NCBI GenBank assembly: GCA_963924565.1
Contig: OZ004609.1
Span: 32,364,001 to 32,428,000, forward strand
Direction: 5' to 3'
DNA length: 64,000 nucleotides
From: Ascidiella aspersa
Lineage: Eukaryota
Position numbers and translations under genes: made by a program. Below, piece by piece: positions 1 to 64,000 of this stretch; within the stretch, counting starts at the first letter, position 1, and each line of letters begins with the position of its first letter. The notes below the pieces were generated by a model. That model was not told the origin of the DNA. It searched no databases and worked only from the letters and a program-made list of their open reading frames with translations.

Positions 1-244
1 AAGGATGGTCCCAAATGCTGTCGCCGGTTTTAAAGTTAAAGTAGTAAATGTCCCCAGTTGTATCTTGGCAAGGCTTCCAATTGGCTGGAAGAGGAGCGCT
101 GATACCTTCCCTTGCAATCCAAAGAAGATCCTTTTCCTTTGCGATGTCAATCCCAATTACTTGAGCGTATTCGTTAACCTCTTCATCAGCTGGGATGTAG
201 TTCTCGTCATAATCCTCCTCCAAAATTACCTGGTCGTTCATCAT
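1..244 (-). CDS. CEP164: Centrosomal protein 164 (distal appendage protein), first coding exon with N-terminal WW domain; runs off the window start
   Basis: Minus-strand translation from ATG at 244 (not in the ORF track): [81 protein letters not shown]. This matches the characteristic CEP164 N-terminus (LEEDYDE.YIP...WxAREGIxAPLPxxWKPCQD.TGDIYYFNF...WDHP). Possible 5'UTR intron ~302-873. Confidence 0.93.
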
Positions 245-477
245 TTTGCTGATGTTTTAATTATCACATTTGTTCGTAGCAAAGTAAAATTTCTACTATT
301 TCTGAATCAGATAAAAAGTTAAAATACTTTTAATTTTCAAAATAATCATACACTACTTAACTAAAGGTATTATCATTGTGATATTATTTTGATCCTACGT
401 TCTTAGAAATTACCATGTCAGCACACATACAGTTTAGAGATTCGGACTTCAACTAAACAGAACTCATGTAGATTTTG

Positions 478-680
478 GGCGCTGGTCTAGAATCTTAGAA
501 CATTTTCGTCCAGAGGATTATATTGCAAACAATAGCTAGGTAAGAGTGAGGGTTGGGTTAAGTATTATTATTCTATTTATTCTTATAATATTTATGTCTT
601 CCCTACAATTTCAACTTTGACATCTAGTTTCGCTAGTGTTAAAATGTGGTAGGATAGTAGTAGGATTCTAGACCAGCGCC
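478..680. mobile_element. Merlin-like MITE, family A, copy 1 (203 bp)
   Basis: TIR GGCGCTGGTCTAGAATC...GATTCTAGACCAGCGCC; perfect 8-bp TSD AGATTTTG (470-477, 681-688). A copy of identical length lies at 33981-34183. Confidence 0.85.
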
Positions 681-2224
681 AGATTTTGCAGCATTACACG
701 AAATTTAACAAACGAAAGACAAAACACCAACGTTGCGTATATACTTCAATGCATACGTCGACGATAAAAACTTTATATAGTAAATGTACTTGTGCAAACA
801 ATATATGTTAGGCTATTTTAGGGAAAATCACAACGAACTACACATACAGCACGCTTATAAATAGTATATTTACCTTGCAGAAAATAGTAACTGAATATCG
901 CATTTCGAAAATTAAACTACACAGAACAGAAAACAACATCCCATGAGAGAAACATTGTGATATTATGCTATGTGCTGAGTTAAAATTTAGATAGAGAGCC
1001 TTTATTTTTGAACCATAGTCTCCCTATACTGTCTTTTAATTGTATTTTTTTTTCATTACAGATAAATTTAAGATAACAGCCGATTGCGTTTCATTGCAAG
1101 CGTACACATCTACGTTGCATCAACGCCTATGTATAATACAGGCGTTGGTTGCATTACAGCCGCACATGTATGTTGTGAAAATTGAATGACAGAACGTTAT
1201 GTTTCCATATAACATGTCAATGTTAGAAAGGAATTTGGAAAAGCTGTACGAAAGTAATTTTACGAAATAGAAACGGGTATTTCCTTAGGTACCCACGGTC
1301 TTTTTGTTGTTGTGAAATGAAGCAACGCCTGATTTGCCGAGAAAACAACTTTCTCCCATCAGCGATCGTTAGCGCCGCTTTGTGGCTGAGGGTGTGTTTT
1401 GCATTTTCGTGTTCAACATTAGAGAATCTACGCGCACAGTATTCCTAAGTGGTAATGCTTGTCCTAACTTTGATTTGTATTAGTGACGTGCCTTTGCGTC
1501 ATTTTTTTATAATGTTGTTTTCAAAGGGTCCTGAACAGTGCATTTTTATCAACGTATTAGCGTAAGAAAGAGTTCAGGAATTTGCTTGCAAGTTAAAAGT
1601 GTGGATTCTATCAGAAACGATTTTAGGCCAACATCTTTTTTCAGTTTAGCTAAAACTTTTGACTTGTCAGTGTTTGATTTTATTTTGTAATGTTGTAGAT
1701 TTTGATGTTTTTACTTCCACATACTTTGTTAGGTTTGCTCGATTATAAACGCCCCAATTTTTATATTGTTTTTGATTTGTTGTATTTCATTTTGTTAACT
1801 TTATTTAGGCCTTTTTAGCATTTATTTATTATCAAAGTAGAGGAAATATAGGAAACAGATTAACCTAGTGTAAAATACATTATTTGTATTTAACTTTCTT
1901 GTTAATATCACATATGCAAATTGGTAACTGCTATTGTTAAATGCAATTATTTTTTTTATAAAGGTTGCTTGAAACAGCTTGCAAAACAATTCTTTGTAAC
2001 TGCTTGTGTTAATAAAAAATGTTCTTAAAACTAAGTATTTTTGCCTTTTAAATGTATTGTCTTTTGGCCAATGAAGTGTTTTAATGTAAATTAATTAGAT
2101 ATTAATATTCAACCAAATTGAAATTTTTTAAACCAAAAGCTGGAAGTTTTGGCAGGGGATTTATCCATAGCCTCACATTCATAGAAAAATGTTCTCATTG
2201 ACCAAAAGCCACTATGGAAAGTAT

Positions 2225-2420
2225 GGCAAGTGCACCCGCGATTTTTTTCTCAACAGACTAGATCTGCACCCCTGGAAATTAAATATGCACCCGGTTTTCC
2301 TATATGTTATAAAAGCGGGGTGCACTTTTGACCTCAGTTGCACCCGGTCACCCCAACATTTTCGGCCGTGCACCCGCGAGATCTCGTCGAGATCTGCCAT
2401 ACTTTCCAAACGGGACCAAA
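2225..2420. repeat. Degraded repeat with multiple TGCACCC motifs
   Basis: About six TGCACC(C) motifs. AGATCTGCCATACTTTCCA recurs at ~34673, and a related inverted segment lies at ~25380. Confidence 0.45.
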
Positions 2421-3110
2421 ATAAAGCGAACGTGCGAAGCTTACACTTTTCGTTAGCATTAATTTACTTATTCACAAATTTTTGCAGGTAATGCATTACA
2501 GCCACGCAATTTTAAGCTGTTTAAACATCTGCCTTGTGCAATATTGTGACTTCCATGACTTTAATTAGTATAATATAAAAATGAATTTAAAAATTTACCA
2601 ATAGTCCAACCATAATCTCCTGCAAATTTTACTGTTTAGTTTCATATATACTTTTAAAATGTGTTTTCTAACACATTTTTTTTCGTAAGTTACAACACTT
2701 GAAATTTTGTTTTAACTTGGTTTAGGCTAGATCCCTTCTGGGATGCAACATATTCACATTTCGCAGGAGTTGTAAATATAAATAAAGTTGCACTACATTC
2801 AACAGGCACATCAGTTGGTCACTTTTTGGTATAAAATATTGTATGCATTTTTATGCTACTTTTATGTTTCTCTATACAGTATATTATGCAACCCGAAAGG
2901 CAATGACAATTAGGTACATGAAAAATCTGCAGTAAATGCAAATATTTATACAAACCAAATTACTTTGTTTCATTTTATCCTATACCAGAATATTGTTGTG
3001 CTGTTCTTCACAAAAATGTATTCTTTGATTTAGTTTGTTGCATTTTTTTATAATGCACAAACATGTTGGTATAGTGTTGTAGATGGTTGTATTTGTTATA
3101 TGGCTTACAT

Positions 3111-3588
3111 CAGTGGTTCTCAACCTTTTTAGCTTACGGACCGGTAAAATTTCAAAACAAGTTTTGCGGACCAATGGACCTTCAAAAATTAAAATCAACC
3201 CAAAATGTAATTACGACCTAAGTATTTGCAACTTAAAAGCAAAGAATGGAAATGTCAATTTAATAAGCAATTTGCTTCTGTCTTTTTGATATCATACGTG
3301 TTTTACGTGGTTCATTGAAGTTTTTCACCTACAACTGGTTTTAAAGCTTAAGATTTAAACGAGTGGTAGCCTACTACAACACTTGCTCCATTGTGACGAA
3401 CAATAAAGTCCAAAGTAGACCATTAACTCTATGTTGCGTCACAATGCTGCAAAGTACGGAAGTGAAAAAGTTCTACATTTGATGGACAAGTTTTTAACAT
3501 TTTGCATTTTGCAACTACGATATAAAACTGTAATATTTTTGGCGGACCAGCAGGAAAGTTGATGCGGACCGGCGGTTGAGAACCACTG
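3111..3588. mobile_element. hAT-type MITE
   Basis: TIR CAGTGGTTCTCAACC...GGTTGAGAACCACTG; 8-bp TSD GCTTACAT on both sides; internal (G)CGGACC repeats. Confidence 0.9.
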
Positions 3589-5281
3589 GCTTACATCATA
3601 TTTTTAAACTTCTAAAAAAAAAAATGTAATTATTTTAAACTCAAAAAAAATACATGTAATCTTCTTTTGCAGCATTTTATTTGGCTTGTTAATTTTGTTA
3701 AATACTATGTTCTTACAGGGTTCATTTTTAATTAATTTGAACTTGTGTTGAGCAATTATCATTCACCCAGGCGTAATAATAATCAATAAAACTTACGGAT
3801 TTGCACTCGCATTTGTGAGTGGGCGAGTGCAAAACCTCAACCTTGCAATAAAGCAAATAGTATGTCCACTACATAAGGACATGTCCATATCACCATTTTT
3901 GTCCTAAGCAGTAACCATATTCCTGTGACCCCCATTTTCACAAGAAATAATGATTCATTGCATGCTCAGTTACGTACTGCTTGTTAAGGAAATTTTGACG
4001 CTTGGTTGACGTATTTTTTGCTAGACAGACCCTGACTCTTTCTCAGTATTATCTGCAAATATCCATAATGTTCAATTTGTAATCCAGTGCCCCAATTTTG
4101 TTTGCCTGATGTTGACTCTGTTTTGAAGGTTATTTTATTTAGAATAAGCACCTAAAATATTAGGTAAATTTTAGATTCTCAGACGAATTTTGATCAGATC
4201 TGTGTGATTGTTTGAGTTGTAAATATTCACGTTTGCTATAAAAAATTATAAAATTAAGGCAAGTGGGTTTGTATACTTAATTACTGACTTGAAAAAGTTT
4301 CACCCATTTAAACATTTACCCCCAAAAAAATCAACTCAATTTCTTTACGGTAGTATTTTTTTTATAATATCTGTGCTTCAAATATAAAAATTACTGTATC
4401 AGTAGAATAAATAAAGTTGGGTCCAATTGCTTATGTATGACACAAAAAATGTCTATGGCTGATAACTGATTGTAAATTTTTTTCATTTTGTTCTTTACAC
4501 CAATTTCTTTATTTGATCAAGCTGCAACACAGTATAATTAACTGTTTAAATTTGCCAACCAGGGTTAAATTAAGTAGCAAATTTTATCACGTTTTTAGGA
4601 CAAAGACATTGAAATTAAAATCCTCAATTGTCTATTTTTGTTTTGTTGTGGATTAAATTCAAAATTACGTATTTTGAACAATGCCTCGGGCTAAATGGTG
4701 CCCGAATAGTTGTTAAGCATCGATAACAGTTTCTTAAAATGTGGCGTGAGAACATTACTTATCCATGTGTCGTCAAATGATAAGTTGTAAATAGCTGTAA
4801 AGTTTTGTTTTTGGCGTGTTTAAATGAGAAGGTTAGTAGTAGTTGAAACAAAGTTTCAAGCTTTTTTAAGTAAATCATAGATATTTTGGAGACAAATTGT
4901 GTCTTTTTTTATTGTTTCTGCTAATATTAAGAAAATTTACTTTATTTTGTGTCCTATAGTGTTACCTTTTGTTAAATTTATGGATTAGTTAATAATTATT
5001 TATTCAACATCTCTATATGTGTGAACATGCAATCACACTTCACTTTATTTTAGTTTGTGTTTTTTTTTTCAAATTAGACCTTGGTAGGTTTTGTATGATA
5101 CTTAAAAAAATGGAATTGAGGAAGCTGAAAGTATGTTTGTACTATGATAGGAAGGTTTTGTTTGTACTTCAAAGATAAGCAGTTTTGTGTACTTTGATAA
5201 GGAATTGGGTGTGCTACGTTTGTTTAGCATTACAGAGTGATTTGAATTTGGCATAATCTTAGGTCTAGGATCATTAAAGCA

Positions 5282-5442
5282 AGGCCATTCCTTGTCAATT
5301 CACACAGTCAAGAAATTCAACCTCCGATTTTCCTTAAATTTTGCAGGTGTTCATTATATAGGATAGTGAAAAGCTGTGTAAAATTGAAGGAAAATCGGAG
5401 AGGTTGAATTTCTTGTCTGTGTGAATTGACACGGAATGGCCC
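5282..5442. mobile_element. Foldback MITE with ~60-bp inverted arms
   Basis: GGCCATTCCTTGTCAATTCACACAG...CTGTGTGAATTGACACGGAATGGCC; possible 4-bp TSD AGCA. Confidence 0.8.
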
Positions 5443-7000
5443 AGCAGATAGCGCATGGTTTGCAGATTAGCTATGACAGTTTTGAAAAGAATGTACAAGT
5501 GATCAAGTACTGAAAAGTTTTGTGTTGTAAATATATTGCCTAATGCAATGTGGTAAGCTTTGTTGGTGTTTATTTCACAGCCTGTGGTTATGTATCATTA
5601 AACTTCTGATTTCTGCTTGCTTCATCCTTTTTTAAATCCAGGCTTACAGCTTGCCATGTTGGCTATAATTAGATTTGTGCATCATCTCCATATGTGATAA
5701 TGCTTATGGAGGCAATTATTTGTTGTTTTTTGCTGGATATGCTTTATTTGTTTTTATTTATCACTGAAGAGAGAATACGTTTTTTTAACAATTAATACAA
5801 GTCTAGTTTTAAAAGTTTTATTGAAACCAAACAGTTATGTATATATATGATATTCTATTTATATAAGGATTGTTTTTAATTTGCTTATTTCTGTCCATGT
5901 TGTTGTCCATGACTTGTAGCCTCTCTTTTTGAGTTTGTTTGGCGATACAGTCCTCAGCTATACCAAGAAGTGCTTGTTGACATTTTTAAAAGTTTTATGA
6001 GACCTCATCGCTTTACATCTGTTTTTAGCTTTACTTGGCCATGTACATGCAATTTGTAGACTTCAGAAGTGCCATTCGATGTTTACAGTGAACTTATTCA
6101 GGTTTGCATACTATTAGCCAGTATATATAAACCACCAGTTAAAAAATGTTAAGGTTATTTGTTGTACGCCAAAATAATTAACCCAATACTGAATTATTTT
6201 CTGCATCTATTTTTTCTGGTCATGTTTCTTCATTCAATTTTAACAGTGTGATGATATTTTGACAATTTTCAATTTTTTTGCATTGAAATATATATTTATA
6301 CTCATCAGGAAAGTTTTTTTCTTGGCTCGCATACCGTCCCTTGTCAGACATCATGAATACAAATGAAGTCAGAAACAACATTACCTCTGGCGCACCTTGT
6401 GCCCTTTTATTGGTGGATTAGAGCTGCTGGTGTGGGCTATGGCAGTTTGAGACTTTAATTGAATTTCTATGCACTGTGACAAACGATGTGTTAATCATTT
6501 TTGGATTTAATGATTTGAAAACCTTTTTTCACAAAACGAATTTTTAACACTGAAGTTTTTGTTAGTAATAAAATTGTAATCAAGTAAAAGCAACAAAAGG
6601 TTTACTGGCTACTTCCTTTGGTTTAAAAATAATATCAAAGTGCCCAGCTGAACTTTATTTTTTTTGGAAGCTAATAGTTCTGCTCTATACATATTTTTAA
6701 ATGAAAGTTTTTTTGTTAATATTAAAAAAAAAATAACTTTCCTAATGTTTTATATTTATCTTATGTGTTTTATAAAAACGACATTTGGTTTATGCCTGCT
6801 ATCGGTTTTTGTTGCACATAATTGTTGATGATAATCTGGCTTAATTACCTGGCTACAAAGTCATTTTTACAAAAAAGTGTTTTGGGCTTCACAGTTTTAT
6901 ATTATTAGTTAAATGGAACTTGATGTGCTGCTATACCACTGTCATTGTAAGTGTTTGTAAAACTGGCCATAGCGACCGGACTGTGCAAAATCGTTTTAAG

Positions 7001-10000
7001 ATGTCGTTTGACTGCAGCGGCACTTGCTTTTATACCGACGTCAACAAATCTAATAGCAAAAAAATAGACAAAGACCTCGCAAGGGAAAAATTGCACTACA
7101 AACGACAGGTGTGTATTTTTTATGTAATTAGAACTGGACTTGGCCAGTTTAGAACAGGATCTAAATTTAAGAACACAAAACAATAAACTTTGGCATTGAG
7201 CAAGTTTTTTTAAAAAGTTAATTTTTTTCAAAAAAAAATATTGCTAATTTAGGGAGGTTTACTGTTACACTCCTGACACTTAAAATATGTGTTATTGCTA
7301 TGGTAAAGTCAAAATTTTGCAATAAAATAGTGGTTTTCTCATATATGTAATGTAACTTATCATTTTGTTGTTTTTATTGAAACAAATATTAAACATTTGT
7401 TAAAAACAATTTTCTAGCATTTCCCATTGAATTTCCATTCTGGCAGTTTTAAAAAAATTTAAACGAAATGATACATCAAACCCCAACCAACAATAACTAA
7501 TTTTAACAAGGATCCCAGCACAACCACAAAGGTTGTAAAAAAGAATGAATTCGAATTAAGAATATTAGCAGAACTGACGATGCTTTTTGCGTAACTATAG
7601 TATTCTGCTTTTGTTGAATAAAGTTGTTTTGGATCTTTTTTACAACCTTTGTGGTTTTGCTTGAATCCTACGATATGGAGAAGATATCAACAACTAGCAA
7701 TGTTGGAGCAGGCTTAGATCCCAAAATTAACAAAAATAATAATAATATTATTATTATTTCATCAATTAATTTCAACAAAATGCCTAATTTTCATGCAGTA
7801 TATTGTTTTTTCCAGGTAAAGATTCTTCTCCTTGGTGCTGGTGAAAGTGGCAAAAGCACGTTTTTGAAGCAAATGAGAATTTTGCACGGGCACGGCTATG
7901 ATGAGAAGGCGAGACTTGGTTTCAGATCGACGATATACAGCAACATTGTAAAAGGCATGAAGGTGAGAGAAATGTCACTAAAAGCTAAAAAAATTAAACA
8001 TCAAAGTAAATAGCAAGTAAAACTCATAGTTAAAAACATGAGTAAAATCAGGATCAGACGTTTTGTTTAAAAGAAAAATATATTTCGCCAAGTGGCATTA
8101 TCAGTTAATTCAAATGAATCAGTAATATACGCCTCAGCAGAGCAGTGATCGACTGGCTTAAACCTGCCGCCGATGGTTTTGGATTCTATAAAGATACACC
8201 CTATTGTCAAAGTAAATAGAAGTAGTTTTAAGTCTTGTGTTTGAAAGTGCCATTGTATAACCTTTTGTATTTTGTTGACCATATAGTCTGTTTGTGTTGG
8301 AATTCTAAGCTAAGCCAACCAATTTTGGGTTTTTAAAATGCCATAAATTTTCGAGTTCACTTCATAAATAGATGTGGCAACCCTGGCCTGGAACTGTATT
8401 TCGTTTTAAATCACACAGCTTGTCATACAACCTGCATTCTCTATAGCTTTTGTTTTTGTATACAGAAATTCTCTAGGGTATTTTAAAACTAATGTCTTAA
8501 AAACATAGGTGTTAACTTGTCTTTATTTTAGCGTTTTTAAACAGTTTGACGTAAAATTTTCCCAGCCATCAACAACAAACAGAAGAGTTCAAAATAATGC
8601 TACACAACATTTTGCTGTTACAAGTTGCTTGAAAAACATAGTGAAAAAAGTTAACTAGTTTATATTTTTAAATTTGAAGGGTGGGTGCTTTTTATTATGC
8701 TCTTTCCAAAATGCAAATTGTGTTAGTTTTTTTTATACACAAATCATTAATCGATGAACTATCATCTTGCTACAGGCATGTGATCTAAAGTAAATCAGTT
8801 TCCTGTACCAGTGCGATGTCATGGTGTTACCCTGTATAAGTATATAAATAAATATAGTGCTGTTCCCATCCAGTTTGCCAGCCCAATGAAAGTTAATTAA
8901 AAGTTCAGCCAATTCTCTGAGAACAAACAGAGCATCGACGAGTTATATATTGTTGTAAGTAGCTGACTTATATGGGAAGTAGTGGCTTTGGAGGGGAAGT
9001 TCAATTGTTCTCCTGGCTTTGACTGATTGCCTTGCAGCCGACCATTCAGAGTTTAATTAATTAATTTCTGTTGAACTGATCAAAGTGATTTGCTGCTTTA
9101 CTTTTTGCTGATCAAGTTCCCCTGAACTAACGAAACACATAAGTTAATCTATTGGCGGTTACTGTTGAATCTAGTTTGTGGTATATTCGCTTAAAAGGGG
9201 TTTCCGAACCCCTCTATTTTTGCAAACCAAAGTAAAATGCCCAACAAAAACTGTTCTAGAATATATCAACTTTGTGGTATTACAATTCAACCTTTTTTTT
9301 TCTTTTCGAGTTTAAATGCTTCACATTTGTATTAGAATTACAAAGTATAATAACTTTAAGCTCACATCCCCAGCTTGTGGAACTAAAAGTGAAGGTTGGG
9401 GAGTTGGCGACCACCAGTCTTAAACCAATTAAAAATTCCATATTTTAACAATTATTAAGCTCTTTTTTTCTGTGCTCTTATGATGTTTTATTCCAATGAT
9501 TGAAAAAAAAAAACTTTTTTTTTCTTTTAAAATTTTTTTATAACCATCTAAAAATGATCATGTGTGTTTTTTGAATGTTTTTTTACAATGATTAAAAAAC
9601 GAAAATGTGTTTTTTCGTTATATTTTTCTATAGTTTTTCCGGATTATTTAAAAACAGTTAATTGTATTTGATATTTTTGTGTTTTTCTAATGTATCATAA
9701 TTAAAAACTGTTTCGTGTATTTTTAAATTATTTAAAAACAATTCTATGTTTTTAAGGTGTTGGTCGATGCAAGGGACAAGCTGCAGATTCCTTGGGAAGA
9801 TCCAAGTCGGCAGAGCCAGGCCGATTATGTGATGACCTTTGACCGGTACATGAACCTTGACGTGGACAACTTCATGAAGTACGTTCCGCACATCAAGGAG
9901 TTGTGGAAAGACGGCGGAATTCTTAACGCCTACGATAGAAGGAGAGAATTTCAACTGGTAAGTGCTTGTACTGACTAGCTTAGCAAATAAGATAAGAAAT

Positions 10001-13000
10001 AAATATGTACACATAATTAAAATAATATATACAGTGTTTTTTATATTAAAGCAACAAGGGACGTAACATATATGATAATTATTTTCTATAATATTTAACT
10101 TTTTTTTTGAAAAAGTCTGTTTAGCCTTGGCCCTTGTTTCAAAATTGTTTGAACAAATAAAAACAGTAAACACATAAGGCAAACTTAAAAAATTATATGT
10201 TTTATATTTTAGTGAATGTCTTCAATTTTTTTATAGCTGGTTTTTAAAGTATCAACAGGACTGATAGACATGTTTAGCAGTTTTTCACAATGTGTAACTT
10301 TAGGATGTTTTTTTATGTTTTTTTTTTATTTCTAGCATTGAAAGATGTTGAAAATAGAACACTGGACCATAACAATTTTCAGATTTCCATTTTTAAGCCC
10401 AACTTATACATAAAGACTGTTCGGTTTGCAATCAGCCTTCTTCTGTGTTATAGTTGCCTGTTAAATCGCCTGTTCTACAAGTAAATCAGTTTCTGAAATA
10501 TTTGGTTTTGATTTACAGGGCGAGTCGGTGCGTTACTTCCTAGAAAATCTGGAGCGAATCGGCAAAGCTGTAAGTGTGGTCTTTGTGCGGTTTATTTGCT
10601 GAAAAACGATTTAAAATGTGTTGAAAGTGTGTTGTTTTACATTGAAATCTTTGTTTCTTATATTAGAAAAATTGGGCATATATATGAATATGAATATCAA
10701 GCAAATCACATGTTTTACTGAACGTTTAATATAAAAAAAAAGTTGTTTAAACTTATGGTAAAAAGTTGTTTAAAACTATGGAAATGTTGTGCGGATATTT
10801 TGGTATATTTTAACGATCTGTTAAACAAAGTTACAGGCAGTTTACAAGCCTTGCTTGAAATAATTTTGTCTGTGCACAGGAATTCGTGCCCAGCGAACAG
10901 GACATCTTGTTATCGCGGCAAGCCACCAAAGGCATACAGGAGGACATGTTTGAAATTAAAAAGATCCCCTTCCGATTCTTTGACGTCGGCGGCCAGCGCA
11001 GTCAACGACAAGTAAGTTCAGTTGTTTGTCATTTAAAATTGAGTTTTAGGTGATAAAATCTTAATTTTCCACTGCTGGTTATCCCGTCTTGCGATTTTGG
11101 TCCAAATTCACGTGCATCATTACGCATTGTAAATTGCACGTGGTGGCCGTTGAACACAATAGTGCAACAATCAATAAGTCATTTTCACAGTTATTTAAAG
11201 TTGGCAGCTCCTATATTTAATGTGCAAGCAACATTGTCATGAAAAGTTTTCGAATCTTTAAGAGTCTCTGAATCTTTTGCAATTGATTTAAAAAAATCTT
11301 TGAAGAAAACGATGTTTTTTTGTAAAGTTTTTGAATAATCTTTTAATTTATTTGTTGTTAAGTTTAAGTTATGTGTTTAAAAAGTGCCTTAGTAAAACAC
11401 ATTTTCAAGTATTTGTTACTATGTTGGCCTTGTCATTTATACTGTAAAAACACCGAGCGATTTTAAAATTGTACAAATTTTCTTCAAAGAACTTTGAATG
11501 TCTTAATCATATGTGGCAACCCTGTATTGCCAAAAAATATTCTTTAATTAAATTGTTGACGAAAATTAGCAGTTTTGCGATGTTTTGTTTGTGGCAAAAA
11601 ATACAATGATGCATTTCTCAATTCATATGTAGTTTTTAAATGTCATGACATTTTATTTAATTATGTGTCTAACCGTCAATTAGGTTTGTTTCTTTGATGA
11701 ATTCTGTGCGTTGTACGGCATTTGTCATTTCTATTTCAGAAATGGTTCCAATGTTTCGAAGACGTTACGTCGATCCTTTTTCTCGCTTCCTCGTCTGAAT
11801 TTGACCAGGTTCTAATGGAAGACAGGCGAACTAATCGACTCCAGGTAAGATTTCTGCTATTCTACACTTTTCTTCTTTTTTTTTTTTGCTATTCTATACA
11901 CTTTTTGTCTAATTCGAGATTGGAATCCAGAACACGCATCTATGGTGTTTATTTAAACTTACATTTTTGTTTCGGAACGTATATTGAATTAAATACAAAT
12001 TAGCAATGATGGACGTCGCGTGTTCACACATGCGATTTAAAGTGCTAAAATTTAAATTAATAAACTGACATGGAAAGATCTAATCTAAGGAATTGAACTG
12101 TACGATAATGACTCGAACTTTGTGCATGACAAGCTGCAAATTATTGCATTGAAGTTTCGCATCATGCGGCATACGTGTTGCATGACTATTGACTATACAA
12201 TTCCGTGCTATATGTTACAGAATTATAAAGAGTGAACGTTAAATTTGCCCTTGTTTTTTACTTAATCATTTTAAACTAAATTTAAAGTTAGTCTAATTTA
12301 ACAAACAAGACGCATAAAAAATTCCTCGATGAGCTGAATAGAAACGTTTTTTGAGACTTTATTCTCGGGTGAAACGCAACTTATTTTTAGGATCATTAAA
12401 GCTGATTGATCTATTTTGACCTCAGAGCAGGGCTCTAAGACGAGAAGTATGCAATTAGACCACACTGAGTCAATTCATGTCCTTTTGGTCATCCGTGTAA
12501 TTGTTTTTGTCCGGTTACGCCTATTAACTGTACTACACATGATGACGTAGAAATAGTAGTTGCTCGACGGACCCTGCGGCGTTTTCAACTGCTTTCAAAG
12601 TTATTCTTGTTTAAACTAATGGTCGGACGAGTAATTGTAACGACCGTTCAATTCCGTTCATTTAAATCATTGCCTATCAACCTTTATCGTCGTGGCGTAT
12701 TTCCTAATCTCTAAGGAAGCTATTTTACTACAATTTACGGATGTTTTTTTTTATTATTGTTATTATTAAGCTGAAAAAACAAAATAGGAAAACGTACAAC
12801 ATTAAAAATAGCACCTATAAAGAAGCGAAAGGTGTGGCTAAAGGCCGGCCCACTTGATTTTTATGAGTTGCAAATTTACATATTTTAATTTTTAATTTTA
12901 AGCCCAACCTAATTTTAAAAACTCGCCCCAGTTCCAACCGCAGTTTTCAGATTATGGGGCGATTTAATTTGAATTCTCAAAAAAATTCAAAATTTGTTCA

Positions 13001-16000
13001 AAGTAAAATTTTTATTAACTTGTGTTAGTCACAATAACATTACGCTGTTTTTTTCGTAAACTTAACCTTTGGGTACCCCCTATTAGAACGTATACCAAAA
13101 GTTGAGAAACACTGATTTCCAGAATGCTTAACACGCTTTCTCGTTTTATCACCTTTGATGACGGTTGTTGGTTAAGACTTTTATTCGACAAAAAAATATA
13201 CTTTTACGCGCACAAAGTGAAACAGTAAGTAACGGCTGCTACTAAAAACGCGCCATTTTCATTCGAAATAGGCGTCTTACCGTCCCGATGTCGCACCTAA
13301 ACGTTATTTAAGGAGCATATATTTGCATTAGAATGTGCGCAAAGCAATACAAACAAGGAACTGAAAATCCTGCTGCACTCGTGCGTAAAATAAAACAAGC
13401 CAGAAAATGATAGTGCTAAAGTCGCAAGGGAACAAAGTTAACAAACAAGGAAGTGAAAGTCTTGCTGTGATACGGAGAACACCTAAATGAACTCCCAATT
13501 GTCTCATAACATTTTAAAAGTTTGATAAATTTGATCCAATTTTATACAGTTTAACGTGCACAAAGTGAAACAGTAACGTAAAAAGGCGATGTTTAATTTT
13601 AAACATGCATCCGCGTTGAAGTCTGTATGAATGCCCCAAAGCTCACAATTTACCTTTGTTTAAGCCAGGATGTTTTAAGCATGACCCTCGATGCATCTGT
13701 TATTTTAAATATTTTACAATTAACCCTATTTTTGTGATTTTCATTATGACTTGTGACCTCCCGCGACGTTATTTTCCAAAACTTCAGCCGAAATTCAAAC
13801 TAAAGAATTTCGCGCAAATGTAGCATAATGGATTGCGCGAAAAGTAAAAATGGAGGAATCTGCAAAAAAGCAATAAAAGTTGACATTTTTAATTAGCCAA
13901 AAAAACAAAAATGAATTCAATTTGACAAATGAATCAATTTTTTTCGCATTTTTAATGAATTTCTGTAGTTATAAATCGTATTATTTTTAAACAGTCAAAA
14001 AAGGTGGTTCAAAGAAGCCGTAGGTTCGAAGCTACGCATTTCACCCATGACCTATCGTTGTAATCATCCCATCGTTTTTAAGCATTTTATCACCCCTGCA
14101 ATTGCATATTTGTAGTTCCAAATCGTATATTTTTCAAATAACTTGCAAAAGGTTTGTTGACGACTGGTTAAACTGGCCGCAGTCCTAAAGCCAAGTTACA
14201 CCCAGATTTGTAATCAGGCTGTCGCTTTTACGAACACTAATGCATTTTTAATTCCCCGCATTTTTGTACTTAATCTTAATATTTTTAAACAGTCAAAAAA
14301 GGGTAGTCGTTCGTTCAAAGTAGCCGCAGGCCCGAAGCTGCGCGTTATACCCTTTTTGTAATCAGGCCGTCATTTTTAAGCATTTAATAACCCCTGTATA
14401 TTTTTACTTTCAAATCGTATTTTTAAAACAGAACAAAACAGGTTGTCGTCTTTTCAAAGTATAGCCGTTAGGCCCGAAGCTAAATTACACACATCATTAT
14501 AATCAGGCCGTAGTTCATAAGCATTTAATAACCCCTGTATAATACGTATTTTTTTGAAAACAGAACAAAACAGGTTGTCGGCCGTTCAAATTAGCCGCTA
14601 TCCCGAAGCGCCAGTTATAAGTGCATAGCTGTAAAATTCATACCGTTCCTTTCAGTTCAGAGCAACGCTTAAGCCCGAACTAAAAAGGGCCCGGTTTCAA
14701 CTCCTGTTTCAAGCAGATGTTCAAAATTCTCTCGTAGCATTGCCACGAGTCCTCTGCGGTTTTGGCGATCCGACTTAGCCAGCCGGATTACTCTCATGTG
14801 CGGCCTAAAAATAGGAGGCTCCGTGCAAAGCGCCAGAACTGGCAAAAACGCGTGCTGGAGACTGAGTAATATCAGGGCATAAGTGTGCGTTTATTAGGCA
14901 GATCGAGGACCGCTTTTGCGGCACTGTAATCCTGGGAAAAGTAATGGAGCGCTTTTTTGACGTCGCAGCAGAAGTTTCTAAAAAGTGTTTTTGCCTCTTT
15001 ATGTTTTGGCTGCTGTCCGTAAGTGTAGTCGATATTAGAAAAAAAAACAGTCAAGGAGCCAGTTTAACGTTTACGCGTTTAGGCTTTATACTAGTCGTTC
15101 TTAACGTTTCAAGCTCACATGAACAATAAATATAAAAAATATCTCGGCGCAAATTGTTCAAAAACTAAAATTTTACCTTTCGGTAAATCCCATAACATAT
15201 TATCAATTTATCAGGCATTCAAGTACAGTACGCTTGCCTTAACGCCGATTTGTGATACAAATATGTTATTTTCCTAAATTTAAAAGCGTTGCGTCTAGAT
15301 CTCAATGATCTCTTTACGCGCACGCAGCTTGAGAATCACTGCTTAAAACATTTTTCGCATTTTGTCTGTTTTCGCTGCAAACAACGTGGACGTTCAGCTG
15401 TGGTTATAGTTGGTTTTAGTTGCACGCAAAATCTTCTCAACAAATCGTATCCGGATAGGTAAGTCAGCGTTTTCGTTGTGCGACCAGTTTCTTGTCGTTT
15501 CCAGTCCGTCCAATTTCCTCTCGACCGCTTTAACGTGTCTGTTTGTAACTAATAGCAAACATATTCGTGCGCCAACATTTTGCCGATCGCTTTTACTGAA
15601 ATGCGGCAAGATTTTTATTCGTCACCTTTTCCAATTAAGCTTATATAGCTGCCTTGAGAGCCCTCGGCAGGTTTTACACTTTTTTTAACGCTTTTAATTT
15701 TTGTTTGGCGTAGACCAGTGTCGGCATAAATTTGTTCAGTAATGACGTCATAAAATCAGTTGGCTTAATCTGCCTGCTGTTTTCGGGCGAACTCGTGCGC
15801 AAATATAAAACTAAACTCTAGTCCATGTATATTTAAGGAGAATGCCCAAAAGCGTTTTTCACTTGAATCATCCTCCAAAATTATATTTACTCTTTATTTT
15901 ATTATTTTATTATTTTATTTTGTTTTTTTAACTAATCACTACGACTTCCTTAGGGCTTCATGCACCGCCTAATACTTGCCCACTCACTTATGTTTAGGAA

Positions 16001-18183
16001 CTCCTAGCTCAAACAATTTAACTTACTATGAAATATTTAGGCTATTTGCGGCTATAAAGGCTATAGCCTGCGATGAATCCTAATGTCACAACCCTAGCCA
16101 GTCTTACAATTCGAATATCGCCACAAGCGTGTATTCTTTATCGCCCAATGCCTTGCTCATTGAAACCTTAGGCTGGAAGATTTTGCTTTTCATCCAATTT
16201 CGAATATGTCGATTTTATTAATTAGACTTGCGACACCGCATCCTTGGTGTATAGTGTCAATCCGTTTTTTGTGTTTAAAGCAGGGCTGTGAAGTCGGTTA
16301 AAAATAACCCGAGTCCGACTCCGGCCAAATGTTCGATTTTTTCGAGTCTTGAGTTCGGCTCAGACTCCCCAGTCTGTATTTACCACATTGCATGTCTACA
16401 TACGGTGGAGCAATCCACTTGTCATAGATTTTAATCAAGCACAATACATGGTTGGAAATTTTTCAACATTGTGTTATTTCGCCTTAACAATTTACAATTT
16501 GCGGCCTTACCAGTTTCGAAATGTGGTACCGCGGATTCGCACGCCGCACTCTGGATTCAAGTACAGGAACTGATGATGCCACTTTGGCGAAATATATTTT
16601 CCTTTAAACAAAACGTCTGATCCTGTTTTTACTCATGTTTTTAACTATGAGTTTTACTGGATTCAAGTAGTCTTACGTAATCTAACAAAGTCCCAAGTTC
16701 CGACTCTGCATCGCTGATTTAAAGTAACAAATCCATTTTATATTGATTTTAAACGACATATTCGCTCCTTTCCTCGCAGGAGTCGCTCGACATCTTCCAG
16801 GTGATTGTAAACAACAGCTACTTCGTCAACGTCTCCATCATCCTTTTCCTCAACAAGACCGACCTCCTGGAGGAGAAGGTCGATCTCGGGGTCCTCCTAT
16901 CCGACTACTTCCCCGACTTCGAGGGGGAGCCCCGTAACCTGGCCGACGTTCAGCACTATCTCGTCTACAGGTCGGTGTAACTTCGTCAAGTTCCGAAGGT
17001 CAAGCGTTCGAATCGCGCATGAGACTGAATTAAATTGAGTAATTTTAATAGATAGAATTTATTTTAAATATGAATTCCGGTCTTTTAGGACTATCTAATC
17101 TACGGGTCTGTTACGTTCCGGATTTCGTGCGTTTGAATCGCGTATGAGACTGAATTAAATTTGGCGTCGGTGGTTAATAGTCGTCATTTGAATTGTGAAG
17201 CCCAGCTTTCTAGCACTATCTCGTCTATTGGTCGGTGACACTTACTTTGTCAAAGTTTCAAAGGTCTAGCGTTCGAATCGCGGATGAGACTGAATTAATT
17301 GAGCATTCTTGATTATTAAATTTTGATTTTTTAAGTCCAGGCTTTTAGCACAAATTTAATTAAGCAATGATAGTTGATAGTTGTGATTTTGAATGTTGAA
17401 GTCCAGCATTCTAGCACTATCTAGTCTACGGGTCGGTGTAACTTTTCAAATTCCGAAGGTCACGCGTTCATTCGTGCACGAAAATGAATTAAACTGGCCA
17501 ACGTTAAATTAACTCTTTTTACAATTTTTGATGCATTCACAATTTCAGCTTCAGCTGTTATTTTTCTCATAAAATAGCCTTTTTGGGCAACCGCTTACTA
17601 CTCATTCCAGTTGAAGCAGTTCTCATTCCAGCTTTGCGTGCGCGCTTTCGAGAATTTTCGATTGTGCGTCGAATTTGTCAATTTTTTTTACTACTGTATT
17701 AAAATAGACGTTTTCTCTGCGCGGTCAATGCTCTGTCGACAAGCAAACTCCAGGAATGCCTATAATTTACACCAATATGTGATTTGCCCATAATATCCTT
17801 GTCGTATTCTTTAATATGAACAAACTGCAACGTAATGCAGTAATTGATCAAGGCCTATTCAATCAAACGAAAGATTCAGCGGTGGATATAAACATTACAG
17901 TAAAAAGTTAAAACAGATCTCTTTCCTGTAAATTGCGATTTTTATTTGAAATCCGCCCGCACAACTGCCCTCCTTCTTCCGAGACCTGCAGTTCATTCGC
18001 TGCCGACCGCGGTTCTAACGTTTTTCCGCTGGTCGCAGGTTCGAGTCTCAGCGCCGGGACCGCAGCAAGCCTTTCTTCCACCACTTCACGAAGGCGATCG
18101 ACACCGACAACATCCGCTTCGTCTTCAACGCCGTCAAGGACACGATCCTACACGAGAACCTCCACCAGCTCATGCTGCAGTGA
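7001..18183 (+). CDS. GNA13: Heterotrimeric G protein alpha subunit, G12/13 family (359 aa, 8 coding exons)
   Basis: Exons 7001-7108, 7816-7962, 9757-9957, 10519-10569, 10880-11011, 11740-11844, 16780-16970, 18039-18183; all GT-AG and in phase. Motifs: GAGESGKST, switch I RQATKGI, DVGGQRS, NKTD. C-terminus [10 protein letters not shown] is typical of G12/13 (GNA13 ends ..NLKQLMLQ). N-terminal Cys residues are candidate palmitoylation sites. Likely the pro-orthologue of GNA12/GNA13. Confidence 0.95.
7567..7609 (+). ncRNA. Minimal type I hammerhead ribozyme motif with a mutated core, inside an inverted-repeat element (~7510-7668)
   Basis: AGCAGAA-CTGACGA-tGC ttttt GC-GTAA-C TATA G-TA-TTCTGCT: 7-bp stem I and palindromic stem III, but GAAA is changed to GTAA. 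AATAAA follows, and ~30-bp inverted repeats flank it. Confidence 0.65.
13985..14620. repeat. Diverged tandem repeat (~140-bp unit, ~5 copies) in G-alpha intron 6
   Basis: Recurring TTTTAAACAG(T/A)..AAAA..GG...TTCAAA..AGCCG.AGGCCCGAAGC...TAATCAGGCCGT...TAAGCATTT units starting near 13985, 14135, 14282, 14420 and 14550. Confidence 0.75.
16281..16716. mobile_element. hAT-type MITE (GAGTCGG/CCGACTC family) containing a hammerhead-bearing segment
   Basis: Ends CAGGGCTGTGAAGTCGG...CCGACTCTGCATCGCTG; TSD (G/A)TTTAAAG. Related copies at ~42580-43030 (inverted) and ~49157-49325. Confidence 0.7.
16565..16603 (+). ncRNA. Minimal type I hammerhead ribozyme with intact catalytic core, sense strand of G-alpha intron 6
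   Basis: AGGAA-CTGATGA-tGCC acttt GGC-GAAA-TATA-T-T-TTCCT: 5-bp stem I, CUGAUGA, stem II, GAAA, palindromic TATA loop, UH cleavage site. Confidence 0.75.
16950..17495 (+). repeat. Tandem repeat (~130-bp unit, 4 recognisable copies) whose first unit spans the exon 7 splice donor
   Basis: AGCACTATCT(C/A)GTCTA..GGTCGGTG...GCGTTCGAATCGCG.ATGAGACTGAATTAA at ~16952, ~17087, ~17212 and ~17413. Confidence 0.8.
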
Positions 18184-21100
18184 CGTAGGCTCGTGACGTA
18201 ACGCCACGCCATGTGTGACGTCATCCTGGGGCAGCCCGCGCGCGCAGGGACGATGCGGCGGCTGCGCGCGCGCGCTCTTTCTCCCTTTTTGTTTCGCTCG
18301 CTCCGACGGTGAGTTAACAAAGCAACTTTGTGACGTCATCGCCGAAGAAAAAGGCTGTTCTGACGTAATATTTTAAGCGACTAACAAAAGAGTGCGTTTT
18401 TTAATTATTTATCGTTTATTTTTGCTCTCGCGTTTTTTTTTTTCTAGTTGCAGTATGAACGGGAAAGTTTTCGGAATGGTGCGCGTCCATTTTACGAAAA
18501 GTCGCTTTTATTCTCGCTGAGAATATGTTTATTTTGTTGCTTTTTTCCCCAATAGGCCTCTTTCTTTTTTCCCGCTCAGTATTCCTCGTTCTGCGCGAAA
18601 CTATATAATGACGTCATTGCGCTACTATAACGTCACAAGGGCGGCCTCTACCTATTTGCGGATGCTAGACTGGCGGACAGATTTTTGTCACTCAGCGGCC
18701 AATCATAAAGCCACCCCTTTAGGGTCCTTATTTTTCCCTCCTTTGTTTTAAAGCAGTCTGGTTTGATTTAGGTGCCCGTTGCCTTGGAAGGTGGCCAGAC
18801 ATTGATCAATGGCCACTGACCAGTGTTGCTATAAGTTTCGGCTTAGCCCATCATCCTAGTGTGATTTTAACTTTGCGCGAAGCCGCGCTTTTTTCCTCGA
18901 CCGCTCACTAAGATATTGCTTATGGTTTGTATCAACACCTAGAAGATTTTTTTTGCCTAAACGTTATTTGCCTTCTCTTTCTCAAAAGACCAAAGCGGAG
19001 ACCTATATTTTTTCTGTTGTTCTGATGCGGATTTTTCACATATGGCGCGATTAGTGCTTTGACGTTACTAGCTGAAGTACTGAAATTTACAATGATACCA
19101 AATTCCGCACATATTTAACCAAAAAAAGTATCGGTCTTATTAGCTTAAATATTGTGTTTTCATAGATGGTTGCGAACTTGGTTTAACAGCGTGGTTTTAC
19201 CGTATTTAGTCCTCGAAACTATTAGGTGGTAAATAATTTTTGGGGCGTTAGGAATAAAGATTAAAATAGACCATCTAGTACGTGGAGTATGTATTTTGAA
19301 ATTATAACTAAAAATGCTATTTCAGCTGCAGCGCTGCGTTACTATCACAATTCGTTATCCCCGAAATAAAAACGCCCGAATTTTTCTACTTATTTAATAA
19401 AATACCTATTCTAATCTCAATCCACAGGAAAAATCTTGAAATAAACTAAATTCGCGTTGGTCGGTTTCAGATAATCAAGATCATACGAAAGTGCAAGTAG
19501 CAAACAAAGGCTGTACAAAACGGTCCCTCTTTAAAAACAGGATATGTTGCATATTTCGCCCTTTTGACATTGTTGCGACTTTAATTTTAAGAAGTTTAGT
19601 GCTAGTTTTGTGGCCAAATCATTTTACAATCTCATATAAAGGACAAAATTGTTGCATTTTTGTTTGGAAGCGTAAGCTACCGTTTCTTGAAAACCATTTA
19701 CGGCCATACGAATAAGTTTAAATATGAAAGTTCGTATGTCAACTCCGTAGAAGCACCGTAGGTTAGTGGCGGACTCGTATTCATGCTTAAACCTCTTTTG
19801 TAAAAACAAAAGTTGTTTTGAAATATCTCACGCAAATGCGGGCAAAGGAAGAGCATATAAATCCGGCTTGCTCGATTTACGCATACATTATTAATTGACC
19901 ACCGAGTTTGGAATTTTTGCCTAAGCGTGCATAGAATTTGTAAAACTTTTCCAGTTTTAAATTTAGGATGGAGTTAGCGTTTAGGTTTGGGTCATGGTAA
20001 GTATTATTGAATTTAATTTACCCACTATATCCATTACCCCACAATCCATTTAAATTACATTGTTAGCCGGGTACCCATACCCCAATTAGTGATGAAACAT
20101 ACATTTCAACTATTAGCTGGGTAAATACCATGTTCCGTTTTCAAATCCCGAGCGTTCAGGAATAACACAAACCAAGAGAAGGCCTCGTTAACGCCAGATT
20201 CAATGCCAATAGCTCCAGCCGTGAGAAACAAGCACTCAGTTAACGTTTGAAATCCATTGTTTGCGCTACAAGATTGCAGTGGCGGTTTACCGCAAAGGCT
20301 TGCTATCAGGTTATTGCGTCCTCTAACGACCCAACAGCTATTCTTGTTTGAAATATCACTTTTACCTTTCTGCACCCTCCCCCTAGTCTCGTTGCATTGT
20401 CCCTCGCGTTCGACGCATATCCGCGATGCGCTGGTTTTTCACTTAAATAGATCGGCGCGACCTTTCGAAAGCTAAATCTCGCGCCCTTTAATGGCAGAAC
20501 AGTTAACTTGGTGGTCTTAACCAACGATCGACTTTTTTTCATTGCTTTGAATGCTAGCTTTAAAATTGAGAAATACCCGGGTAAAAAAGGAAACTTTTCG
20601 CTTTGCGAAGTGCTCGTGCAAATTTGACGAACGTGTAGCTCAACCGATGGATTTGCTTTACAATTTTACAGCGTGAAGAATAATACAACTGCGTTCAAAA
20701 TATTACAAGCTTTTTAATGAGTAGTTCCCACCCTTTTTTGCTTTTCCAAAGTTATTTTTCGCGATTTTGGTTCACCTTGGATATTATATGTCGAAATATT
20801 TCGGATTTAAATATGTTTTTGCCGCCATCTTAGCAGATGCTATACCATCCCTTTCAGGATATTTATTGCTAAGAAATAAACCTGTGACCCCGAGTTGACA
20901 CTTTGTCAAAACGTACAGGCAAACATCCATGCAAAACGCTAACCTTGACCCTCTCAAACCCACCCTCTATGAATGAGAATCGCCTACCTTCGTTTCGTCA
21001 AGGGGGGGCGCGTACCTGCGTGCGCATTCAAAGAAACCGCCAAAACATGACGTCACTCGTACGCGTTGTGACCTCAGCCCTACGTCACAGGCCCAATTAT

Positions 21101-23825
21101 GCGCGCGCGCTTCCGGTCTGTCGGTCACGTGCGTGTAGCGGTTTCCCGAAGGGCCTTTATCATATTTATAGCGCGCAACCGAATTATTAGAAATCCTCTT
21201 TTGGGAGAAGGCTCGCAATGATGTGGTATGCATGAAGGGCCCTTGTACTGCGACCAATACCACGTTCGATTGTCGTTCCTCTTTTTGCCTTGGCGCTCGG
21301 CCAAACAGCCTTCAAAAGGCCAATATTGGTGCGGTCGTTTACTCGGCTACGTCGGCTTGCGGTGGTCAATGCGAATTGCCCCGAAAATAAACGAGATGTG
21401 CCTTTTAACCGCTTTGGTTTCGTGCGCGAGCGGACTTTGCCGGTTGTGCGCGCAGTACAGCTTGTTGTTGCGGATGCTGGTTTAAAATTAGGGCTCCCAG
21501 CGAAATTTGGAACACTTTAATACGACCGTTACGATTTCAGTTCCCCAGCAATGCGCTTACACGCTGCATCGAGAGTTAGTCTTGTAAAAATCTGAACATT
21601 TCGAGTTCCATACACGGTTTCTCAAAACCCGGTTGTAACTATGGCACTTAGTTTCCCAGTTGTTATTTACGACATCTCTTGAAAATTGCAAGGTTTGTGG
21701 AAAAAGAAAATTTCTAATTTGTAGTATTTCTAATAAGTCAATGTAAAATATGTAGAATCATTAAAGAGTTGAGTCGCAAACGCTTCTTAATAAGCCAGTT
21801 TTAAAATATCTTACACTCTAAAAAATAGTCCAGGGATGACAATTCGTGAACGCATTTACTAAAAAGAGTTTTCAAAGTGGTCCTACTAACTGTTTCTGAT
21901 ATTAAGCAAACAAGTACCAATTTCTCGCCTTATGCGCCACCCTTAAAATTTTACTTTATTTTATTTCTTTTTTAAAATCTTTGTCACAGCCCTCGACTTG
22001 TTACTAAGCCAACTAAAATAGCTAAGAGCAATGTTGTACGTCTTCTTTTGCACCTGGGTCGGTTTCGTCGAGTAACTGTCTTTCGCTTCCTTTGCTTGCT
22101 TACCCACATACGCTTATCTCACGATTCGAACCCCAGTGTTTTTTTTTTCGTTTTTTCCCTAGCAGTAGCAAAGTCGCATCGACACCTTAGGCAGCTTTCA
22201 ATTCGTGTTCTTTTTTTGTTGCAATGCGACTGCGTTTAAACGCGATTTTGATAAAGAAAATACATCGTTCGCTGTTACCAAAAAAAGAAGTTTTACTTTC
22301 AAACGCCGTACAATCTCTCTACCTGATTTTCCGCCATCTCAGTAAGTAGTTGACCCCGCTTCACATATGCAATGTTCGGCGCTCGCCATTTTTCACCGTT
22401 CCCGCGAAATTGTGACGTCACGAGTCCCCCTCCCCCCATCGAACACATTGTTACGTCATCATCGTTAGTACATAGAGTCATTGTGACAAAACGCGCGCTC
22501 TCAGTGCAAAATGCTGCAATCGAGATTTCCTTTCCTTTTTTCGCGATGCATTTTTTTCGCTTTTGCAAAGTTGCAATTCACGGATCAAAGTAATACCTTG
22601 CATTGAAACAAAGATGTCTTAAAAGTTTTAAAGCACTTCCAAAGCCTACCCCTGCTATTTTTATTGTGCCTTTTTTTCCTTTTTTTGCCTTAGTCGAAAA
22701 ACTCGAGTATTATGCTCATGCAATGCTAAAGTCCAGGATTTGTTTCATTATACGATCAACGATTTGCCGTGTTTTCAATTCGTCTCCGAAAAAATGCGAA
22801 CAAGTTTCACTTCTGCAGTGCCCTTCGTTCCTTTATGACGTGCCAATCATTGTTTGTGACGCAGTAATTTCTCTCGTTTTTAACTTGAAACATAAAAAGA
22901 CCTAGCAGCAGCGACCTACAGGCCTAGTTTGCTTGGTTTAAACCCAAACTACTACCTGGTTTAATGAGAGAACGCGCCGTAAAAGTGATTTTTACGACGA
23001 GTGTGCTTTCGTAATTGAATAATACTGCTTGTCGTCGAGTAAACCTTTTTATGGCCTTTTTCTGGTTTCTATAGAAATATTTTAGAGATGTCTAAGTATG
23101 CTAATGTAATAGCAGTATTTTTAATATTTTTCTCTTGTTATTTTTTTTAATAACCTTGCGGAAAGATTTATATTTTATGAGTACTTTGATTTGAATGCGT
23201 TGGTCTTTGATATCCTAAACCCTTTCCTGCTTTGCAAATCTCCCCTTTAATTGAAACTTAAGTCTTTTCTGTAAAATTTTCCTAAAAAAAAAGCCCTAAA
23301 AACGGGAATCTGTTTTTCAAAAAGCAAAAGTGCCCTTTACACAGTGCCTTCTCACCAATGTTTTATCCAAACTTCTGTAGTTTCAAAGCAATTCTAAAAC
23401 GCTTTCAAAGCCCAACCGCGCTTTCCTACACTCGCCCGTGATTCACGTGCCTTATATTAGATTGAAATTCTAAGTTTCCTTTCAGAGATCATGTTGTGCG
23501 TTCTCGTTAATGATTTCACCCTTACTTGATTCCGTTTGTATTATATAAGCGTTTTATCTGCGCTTTTCGCTTTTCAAATTTGTTTTTTTTTTCACGTTGA
23601 TGAAATCCCCGTTTTGATGACGTTTAATTTCTTCCTACGAAAACTATTGTTTCTGTTTGTTACCGAGTCAAAAGCGTTTTTATGTTTGTTCGTTTGTTTT
23701 CTGCTGCCGTACCTGCCCTGCCTTGTTACTTTGTACATAAAAATAAATTTAATCAACTTGACAGGCGCCGTTTTATTGCTACTTAGAATAATTCATCGAA
23801 ATATTTTTTACCAGCTCTAACTAAC

Positions 23826-23920
23826 CTAGCGTTGAGCCCAATCGGCAGAGCGACGGTCCCTGTCTGGCCAAGGTCGTAAGTTTGAACCTCACTAAAGTCG
23901 AGATTTTTAGCCTTGCCTTC
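23826..23920 (+). mobile_element. tRNA-derived SINE, diverged copy
   Basis: AGCCCAATCGGCAGAGCGACGGTCCC...GGTCGTAAGTTTGAACCTCAC...TTTTTAGCCTTGC; homologous to the copy at 41606-41705. Confidence 0.7.
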
Positions 23921-25915
23921 TTGCGCGAATCCTGATTAGGCAAGCTTCGGTAATAGCCTTTTTAAGGCAAATTAGTATCTAACGGTTGTATTAACCATGC
24001 TTTTTAATATGCGTTAAACTTGCTGTTGTTGTTGTTTACGACTAGCCGTTCGTGTTACGTCACAAGGCCCCAAAAGTGGCGTGATGTTTAGTTGTTACTG
24101 CGTTAAAGCAGGTCATTCTTTCTACAAAAAGTTGGAAGGAAAACGCGCGTGGTTTTATTTGCGACTGGGAAACCAAGCTGAAAGCAGAACCAATAGTTAA
24201 CTTCTGGGATAAAAATCGTCTTAAGTATTTATAAAAATAGCGGGCAGATTATTGTGTTCGTAACAGAATACAAAAAAATAAAAAAGGCTTCTAAATAATC
24301 CACAGGTTTTGTCAAACAAATATACCACGATCTTTTGCGCCACCTAACGGTAAAAAATGATTGTGGACAAATAGGCTGAAATCATTATTAGGTTGACTAA
24401 AATAGACAAAAAAAATATATATGTATATTGGATTAATTAAAGCCAATGAAATCCATCGATATTGCCGTGTACAATGAAGGTTATGACAAAACGCGTAAAC
24501 CTAATATAACAAATAGAGTATGTATAAACTTTTTGGCAAATCGAGAAACATTTTGAAATTTCTATTTGCTGCTTAACGTGCGTGACGCTAACGTCAATCA
24601 ATATCTCTGGGCGGAACTGAGTAGGATTTTTGTTTCAGCTATAGCGGTAGCAGCTACAAATACCTTGGTTATTTACTAGTCATATGTTGTTTTTAGTCGC
24701 CAGTTTTGTGACAGTTGGGAACCTGTGAATTCGATTTGGCTTTTCGCTTAATTGCGCCATTTTTTCGATCGATATTACTCGCCGGAGTATTGGTCAATTG
24801 ATCTAAGAGTGGGCCAACTTGCGAGATGTAATGACCGCTTCAGGGCTAGAGCCTTGATCGATCGCTTCGTTTCAATCCATCTGTTTACTCCTTTCTAGCC
24901 TAGATCGCACAGTTGAAACGACAAGTGTTAAGGTAACTGCGCTTAAACGCGCATTAGTTTACTGAAATTGAAAGAAGGCAGCCTCTGTTCCTTTATATCG
25001 AAATTTTATGTTTTTTACGGTCCTTTTAAGATTGTGTGCAGCGTTGTGTGACAAACATTCATTAAGTATAGATTAGCCTTAATCCGGATATTACTGGTTT
25101 CCTGGTTTTGTTTATTTCAGAATGCAAATAGTTAATTGTTTGAAAGCTGTAGTATTACCCAGTGGATATTATGGGCTTGGAATAACGCTCTAAAAAAATA
25201 AAATTAATTTAGTTAAACTATTCTAATTGTGCTTTATATTTAAAACAATAATTGTTGATTTGGCATTTGCAAGAAATGTTAATCAACTAACTAGGCAGTA
25301 AAGTCTCAGTTGATTTGCATTTATATTTTACCTGACCACCCTTAAGGACCCAGTCTGCATTTTATGGCAATTCATGCCGAGATCTCTAGTGTGCAGCACC
25401 AAATTTTAAGGTGTACAGGTGTGCAATCATGTTTTTTGCACACCTAAGCTACAGAATTCTCCACAATGTAGCTTCTTCCTATATTTTCAGTGCGCGGGAT
25501 AACGATTTGTACACAAATAGCTTTAGAAAAAATATCTGGTGTGTACCTGCCAGCTTAAGTTTGTTGTACTGGGCGACTTGTTATAGTGTAGCAGTAATAA
25601 AGGTGAAAACATAATTATGGCACTTTTCTACTTTAATGTGTACTATTTTTACAATATTATATATATAAATTTATATTGAATATTAAGATTTATCAAAATT
25701 GTATTTATTGAAAAATGTAACCTTCTTGTAATCTATAAGATTCTTAAGGACAAAATCCTTTTTCAATACGATAAAAAAGTTTTTTAATCAATATTTTTTG
25801 TATTATAACTTCCTTAATATTTAAACAAGTAAACGCGTTTGTTTAACAAAACTACATGTGCCTAAGCAGGAATTTGTACATTTTGTGAGACAATTAAGTT
25901 GTAAAATCTGTAAGC

Positions 25916-26635
25916 ATGGATACTTCATCGTGGCGGGTACGTGTTTTGCTGGAGCCCCGCGGATTTATGCGCGCAATCGAGGTGATCCTTGCAATTGTCG
26001 CTTTTGCAACGACTGGAGGTTACCATAGTACGGCCGAATACACCATCAAATGCAATGCTACCTCCACGAAGACCTTTACCGCCACAGTCGATTACCCCTT
26101 CAATTTGCACACTCAGCCTGTGACCTTCACCAACTGCAGCGACAACACTGCCACTTTCATAATGGAAGGTGACCTCTCTCCTTCAGCACAATGGTTCATG
26201 TTCGTCGCCGTCACTGCTTTTCTCTACGCCCTTGGCTCGGTTGTCTTCTACGTTATGTTTGACGCCACTGTGCGACAGACCCATGAGCGAATAGTGACGA
26301 TTGGAGATCTTGCCGGCACCGTGATCTATGCCTTCTTCTGGCTGACCGCCGCCTCTGCATGGGCCTGGGGTCTTGGACAAGTCAAAGTGTGGACAGGCAG
26401 CGACAAAGTTTTCAAGAGTGACGCCTTGAGTATTTGCAGGAGTGGAGTTCAAGGTGTGTGCACTCAGACACAGTTCTATGACTACTCTCCGTTGAACGCG
26501 TCGGTTGCCTTTGCCTTCCTAAACTTCTTTCTGTGGGTGTGCAACGTCTGGTTCGTCTACAAGGAGTCCCCCTACCACATGGAACCGGACAAGCAGCCCA
26601 ACCAGTCTCAGCCACCCCCTCAAAACTTTCAGTAA
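25916..26635 (+). CDS. Synaptophysin/pantophysin-family MARVEL tetraspan vesicle protein (239 aa, intronless CDS)
   Basis: LLEPRGFMRAIEVILAIVAFATTGGY, YPF, S.SAQWFMFVAVTAFLY, FFWL..ASAWA.GL, LN.SV.F.FLN..LW..N.WFVYKE. Four TM helices with luminal Cys pairs; short P/Q-rich tail. Possible 5'UTR exon ending at 24932 (AG|GTAACT). Confidence 0.92.
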   Translation: MDTSSWRVRVLLEPRGFMRAIEVILAIVAFATTGGYHSTAEYTIKCNATSTKTFTATVDYPFNLHTQPVTFTNCSDNTATFIMEGDLSPSAQWFMFVAVTAFLYALGSVVFYVMFDATVRQTHERIVTIGDLAGTVIYAFFWLTAASAWAWGLGQVKVWTGSDKVFKSDALSICRSGVQGVCTQTQFYDYSPLNASVAFAFLNFFLWVCNVWFVYKESPYHMEPDKQPNQSQPPPQNFQ

Positions 26636-29600
26636 ACCTCTTGGCACCGGGTCATCATCAGGTTGACAATATAAACAACTCTCATCCCACCATCAACTAA
26701 ACTTTCGGCTGTGTTGTCTGTGTTCTGTTCCCTAACTGTAAAGAGAAATTGCCTAAAAATGTTTGCTGATGATTTCGGTGATGGATGAATGTGATAACAA
26801 CATTAAAAGCTTTAATTTAACACAAACATTCAACAAAATTGTAGTGACTCAAAAGCACAACATCAGAAATATAAGTACAGAATATTTAAACTGATAGCAG
26901 CGAGTAGTTCTTGTTTGTTTCTTCCGTGAAAATTCAAGCGCTATTTCACTGGTGTTCTAGCACATAAAAATGTTTGACTATTTTTTTGGCCGTTCGCTTT
27001 AAGATTATATCTTTGTTCTTCCAGCTACTGTTGAATAGCTGGTTATACAGTATACACAGGTACTATTTTGTTGAAGCAAGCAATTATATGTTGTTGTATC
27101 CATTTTTTGTTGATGTCTCTCGGCAACTGAGTTCGTGGAAACCCAAAAAGTATGTAGTTGCCTGAAAATTATTAATGATTATTATATATATACATAAAAA
27201 ATTGTGTGGGGATATATTAACAAATGAGACCTTATTTGCTTTCACCTTCCTTAAATAATATGACACTTTGATGCAGAATACTTGATTACCTAACTTTTTT
27301 CAAGTAGTTTACTTTAATGTACAAAATTTTGCCTTTAAGCATCATTGCACAATGCACATGCAGCTTTGTTGTTATGCACACATGCTCTTTCGACTATATA
27401 AGTTAAAACTTACGAATAAAATGTAATTCCATGTCTCATATCTTTTTTCGAAGAGGTATGCATTTGCTAAAATATGCACTACCTATCATATATCGGATTA
27501 CAATTAGTGTTTGGTATATAGGCTTGAATCTAGCAGTGACACCACTTTTACAAGCATTTTTCTACACTTTTTTCCTAAACCATTTGTGATTTATAGCGGT
27601 AATATTTGGTATTCTACCAGATTGTAGTTGTGTTTAATCGTGCGATGCATGTACATGTGCAGGCTGTAATTTAAATAGTCAAATAAATATTTAGTTGTGC
27701 TAACCATAATTTGTTATCTGTCATTTATACGACAGTTTGTTTAGTATTATTAAAAACAAAACATCAAAGGAAGCAACAAAATAAATCTTGTTCAGCGAAA
27801 GCTAATAGATAATTGCAAATAACTACTAGTTAACAAAAAATCGGTTTTTAAAATCATGTGACCCTGAGGTCATATTCTGTCAATTATTCATGATTTCGTC
27901 ATTAGTATTTATGAATCGCATTTCAGCTTTGGTTCATTAAAAGCAAGCTTATTTGCTTCTGAGAAGCAGTTTTATTTATCAAGTCATGGAAAGCTAAGGG
28001 ATGATCGAATTTTGAAAGTAAACCCAGTCGTCATGTGACTATGACGTAACCATTTCAACTCGTGACGCGAGGTTGTGGTTCAAGCAATGAATCTTTTAGT
28101 CGAATTAGGCACAAATGTCGCGCATAAAATATTACTTGGAAGCTAACATGGGGACATTTGGCTTAATCTTGCCTACCACATTTTTGCCCCTTTGGTGATT
28201 TTAAAGCCTGGGCTACTCCATTGTATTGTAACTATACAGGCAGCGGACATACTTGTTACGGCGTGATGTCCTTGACTTGAAGCTTGTTGTTTGGTTTGCG
28301 GCCCGACTTTGCAAAGTCAGTAACTCGACCTAGGTTATAATTGTAGCAAAGTAAACAAACGCCTCTGTTAACGTTTGCGAGCCATGATGACAAACAAAAC
28401 GTTTATCATAATTAACTCTTGTGTGGAGGGTATGTATTCGCAAATGCTCTTGTGCATGTGCAAAAAAATGTAACAACTTTAGTACAAGGCCAACTGTAGT
28501 GTTGTCATTCTGTGAAACGTTAAGCCTCGATCCCAATTATGCATATCATCCCCTGCTGCATACATTCTGTGTGCGGTTCACTCAGCTTGCACAATTCGTA
28601 TGAATCATTTATGGAGCTCTTCGGCGCAGAATGGTTAAATGACGACGCCGTATAATAGCATTAAGTCCAACAAACAATTTCAAATAAGCCGATATGGGAT
28701 TGTTGAAATTAAACCAGCTTCCGTTTGTTATGAGTCTGACCAGTGGTTTCTTAAATTTGTATAATGGCTATGTTTTTCACGGGATAATTTGACATTTAAC
28801 AAAAGCAGTTACATTTTGAATATTTAATAGCCGTAAGTACCAACAGACAATTTTAACCGCTCTTAAAATTGCTGTGAAGAGGCTATACTTTTCAGGGGGT
28901 AATTTTGGCATTAAAGAGGCTACGTTTTGACAATACGAAGCCTACCAATAGACTTACAGTTGTCCAAGAAAAACTAATCTAGAGAAGAAAATGAATTGTG
29001 TATTAAGTTGTCAGCGGTACCGGTAGCACGATCCGAAACCAGGCTTTCACTCGGCTGTAGATTTGTTCAAAACTCACTACATCGAACCACCAACAGACTC
29101 TTACAATTTCGTCAAGTGCTGTTTTCGAATTGTGTCGCCTTTGTGTAATCAAATTCCCCTTTTGTTCATGCGGCAAGCTTGAAGGGAGGCCGCGTTGTTG
29201 TTCACAGTGCAGCTCACGTGATGCACCAAGGGCAAACTGAAATAAAGAACCTGTTTTTTTACGGCTAAATCGATAACGAAACAGTGCTATCGAACGGTTT
29301 AACGTGGGTTTTTGCTAGTCTGAAGCAAATAATCCAAGGCAAGCCACAGGTGGTGCTATTTTTGCTGTTCTATTGTTGCCAATTTGGTTTCGAATACTAT
29401 ACAAGGTTACTTTTTTATGTATTTTTGGTCGGACGAACTTACACGTCGCTAGAATTTCCCTTTTCCATACGCAACCCGCGAGTTGCATTATAATGATATT
29501 TTAGGATCAGGTGAACACAAATGTCTTCTTGGTATTTGTGTAATAACCCGGGGTTTGTTTTTGTTGTCGGTTTGCGCGGCCAAGCTAATTTGAAAATATC

Positions 29601-29916
29601 TTAGCTATTTAAAAAACATTCAGACTGTAGCCCGCAGTTTAACTAACTCCTTAAGATAAGCCTGCTGGCTTTATTTGAACTTTCTAAACCAATATTAAAC
29701 CTATTTCGTGCCACTTTAAAAGACGCTCTTAAAGCGAAAACGCTAACTGGTCAATGTGTCGAGAAAGACACAGCAATCTGTTTAAAAATATAGAGTGAGT
29801 GAATTTTGAATTGCTCAAGCTGTATACGAAAGCAGGGCAAGAAATAAAATGGAACGACTGCTGTCCAAGAGACCTGTTAATCACACGGTAAAAATTACAA
29901 TTCAAAAATAAACTTT

Positions 29917-29999
29917 GAGAGTGCATTGTGACGCTGTCACTACAAATTTCGCAAAGTTTAGAGAGTGCATTGTGACGCTGTCACTACAAAATTCGCAAA
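29917..29999. repeat. Near-perfect ~40-bp tandem duplication immediately 3' of the DHX35-like stop codon
   Basis: GAGAGTGCATTGTGACGCTGTCACTACAAA(T/A)TTCGCAAA occurs twice. Confidence 0.85.
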
Positions 30000-30002
30000 C
30001 TG

Positions 30003-32706
30003 CTAGGAATACTTGACTCGCTTTGCGCTGCTCACACCCTCGTCAGCGTTTGAATCGGCCGCGCCGAAAAATCGCGGCGCAATTTCCTGCAGCCAGTGAG
30101 GCTCGACCACGGTCAGGTCCTTCATGAAGTGGTGCGAGGTGCGAACTATCTCCGAGTACACGACCCAGGCGGGCGGCGCGCGGAACGTTAGAACTGAGGA
30201 AGGGTGTAGGGCGAGGCTCTGGCCGTTCAGGAGGCCGCGGTAAGAGCCGTCCATCTGCAGCTGGGCGACGTTGGCGAAAAGACCCGAGGCGACGCACTTC
30301 TGAATTCGCTCCACCTCGTCGGTGCACGATATAAGCGCTATGTCCATCTTGTCGAGAAACTTGCGCAGCTGGTGCTTGCTTTTGACCGCCTGTTGCAGTC
30401 GGGAGTAGTTAAAGTGATTGCGCTTGCACCATCCGGGGTTGCTTGAGTTACCGTCGCTTGTGAAGGCGTTAAATACGTTTAATAGGGTCACGTGGTCGCC
30501 CTGTTCGACAGCGAACTTGCTGTGCGACTTGCGGACGGCCTTGCGCTGACTAGGAAAAAAAGACACGATTCCCTTGACCATGAGCATCGCCACGATGGTG
30601 ATGATCTCGCTGGAGCACCGGAACTTTTCCGAGTCGACAATCATCTTGACAAAGTGTGGCGCCAGGGGCAACTCGGACATGCGGCGCCCGTAGTTGCTGG
30701 TCAGGTTGCCTTCCTTGTCCAGAGCACCCATCGCGTAAAGGTACTCCAGCCCCCGCATCACAGAGTAGGCCGGTGGCGGCGACAGGAACTTGAAATTTAG
30801 GATGTTATCGACACCGAGCGCCTTCAGTCGGATGATGATGGGCACCAAGTTGCAGCGCTGTATTTCGGGCACCACAGATTCGGGCAAGTCATGCATCTGT
30901 GACTCTTCGAACAGCCGGTAAACCTTTCCAGTCCTTTAGTAAAAAAGAGTGAGTGAACAGAAACAATACAGTATCTAGAGTTCTTGACAAATATCCTACA
31001 GTAGACACACAGTTGTGAAGCTAACCATAAATAAACTTGTGTCAGTGTAAAGTCTGGCCATTTTTTAATTAACTGGAGATGTTACTTTTAATCAATAGGT
31101 TATATTTATTTCTTACAAAATATAAAGGAATTTAAGTATATATGAGGAAATAAATTTATAGAGATGCTTAACTCGGACATGAAACAAGTTATGCTATTAT
31201 CTGTATTATTTGTATATATAAATGTCTACTAAGTTTATGGTTCTGTCAAATCTATAATTTATTTTATACTTAGAGATCTTTGCTAAAAGTGTGTACTGTT
31301 TACAAACATTAGAAAAAAAAACTTTTTAAATAAAACTAAAAATGGCACAATATGAATTTATTTTAAATCAACCATCAATTTTTTCTTTCCAGACTATAAA
31401 AGTTAAATTAGACAATTGTTCAACTTTGCTAGGTTTCAAATATCAACTTTCTTCCTGGATTATATATGTACTCCAGTTAACGCTGTCACATCGGTAGTTA
31501 CTAAAATTATTAACATGCATATTGGTGGTCAAAAATTACATTTTCTAATATTGGAAATGCACTGCACTTATTTAAAAATTACCTAGTCCTGCCACATCTA
31601 CCAGCCCTTTGTTCTAACGAGGCCTTGGAGGCAGGACAAGTTACCACCGACTCTATGCTCGTCTCTGGATTGAACATCTTCATTTTCACAAATCCACAAT
31701 CGACAACAAAACCAATCCTTGGGATGGTGAGAGAGGTTTCCGCAACATTAGTGGATACAATTACTTTACGAACATGTTTCGGCACATGACCAAACACTTT
31801 GTTTTGTTCTGCCATTGGCAGCGAGGCATAAAGCGGAAAAATTGAGAGGTATTTTCCGGTGTTTGTCTCTGACCTCAAACCAACTTTCAAAAGCGTTGAG
31901 ACCTCTTCAACCTCTTGTTGCCCGGTAACAAAAGCAAGGATGTCTCCAGTCTTCTCGTTGAAGTGAATCTTTAATATCGTATCGGCTATTTGCTGGATAT
32001 AATTGGCAACCGGCAATGATGTGTAGAAGATTTCTGGCTGCAGTCTCTTAGTGGGGACCCAAAGGATACTGGCTGCATTAGGTGCTGCATTTTTACCGCT
32101 TTCAAAAAAGGCTTTCATTTTCTCTGCATCGTAAGTCGCAGAAGAGATAACAATGCGCAGGTCCGGCCTTTTCACCTGAATTTTTTTGAGCAATCCGAGA
32201 CACAAATCAGTACTGATGTTGCGCACATGTACTTCGTCGACGACAACAATGCAGAACTTTTTCAACGACGGATCTTTCATTATCTCCTGCAGCAGTATCC
32301 CATCTGTCATATATTTAATGGCGATTTCTTGGGGGTTGCAGCAATTTTCAAACCGAATTTCATAGCCAACCTCTTTTCCCAAAGTTGTGCCCATTTCATC
32401 GGCAACTCTGGAAGCAACAGAAACCGCCGCGATGTGGTTTGGTTGCGTTACGCCAATGCATGTCTTTCCCACATCCGGCCAACCAGCAGTGGCAAGGAAT
32501 TGTGGTATCTGCGTTGATTTACCACTTCCAGTTTCTCCTGAAACCACCACAGTGCGATATTGCTCGAGTAAATATAACAAGTGGTTGCGGCACTGGAAAA
32601 TCGGAAGGTCTTCCTTTTGTTTCGAGATGGACAGGGAAACGTAGCTTGATAGCGAACTCTGTTCGTTTCTGCGCTTTTGGGATGGTTTTCGATACCTCTC
32701 ACTCAT
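30003..32706 (-). CDS. DHX35: DEAH-box RNA helicase, DHX35-like (684 aa, 2 exons), divergent
   Basis: Exons 32706-31583 and 30933-30003 join in phase 2 (QRAGRCGRTR|TGKVYRLF). Motifs: GETGSGKSTQIPQ, DEVH, SAT, STNVAETSLTIP, QRAGRCGR, followed by HA2/OB-fold regions. N-terminus SLSISKQKEDLPIFQCRNHLLYLLEQYRTVVV resembles DHX35. Confidence 0.85.
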
Positions 32707-33101
32707 TTTATGTCAATGTGAGATCTGAGGGCAAAAAAATAATTATTATTTTTTTATTCTGTTATACACGAAAGTTAAATAACGTTGAAGTACATTAGTT
32801 GTTATATAGTTTATTGGTAAATGTGCAAAAACACAACAGGTTTTTGAGTATAAAAATAAATGAAATGTTGGAGTAATTGGTAATCTTATTTAGGGTCTCA
32901 TCCCCATTTTTAACGGCGTTTTATATTATTTAACGTACAATGTGGTCGTAGAAATGTCTAAAGTTAACTGAATATCCCTAAATTTCAAAACGAAAACGCA
33001 AGAACGTTTATTATTATAGATTTACACATGTTGTTATTAAATATTACGTCATTTAATATTCAGTAAGCAAAACGTTCCTCAAGCGTAACAGTTTTATATT
33101 T

Positions 33102-33142
33102 TATAATCACTGATCTCTCTTCATAGAGATCAGTGGTTATAA
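33102..33142. repeat. Short palindromic mini-element in the DHX35/SSR1 bidirectional promoter
   Basis: ATAATCACTGATCTCT-cttcat-AGAGATCAGTGGTTAT hairpin. Confidence 0.6.
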
Positions 33143-33523
33143 TTTATATCATACTAATAAAGAAGTAAAAATCACTTTCTAATTGACTATGTTTAGTCAG
33201 TGTTCTATATTTTTATCTTTTAAACTCAAATAACTCTTTTGAAATAAAAAATGTATTTTATTTGACATTACGTTAGTATGAATAAATTTATATGATATAG
33301 AAAAAAAGTAAAAAACAATTTGCTACTAATTTGTCAAACTATGTTCTTATCGTTAATGGCGTTACGTAACTTAACTATTATGAAGCTTTGGTTCCACAAA
33401 ACTGACATACACACAACCTAATAAGAATTATATTTGAAATAAAATAACTTTTAAAAAAGTCGACACCAGAGTCCACCAAGTGTCGGAATTGGGCCAGCGT
33501 GTAACTACTCAACCGGAACTCTT

Positions 33524-33532
33524 GTCACGTCA
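33524..33532 (-). promoter_or_regulatory. UPRE/CRE-like element upstream of SSR1
   Basis: TGACGTGA on the minus strand fits the UPRE consensus TGACGTG(G/A), ~140 bp upstream of the ATG; an ETS-like CCGGAA is adjacent. Confidence 0.35.
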
Positions 33533-33669
33533 TAACGCCGGCGATTCGTGGCAGCGCCAAAGTTTCTAAGAAGTTTTTGAAATTCGCTTTTTTTGTTAAG
33601 TGAAATGCAATAATAAGCTGTGCTTTGCTTAAGGTTGTTCATTTGTAGAGGTACTATAATTCTGGGATA

Positions 33670-36600
33670 ATGTTTCGTTTATGTTCTAAAGTTTCGTTGC
33701 TGTTTCTTTTACTTTTGCCGTTAGTTCCACTGCTTCAAACTCAAGGTAAGCTTTCACGAAATCAATACTTATAATCGTACCTATGTGACTTTCAAAACAA
33801 CAGTTTCAAAATGGTTTTACAGTACATGCATAGTATTTTTTGTTTACAAATACTATAATTTCTAACCCTTTTTTAAATATTTAAAATTTAATATTTTTTT
33901 GCTGCATAATTAACCCAAAACTTACTAATGTTAAAGCTATTTTATCAGGGTAATATTACTGTAGCGTTAGGAAGTTAATTGGCGCTGGTCTAGAATCCTA
34001 CCACAACGAAACAGCATTTGGGTTAGGGTGCGGGTTAGCGTTTAGGTTAAGGTGGGTCAAGTATTATTATTAAATAAAAAATATAATAATACTTGACCCA
34101 CCCACACACAAACGCTAACCCACATCCTAACTCAAATTTTGTGCGTTGATTTTAGAACTGTGGTAGGATTCTAGACCAGCGCCAGTTAATTTTTATCTTA
34201 TATCTTCTAATCACTAAAATTAGGGTAACACTAATTTATGGAATGATGAATGGTCGCAATGGTCGGAACGCACACAGTATTATTATTAAATATAATAACA
34301 CTTGACCCACCTTCACCCAAACACTAACCCCCACCCTAACTCAAATATTGTGCGTTGGTTTAATAATAGTTTTAACGGGGTAGCACTTAAATTAGTAAGC
34401 GTTCCGACCATTCCCACCTTTCATTATCCCGTAAATTAGTATTACCCCTAAAATTACAAACCTAGTTGACTGACTAACTGGCTACTGCACATGCAAGTTT
34501 TTTTAACCTTGTGTGCTCGTCAAAAAAATCTTAAACTGCTTTTCAAATATGTAAAACGCTTGTGCGGCATGTGTTTACAGTGAAATGTATGTAATACACA
34601 GTGTATTGGAAAATCCTAGTGCTCGCGGGATTGTACACCCGGTCTACCGGATTGCACCACAACATCTTGTTAAGATCTGCCATACTTTCCAGACTGGGCT
34701 GTAATTCAATATAAGCTCTTTAAAAATTAAAAAAATGCTACATCAAATGTCTAAAAACAATGTATTTCTTGTTTAAGAAATAAGAAGTGGCATTTTAGAT
34801 TCACAATGGTTTAGGCTCCAGGTTTAATCTGTTGGTTTGTGTCTTGTGTGTGCACTGTGCACTTACATACTTTGTATAGTGGTCAACAAGCTTTCATTAG
34901 GATCTGCTATTCTTTGGGTCGCGACCCATGCGTTGAGAACCACTGATCTAGCCCTTCTAAAGGCGCATTTACACCTTCTATTTTACATAATACTTGCCTA
35001 AGAATTTGTATTATAATTTAACAACAGGAACACTAAACACGGATCTGTTGATTATCTTCAGTAGATGGAGAGTGGCCCAAATAATAGATAAAAGATTCAT
35101 TCTTTTATTAGCAAACGTTTCGGCAATTTCTTTTGCCATCATCAGTGCAGTAAGTGAGACTAAGATAAAAACGAGTCACTATATAGACGCTCGGACGTTT
35201 TTTAACAACAGGTTTTGTACAAAATGCAGACTGGGCAAGACCTCTAACCCCATTAAGTTAACTTAAAGAAAGATAGACTAGAAGTTTATTTAAATTGTGT
35301 TTCACAACAGGTTTTGCACGGGCAGAGGAAGATGAAACGATTGATGTGGAGGGAGAGGTTGTTGAGGACGATGAAGGAGAGGTAGAAGATGAAGATGATG
35401 AAGGAGAAGTCGTCGAAGATGAGGCGGGGAGCAAAGCTTATCCTTCTGCTGTAAGTTTGCATTTATTATAGCAACTATAATAGATTTAGTATATCAATCC
35501 CCACATAGAAGTTAAATAACATTTTGAACATTTTAATTATTTTATCCTTGTGCTGTAAGTTTGCCTACTATAGCAACTGTGATGAATTTAATACATGCTG
35601 GGTTGCTATGAATCTTTAAAAGTCTTGAATATCATTAAACTAATTTGCACAATGAAAAACCCTATGTTTTTTAAAAGCCTTTAAATAAGTTTTAAAATTT
35701 GTTTCATGTGTTGCTTTAGATTCAGTAAGTGCGATTAAAAAAAAATAATTTTCTTTGTTTTTATTGTGTTTTTGGCATTTATCCGGTTTGTTTTCGGATT
35801 ATATATATTAAAAAAAGGCGAGCAATCCTGTCTTTACATGGCTTTAAAATTATTTTAAAATGTTTTTAAATCTTGAACTGTTGTCATGAAACTGTGTGGC
35901 AACCTTTTATAATTATGGTAGCAATATCAAAGGCCATAAAAAAGGTAACATTTTACAAATTTCAAATAATTTTAAAGAGTTATTTACATGTTAATAAATT
36001 TCAAATAATTATGTAATTAAGTCTACATACAACATTAGGTGAAAAAATTCCAAATCAAATATAATCTGCAACTGGCCCACCCTCGTTATGTCAACGATTG
36101 CACATCTTGGGGGTTACTAATTTGTGAACCCTTGGATCAACTAATCCAGGATGTTTGTGTGGGCAGGGGGTTTATTAAGTTTATGGGAATGACGTCATAG
36201 AACAAATAATCCTAAAAAAATTCGGTACTGCTTAAATTTTGTCTAATTGCGCTTCCCAGGTTAAAAACACCAAAAGCATTTTTTCAGTCGGTGATCCAAA
36301 TGTTGTGCATAAATCGTTTACATCTTCAATTATTTTTGTTAGACTGACGAGGAGGAAGCCGAAGTAATCACGGCCCACAAGGAAACCGAAACAGCGATCA
36401 TTTTCACAACCGGTGCTGAACGTAAGTCACAATTTAGCCACTATTCATTTTGTGAAATAATAAACTTCTGGCCAAAAGATGTATAAACGATAAAATAGGG
36501 TCAATGGATATTTACCTTTTATATATATACAGTATACACCCTTGAAACAAACTTAGTTCCTAAATACCCCGAAAATCCTCTAAAAACAGTTTGTTTAACA

Positions 36601-39274
36601 ATTAAAAAGGCCGTGCATTTCATAAAAGCAATTTTGAACAAACCTTAACAAAAATAGTAGTATGTAGTTGCTGCTTACCAATAGCAACATATTTTTGTAG
36701 ATTAATTAAAAAATATTGTCCAATATATTAACTTCTACTACAAGTTTGTGTTGTGTGCATCGAATAATGTAAATGTTTTGTGTTTTATTTCAGCAAGCAT
36801 TATCGCCGGAAAGAAGGCCAGTGGTTTCATTCACTTTGCCAACACCGGCTCCAACAACTTCATCATCACAAGCATCGACGGCTCATTCAGATATCCACAG
36901 GACTTCAGTTATGTCATTCAGAATGTAGGTTGTCAAGTGTATATTAAAATGTATATTAAATTTAGTTGTAAGTACTTTGTAGTAACACCTTATGCATATT
37001 GAGGCATTGCGCATCCGTCAAACTGGCATTTTTCAGTTTTAAAACAATATAATGTAGTTAGTTAGGTTTGTCCACCCAAATATAAATTTAATTACACAGT
37101 AAAGTGACTGTGACAGCTTAAATATGATTTTAACTTCTATTAAAACTTAAATGATGATTAACCAAACAAATTACATTGAACTCCCGAAATTGGTTAAAAG
37201 AGCAACTGTTAAAAAAATTCCATCTTATCGTGAAATGACATCTGCCCAAGTAAAGCATTTTGCAAAAAGTCAGTCCTTCTCTAAGTCATTGTCACAGGAA
37301 GTCCTCTGACTCAAGTAAATTATTTGGCATTAATAACACGTCCCAGGCCAAGTTATTTGTCTACTTAAAATCAGCAAATTTACAAAAAGACTAAATCATG
37401 TTATTACAACACTCGTATTATGTTTTTGCGAACTGTAGTGTTTGACATTTTTGCCCTTATATTGCAGTTCACTGTAACGAACCCCAACAAGATGATCGAT
37501 GCTGGCAAACAGGGATCATTCCGTTACGACTTTATTCCCGGTGAACTCTCCGGTGGAAGATCGTTTGGACTCCTCATCAACATCAACTACAAAGACACTG
37601 TAAGACCTATTTGTTGATATACTTGGGTATTTGCTCTTTAGGATGCTTGGGTTAAAAGACATAACGAACTAAATGCTATTTTTCTCTTAACTTGTTTTGT
37701 ATGTTTAACATTGTTTAGTTGCTTACCTAAAAAAAATTCATATTTTTTTACCTTTTTTATTTATTTGTACAATCACTTGTTTTTCACAGGAAGATAACCT
37801 GTACTTGGATGCCGTCTACAACCAGACGATTCAAGTTTTGGAAAACGAAGAAGGGGTGGACACTGAAACGTAAGTAATAAAAGTTGCTATTTTAATTTTG
37901 CCAATTTCCTATGTTTTGTTTGTTTTGTACTTAATAATCTTCCACTCTTCTGTAAATGATCTATTTAGATTGGCCCTATTTTTCTCAATGTATTAAAGTC
38001 AACAGTAAAACCTATAGCATTTATAGAAATAGCTTTTTAAGGTGTTAACCAGCCTTTTAAAACCACTCTAGTTTACCATTATGTTTAGACTACAGACAGT
38101 TTTATTTTAAAATAAATTATCAATGTAATCGACTTAAATACCTTATGAATGAAAGACAATAATATTACCCTTTTGCTGCTGGAATTGTGATACTAAAACA
38201 TAGACAAACACGTGACTTTATTGAATAAACTTAGTTAGGACTGAGATTCATTTCTTAAATAATCCAACGTAGCTATTACAAACTGCTTTATACAACACTT
38301 AGGGTCTTTAGACTAAGTTTGATTCTAAAAGAATTTGCATTGATAAAAATAAGTTATTTAACTGACTAAAATACCTTATGGAAGGCAATGAATATTATCC
38401 TTGTTGGTATTGTGATACTAAAAACATAGACAAAAGATTGACTTAAGTTCACTTTAAAGAAAGTACTTATTAATTAGTTTAATATAGTTGTTACAAACCG
38501 CTTTAAACAAAACTTACACTTTGTTTTTTTTAGCTTCTTCATGTACTTGATGCTTGCTGCTCTCAGTGGACTCGGCGTACTTGGTCTCTACCATACTGTG
38601 GGCAGCAAGAAGCGAACCAAGCGGCCCGCCACCAGCCACCACCCATCTGCCGGGGATTCCCCTAGCTTCGAGACCGGCACCACCAACGGACCGGTCGACT
38701 ATGCCTGGATCCCAGAGGAGACCCTAAAAGCAATGAGTACGTTGGATTGCTTGACGTTCTTTTATGTCTCTCTATTTATAAGTTTGGGTAGAACGGGCGA
38801 AAGTTATTTGGCACTAAATCCTGTAGTTTAATATAAAAAAAATTATGTGGAAAACTACTGGAGTTATATATCGGCTACTAAACATTACTGGTGTAAGTAT
38901 CTCTCAACAATAACAGGTAAACCATGAAAGTGTACTTAATGCTTGTTCAGTACAGCAATAACTCTCCTAGTCCACAAGCTGAATGAATATTTGGTAATAT
39001 TATATTACGTATTTAATTTAATAATACGCAAATTTCAGGATGAGTGTGTCGATACTTTATTTCTGGATTGGTTTCTAGAAAAACCATTGATCCTGTTTTG
39101 TTGGAGGCCTTCCACTTTGTGTTTTAGTTGTTTCAGTCATTTATATTGATGTTCTCAGGCCTCCATGCTTTTTATTTTATATCTAATTTTGTTTTCTAAT
39201 CAGGCAAAGCCACTCCATCGCCGAAGCGGTCACCAAGAAAGCGAGCTACCAAGAGGTCGAGCGAAGCTGACTAA
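33670..39274 (+). CDS. SSR1: Translocon-associated protein alpha (TRAP-alpha), 303 aa, 8 exons
   Basis: Exons 33670-33745, 35311-35450, 36343-36421, 36794-36924, 37468-37599, 37790-37869, 38534-38736, 39204-39274, all in phase. Signal peptide, acidic N-terminus, SFRYPQDFSYVIQNFT, GRSFGLLININYKD, DTETFFMY plus TM helix, ETGT...VDYAWIPEETL, basic SPRKR tail. Confidence 0.96.
33981..34183. mobile_element. Merlin-like MITE, family A, copy 2 (203 bp)
   Basis: TIR GGCGCTGGTCTAGAATCCTACCAC...; 8-bp TSD AGTTAATT; internal inverted G-rich GGGTTAGGGTGCGGGTTAGCG core. Confidence 0.88.
34223..34447. mobile_element. Merlin-like MITE, family B
   Basis: TIR GGGTAACACTAATTTA...TAAATTAGTATTACCC; 9-bp TSD CTAAAATTA; carries the same internal core as family A. 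Confidence 0.8.
35111..35148 (-). ncRNA. Minimal hammerhead ribozyme motif, antisense in SSR1 intron 1
   Basis: Minus strand: GCA-CTGATGA-tGGCAA aagaaa TTGCC-GAAA-CG-T-T-TGC, followed by AATAAA; palindromic AACGTT at stem III. Confidence 0.65.
38135..38520. repeat. Diverged ~230-bp tandem duplication in SSR1 intron 6
   Basis: AAATACCTTATG...TTGTGATACTAAAA(A)CATAGACAAA...TTACAAAC.GCTTTA.ACAA.ACTTA at ~38137 and ~38369. Confidence 0.7.
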
Positions 39275-39654
39275 CAAGTTTTATAAAAAACTGTATTTTT
39301 TCGCAAATTGAAGAATCCGAACTCCTTAGTTTTGGCGCTTACTCTGCGAATGTTTTTTTGTACCTTTCTATTTCGACGGTGAAGCTCTCTAATATTGTTA
39401 AAAACCTATTTCTAAATATTTAAGTGAAGTTTTACTGGGTGTGTGAAGCAAGTCCTTTTTTCTCTTCTTTTGTTCTGATAATGATTGCAAACTTTTATGA
39501 AGCCTTCATTAGTGAAACGTAAAATTCATTTTTTTATTCTGTACAAATATGAGAAACAGCAAAAAATCTTTAAACGTATGGTTGAAATAAAGTTTCGAGG
39601 GGTCCGCCCTCACGGGAATTTTGATGCAGTTCGTGTTTCGTTTTTCTGCGACTT

Positions 39655-42600
39655 CTACATATCTTGCTGCAGCCAGTTGGTAGATTGACTTTGAGTCAAA
39701 ATCTGGTGCCACGATTTTTTGTGGGTGTTTAGAGCCATCTAAAATAGAATTTTAATTAAGAAATTGCTGCAACAATATACTGCAATTATAGCTCTATAAA
39801 AAGCTAGAAACTGTATAATATACAGTGTATATATAACAAGATTTTCCTTGTTAAGCGTATTAGCGTTCACAACCCAATGCTAAAACTCGGCTGGGGAGCC
39901 ACGGGTAAAACCACATTGGCCCCAGCTTTCGAGCCACCATACCTTTCCAATTTTTTTCAGCTCCGACTCAAAAGCAGTAATTTTTGGAAGTTTTTTAGCA
40001 CCGGCTAATTTATTGAAATTATTCGAGTTAGGTTAACTTTTGACGAAATTACTGCTACGAAGCTAAAGCCATTAGATATGTGTTTGGTGGCTCCTGGCCT
40101 TCAGTCGGATTTAATAATGTTTTACCGAGCTAGAGCACACAATTCGTAGACTATAGCTTCAGCTTCAGTTCCCAATTTTTTAAAACAGCTTTGGTTTCGG
40201 CTAGACCAGGAGTCGGCAACCTTTTTCTAGTCGTGGGCCAAAACCAAACTCAGAAAGATCTCTGCGGGCCGCACAAAATGATAACTAAGAATTGTGTTAT
40301 TTTCGTGTTAAAACAACTGTGAATCAGCCCGACCTCGGATCGTAATAACATTTAAGAAGGCTGTAAAGTGATGGCGCAAAGAGCGAATAAAAGCGTTTGT
40401 TTGGTTTAAAATTCGAGTTCACACGTCGTCATCCATACTACTAACGAAAAGTAATAAATCTACTTCGAGGTAACGCGCTATCATTTAAAGTTAATCCAGC
40501 TCAGTGTTTGTTAGTTTTTAAGTGAAGGCGCACCTGGTGAGCGAAGCGAGCGCGATTTTTTTCGTATACCGGCATTTCTTTTAAATTCCTTGCAAGTTTT
40601 TATCACATTGCCGAAAATAAAAAAAATGTTAAAAAATATACGTCCAACATTTTGAATACGTTTTCCGTGACCCACTTGGCTGCCTTCCACGGCGCAACGG
40701 TAAAGAAGCGCAGATCTAGGTGAAAATACAACATCAAAACGTAAACAAACCGGATGTAGAATGATGTCGCGCAGGGCGTGAAAAATTTCGCACTTACGTA
40801 GTTAAAATAGTCAAAAAGTATGTGAAACGGACTCGTGTCTAAACTGTCAAAGAGGCGGCGGGCCGGACGAATTACATCGGCGGGCCGTAGGTTGCTGACC
40901 CCTGGGCAAGACAAACAAAAGAATAATGGCTCAGAGTCTGACAGCCCTGCTTGAACCTAGGATTGTCCAAAAACAAGAAAACCTTTCTGCGAATTGCAAC
41001 AAGTATATCTAAATGGCATGGGCATAAACAGCAAAACACACCGGTGTGCACTGTACATCGTAAATAAATAAGCAGTGCGCAAGGTTACCTGCGCAATCTC
41101 GACTTTTCTTTCCCAGCTCGTTACAGTTTTCTGCAGTTCACTGAGGTCCGCCTTTTTCTCCACATACTCTTGCACGTGGGGAACTTTGTAGTCGGCAAGT
41201 TTCTTGCGAAGGTGGATGTTTTTCTTTTCTGCCAGGTCCCTTTCCTAAAATATTTTTAAAAACATTGTACCATTTCCAAATAACATGGCACAGTTTAGCG
41301 GAATTGGTCTTAACTCTGAGTGGAAAATAAAAAAAATTATTTTGTAAAATATTTTTCGTTTTGTTAATCTAACAATAAAGTTACATCTAATATAAAAACT
41401 AGGCCTAATTATTGCTACAAATTCATTTGCTGATAGCAGTATTTAACAAATCCGAACTGATAACATATTTGTATTTAAATTTAATATCATAAAAAATTGG
41501 TTTAAAAACGAGAAAATTATATGTAAGTTTAATTTTATTACTACACTTGTATCTATACCGAAAGCCATTGCAGACTCTTTACCGAATCTGCCAATCAATG
41601 ATTCAAGCAGGGCAGACTAGAAAAACAACTAGCCTGCAGTGAGGTTCGAACTCACGACCTCCGGTCAAGCCGGGACCGTCGCTCTACCGACTGAGCTATG
41701 CAGGCTCAGAAGGTAACGAGTCGATAAACAACCATACGCCAATGCTTGCTCAATCTGTTAGTACAAGCAACTTCAATTGGCTTGTATCTACAATAAAATG
41801 TGTTCTGTTAAAAGAGAAAATGTATTTCACCTCATCTGCAGTTAGGGTTTCACCACCAAACTTGCCGAGCATGTCTTCACGAGTTTCAATCTCATTGTGG
41901 AGTTTTTCTGCCTCCATATTCAAGGTATGCAGTCTTTTCTGTGCAAAGGAAAGATAACATTACTAATGTAAATATCTGTTGAGTCTTTACGTGCTGCATT
42001 GGAGTATATTTCCCCTTCTACATAGAATAGTGGCTTTTAACTATTTTTCTATAATGAATCAATTTTGTAATTGTTGTCCATTGCTCCCATATATTGGATA
42101 ATCAGGTATTGTTTTTGCGGACTACACGTTAGTTGGATATTTGACAATGCTTCTTATTAACTACATTTTTTGTTTTGCATTAACGTATACAAAGGTATAC
42201 TGTATAATAAAAGTTACGTTTTTCTTCTTTTTTTTTCAAAATTTTAAATGTTGGATTATAATTATCTTTGTCATCTTAGTAACTTTGTCAAATCAGAAAA
42301 AAAAACTTTTCAGGCATGTTTGTATGCCACATTAAATTATTAGTACTGTCTGATTTGTAAAGCAAAAATATAAAACCTTGTATTTGTTGAGGACTTGTAA
42401 TGTGTTACCCGCCATCAGTTTTAAACGCAGCAGTTCCTGATTTTTTTCATCTATCTTTTCTAAATATTGTTCATTTTCGATTTTCAGTTGGTTGAAGTCA
42501 ACCTCGTGTAGCACCTCACCCATCTCTTCTTTCTGTAAACATTTTATCGTCAAAAATACCAAAGCAGTTTTTTCAAGTCATAGCAGCTGTACTGTTTTAT

Positions 42601-44940
42601 GTAATCAAAAATCCCCTCCGGGTTGATTTTTAAACTTATCTTGAGTAAATTCAAAATATGTCCAGTTAGGGACTCAAAGGAGTAGGTTAATTTTGCTGGA
42701 GTCGCACTCTGGACTCGTAAGACTTTGTCAAGCGAACCGTAACCCGAGTTTGACATGGGCAGTACCGAATTTTTAAACTGAAAAAGCCGCAAACTGTAAA
42801 TTCTAAAAGAGGAATACCATTAGGTGAAATCTTTTTTAAACATGTATTATGTTGAATTATATGACACTCCTATGAGTGCATTGCTGAATATCCACCTTAA
42901 TTTAGATGTAAATGGTTAAGATACAAGCTGTAAAGTCAGAGCAGGACTCAACAAAAATCGCATATTAAGCCAGAGTCAAACTCAGGAGTTCGACTCGGGT
43001 TATTTTTAACCAACTCTACAGTCCAGGTAAGGTCTAATGATTAGCTATTTAGTATTGACAATTGGTATTCAATATCACAATGCTTAGTCCCATACTTTTT
43101 ACAAATGTTGAAGAGAGTATCATCTCATGTTTCAAAGTAGAATGTTACCTGTTTCAATTGGAGCTGCAATTTTCTTTTTTGAACCTTAAGTGTTGAGTTT
43201 TTGAGTCGTAACTTTTCAATAAGTGTGTCCTGAAATAAGCAAGTTGCATATTTTGGTTATTTAACTAAATATGCTATATTCGACTGTTAATAACAGAAAT
43301 AGAAATATTAAGCATATTTGTTTATTTAACAACATATTTTGAATCATAAGTATAAGCATCCAATACGGAATCAAAATAAAGAAGAGTACAAAAATAACTT
43401 ACCCTCCATCTTAATTTGTCCTCCAAATATCTGACGACTTTTTCAGCAACAACCTTACCGGTCCTGGGGTTAAGGGCTCCTTTGCAAATGTCGCGATCAA
43501 ATTCATAAACAGCTTTCTTGATTTCGCTTATTCTCAGCTCAGCTTCTTCCAATCCGGCCTAAATTTCAATTTTATTTTCAGCTTGGCAAAGATTTGGACA
43601 CCATATATTGTTGTGGCTACAAATTAGCATCATTATTTATTAGTATATAGAAATGCAACATCAATAAAAAAATTACATCTAAAAAATATATGATGTAACA
43701 AACCCTGTAGTTGTCAAGAACTCTTTCTGATTCTTCTTTCAGTTTATCAATGTCATCTCTTAGTTCTTCCAACTCACGTTGTGCGATGTCACACTTTTGT
43801 TCTGCTGTTAGTCGCAGCAACTTATCGATTGCACTGCTGCGAGATTTAGAGCGCTTGCGACTCCTGCCATACATCTAGGAAAATAACAAAACAAGAAGTG
43901 TATATTAAAACATTCACTTGAAACGTAGTTTTCCACCATATTATATCTTTAATTTCATCGTAAATGTTAGTATTTTAGATAAAATGAACAAATTTCAAAA
44001 TAACCTTGCTTAAATTAGGTTACATCAAAATCAAGGTTTTTATAAGGCTGCATTGATACATTTTAGCTGTTTTGATTTGTATTCATCACTTTAAATATAT
44101 GTTAGATACACAACAATGATAAATAATCAAAAGTAATGGGAATAATAAACAACAATATACCTCTTGCACTTGTGCTACAGGAGCTACGGCTGGTTGTAGG
44201 TTATTTGTTTCTTTTGGTTCAACCCTCCGAAAAAACTTCTCAAACATTTCTGTTTCATTGCGAATCACTTCATTTCCATGTCTTGAACAAAAAAATAATT
44301 TTGAGTAATGGTAGGTACAGACACGAAAATAAATAACTAAAAACCTATCAGAAACTTTTAAGGTTTGACTTTTAATGTGATCAGTGAGGTCATAGCAATG
44401 TAGCAGCAACAAATGATAAATTTTAATAGTAAGGTCTTAACAAAGCCATTTCAATTGCAATGTTTATCGCATTAACCTATGTTTAATATTTGTAAATCCA
44501 TATTAAATCTGTTAAAACACACTTAAATTGTCTGTCACTGTTCAAAAAAAGGCGCTCTTTCACTATTGTACGTAAAAATTAATAAAAAAAAAAATTCTTC
44601 AAATGCCTCATACCACAACACATATTGTTTGGGTTAGGGTGCGGGTTAGCGTTTGGGTGAGGGTGGGTCAAGTTATTATTAATAATAAACATAATATTAC
44701 TTGACCCACCCTAACCCAAACAATATGCGTTGTGGTATGCGGTATTATTATTTTTTTTTTTTTGCATAACTTTTCACGTACAATAGTGAAAGAGCGCCCA
44801 AAAAAATACTTAATTGTCTGTAGATCTTACATGGTGTCCTCAATTAGTTGAACGAGCTGTTCATCTGACAATTCTGCAAGTGGATCTTCTTGTTGGTCAG
44901 TCCCGGTGGTCGCTGATAACAGACTATCCGAATCCGCCAT
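39655..44940 (-). CDS. CCDC113: Coiled-coil domain-containing protein 113 (CFAP263), 380 aa, 9 exons
   Basis: Exons 44940-44831, 44281-44161, 43874-43704, 43558-43403, 43229-43149, 42532-42377, 41938-41831, 41244-41089, 39738-39655, all in phase. Motifs: ETEMFEK, RKRSKSR, LTAEQKCDIAQREL, EKLRLKN, KEEMGEVLHEVDFNQLKIENEQYLEKIDEKNQEL, WERKVEIAQMAL. Confidence 0.93.
40207..40904. mobile_element. hAT-type non-autonomous element (~700 bp) in the last CCDC113 intron
   Basis: TIR CAGGAGTCGGCAACCT...AGGTTGCTGACCCCTG; TSD GGC(T/A)AGAC. A partial inverted copy lies at ~52980-53364. Confidence 0.85.
41606..41705 (-). mobile_element. Short tRNA-derived SINE retaining a full cloverleaf (best-preserved copy)
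   Basis: Minus strand: GCCTGCA TA GCTC AGTCGGTA GAGC GA CGGTC CCGGCTT GACCG GAGGTC GTGAG TTCGAAC CTCAC TGCAGGC, then a T-run and CTAG..CCCTGCT tail. A and B boxes are intact; the anticodon arm is non-canonical. Other copies at 23826, 48951 and 58567. Confidence 0.8.
44551..44798. mobile_element. Merlin-like foldback MITE, family C
   Basis: TIR GGCGCTCTTTCACTATTGTACGT...ACGTACAATAGTGAAAGAGCGCC; 8-bp TSD CAAAAAAA; same GGGTTAGGGTGCGGGTTAGCG core. Confidence 0.85.
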
Positions 44941-45026
44941 TTTATCTCGTAAACACAGCTGAAGAAATTAATGTTAAGTGAATTGGTTATTTACTTACTG
45001 CTCGCTCATGCATGAAAAAATATCGC

Positions 45027-45040
45027 GTTACCGTGGTGAT
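45027..45040. promoter_or_regulatory. Candidate RFX X-box upstream of the ciliary gene CCDC113
   Basis: GTTACCGTGGTGAT, ~90 bp upstream of the ATG; close to the X-box consensus GTNRCC(N0-3)RGYAAC. Confidence 0.4.
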
Positions 45041-46266
45041 TCTGTAGCGACACCTTGTGAATATTTTTCTTTTATTCTATACTTAACCCTCTTAAAAAAT
45101 ACTCGCATTGAGCAAAGAGATTTAAATTGTTAAAGTCTATCTGCATTGAGTCAATGTAACGTTACAAAAACCGTTCCTGCAGCATCAGAAAAATGCACCA
45201 CACCAACTGTTGCAATTATTATCAAGGTTTGCCGGTAATTTACTGTATTTGCCTCGAAAATGATGCATGAGGTTCATTATTATGAATTGACGTCAATCTT
45301 TGTGCGCGATAAAAACTCAAAGTCAGTTTTATTCCTTCGTAAGCTATGACCAAAATGTTACAGCTGTTTCTCAATATTATGTAATCTCTTTGCTGTATCT
45401 TTTAACCCTCCCTACTTCAGAAAGCCGTGCTGTGTTGTTCAGCGTGTGTGAATCAAATCTTTTTTATGTTTTTGGGAGCACTGTATAAAACTCTCTGTCT
45501 CTGGTCATGTTCAGAGGTGCACCTACATATATTTCGCACGTCAATTTAACAGACATTGGATTCAACTTAACGATTAGTTTCAAAATCTTTTAGCTATATA
45601 ATGAAAATTCACCCTGCAGTAACGATAGAATTACTCAAAAAAACAGATTTTGAGATGATATTTGTCTAGTATCTGGATCTGGTAGAGGGCGTGAGGCAAA
45701 GTAAAATTACAACAAGGGGAACGTATATAGAGCTAAGAACCACACTGGTTTACCATTTAAATTTTTTGATAAAACGAAATTTATTTTCAAGCACACATGA
45801 ACCCGAATTGCAGAAAATTTTGTACATATTCATAAATTCCTCATTTCATTGAACTCATATCTTATTGGTAAAAATGGCTCTTAATTGTTTCTTTCACTCC
45901 CCTAAAGTGGCCAGTCAGTCGGCGTGCTGGTTGGTCACTACAACAAATTGCGATAAAAACGTGCTGTGCATTCCGTAAACGTTCGGCGCTAATTAATCGG
46001 TCCAGACTTATTACGCCCGTTCGTTCGTATTCATTTGTACGAGTTTAATTATAAACAGAACACACGCGTTTTGGATGACCTGGGTGAATCACGAATGTTG
46101 ACGCGCACACCCAGACGTGAATGGTGAAATGAACACAACGGGCTTATATAGTTGCATTCTGATCTCGAATAAGGCATATCATTTGTCTCTTGATTGCAAA
46201 CAGGAGAAACAATATATTTTGGCAAGGTTTATTTTTGGTATTTTATTATCTAACATTTACGCTGCC

Positions 46267-47289
46267 ATGGCGTTTAGCGTTGACTACAGTGTCCGTAAGG
46301 CCATTGAGTTATGTAAGTCTGGCCGATACCTCGGCTTTCATGTCGAAATCAAGGAAAACGTCTTCACGTTGGTCGAAGGATCTGACATACAGTTAAATGC
46401 ATCCACAGGTTCCTGGGAAGATTTCATCAAAGCCCTTCCGAGCGATAGCTGCAGGTGAACATGTGATTTTAGGCTTACGTTTTGCTACTTCAATTGCCTA
46501 AAATTATTAAAGGATCTTGTTCCATTCGTTATAACCCTGGTTTTATATTGCAACTATATTCCGCAACTCCTTGGGGTCATTGGAAGTAAGACAAAGTTTA
46601 GCGTTAAGAAGTAGATCTCACCACATTTTAGTTTCACATACAATATTGTATGAAATGTTACTAGGCTACCTTACTTCAAAAGGCTTGAGCATGGTCTGCT
46701 ATAACATAACTTTGCCCTTTTGAAAATGACTTAAGAATCTCAAGTAAGCCCTTGGTACTTTTTGTTGTCCTACAACAGACAGTTGACTGACAAATAAAAC
46801 TACCTTCCTAAAGGTCTCAATATTTGTCTTAGGTGCAAGACATTTCTTATAAAAAGAAAATTCAATGCAACATGGCTTAATTTTGACTTTTAAAAAGCAC
46901 CTGTGAATCTCTATAGTCTGCGTTTATATTTTCAACAGACTGTTCACTGAAAATCTAACTAGTTTTTCGTCAGGTTCGTCGTATTTGTCGTGAACGGGCT
47001 TCTAAGAAACGGCCAGACTGCTCAACGATTCTGCTTCTTTCACTGGTGCGCGAAAAACGCGGGAGGCGAGGAAGCGCAGGAGTACCGCAGCGCCACGCGG
47101 GACTTTGAGGCCTTTCTTTTCGAAGCTGGCCTAGGCGCCGGGGAATTCCCGAGGCCCCGAAAGGACGCGACCCGACCCTGGGTCCTGGACCAAATCCTGG
47201 ACGTCGATTTTGCTTCGTTTTACGGTCGACCCGTTTTCAAGCGATTGTGCGGCGAATACGAGTTTCTGTATCCAAACTGCAATATTTAA
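46267..47289 (+). CDS. Divergent ADF-H (cofilin/ADF-like) domain protein, 167 aa, 2 exons
   Basis: Exons 46267-46454 (GCCATGG context) and 46974-47289 join in phase 2. SWEDFIKALPSDSCR|FVVF...RFCFFHWC.KNA......Y.SA...F aligns with the cofilin pattern (F...LP..DCRY...K.VF..W.PD.A....KM.YASSK). Confidence 0.7.
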
Positions 47290-47384
47290 AGAACGTCCGA
47301 AAAGAACAGGGCCCCTTGAAAACCGTTTTTAACTATACACACCGTTTTGTTAAACCTGCAGAGGGTGCCATATGTACTCCTCAA

Positions 47385-47734
47385 AGAGGGGCGGATCCAC
47401 CGGACGTCGGGACACGTGGCCATGACCCCCCAAAACAACATGTTTTTACCTATCTTAAATATGTAAGTTACATAATTTGGCGAATATAACTTTTGTTTTA
47501 TTGTGGCTTTGTCCTTTTTGTTGTTTGTTGAAATCTGTTTAACCCCAAATTTTAGCGAAAGGAGTTTTTCACGCTGCACGCGAGTATTTTCTGATCGTAT
47601 ATTAAAAACATACGTCACGTTTTGACTTAACTTTACGACGTAACTTGTGACGTCACGTTTTGACGTAACTGTATGACGTAACCCCTTACATTTTGGTGCC
47701 CACCTCCCCAAACAAAAATCGCGATCCGCCTCTG
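47385..47734. mobile_element. MITE with AGAGG(GG)CGGATC termini and an internal (T)GACGT cluster
   Basis: AGAGGGGCGGATCC...GATCCGCCTCTG; several TGACGT/ACGTCA motifs at 47610-47680. Confidence 0.6.
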
Positions 47735-48273
47735 ATCTTAAATAAAGATGGCATAAATTGAACGAAATACAACATACCTCAATTATTGTGCTTTTCTTTG
47801 TGGGTACTTATTTAACTTCATGGCTAAACAACAACAATTATTACATATAATTTCCGAAAACAAGACGAAACAATTGCATACCATAAATTTTGTACCGGTC
47901 ATAAAATGCCAGCACGAGAAACTATCTTTGCTACTCTATTCTATGTTTCGCGTATTATTAATGATGATGCTCATATGCAGTGTTTACTGACCGAAACAGT
48001 CCCCAAAATTTCTCCAGCGGTTTCCCAAATTTTGGACTTGCAACTTTTTGGTATTTAAATGAAACACTTGCGGTCTCTTAAAACTACTTAGCGGTCACCC
48101 GAACCAAACCTTAAAAAAACCCTGCTGATAATTACTAACATTGGCCAACGTTCTATGGCTTGGAGAGTTTTGGCAAGCGGTATCTCCAAGTGAGAACTTA
48201 TTTCCACTAATCGATGTTTGACGAGGCACATTGGTGATAGTTGGTAATTGATGAGTAATAACAACAGGAAAAA

Positions 48274-48376
48274 GCTAAAACAGTCGAGTAGATCGACATC
48301 ATCTTGATTAGGACGTTTCGATACAAACTTGTATCATCTTCAGTTAAAGAGACCGTATCTACTCGACCTTTTTAGC
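48274..48376 (-). ncRNA. Hairpin element carrying a minimal hammerhead motif (Penelope-like pLTR remnant)
   Basis: Minus strand: CTGAAGA-tGATACAA gt TTGTATC-GAAA-CG-TC, enclosed by 20-bp inverted arms (GCTAAAA..GTCGAGTAGAT / ATCTACTCGAC..TTTTAGC). Stem I is weak. Confidence 0.6.
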
Positions 48377-48902
48377 CTTACAATTCAATTATCAAGCTAC
48401 ATTACAGATCCGTACTTGGTGTGCCCAAGGAGCAATAATGTTCCTGGATAATTTCTCCAGGATAATAAACCGCATTTTATCTTGTTTTATTAAAAATCAC
48501 TATATACCACTTGGGATATCCGTGTGCCTTCTCATATGAGTGGCAATCAAAAGAAGATTGATATGACATGAGATGTGAGGCAACTAGCATGATCAAGACG
48601 TTTAATCGCAAATTTGAAAAAAAAAAATAAATAAAAAAATATAAAAAATAAATCAAGGCGAATTTTTACGCAAAGTTTCCTCCGGATTATAATAGCTTGT
48701 GTGAAATCATTCGGCCCTCAAACCTAATCAACGTTACACTTGGATGGTAACTAGGGAGTCTTAGGTTCTTGATTACTGCTGATTGGCAGAAGTGTAAATT
48801 GTTTTCCTAAACTGAAACATTCATACACACATTCAGTATATTTTGTGACCAAGCTTTTCTCAAATCGTACTTATAACGACGCAAAAAGTATATAATAACA
48901 GG

Positions 48903-51900
48903 ATGCCTCCCGAAAGAGTTTGTTTGACTATTCCTGATTGTAGTGCAACCAAGGCTAGAAAAAAACTAGCCTGCGGTGAGGTTTGAACTCACGAACTCTG
49001 GTCTTACTGGAACAGTCGCTCTAGCGACAAGCAACGCAGGCTTTGCCAAAGCTGGTCAAGAAACTATCATACCAAATAACAATGTTTAGGTTGCTGAATA
49101 CAGGAGGTTGATACCCTTAAAATGAGGTTGTGTGTATGAGCACGATGCAGCGGGCCGGGGCTGCATAGTCGGTTAAAAAACAACCCAAATCCGATACCCT
49201 AGTCCGACTCCTGAGTCCGATTCCGGTTGAAAAAATAAACTGTCCCATTCCCAAATCACGAAACCAACACCGATCAATTTGTTGATTTCATCAAATCTCG
49301 GGTCCGGCTTCGACTCTATAGCCTATAATAATTAACGACAAAAAGGTGGGCATGGGCAGCAAAAAGGGTTGTAATTGAAGTCATCCATTCTGTTTTATTG
49401 TCGTCAATTAAGTGCCTTGTGCCAGTTGTCTTTCGAATATTGAAAAACGTCCAGTAGGTTTATCTTTGGATATCAGTGACGCATCTCACTTTAAAACTTA
49501 AGGAATGCGCATATTTGGCAATCTGCTAGAGCCTGTGGGTTTGTTCACCTTTACAAAAGGTCGTATGAGTTGTCAAATTAGCAAATGAATCAACTTTTGT
49601 TGAGCGAACTGAATGAATGGATATTTACGTCATTTACGGTGCAACAAGGAAAGAACTCTGTAACCTGCCTTTAACAAAGAGCTTAGAGTTCGATCAATGT
49701 CAGTTTATCGCAGGCGGTTTGTTGGTGTAAGGCAGAAGTTTTCAATCTGTACTTCGCGAACTGGTGCGTGGTTTTGATTGCATTTCGTATCTAAACTCAA
49801 CTGCGGTAAAATAACACTTGCAAATATTAGTAAATTACCTATTAAACCACTGCTGGAAAAAAAACACTGATGTAAGGGGTTGAGTGTGACAGGTTGTGCA
49901 TAGATTCGTTTTGAACTCTGATATATTATATAGTTTTTGATATCTATTACAATATACATTAGAGATACTTAGTAAGAATATCAAACCCCACAAAGAATTT
50001 AGTACATCATTTGGAACGTTTCGAATAAAGAGTTATGCGAAACTTTCAAAATAATACCTGGCCATTTGTGTATGGGTTTTGATATTCTTACCAGGACATC
50101 AACCCTTCTTTTAATAGCTGTGCATAAGCTTTAACATGTGCGAGTAAATATGGCTAAAGCACCCGACGTACAAGGCGAGGTCCTTCATAATGTTCAAGAA
50201 ATTAAATTGGTGAGATTTTGTGTTGAACTTAAAATAACAAAAAAAAATGTTTCGTGACAACTTATCCTTTTTATGGTTTTCAGAACGACGCAACTGTTAT
50301 CGCTGGTGGAGAATTTCACGTGCACATACATAACGAGGGCAAAGTTGTTGGTGAAGATGACGTCACTGCATTAGGTAAGATTATTTTCGTTGCTTGATAG
50401 TTTTGAATCGTAATCTGATAGAACATCAATGATCATTACTTGTTTGCTATTTAGATCGCTCATAAACATCGGGCAGTTTTATTATTTAGGCCAGTGGTTC
50501 TTAACCTTTGGCAACCTGTCGAACCCCTATGTCATTCTGCAAGCTTTTGTCGAACCCGAAAGTCGAAACCCTTTCGCTTAATATTCGTTTTATTCTCCTA
50601 GCAACTTAAACTGGGCACAATCAAATTATAAACTTGCATTTACATAGGTTAATTTGGCCGAACTTTCAATTTGTAACGTGACATGGCATATTGGCACATA
50701 AAAGAGATTCGAATTTTCTAGATTATTTTGCTGTTACTGATCAGGAATTAAGTTCGACATTTATCTTGCAAGGGTCAAGGTGATTTCTATTATTCACATA
50801 TTCAGTGCAACATTCGTAATGAATAGTGCGTATTTAGGTCTAAAATGCTTGCCTGTTTGCCTATTGGTAATATAAAAACCCTTTCCAAAAATTACAAAAA
50901 GTTTCGCGGCACACTTGACAATCTCTCGAGGCACACTAGTGTGCCGCGGCACACTGTTTGAGAATCGCTGATTTAAAGTATACCAAAGAGTCTACAAAAG
51001 GGGGTTTGCGATGTAACTATAACAACTCTTCAGTTAATGTGTTTAAACTAATGCAACTGTACAGCACTTTTTCAACCTAATCAAAGCTATTTTAATTGAT
51101 TCTCAGATGCAATGTTGCGAGCGAACCAGAGAGTGGTGGCCAACATCAAAGTCAAATCTCAAGAAACAGTCTTAGTTAAACTTTTGGTTGTTCACAGGAA
51201 GGATGTCAAACTAGAAGATTTGCACGAATTGTTAGTCTCTAATTACAATGAGAAAAATGCTACCTTTCTTGATGTTCATCAATTGCGTCCGGCTGCAAAC
51301 GGAAATGCCATTAAAGAAGCCAAATCTAAATTTAGCAACCAGACAGCGAAAGATAATTACATTGCAAAACATGGTCTCTTTATAGCCATCACCGGAGGAG
51401 CTGGCTATGGCAAAACCACCTTAGGGATACAAATTCTGCAACATGCGAGTGAAACTCTGCCTGAATCTGGTTACCTTTTCCACGAAAACCTGCCATCATT
51501 GGACAACAGCAAAGATATGAGCGTTCTCGAGTTTCTGATAAAGCTCTCCTACCCAAACTGGCAATATTATTTGGAAACAGATAGTAAAATTCTGGAAAAA
51601 ATCTCAAAATGCAATACCGTGTGTATAATCTTCGATGGATTGGACGAAACGGGTTTTAATCTCTCAATGAAAGCGCCAGTTATAGGTTTGTACGACAGAG
51701 CAAAGCCAGAAGTAATTTTCCAAAACCTTGTCCGAGGCGACATTTTGCCAAATGCGTTCAAGTATCTAATTACGCGGCCGGAAGCATATTTACAGTTGAA
51801 CCCAGATTGCAAGTCGCACTTCCCACTTGAGGTAATTGGTCTGAGCGAAAATTCACAAGATTTGCTTTTCAAAGAAATTTGCCAAAGTCAAAAGAAATAC

Positions 51901-54900
51901 AAAAAGGTAAAAGAGGTTCTAAATCAAAATCCAGCCGCCAAGGCGTTATGCTGCATTCCACTATTTGCCAAAGCAATTCCGAAATACATTTTAAGGCACG
52001 GGTTAAAGGATTGTGCTTTTACTACTACTGATGTGTTTACATCTTTTTTGAATGACTACATCCGTTCAGCTCATTTCAAAAATCACCCAAGTGTCCTTCG
52101 CAAGCTCTCTGAATTAGCTTTATACGGAATGCTTAATAAGAAATTCACATTTGAAGCACAAGATGTTGCCAATGCTGGACTTGAAACAGAAGGTTTGAAA
52201 GATTTTCTCAAAGTTCAAGTTCAGTCCAGTGATATCAGCCTTAAATGTCTAGAAGGGGACAAGCTAATATTATTCAATCACCGACTACTATACGAGTTTT
52301 TCACTGCACTTAAGATTATGTTTGACACCCCTTTGAAGCGGTTTTCAGCGCTACTGGAAAACTTCAAAAGTGACAAGTGGGAAATGGTTCTTCAATTTAT
52401 ATTGGGTCTGCTCAATCCGGAACTCCATGGCAAGCTAAAGGCGCTGTTTCCAATCTTTCTAGCTGATATTGCTGACAAAAGAGGCTTGCTCAAGGAACTG
52501 ATTGTGTCGATGGCTAAAGATTTTTCCTTAACTTCTGTAAAGGATCTTCCAGTTCCACTAGTGTCACTATTTAGGCTCGGCGTCGAAGATGTTGCAAAAT
52601 GGCAAGAGTTTCAGGCTCGTCCTAGAGACAACAGGTTGTTTAAACTGTGCAGTCTCACCTACGAATCCATGGACTCTGAGCTTACTAGAGCAGTGGTCGA
52701 AGTTTTGCCAGACATGGTTTTGCTCTCCCGCACGATTCTTCCCGGCCACGTGGCAAGTCTCTGTCACGTGCTTCGCTCCACCGACAAACCAATCACCATC
52801 AACGTTGGAGCTTACGGGGAACAAGCAAAGTTCATCGGGGATGGACTAAACATGTTGATCAAGACCGTGGCTGAAACACCACACACGGTTTGTTCTTAAT
52901 CTAATAATGAGCTTGGATTTATTACTAAACAAACCGCATTTAACGCTATTTGGATTAATTACCAAACAAACACTGTTTTTAATGCCGGTATACCAAAAAA
53001 AATCGCGCTCGCTTCGCTCGCCAGGTGTGCCTTAGCTTAAAAGGTTAACAAACACCGAGATGCATTAACTTCAAATGTTATCGCGTTCCCTCAAAGTAGT
53101 TTTATTACACTTTTCATCAGAAGTATGGAAGACGACATGTGAACTCGAACTTTAAACCAACCAAACGCTTTGCGCCAACACTCTACTGCCTCCTTAAATG
53201 TAATTAAACATGTTTTTAAGTGCAAAAATGATCCGAGGCCCGGATGATTCACACTTTTTCTAACATGAAAACATCACAATTCTTAATTATCATTTTGTGC
53301 GGCCCGCAGAGATCTTTCTTAGTTTGGTTTTGGCCCGCGACTAGAAAAAGGTTGCCGACCCCTGGTTTAACATGATAAATGAAAAGCATTCCACTTCTAC
53401 ATAGCTTTGGGACAACATGTCACATAATTGTTTAGCTCTCATTTTGCTACATTTAAGATCCGCAAGTTCCACGTAGATGAGGCCACCATCAGCATTGCAA
53501 CGTTAGCACCACTTATTCCACAAATGGAAGAATTAGCGATCTTGGACAGCAGCCTTTCTGTTGAGGACATCAAACTTATCTCAAAAAGCCTGCGAAGGAA
53601 AACACGACCGGTAAAATATAATTTATATTAGAACTTATGTCGAGTTTCAAACGAAAGTAACTGCATAGGATTTATCTATGAGTATTGCGTACTCTATATG
53701 ATTTATCGCTTTTATCATTTGCTTAACTACCATGATTGTAGCACCAAGGTTATGTAAGTGTGTTGTTCTTGTAGCTAGTGCGTAATTTGGTTCCGCAATG
53801 TTACGTTTTCAGTTTTGGGGACCTCTCTACATACAAAGTTTATAGTGCGTTAGTTTTAGTTGCTACATCCTCAATACTTTTAAATTATTTGGTTTACTTA
53901 AAGATTTTAGTATGGTACCAACTAGGGATGTCCGATAATATCGGATCGGAGCCGATACCGAAAGAATGTGGCGATGTTTATCTTAAAAGACAAATTTATC
54001 AAAATTACTAGGTTAACTACTTAAATTAACTTGTTAACGCTAAAAGCCAGTTTTCGCATAATACTTTTAAACGTTTTAATCTTAACTATTTAGCTTACAT
54101 GAGCAATGAGCATAGTAGTGACATCACTTAGTATTGGATCGGGTTGCATTTATTTATTAAAATATCGGATTAAAATGTCAAGCATCGAAACATCCACAAT
54201 ACTTACTGTCACGTCAGTTATGTATTTTTCCTATTACGACACAACATATACAGTCATCCTGTCTAACCAACCTTTCATCTATAGCAGCGGTTCCAAAACT
54301 GGGTTCCGCGGACCAAATGGGGTCCGTACAGCAGTTTCAGAGGGTCCGCAAGGAGAATTAGTCTTTAAGTTTTTCAATATTATAGGCTTTTTTAAAAATT
54401 TTAATCTATGTTTTAAAAAATATCTGTCATCATTATTGTCTTTGGTTATACATTATTATTCGTTCATATAGCTTGTTTTATGATGACATCACAAAGCATC
54501 TATTATGCTATATTACCTGCTATCAGCGAATCGTTCGCATTCGTTAAAAAGTTGTTACATTAGAAAGAATCGTGACTGGACTAGTGTTACTACAAGAAAC
54601 ATGGGTCAACTGACCCTTGAATTTTTATAGGGCCGCGAAATATCAAAATAATTGCAACGGGTCACCAGGCAAATTTTTTAGAAAAGTTTGGGAACCGCTG
54701 ATCTATAGTACTTGATTTTTGTATGTAGATTGAGTTTCTTGACTTGAGCTTTAACGATCTGAATGAAGCTGGTGTAAAGCTGCTATCCAGGTGCATCCCC
54801 TACATTAAGAGGCTTGAGCTCATGCAATGCGGAATCACATCCGACAATCTCTTGGTGTTGACGAGCAGCATCGAGCAACGACAAAGTCCCGTAAGTTTCA

Positions 54901-57900
54901 ATAAAGCGTTATAGTTTATCCAAGTACGCCCGACTAAATATTGGATCTTAGCCGATATCGTGTGATATTATTGACACTATAATTTACCATAAGGCAAATA
55001 TTTGAAGGATTGGATTAATTGTGAGTCTCATTAATGTCTTTGCCGGATGAATTAACCTAACTTCTCCAAGGTAGCGATAGATTGTAGAAAATTGTTCATT
55101 CCGTTGTTGTCCGACTCAGATAAAATATATCCTCTCATTTTCGTTGGCTTAAAGTGAGCCAGCAAGCGGTCTGTAACCGTTCTGTTTATTGACTGACCAC
55201 TCAAGTTTGCTGCTGAGCTAAAAGGCATTTTTATTTGATTTAGAAATGCATAAAGAAGGCAACACGTGATATACGTAATCAATTTCTAAATAATTGTAAC
55301 TTATTACGTATAGCAAATCACATGTCAAAGGACATTGCTATAAGTCATTTTTCTCGACTTTGTCTTATACGCGGAAATATAATTTCTGTCCAAATACGGT
55401 TTCAACAAAAGCCCTGACTTCATATAAACAATAAACAATACAACGGATACTGGCCAACACCTATATCTGATACTAAAAATATCGATGTGTTTACTGAATG
55501 GCGATTTAAACCATGTGGTTAGCAATAAACGGATATGCGTAAGAACTCGCACACCTTCTCGCTAGGCGGAAATTTGTGTCAGAAAAGGTATTTTGCATTA
55601 TTCTTGCTAGGTTGTCAATGGGCATTTTTTAGAAATTTTCCATTGCGACATTTTAACAGTGTTGAAAAACGAATTCTTTGTGAAAATAACAATTTGACGC
55701 TACATATTCAACCAACCAAAATTTTGGTGATCGTTAACGCAATGCTGGTTTCAAACTCTTGGTAATTTCTGTTGGCCAAAGCTCCTTGTGTTTGTGCAGA
55801 TGGACTCGTTGGACCTAAGTAAAAACAAGATCGGGTCACGTGGTGTATGTTGCCTGGCAACAAGTGCGCACAAAGTAAACAACCTGATGTTGGGAGATTG
55901 TGGAATCAAGGAAGTTGGAGCACTGACTGAAGCGATCTCACGCAGGGAGGATCCGGTAAGTGACCTCATCTAAACTCGATCGTGGCTTCCGATGAGGGTC
56001 CACGGATTCACCCTGGATGGGTGGTAGCAGGTGGTCATACCAGATTGGAAAGTTTGGCCTGCGTGGTATTTAGCATAAACTATATTACAGCCACGCGAAT
56101 TTTAACATAGACTATACAGTCGAGCAGATATGAGCATGAAATATATTACAGCCGCGCTAATTTTAAGCTGTTTAAACATCTCCCCCACGCAATTAAGTCT
56201 CCTATATCTGTTGGTCCGATAAGCATATTTAATAAAATTTAAACGCGCAAACATAATGTCATCTAGGTGACTAGAACTAAATTCTATGCTATTTTCTGAG
56301 AAACTCACGTACAACCGACAGGTTAAATTCTTTTTTCACATTGTTGCGGACAGCGGGGTGGTTGCTATGTTGTGTCGCCACACATTGTGGTTCAACGACT
56401 CAGTGTGTCCTCATGCCCCGCCACCCCTGGTTCGCTTGTGCTTTGGTTATTAGTTACTAATCACTGTGGTTTATCGTAATGCGATAAATCACATTTTTAG
56501 CCTTGACCAGATAAAATTTCACGTAAGGCAAATAAGTAAACCCAGCACTTGGAGCCTAAAGCGAAATATAGACATTAACAAAACTGTCATTTCGATTACA
56601 TTAAAAACATTTCGAATATCAAATCCAATGAAGCTTAATAATTTAGGGCTTATGGCGAAGATATATTTCACGCATAAACAGCACTAGAAATAAAAATCTT
56701 TTCGTATATTGCAATCACGTATGTTTTACTGTTTTAAATTCCTTTTGAGAATGATGGTTGCTATTGTTGTTCCGTGTTCAAGTTTATTTCTGATAGCTTA
56801 ACCTCCTTGTTTTTAAACAGATGGATTTGTTGGATCTGGATAAAAACAAGATAGGATCACGTGGTGCTCATTTCCTGGCAACAAGTGTGAACAATTTGAA
56901 CAAGCTGTGGTTGAGAGATTGTGGAATCGATGAAATTGGAACACTGACTGAAGCAATCGCACGCCGGGAGCATCCAGTAATTAAATTACCTGACCTAAAC
57001 TCGGTTTAATGGTTTGGCATAAATTTTTCCCACATTGATTGTAAACGTAATTTGTGGTAAAATTCACCCCACATATTGTTGTCCAAATATATGCAGCCTA
57101 TTGTTTATTGCGCAAAGCTAGGAATTGCGCTAAAAGCTGCCCAGAAGAATTTCCATTAAGCAAACTTTGCCCTAACGACCTGGCAAAAATACCTCTAGGA
57201 GAATATGTACGAGTCGATTGTTTAGTGTTGTTTAGTTCAGTGCTTCTTAAACTTTTTTAGTTTTGTTCACCCCTATCATCTATCTCCAGATTTCATTCAC
57301 CCTTGTCTCATGATATGATAAAACTATCTTGTCTATATATACCAGCACAAAATGAACACCCGGAATATCCGCCCTGCTCGCAAGCTATCATCCATTTCTG
57401 ACGGTTCACCTTTATTCACCCCTTTTGGTTGGTTCACCCCCGCTAATATTTATTCACCCTGGGGTGAACCATTCACCTGATTAAGAAACACTGGTTGAGT
57501 TGACCTCAGTGATAACTTATTTTGATATCGGATCAAAGTCGAACAAGGCCGGATCCGGGATTCTGTATTTTAAATTGGGTATTAGATGAACCATCATTTG
57601 TTGTACCAATATTAGGTTAAGTTTTTATAGTAATTATTTTCGCCCGAAAACGGCAGTTGGTTAGTCGATCGTAAGCTTCGGTTGGCGCGAAAATCCTCCT
57701 ATCTCGGTCAATATTACTTCCCTCATCTAGCGTTTGTTTTGGTCAACAACAATCACGAGTATAGGAAAGTTCGTTGTATAACCTCTTGTTGCAATTGTTG
57801 TCAGATGGAATATCTAAGTATCCGTAACAATCCTCTCGGCGACCGCGGGGCCAGTGCGTTGGCAAAATGTCGGGGAAAGATTGGAAGGTTAGGTAGCGAA

Positions 57901-59085
57901 AACTGCAACTTCACGTCAGCTGGGGAGCACGAACTTGAATCGGCAGAGCAGTTTAACAGAGTAAGAACTTATTTCAACTATTGCACCTAAAACCATCGCA
58001 GACTCACCGACATTGAAGGGGTCTATAGTTCTATCATTATACAATACATACACAAACGTGAACAACAAGTGTGATCTAGCCCAGTGGTTCTCGAAGTTTT
58101 TTTCAAATTTCTTCCTTAAAAGCCCAAATACTTTTAATTCTTCCACCCAAAAAACGCAAGGTACCGGTACTCTACCTTTTTTATTTGTTACTTTGGTGTA
58201 TTTTCGATGTGCTAATCGTCTGAAATGTTGGTTTGTTTCAATGTATAACGTAGGTATTGATGAATTACCCATGTAAAATTCCTGCATTGGTTTTTATTTC
58301 CTTAATGGCTGTAGGCCTAATTGTGAAGAAACAATGGACTAATAGGTAACTGTGAACAAACAACTTTTTCCTCCCCAATTCCTCCCTGGAAAAAATTTCC
58401 TTCCAAAATTTAAAAATTCCTCCCTAAGGGAGCCAAGTGGCTCACTTTGAGAACCACAGATCTAACCCTTCTGAAGTCGCTTTTTGACCAACTATACTGG
58501 CTTATATATCATAGCGCACTGAAAGCAATGCCAGACTAACCGTATCCGTGGATAAATGATGTAAGTAAGCAGGGCTAGAAAAAACTAGCCTGCAGTGAGG
58601 TTCGAACTCACGACCTCCGACTTATTTCAACTAGTCGGGTTTGACGAGGCACATTGGTTATATAGTTGGGCAAACTAACAGGTTTTTTGTTTTGGGGTGC
58701 CATGAAAGGCATTTCGAGATGACGCCACAAAGTTACATGACAGCGTTACGTCAAAACGTTGCTTTACAAAGACGTTATTGAGTATATCGTTTGAATTGTG
58801 AAAACTTTTATTTTCGAGGGTCCTATAAAACGCACGACGCCTTTGGATTAACAATTTCAACAAAACGGACTAAGACATACCAGAAATATAATTCAGATTC
58901 GAGCGAAATGCGAAAAGTTTTTGCATTTGCTAGGTTAAAATGGGAAAAAATAATATTTGCTGGATGATTCAATATTTTACTGACTAAGTATATAAGTAAA
59001 CTAAATTCTGGCTCGTGTTATCAACATACATCATGTTTTTTACCAGGAAAATCGACCAATCAAGAAACGAGTAAACGTCACGTGA
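48903..59085 (+). CDS. NACHT-LRR (NLR) innate immune receptor, ~902 aa, no death-fold N-terminal domain
   Basis: Exons 48903-48917 (tentative), 50284-50374, 51107-52887 (NACHT), 53458-53610, 54729-54890, 55800-55955, 56821-56976, 57805-57960 (phase-0 LRR exons), 59047-59085 (tentative terminal exon; AATAAA at ~59283). Walker A GGAGYGKTT, Walker B CIIFDGLDE, sensor ITRP, CIPLF, winged-helix FNHRLLYEFFTA; RI-type LRRs LDLSxNxLxxxG. Confidence 0.88.
48951..49041 (-). mobile_element. tRNA-derived SINE copy in NLR intron 1
   Basis: GGCTAGAAAAAAACTAGCCTGCGGTGAGGTTTGAACTCACGA...GTCGCTCTA...GCAGGCT. Confidence 0.75.
49970..50092. repeat. Inverted-repeat hairpin element with a degenerate hammerhead-like loop
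   Basis: GTAAGAATATCAAACCCA...TGGGTTTTGATATTCTTAC arms enclose AACGTTTCG-AATAAGAGTTATGCG-AAAC. Confidence 0.45.
50492..50970. mobile_element. hAT-type MITE, possibly composite
   Basis: CAGTGGTTCTTAACC at the left end; GGCACACTAGTGTGCCGCGGCACACTGTTTGAGAATCGCTG at the right end. Confidence 0.6.
52980..53364. mobile_element. Partial inverted copy of the 40207-40904 hAT element
   Basis: Reverse-complement similarity, ending CTAGAAAAAGGTTGCCGACCCCTG. Confidence 0.8.
54285..54700. mobile_element. hAT-type MITE
   Basis: TIR CAGCGGTTCCAAAACT...AGTTTGGGAACCGCTG; perfect 8-bp TSD ATCTATAG. Confidence 0.88.
57238..57493. mobile_element. hAT-type MITE with TTCACC(C) subterminal repeats
   Basis: TIR CAGTGCTTCTTAA...TTAAGAAACACTG; TSD GTT(T/G)AGTT. 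Confidence 0.8.
58082..58459. mobile_element. hAT-type MITE
   Basis: TIR CAGTGGTTCTCGAAGT...ACTTTGAGAACCACAG; TSD ATCTA(G/A)CC. Confidence 0.8.
58567..58620 (-). mobile_element. 5'-truncated tRNA-derived SINE copy
   Basis: AAGCAGGGCTAGAAAAAACTAGCCTGCAGTGAGGTTCGAACTCACGACCTCCG. Confidence 0.75.
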
Positions 59086-61538
59086 TGTGGCAACGAACGA
59101 TATATTTTAACACAAAGTTTGGAAGATGTGTCGCTTTTTTAATCCAGTTGTAAGATATTTTATATTTATCAAAAAAAATATTTTATAATGTTTTCACTGT
59201 TTGATTGTTTATTGCAATTAGTTTGTGACGCCTTTCTAAGGTTTCCTACTACAGCCATTAGTTTGTAGAAACTAACAAAAAAAATAAATAAATAAAAGTA
59301 TTATGCACCCTACCAGTAACGATTAGGTTTATTAAAAAGTGTAAAATTGTTATCTCTAAGTCCGAATTGATTTAGTTTTCCTCGAGAATCCCACAAAAAT
59401 CCAGTCACCCAAAAATCTTGCTGTTCGTCTGGGGCACTTTGAGGGTTAAACCACTGCAGCAGCTATTTCTCTTGGTTAGTTTATATTTTGCTAAATTCCT
59501 TTGAACGACTTTCTTTGATTGGATGTTAAACGAACGGACCTAAACTTGTGTGCTTTCATTTGCTTTTATTTGAATGAATTTAATCGTGCTTATTATTTAA
59601 TTTGAAGTTGTGTACCTATATTTTGTCGTCCTTTAACAAAATTAATATTTAAAAAAAAATCTAATTTAAAGTTGTCCTTTATATCGCGATTTTCTGGTTG
59701 TTCGAAGCTTTTTATTACGTAGTTTAAGTTGTCAAAATAAATAATTTGGGGCCTTGGTCTTATGTCCCATGCTGGACCCGCCTTGATTGCTAGGATTTTA
59801 AGTCATAATGCCAAGCCTATGACATTGTGTTATAGTGTGGTGAGTTGCGTGTCGTGGTGTCATTGGCTTTTTCTAACCCTTTTAAAGCAGAGGCCAACTT
59901 GGGCATCGTTCCGCAAGTTTACACGAGGTAGATATTCCGTGTGTATATGATTTTATTGAATGGACCTAAGTTTATGAGTAACAAGTGGAGTAAAACTTAC
60001 ACCTAATTGCTCTGGTCAGCCAAACACGTACTTTATAGTTATTCGGAAGTATAGTTGCTTTCAGCAGTAAGTCAACCAACAATAGAACGAACAGATTAGT
60101 ATAGTTTATGGAATGGACAAGTATTTTGAGTTACTATAGTTCTTGATTAAGTGCCTGACTTTTATTTATTTTTAGCCAACTCTATGTATAACTATTGAAC
60201 GATTGCTGTAAAACTCAAAAAGATATAAACGTCTATTTTACTAGTGTTAGAATATTATAAGAATTAACATTAACAAAAACACTTTTGTCAAAGCTCTAAT
60301 GTCATAAAGTTTGGTTATAAAGCTTGGTTTAAAATAATAGCCACCAATACGTAAACGGCTCTATACCAGGGGTGCTTAAACTGGGGTCCATGAAGTTCTA
60401 ACTGAAATATTAGTGTATATTTCAAAAAGTAATCAATTTTTTAAAGACAACAGTTTTGATAAAAAATAAAACGCCTTTGCACTGAATGTATTTAGACTTC
60501 CGTTCACTTTAACATTTTTGACCGAAATCAGCAGGTTTATGAAGTCTATTTGTACTGTGACGTAAATATATGAAGTCATTTTTGAAAGTTTTTTGCCTAC
60601 CGTGGTCCACGCGATCTCTGGAAATTTGGTTCACAAATTATACAAACTCCAAAAATCTGGACACAAAGTCTGCCTGAGACATACAAAACCATAAAAGAAA
60701 ACATATATCCCCCGAAAATATTTTTTCGACATATACAATGACAATAAAAACAAGATGTCGCTCCCCCAAAATATTGTCGGTCCATATAACTATTGCCACG
60801 TAAACTAAACTTCACCGAGTTAAACAAATAGTTTGACATTATTCAGTAAACATTGGTATCAAACAAAATAAAAACCAAACATTTATATATTTTTTATAAA
60901 CATGACAGTCCTAACCTAATATCGACAATGCGCTAAACACAAAATTCGTATTTTTATAATAATTGAGAATGGATCAACGGCAGTGTGGAGCCTTTTATAT
61001 GTGTAGCTATTCTCATTACGGGCCTACTGTTAGCTGGTTCGATTTATTTCTACAACAGCTTGAGGAAAAACGAAATATAATCCACGGGTTGTACAAGAGA
61101 AAGTAAATATAAAATAATAAACGAACTGTGTGTGTTACTTTTTAGATGTAAATCTACGATATCATCTCTATATCAACGTTTCCCACAAAACAGACATTAA
61201 TAATATGTTAATAATAAGTATTTTTCAACCACAATTTATTTATTCAATTCATTAAAATTCACAGAGAAATGTCAGCAGTAAGCAGTTTTGCGAATTGCAT
61301 TTATTTAAAGGTTTACAATGTTTCACCTTGATATATACATATTATGCTCATTGGATTTGATTTAACTTTGGAACTCTTTTTATTGACGAGTTTGCCTGCT
61401 GGAGGAAAAAGGTGAGGCTGTTGTGTAGCAGCCAAGCAGAGTCGAGCGCGAACTTTACTCTGACAAAAAGAACCCGATGTTTCGCTTGGTGAATATGTTT
61501 GGCGCTCGCTCGAAAATTGGATGTTTTGTTCGCTCCTT

Positions 61539-62665
61539 CAGGGTTTCCAGATTGGCTTTTTTGACGCCAAATTCTACACATTTGGCCCTTTTTGAACATG
61601 GTTGGCGTCAGAAAATTCAGTTAGCTTTTGGGCTTTTTTTCTAGCTTTTTTGTAAAAGCTTGCTAATTCTAGTTAAATTACATTGAGGTCTACTTTATTG
61701 TTCGACAAAGAAAGGAAAGTGTTACCGATTTCGCAAGTTCAATATTTATTTTTCATGCCAATTACGGAATTTTCAATGTACTCGTAATTACACTGGGACT
61801 TTAAATGTATTTCATTGCTATAAACGACTTGAATAGGACAGATAAAACACACATGTAAACGCAAGTGCGAGGTTGCAAAGAAAAAAGTTAGCTTAGTCAA
61901 AATGTTGTTTAGGCTACTCGTTGTCCAAAACTATGGGCCTTACATGTTTTATTGGCACCTTTCTACTTTTTTGTTCTAAAACATTCGTTTTATAATCTGT
62001 ATGGGCCCTACCTTGAGTGATTTTTAAAATAATAAATCAATACCGCAGGTCTCCACTGTCCAGATCGCAGTGTTTCTTAACCCATGATGGGTCGCCAACC
62101 TGTTGGGTTTGGTTGGTTCGCTTTTTGATTTTTTAAGATTGGCATTGGTTCTAAGCAAGATATTTTACACACTCGGGAAATCGCAAGCAATACAACGAAA
62201 GTGACTAATATTTAAATTTGAATTTTTACGTAAAGTATTGGTCGCTTAAACAGTTCCGTGAAGTGAGTTAAATTAGCTTATTCCCGGTTTATTACTTTTG
62301 GCAGGCAGCTTAAAAAAGTTGAGAAAACACCGCGATTTAGGGTGAGCTCATCAAGCCAAGTATTTTTCAATAGAAAGCTTGACAAAAAAATATTACATTT
62401 TCAGCATAAAGATCGTAGGATAACTGAGCTTTTCGAAAGATAAAAATTTTGATTTTGGTTGGTATGTTGGGAACATGTTATGTTTGTCATGTCGCCATAC
62501 CACACAAGTTTGAACCTTAAAGAATATTTATTATCATACAAATTAACTTATAGTATTATTTATAGCCTTTTGATTGTTTTGAATTTATTTAAATAATGTT
62601 TGGCATTTTCTGGCTTCTTTTCGTTTACGGTTTGGCTTTTTTTCAAAATTTTAATCTGCAACCCT
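61539..62665. mobile_element. ~1.1-kb non-autonomous hAT-like element with a nested MITE (~62068-62332)
   Basis: Ends CAGGGTTTCCAGATT...AATCTGCAACCCTG; approximate TSD CGCTCCT; TTTGGC subterminal repeats; nested CAGTGTTTCTTAACC...GTTGAGAAAACAC. Confidence 0.7.
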
Positions 62666-62699
62666 GCCGCTCCTGCAGACAATGACATGAGAAACTTAT

Positions 62700-63285
62700 C
62701 TGTGAAAGACACATTTCATAATTGCCAGCCCTAACTCGCTTGTATGTTCATTCAATTTACCTTAATTGACTTTCGTACTTTCAGCTATGTCAGGATAAAT
62801 GTTTAAGATTTGCTAAAACTCAGTTAAAATATATCGAATGTAGTTTGGTGTAGATTACGTTTTGTTTCTCTCTTTATTATTTATATTCGAAGTTTCTCTA
62901 AATGGAGCAATTTCTGTTCATAATTTTAATTCGTACGAAAGATCATCTAGCTATATTTGAACAGCAAAAACTTTATTTGCAAACTTTAAGTTTAAGTTCT
63001 GTGAAAGACACATTTCATAATTGCCAGCCCTAACTCGCTTGTATGTTAATTCAATTTACGTTAATTGACTTTCGTACTTTCAGCTATGTCAGGATAAATA
63101 TTTAAGAGTTGTTAAAAGCTTCATACAGAATGTAGTTTGCTGTATATTACGTTTTGTGTCTCTTTAACATTTATTTATGAAGTTTGTCTAAACAGAAGCA
63201 ATTTCTGTTCTTAATTTTAATTCGTACGAAAGATTTTCTGGTTATATTTGAACAGCAAAAACTTTATTTGAAAAATTAAAGTTAC
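62700..63285. repeat. Recent ~299-bp direct tandem duplication
   Basis: CTGTGAAAGACACATTTCATAATTGCCAGCCCTAACTCGCTTGTATGTT... starts at 62700 and 62999, with high similarity throughout. Confidence 0.9.
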
Positions 63286-63684
63286 AATGTTGTGAGTTTC
63301 ATATATAATAACTATGTAAACGGTGGGCATAAAAATGGCAAGTTTCATCATTGGCAAAAACATTTGGTAGAACGAAAATTCGCACACGGCGTGCAGATGT
63401 TTTTGACAAATGTTATTTTCTTTGGGTTAGTGCTGATTGGAGAGCGCAAATAAATAGTTAATATTAACCATATGTTTAAGCACGGCAGTCAACCACATCC
63501 CGAACTATTTATTTGACCCTATTTTTAAATGGGTGAGGTTTATGGCTTCCCTTAAATCAGGCAGACGTCAGTTAGATGACGCTATGCTTGAATGACATTG
63601 TTGTGTAGCAACCAAGCACAGCCGAACGTGACGTTTTAATGTAACAAAGAGGAATAGCATATTTTGTATGGGCTTGTCAAGGAT

Positions 63685-63782
63685 CTATTTTTCTTTCGCC
63701 TCGCTGTCGGATATTTTGTTCAATTCGGAAGAGAATGAAATGAGAAATGTTCTGTGGAACACAAGCTCCATTTTTGCCAGCG
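63685..63782 (-). CDS. Possible terminal coding exon of an unidentified minus-strand gene extending beyond the window
   Basis: Strong acceptor TTTTTTTTGCTTTAG| followed by short open frames (e.g. LAKMELVFHRTFLISFSSELNKISDSEAKEK*). Frame and identity are unresolved. Confidence 0.25.
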
Positions 63783-64000
63783 CTAAAGCAAAAAAAACAT
63801 TAAACAAAGTGTGGTGTCATCGTATAAGCGCTCAGCGATCGGTAACAATATCTCATAACACTCTCATTGTTCTGGCATTTTGTATTAGTGAAGTGGGTTT
63901 GTATTCCAATAAGTGCTAAAGAGTTGGCAAGACTGAAACAAATGATTTTTGCATATTCTTTACAAAAAAAAACGATCACAGAAAATGTATCCATTGGCTT

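Follow-up and report, generated by a model that had tools for sequence, protein, structure and literature searches.

Other NLRs signal through CARD, PYD, or death domains. Ascidian NLRs have none of these, and the locus described here raises the question of what stands in their place. The window (the whole stretch of 64,000 nt that was analysed) carries an NLR gene on the + strand, for which the initial annotation proposed a prion-like amyloid signal encoded by an N-terminal micro-exon. We examined the structure of the gene, the sequence and distribution of the micro-exon among the paralogues, and the roles that the encoded peptide might have. The exons were searched and modelled singly, and only the coding length was counted for the joined model.

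NACHT-LRR body and 5′ end of the gene

The large exon at 51107–52887 (+ strand, 1781 nt) encodes the pre-NACHT region, NBD, HD1, WHD, and HD2. Pfam assigned NACHT (2e-12, above its cut-off) and NOD2_WH (6.6e-8) to this exon, and the P-loop GGAGYGKT begins at its residue 96, with the G, K, and T columns invariant in the alignment. The AF2 model of the exon had a pTM of 0.77, and the best PDB matches of the model in Foldseek were NOD2 and NLRP3 (E 1e-19 to 1e-20). The closest database relatives were NLRs of Clavelina and Ciona. Five exons of 153–162 nt with an open frame follow on the + strand: a post-NACHT or first LRR-region exon at 53458–53610 (153 nt, splice sites and open frame, no Pfam match), LRR exons at 54729–54890 (162 nt) and 56821–56976 (156 nt), both recognised from splice sites and open frame, an LRR exon at 55800–55955 (156 nt) with a weak LRR_6 match, and the last LRR exon seen, at 57805–57990, which also matched LRR_6 weakly and whose frame stays open up to a stop codon that ends at 57990, with a possible donor AGA|gtaaga after 57960. 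The LRR_6 matches were below the cut-off (E about 1e-3), and the repeats are RI-like by eye. A C-terminal CaaX (prenylation) exon was sought 3′ of 57950, and none was found. These results, in agreement with the annotation as an animal NLR, indicate that the locus is the 5′ end of an intact NACHT-LRR gene in a tunicate-like genome. The genome contains at least 150 NACHT exons, and the window gene is a dispersed member of this lineage-specific expansion.

The motif micro-exon (exon 2) occupies 50284–50374 (+ strand) and its 91 nt comprise 30 codons and the first base of a split Asp codon. It is flanked by a ttttcag| acceptor and a |gtaag donor, both read in the sequence, and the donor joins in phase 1 to the start of the NACHT exon at 51107. 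At least 29 paralogues have the same acceptor, phase-1 donor, and exon ends, and BLASTP matched both ends to exon 2 of a C8 paralogue (E 4e-5 and 1e-3). In paralogues the acceptor position is the same and the donor phase is again 1, with exon lengths of 76, 103, 139, and 250 nt. Furthermore, the 29 nt preceding the acceptor align to the C8 paralogues (query positions 116–183), and the NACHT exon acceptor ttctcag|ATGCA was kept in all 29 paralogues examined. Judged by its sequence, the 91-nt exon is real, as first annotated.

The start of the reading frame had been placed in a 15-nt ATG exon at 48903–48917 (+ strand). This exon showed no conservation in any paralogue search, and the RNA depth was a negligible 0.16 in its repeat-rich bin. 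A 60-nt exon at 50150–50209 (+ strand; 20 codons, ATG to TTG|gtgaga) fits better as the first coding exon on sequence grounds, and it is separated from exon 2 by a 74-nt phase-0 intron at 50210–50283 (+ strand; gtgaga...ttttcag). An in-frame TAA lies at 50132–50134, five codons 5′ of its ATG. The ATG, the 60-nt length, and the GTGAG donor are the same in the paralogues L036 and L037; the window exon is 70% identical in DNA to C8:390470 and C8:315190, and a genome search gave 36 paralogue copies. Since the exon at 50150 accounts for the 5′ end, the 15-nt exon lies outside the gene model, and the N-terminus therefore starts MAKAPDVQGE... rather than MPPER. This corrected 5′ gene model puts about 146 residues before the P-loop in place of the roughly 130 counted earlier. 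In one RNA run, of which about 6% was sampled, approximately one read-equivalent was seen in each of the bins 50000–50199 (in sense orientation), 51400–51599, and 52200–52399, with no junction reads; this coverage is too thin for the splices of the model to be confirmed by RNA. Deep RNA signal at 48000–48400, 50400–51000, and 53000–53390 corresponds to high-copy repeats.

No death-fold or other Pfam match was obtained with exon 1, exon 2, or the pre-NACHT segment, and no usable + strand ORF longer than 56 aa was present 5′ of the gene within 47.5–50.15 kb. In the AF2 model, residues 1–53 of the NACHT exon had pLDDT values below 50, which is read as disorder; two helices connect this part to strand 1. 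The N-terminal PYD or CARD that defines the NLRP and NLRC subfamilies was not found. The description of the gene as an NLR that has no recognisable death-fold domain was thus borne out, and it agrees with the report that ascidian NLRs have no N-terminal domain and are bare NACHT-LRR proteins (PMC11508797).

Exon 2 module among the paralogues

In the window gene, exon 2 encodes a cap, the residues H-I-H-N-E, and a tail. The cap is kept in the paralogues as N-[ND]-A-[TI]-[VI]-[FI]-[AP]-G-[GA]-E-[VF]-H-[LV]. There it precedes TEVTQNINV or TEVRNV units, which differ in number from copy to copy, and an acidic ..GNVV.ADDVTA-type tail. The pattern ATV[IF]AGGE[FV]H[LV] gave 30 matches in the genome and 1 in the control. 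A second subfamily (C7) has an exon at the same position and in the same phase, with the sequences G-D-V-Y-G-H-Q, G-P-I-Q-N-L-H, and G-D-V-H-I-Y; its pattern gave 37 matches and no control match, and a further genome search gave 62. The motif core of the window gene, G-G-E-F-H-V-H-I-H at 50305–50331 (+ strand), corresponds to G[GA]EVH[LV]T in the C8 paralogues, to HGDVHIY in C7, and to YGDVNIH in a C6 copy, the match of the C7 and C6 cores to it being positional and visual, not statistical. The exon 2 versions of the two subfamilies share the core G-[DE]-[VF]-[HN]-[VIL]-[HYT]. The subfamilies also share the cap, the phase, and the exon position, though their NACHT exons are only 50–75% identical, and the reading frame is open in every exon 2 copy listed.

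As first noted, a micro-exon of its own encodes the short motif. Exon and core are kept across paralogues, and comparison of the copies indicates that exon 2 is a family-specific N-terminal module with a core common to about 100 paralogues in two subfamilies. Two features that the initial annotation had read as amyloid-like, the G-G turn and the alternating F-H-V-H-I-H run, are not conserved: the G-G pair is G-A in 23 of the 29 paralogues, and the H-x-H-x-H of the run is unique to the window gene, the C8 paralogues having T-E-V-T-Q there. The exon can be as short as 76 nt and as long as 250 nt (25 to more than 83 aa) because it encodes tandem repeats of the TEVTQNINV type. Such variability could mark a tolerated low-complexity region that has no function, and the C7 copies may be nearly identical through recent duplication or gene conversion and not through constraint.

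All copies that could be placed (30 C8-type and 62 C7-type) are NLR-linked, with a NACHT exon 1.2–13 kb downstream on the same strand when the coordinates were compared by hand. Within the window, a regular-expression search found the motif in the exon itself and nowhere else. Because a NACHT exon follows every placed copy, the genome searches revealed no non-NLR carrier; their reach was about 40% identity or more over 30–80 aa, and a short diverged partner motif would escape them. Conservation and partnership, which had been named among the points on which the amyloid proposal would stand or fall, gave different answers: the core is conserved among the paralogues, which does not refute the proposal, and the separate effector sharing the motif did not appear, which points against it.

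Several candidates were rejected individually. An apparent orphan motif at C6:31280345 is NLR-linked: its NACHT exon lies 6.3 kb downstream, on the far side of a retroelement. The H-x-H-x-H matches at C3:21032251, C5:22818859, and C9:9921009 lie in sequence that does not resemble coding exons, the pattern match at C9:21954797 is non-coding, and weak matches at C9:9.45–9.53 Mb are probably satellite. No motif exon was present within 1.5 kb 5′ of the NACHT exon in 29 paralogues, where intron 2 is 7–13 kb. The N-terminus of a Clavelina NLR appeared similar by eye, but BLASTP gave no support and a search with the region returned the query only. A profile built from the C6 and C7 versions of exon 2 was run against 1.84 billion proteins and gave seven matches, each spread over 5–14 stretches. 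Six of the seven were scanned with Pfam: five were bacterial-type Ig-like, Listeria-Bacteroides-repeat, or TPR proteins, and one was domainless. The profile matches are repeat-driven, and no true relatives were seen among those scanned.

Possible roles of the N-terminal module

We consider it probable, though by no means assured, that the gene encodes a NACHT-LRR protein in which the micro-exon module takes the place of the death fold and acts once the NACHT domains oligomerise. In the gene model, two micro-exons (60 and 91 nt) come first, then the large NACHT exon, and then the LRR exons. The exon 2 module would form a short acidic tail, mostly unstructured and prone to beta strands, at the site where vertebrate NLRs have a PYD or CARD. 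Regarding the mechanism, we infer that oligomerisation of the NACHT domains would gather the module copies, which could then associate strand to strand or recruit a non-homologous adaptor; the module is not thought to template a look-alike motif on a separate effector. Under this interpretation, the 50-residue N-terminal tail is a concrete candidate for the missing output end of ascidian NLRs.

It is possible, if less likely, that these 50 residues have no signalling role and are a low-complexity leader or linker left after effector loss, or a regulatory or autoinhibitory tail, with output through other NACHT-LRR surfaces. The repeat-driven length variation of exon 2, the failure to find relatives or partners, and the disorder of the modelled pre-NACHT region are consistent with this, as is the general description of ascidian NLRs as bare NACHT-LRR proteins (PMC11508797). 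However, a dispensable leader does not readily account for the cap, phase, and exon position kept between the diverged subfamilies, for the open frame in every copy listed, or for an exon 1 held at exactly 60 nt.

The proposal of the initial annotation was that exon 2 encodes a prion-like amyloid motif, so that oligomerised NLRs seed a cross-beta fold, which in turn templates this motif in a separately encoded cell-death effector, on the model of fungal NWD2/HET-S, the bacterial BASS pairs, and RHIM proteins. In its favour, the NLR has no death fold and carries a short motif at its very N-terminus, the core is kept in about 100 paralogues, and there is the precedent of an amphioxus NACHT protein in which a RHIM replaces the death fold (PMC4262963). 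The composition resembles that of known amyloid signalling motifs, the exon 2 peptides having Q+N+G+V+I fractions of 0.43–0.49 and K+P+L fractions of 0.02–0.19; enrichment in Q, N, G, V, and I with depletion of K, P, and L has been reported for amyloid signalling motifs and for beta-helical proteins (bioRxiv 10.1101/2020.01.06.895854). The bias is non-specific, and the peptides are strongly acidic. Against the proposal are the absence of a non-NLR carrier in the window and in the genome searches, the lack of conservation of the G-G and H-x-H-x-H features, the repeat-driven outcome of the profile search, a net charge of −4 to −9, and an exon 2 of 25 to more than 83 aa where known motifs are length-conserved at about 25 aa. 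Moreover, no amyloid-motif family was returned when the exon peptides of the window gene and of the C8 and C7 types were compared with all of Pfam-A by hmmscan (E values up to 10); the exon peptides have no Pfam family and therefore no RHIM or other amyloid-motif entry. The I/V-Q-I/V-G core tetrad of RHIMs is absent from exons 1 and 2, and the RHIM model (PF12721) gave scattered matches over the whole genome (E 0.2 or worse), none of them at NLR exons, which agrees with the apparent lack of RHIMs in tunicates (PMC4262963). A four-copy complex prediction of the exon 2 peptide scored 0.02, which has no bearing either way. Nothing found shows the exon 2 motif to be an amyloid signal. This reading at present has no positive support; it is therefore neither refuted nor backed, and we regard it as unlikely.

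A broader version, in which the G-[DE]-hydrophobic-[HN]-hydrophobic module is a functional-amyloid or beta-arch nucleation motif, new and specific to tunicates, acting between NLR paralogues or on a partner too short or diverged for detection, is doubtful as well, if a shade less so. If true, such a motif would have taken over from death folds and RHIMs alike in an NLR repertoire that has expanded greatly.

An incomplete gene model, with further upstream exons encoding a death-fold or other effector domain, is very unlikely: the RNA coverage is too low to define the 5′ end, but the exon 1 ATG is kept in paralogues behind an in-frame stop, the 2.6 kb upstream contain high-copy repeats and no candidate ORFs, and the RefSeq model of the nearest database relative has a short N-terminus and only NACHT-associated Pfam domains. 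We give almost no weight to the H-V-H-I-H run as a metal- or pH-sensing element instead of a structural motif: its three His residues alternate with hydrophobic ones and His also occurs in the C7 and C6 versions, but the run itself is confined to the window gene and its exon peptide has no Pfam match.

Comparison with known systems

The window gene shares the NACHT fold with vertebrate NOD2 and NLRP3. The genes of these proteins have small 5′ exons, one large NACHT exon, and LRR exons of about 156–171 nt, a layout that the window gene resembles. NOD2 and NLRP3 carry a CARD or PYD, whereas the window gene has two micro-exons encoding 50 residues instead.

A short N-terminal NLR motif is also a feature of the fungal NWD2/HET-S (HRAM), PP, and sigma systems and of the bacterial BASS1–10 NLR/Bell pairs, and the V/G/N/Q/I-rich, K/P/L-poor composition of the window motif, though non-specific, resembles theirs. 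The HRAM, PP, sigma, and BASS families are defined by a motif common to the NLR and the effector of an adjacent gene. In contrast, no such effector gene and no Pfam family was found for the window motif, and the module is strongly acidic and varies widely in length.

The amphioxus RHIM-NACHT protein BF82280 has a short beta motif in the place of the death fold (Kajava et al. 2014, PMC4262963). Both it and the window gene are thus invertebrate chordate NACHT genes with a short motif at this position; the window motif differs in having neither the I/V-Q-I/V-G core nor a match to the RHIM model. Amphioxus RHIMs also occur on non-NLR partners, whereas none was seen for the window motif.

The NLRs of Ciona intestinalis and the 'NLRP3-like' NLR of Clavelina lepadiformis are, like the window gene, NACHT-LRR proteins with a short N-terminus that has no Pfam domain, though the identity is only 25–29%. 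We know of no earlier description, in ascidian NLRs, of a conserved motif encoded by an N-terminal micro-exon. The motif seems to be new; NACHT-LRR proteins that have no effector domain were already known (PMC11508797). About 16 NLRs are tabulated for Ciona (PMC8455134), compared with the at least 150 NACHT exons of the genome studied here, in which the exon 2 module recurs across about 100 NLR paralogues and its placed copies lie only upstream of NACHT exons.

Gene structure and N-terminal exons

The gene and both of its N-terminal micro-exons are real, with the first exon corrected. The NACHT exon begins at 51107, directly 3′ of ttctcag, and contains 593 open codons, which matched Pfam NACHT (2e-12) and the NOD2 winged helix (6.6e-8); 3′ of it are five exons of LRR type whose splice sites are clean. 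The exons were searched and folded one by one, by reference, rather than as a joined protein, and the AlphaFold2 model of the NACHT exon (pTM 0.77) matched NOD2 and NLRP3. The nearest database proteins, with an identity of only 25–29%, were NLRs from two ascidian genera, Clavelina and Ciona, and the genome is accordingly taken to be tunicate-like. Exon 2 (50284–50374, 91 nt) was read in the sequence as ttttcag/AAC GAC ... TTA G/gtaag, and a GAT codon is split between its last base and the first two bases of the NACHT exon. These results indicate that the gene is an animal NLR in which a 91-nt exon joins the NACHT exon, as the initial annotation described. A possible strong donor (AGA/gtaaga, 57960–57966) was observed 27 nt ahead of the stop in the last LRR exon, and a further small 3′ exon is therefore possible; a simple search downstream of that LRR exon found no CaaX exon.

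The 15-nt ATG exon originally placed at 48903–48917 is arbitrary, and an exon at 50150–50209 is the better candidate for exon 1. It runs for twenty codons from an ATG at 50150, ends in phase 0 with TTG/gtgaga at 50209, sits 74 nt 5′ of exon 2, and is preceded by an in-frame TAA five codons ahead of the ATG. A genome DNA search with 50140–50380 gave two matches in a tandem NLR cluster on contig C8, each covering exon 1 and the beginning of its intron; in the fetched C8 copies the ATG and a gtgagt donor are placed as in the window, and the exon measures exactly 60 nt. The paralogue exon 1 occurs in 36 copies in the genome, 32 of them in the C8 cluster, where each copy paired with an exon 2 lies 0.2–7 kb upstream of it. 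With exon 1 at 50150, the N-terminus begins MAKAPDVQGE..., with approximately 146 residues ahead of the P-loop instead of the approximately 130 first counted. Two further C8-type copies (89% identity) were found on the + strand at C6:31538512 and C6:31936410, with no listed NACHT exon near them. In a single RNA run, of which approximately 6% was sampled, about one read-equivalent fell in each of three exon bins, including 50000–50199, all oriented as a + strand transcript predicts; the same sample contained no junction reads, and the depth was only 0.16 in the repeat-rich bin containing 48903–48917.

Pfam matched nothing in either micro-exon or in the 94 residues that precede the P-loop, and no + strand ORF longer than 56 aa was found in the 2.6 kb upstream, a stretch in which high-copy repeats are present. 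In the AlphaFold2 model of the NACHT exon, residues 1–53 had a pLDDT below 50; two helices then connect them to NBD strand 1. The three analyses concur with the initial view that the gene has no recognisable death-fold domain, which agrees with the published architecture of ascidian NLRs, containing NACHT-LRR or NACHT only (PMC11508797).

Exon 2 among NLR paralogues

Exon 2 is a conserved exon of the family. The NACHT-exon acceptor ttctcag/ATGCA is kept in 29 paralogues whose NACHT exons are 72–75% identical to that of the window. The motif exon was absent from the 1.5 kb upstream of these NACHT exons because intron 2 is 7–13 kb there. We searched the whole genome and a control with back-translated A-T-V-[IF]-A-G-G-E-[FV]-H-[LV], allowing up to 3 mismatches, and obtained 30 matches versus 1: 27 in the C8 cluster, one at C3:6468011, and the window itself. 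The remaining match, on C9, was non-coding. The fetched C8 copies of exon 2 share the acceptor, begin N-N-A-T-V-F-A-G-[GA]-E-V-H-[LV], and measure 76, 103, 139, and 250 nt, all 3n+1 with a phase-1 donor. The added length consists of tandem TEVTQNINV and TEVRNV units, a coding minisatellite (L042:105–353, − strand; also L032–L035 and L048–L052, all fetched pieces) with a copy number that varies among C8 paralogues, so that the exon, always 3n+1, ranges from 76 nt to at least 250 nt. Long forms also carry the tail ..GNPGNVVEADDVTAR. Alignment of the window exon with the long form covers both ends of the latter (E 4e-5 and 1e-3); it is the C8 exon lacking the repeats, which are replaced by H-I-H-N-E.

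In the C7 subfamily, whose NACHT exons are approximately 52% identical to that of the window, a motif exon with a phase-1 end lies 1.2–4 kb upstream of the NACHT exon and reads ..NIGDVYGHQGPIQNLHGDVHIYGQ.., and the complete C6 version has D-E-N-A-V directly after the acceptor. Aligned by eye, G-G-E-F-H-V-H-I-H of the window appears to correspond by position to G-[GA]-E-V-H-[LV]-T in C8, H-G-D-V-H-I-Y in C7, and Y-G-D-V-N-I-H in C6. An apparent orphan motif at C6:31280345 was rejected, as a NACHT exon lies 6.3 kb downstream; a retroelement ORF (gag, protease, and RT-like by eye; L046:2228–3397, − strand) in intron 2 of this paralogue displaced it to that distance.

The features stressed initially, a GG turn and an alternating H-x-H-x-H run, are not conserved: 23 of the 29 paralogues have GA in place of GG, and the run has no counterpart in any paralogue, other near matches in the genome lying only in sequence of non-coding appearance. 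Near-identical copies of a GC-rich stretch, reading ..HHEGGEFHVHDHHHAVHG.. in one frame, were also observed on two chromosome-scale contigs away from NLR context (L039, C3:21031850–21032650; L040, C5:22818460–22819260).

Role of the motif exon

The motif exon is a conserved module, confined to NLR genes among the copies that could be placed, and its most likely role would be that of an output end, or association end, for the receptor. NACHT oligomerisation would gather several copies, and the module would then act.

It is unlikely, and supported by none of these results, that exon 2 templates a similar motif carried by a separate effector, in the manner of fungal HRAM, PP, and sigma and bacterial BASS, in which a motif of approximately 25 residues, rich in Q/N/G/V/I and poor in K/P/L, is common to the NLR N-terminus and a next-door effector (bioRxiv 10.1101/2020.01.06.895854). 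The composition of the exon peptides (Q/N/G/V/I 0.43–0.49; K/P/L 0.02–0.19) fits this bias, which is not specific, but the peptides are strongly acidic, with a net charge of −4 to −9. A loose regex found only exon 2 itself in the window, and genome searches with the window, C8, and C7 exons (all 62 candidates scored for the last) and two patterns gave NLR-linked copies, the remaining pattern matches being in sequence that looks non-coding. Each placeable copy was on the same strand as, and upstream of, a NACHT exon, with coordinates compared by hand. The motif exon is kept among NLR paralogues, as had been anticipated, and the expected non-NLR carrier was absent among the placed copies. With a profile built from the C6 and C7 exons, seven matches were obtained in 1.84 billion representative proteins; six were examined and were repeat-driven, in unrelated proteins. 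Membership in a known amyloid-motif family was not borne out either: no exon peptide matched a Pfam family, and the RHIM model gave only scattered matches across the genome (E of 0.2 or worse), none of them at NLR exons. RHIMs seem to be missing from tunicates, and an amphioxus NACHT protein carries a RHIM where the death fold would be (Kajava et al., PMC4262963), which provides a chordate precedent for the general idea.

Genomic setting of the gene

The window also contains a G-alpha exon (7624–8013, + strand), a single-exon MARVEL-domain ORF of 239 aa (25916–26635, + strand), and a helicase of the DEAH type in which DEAD, Helicase_C, HA2, and OB_NTP_bind domains were matched (30003–32706, − strand). 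High-copy repeats were seen both upstream of the NLR gene and in its introns (48000–48400, 50400–51000, and 53000–53390), with a DNA word depth of 1e4–4e5 versus approximately 70 elsewhere and RNA reads on both strands. The searched genome (308 Mb, 75 contigs) contained at least 150 NACHT-exon matches in large tandem arrays with a spacing of approximately 30–50 kb, located at C8:0.3–1.77 Mb, at C7:0.3–1.7, 2.4–6.65, 25.3–26, and 30.7–31.4 Mb, and on C6. The motif module belongs to a very large ascidian NLR expansion, whereas about 16 NLRs have been tabulated in Ciona (PMC8455134).
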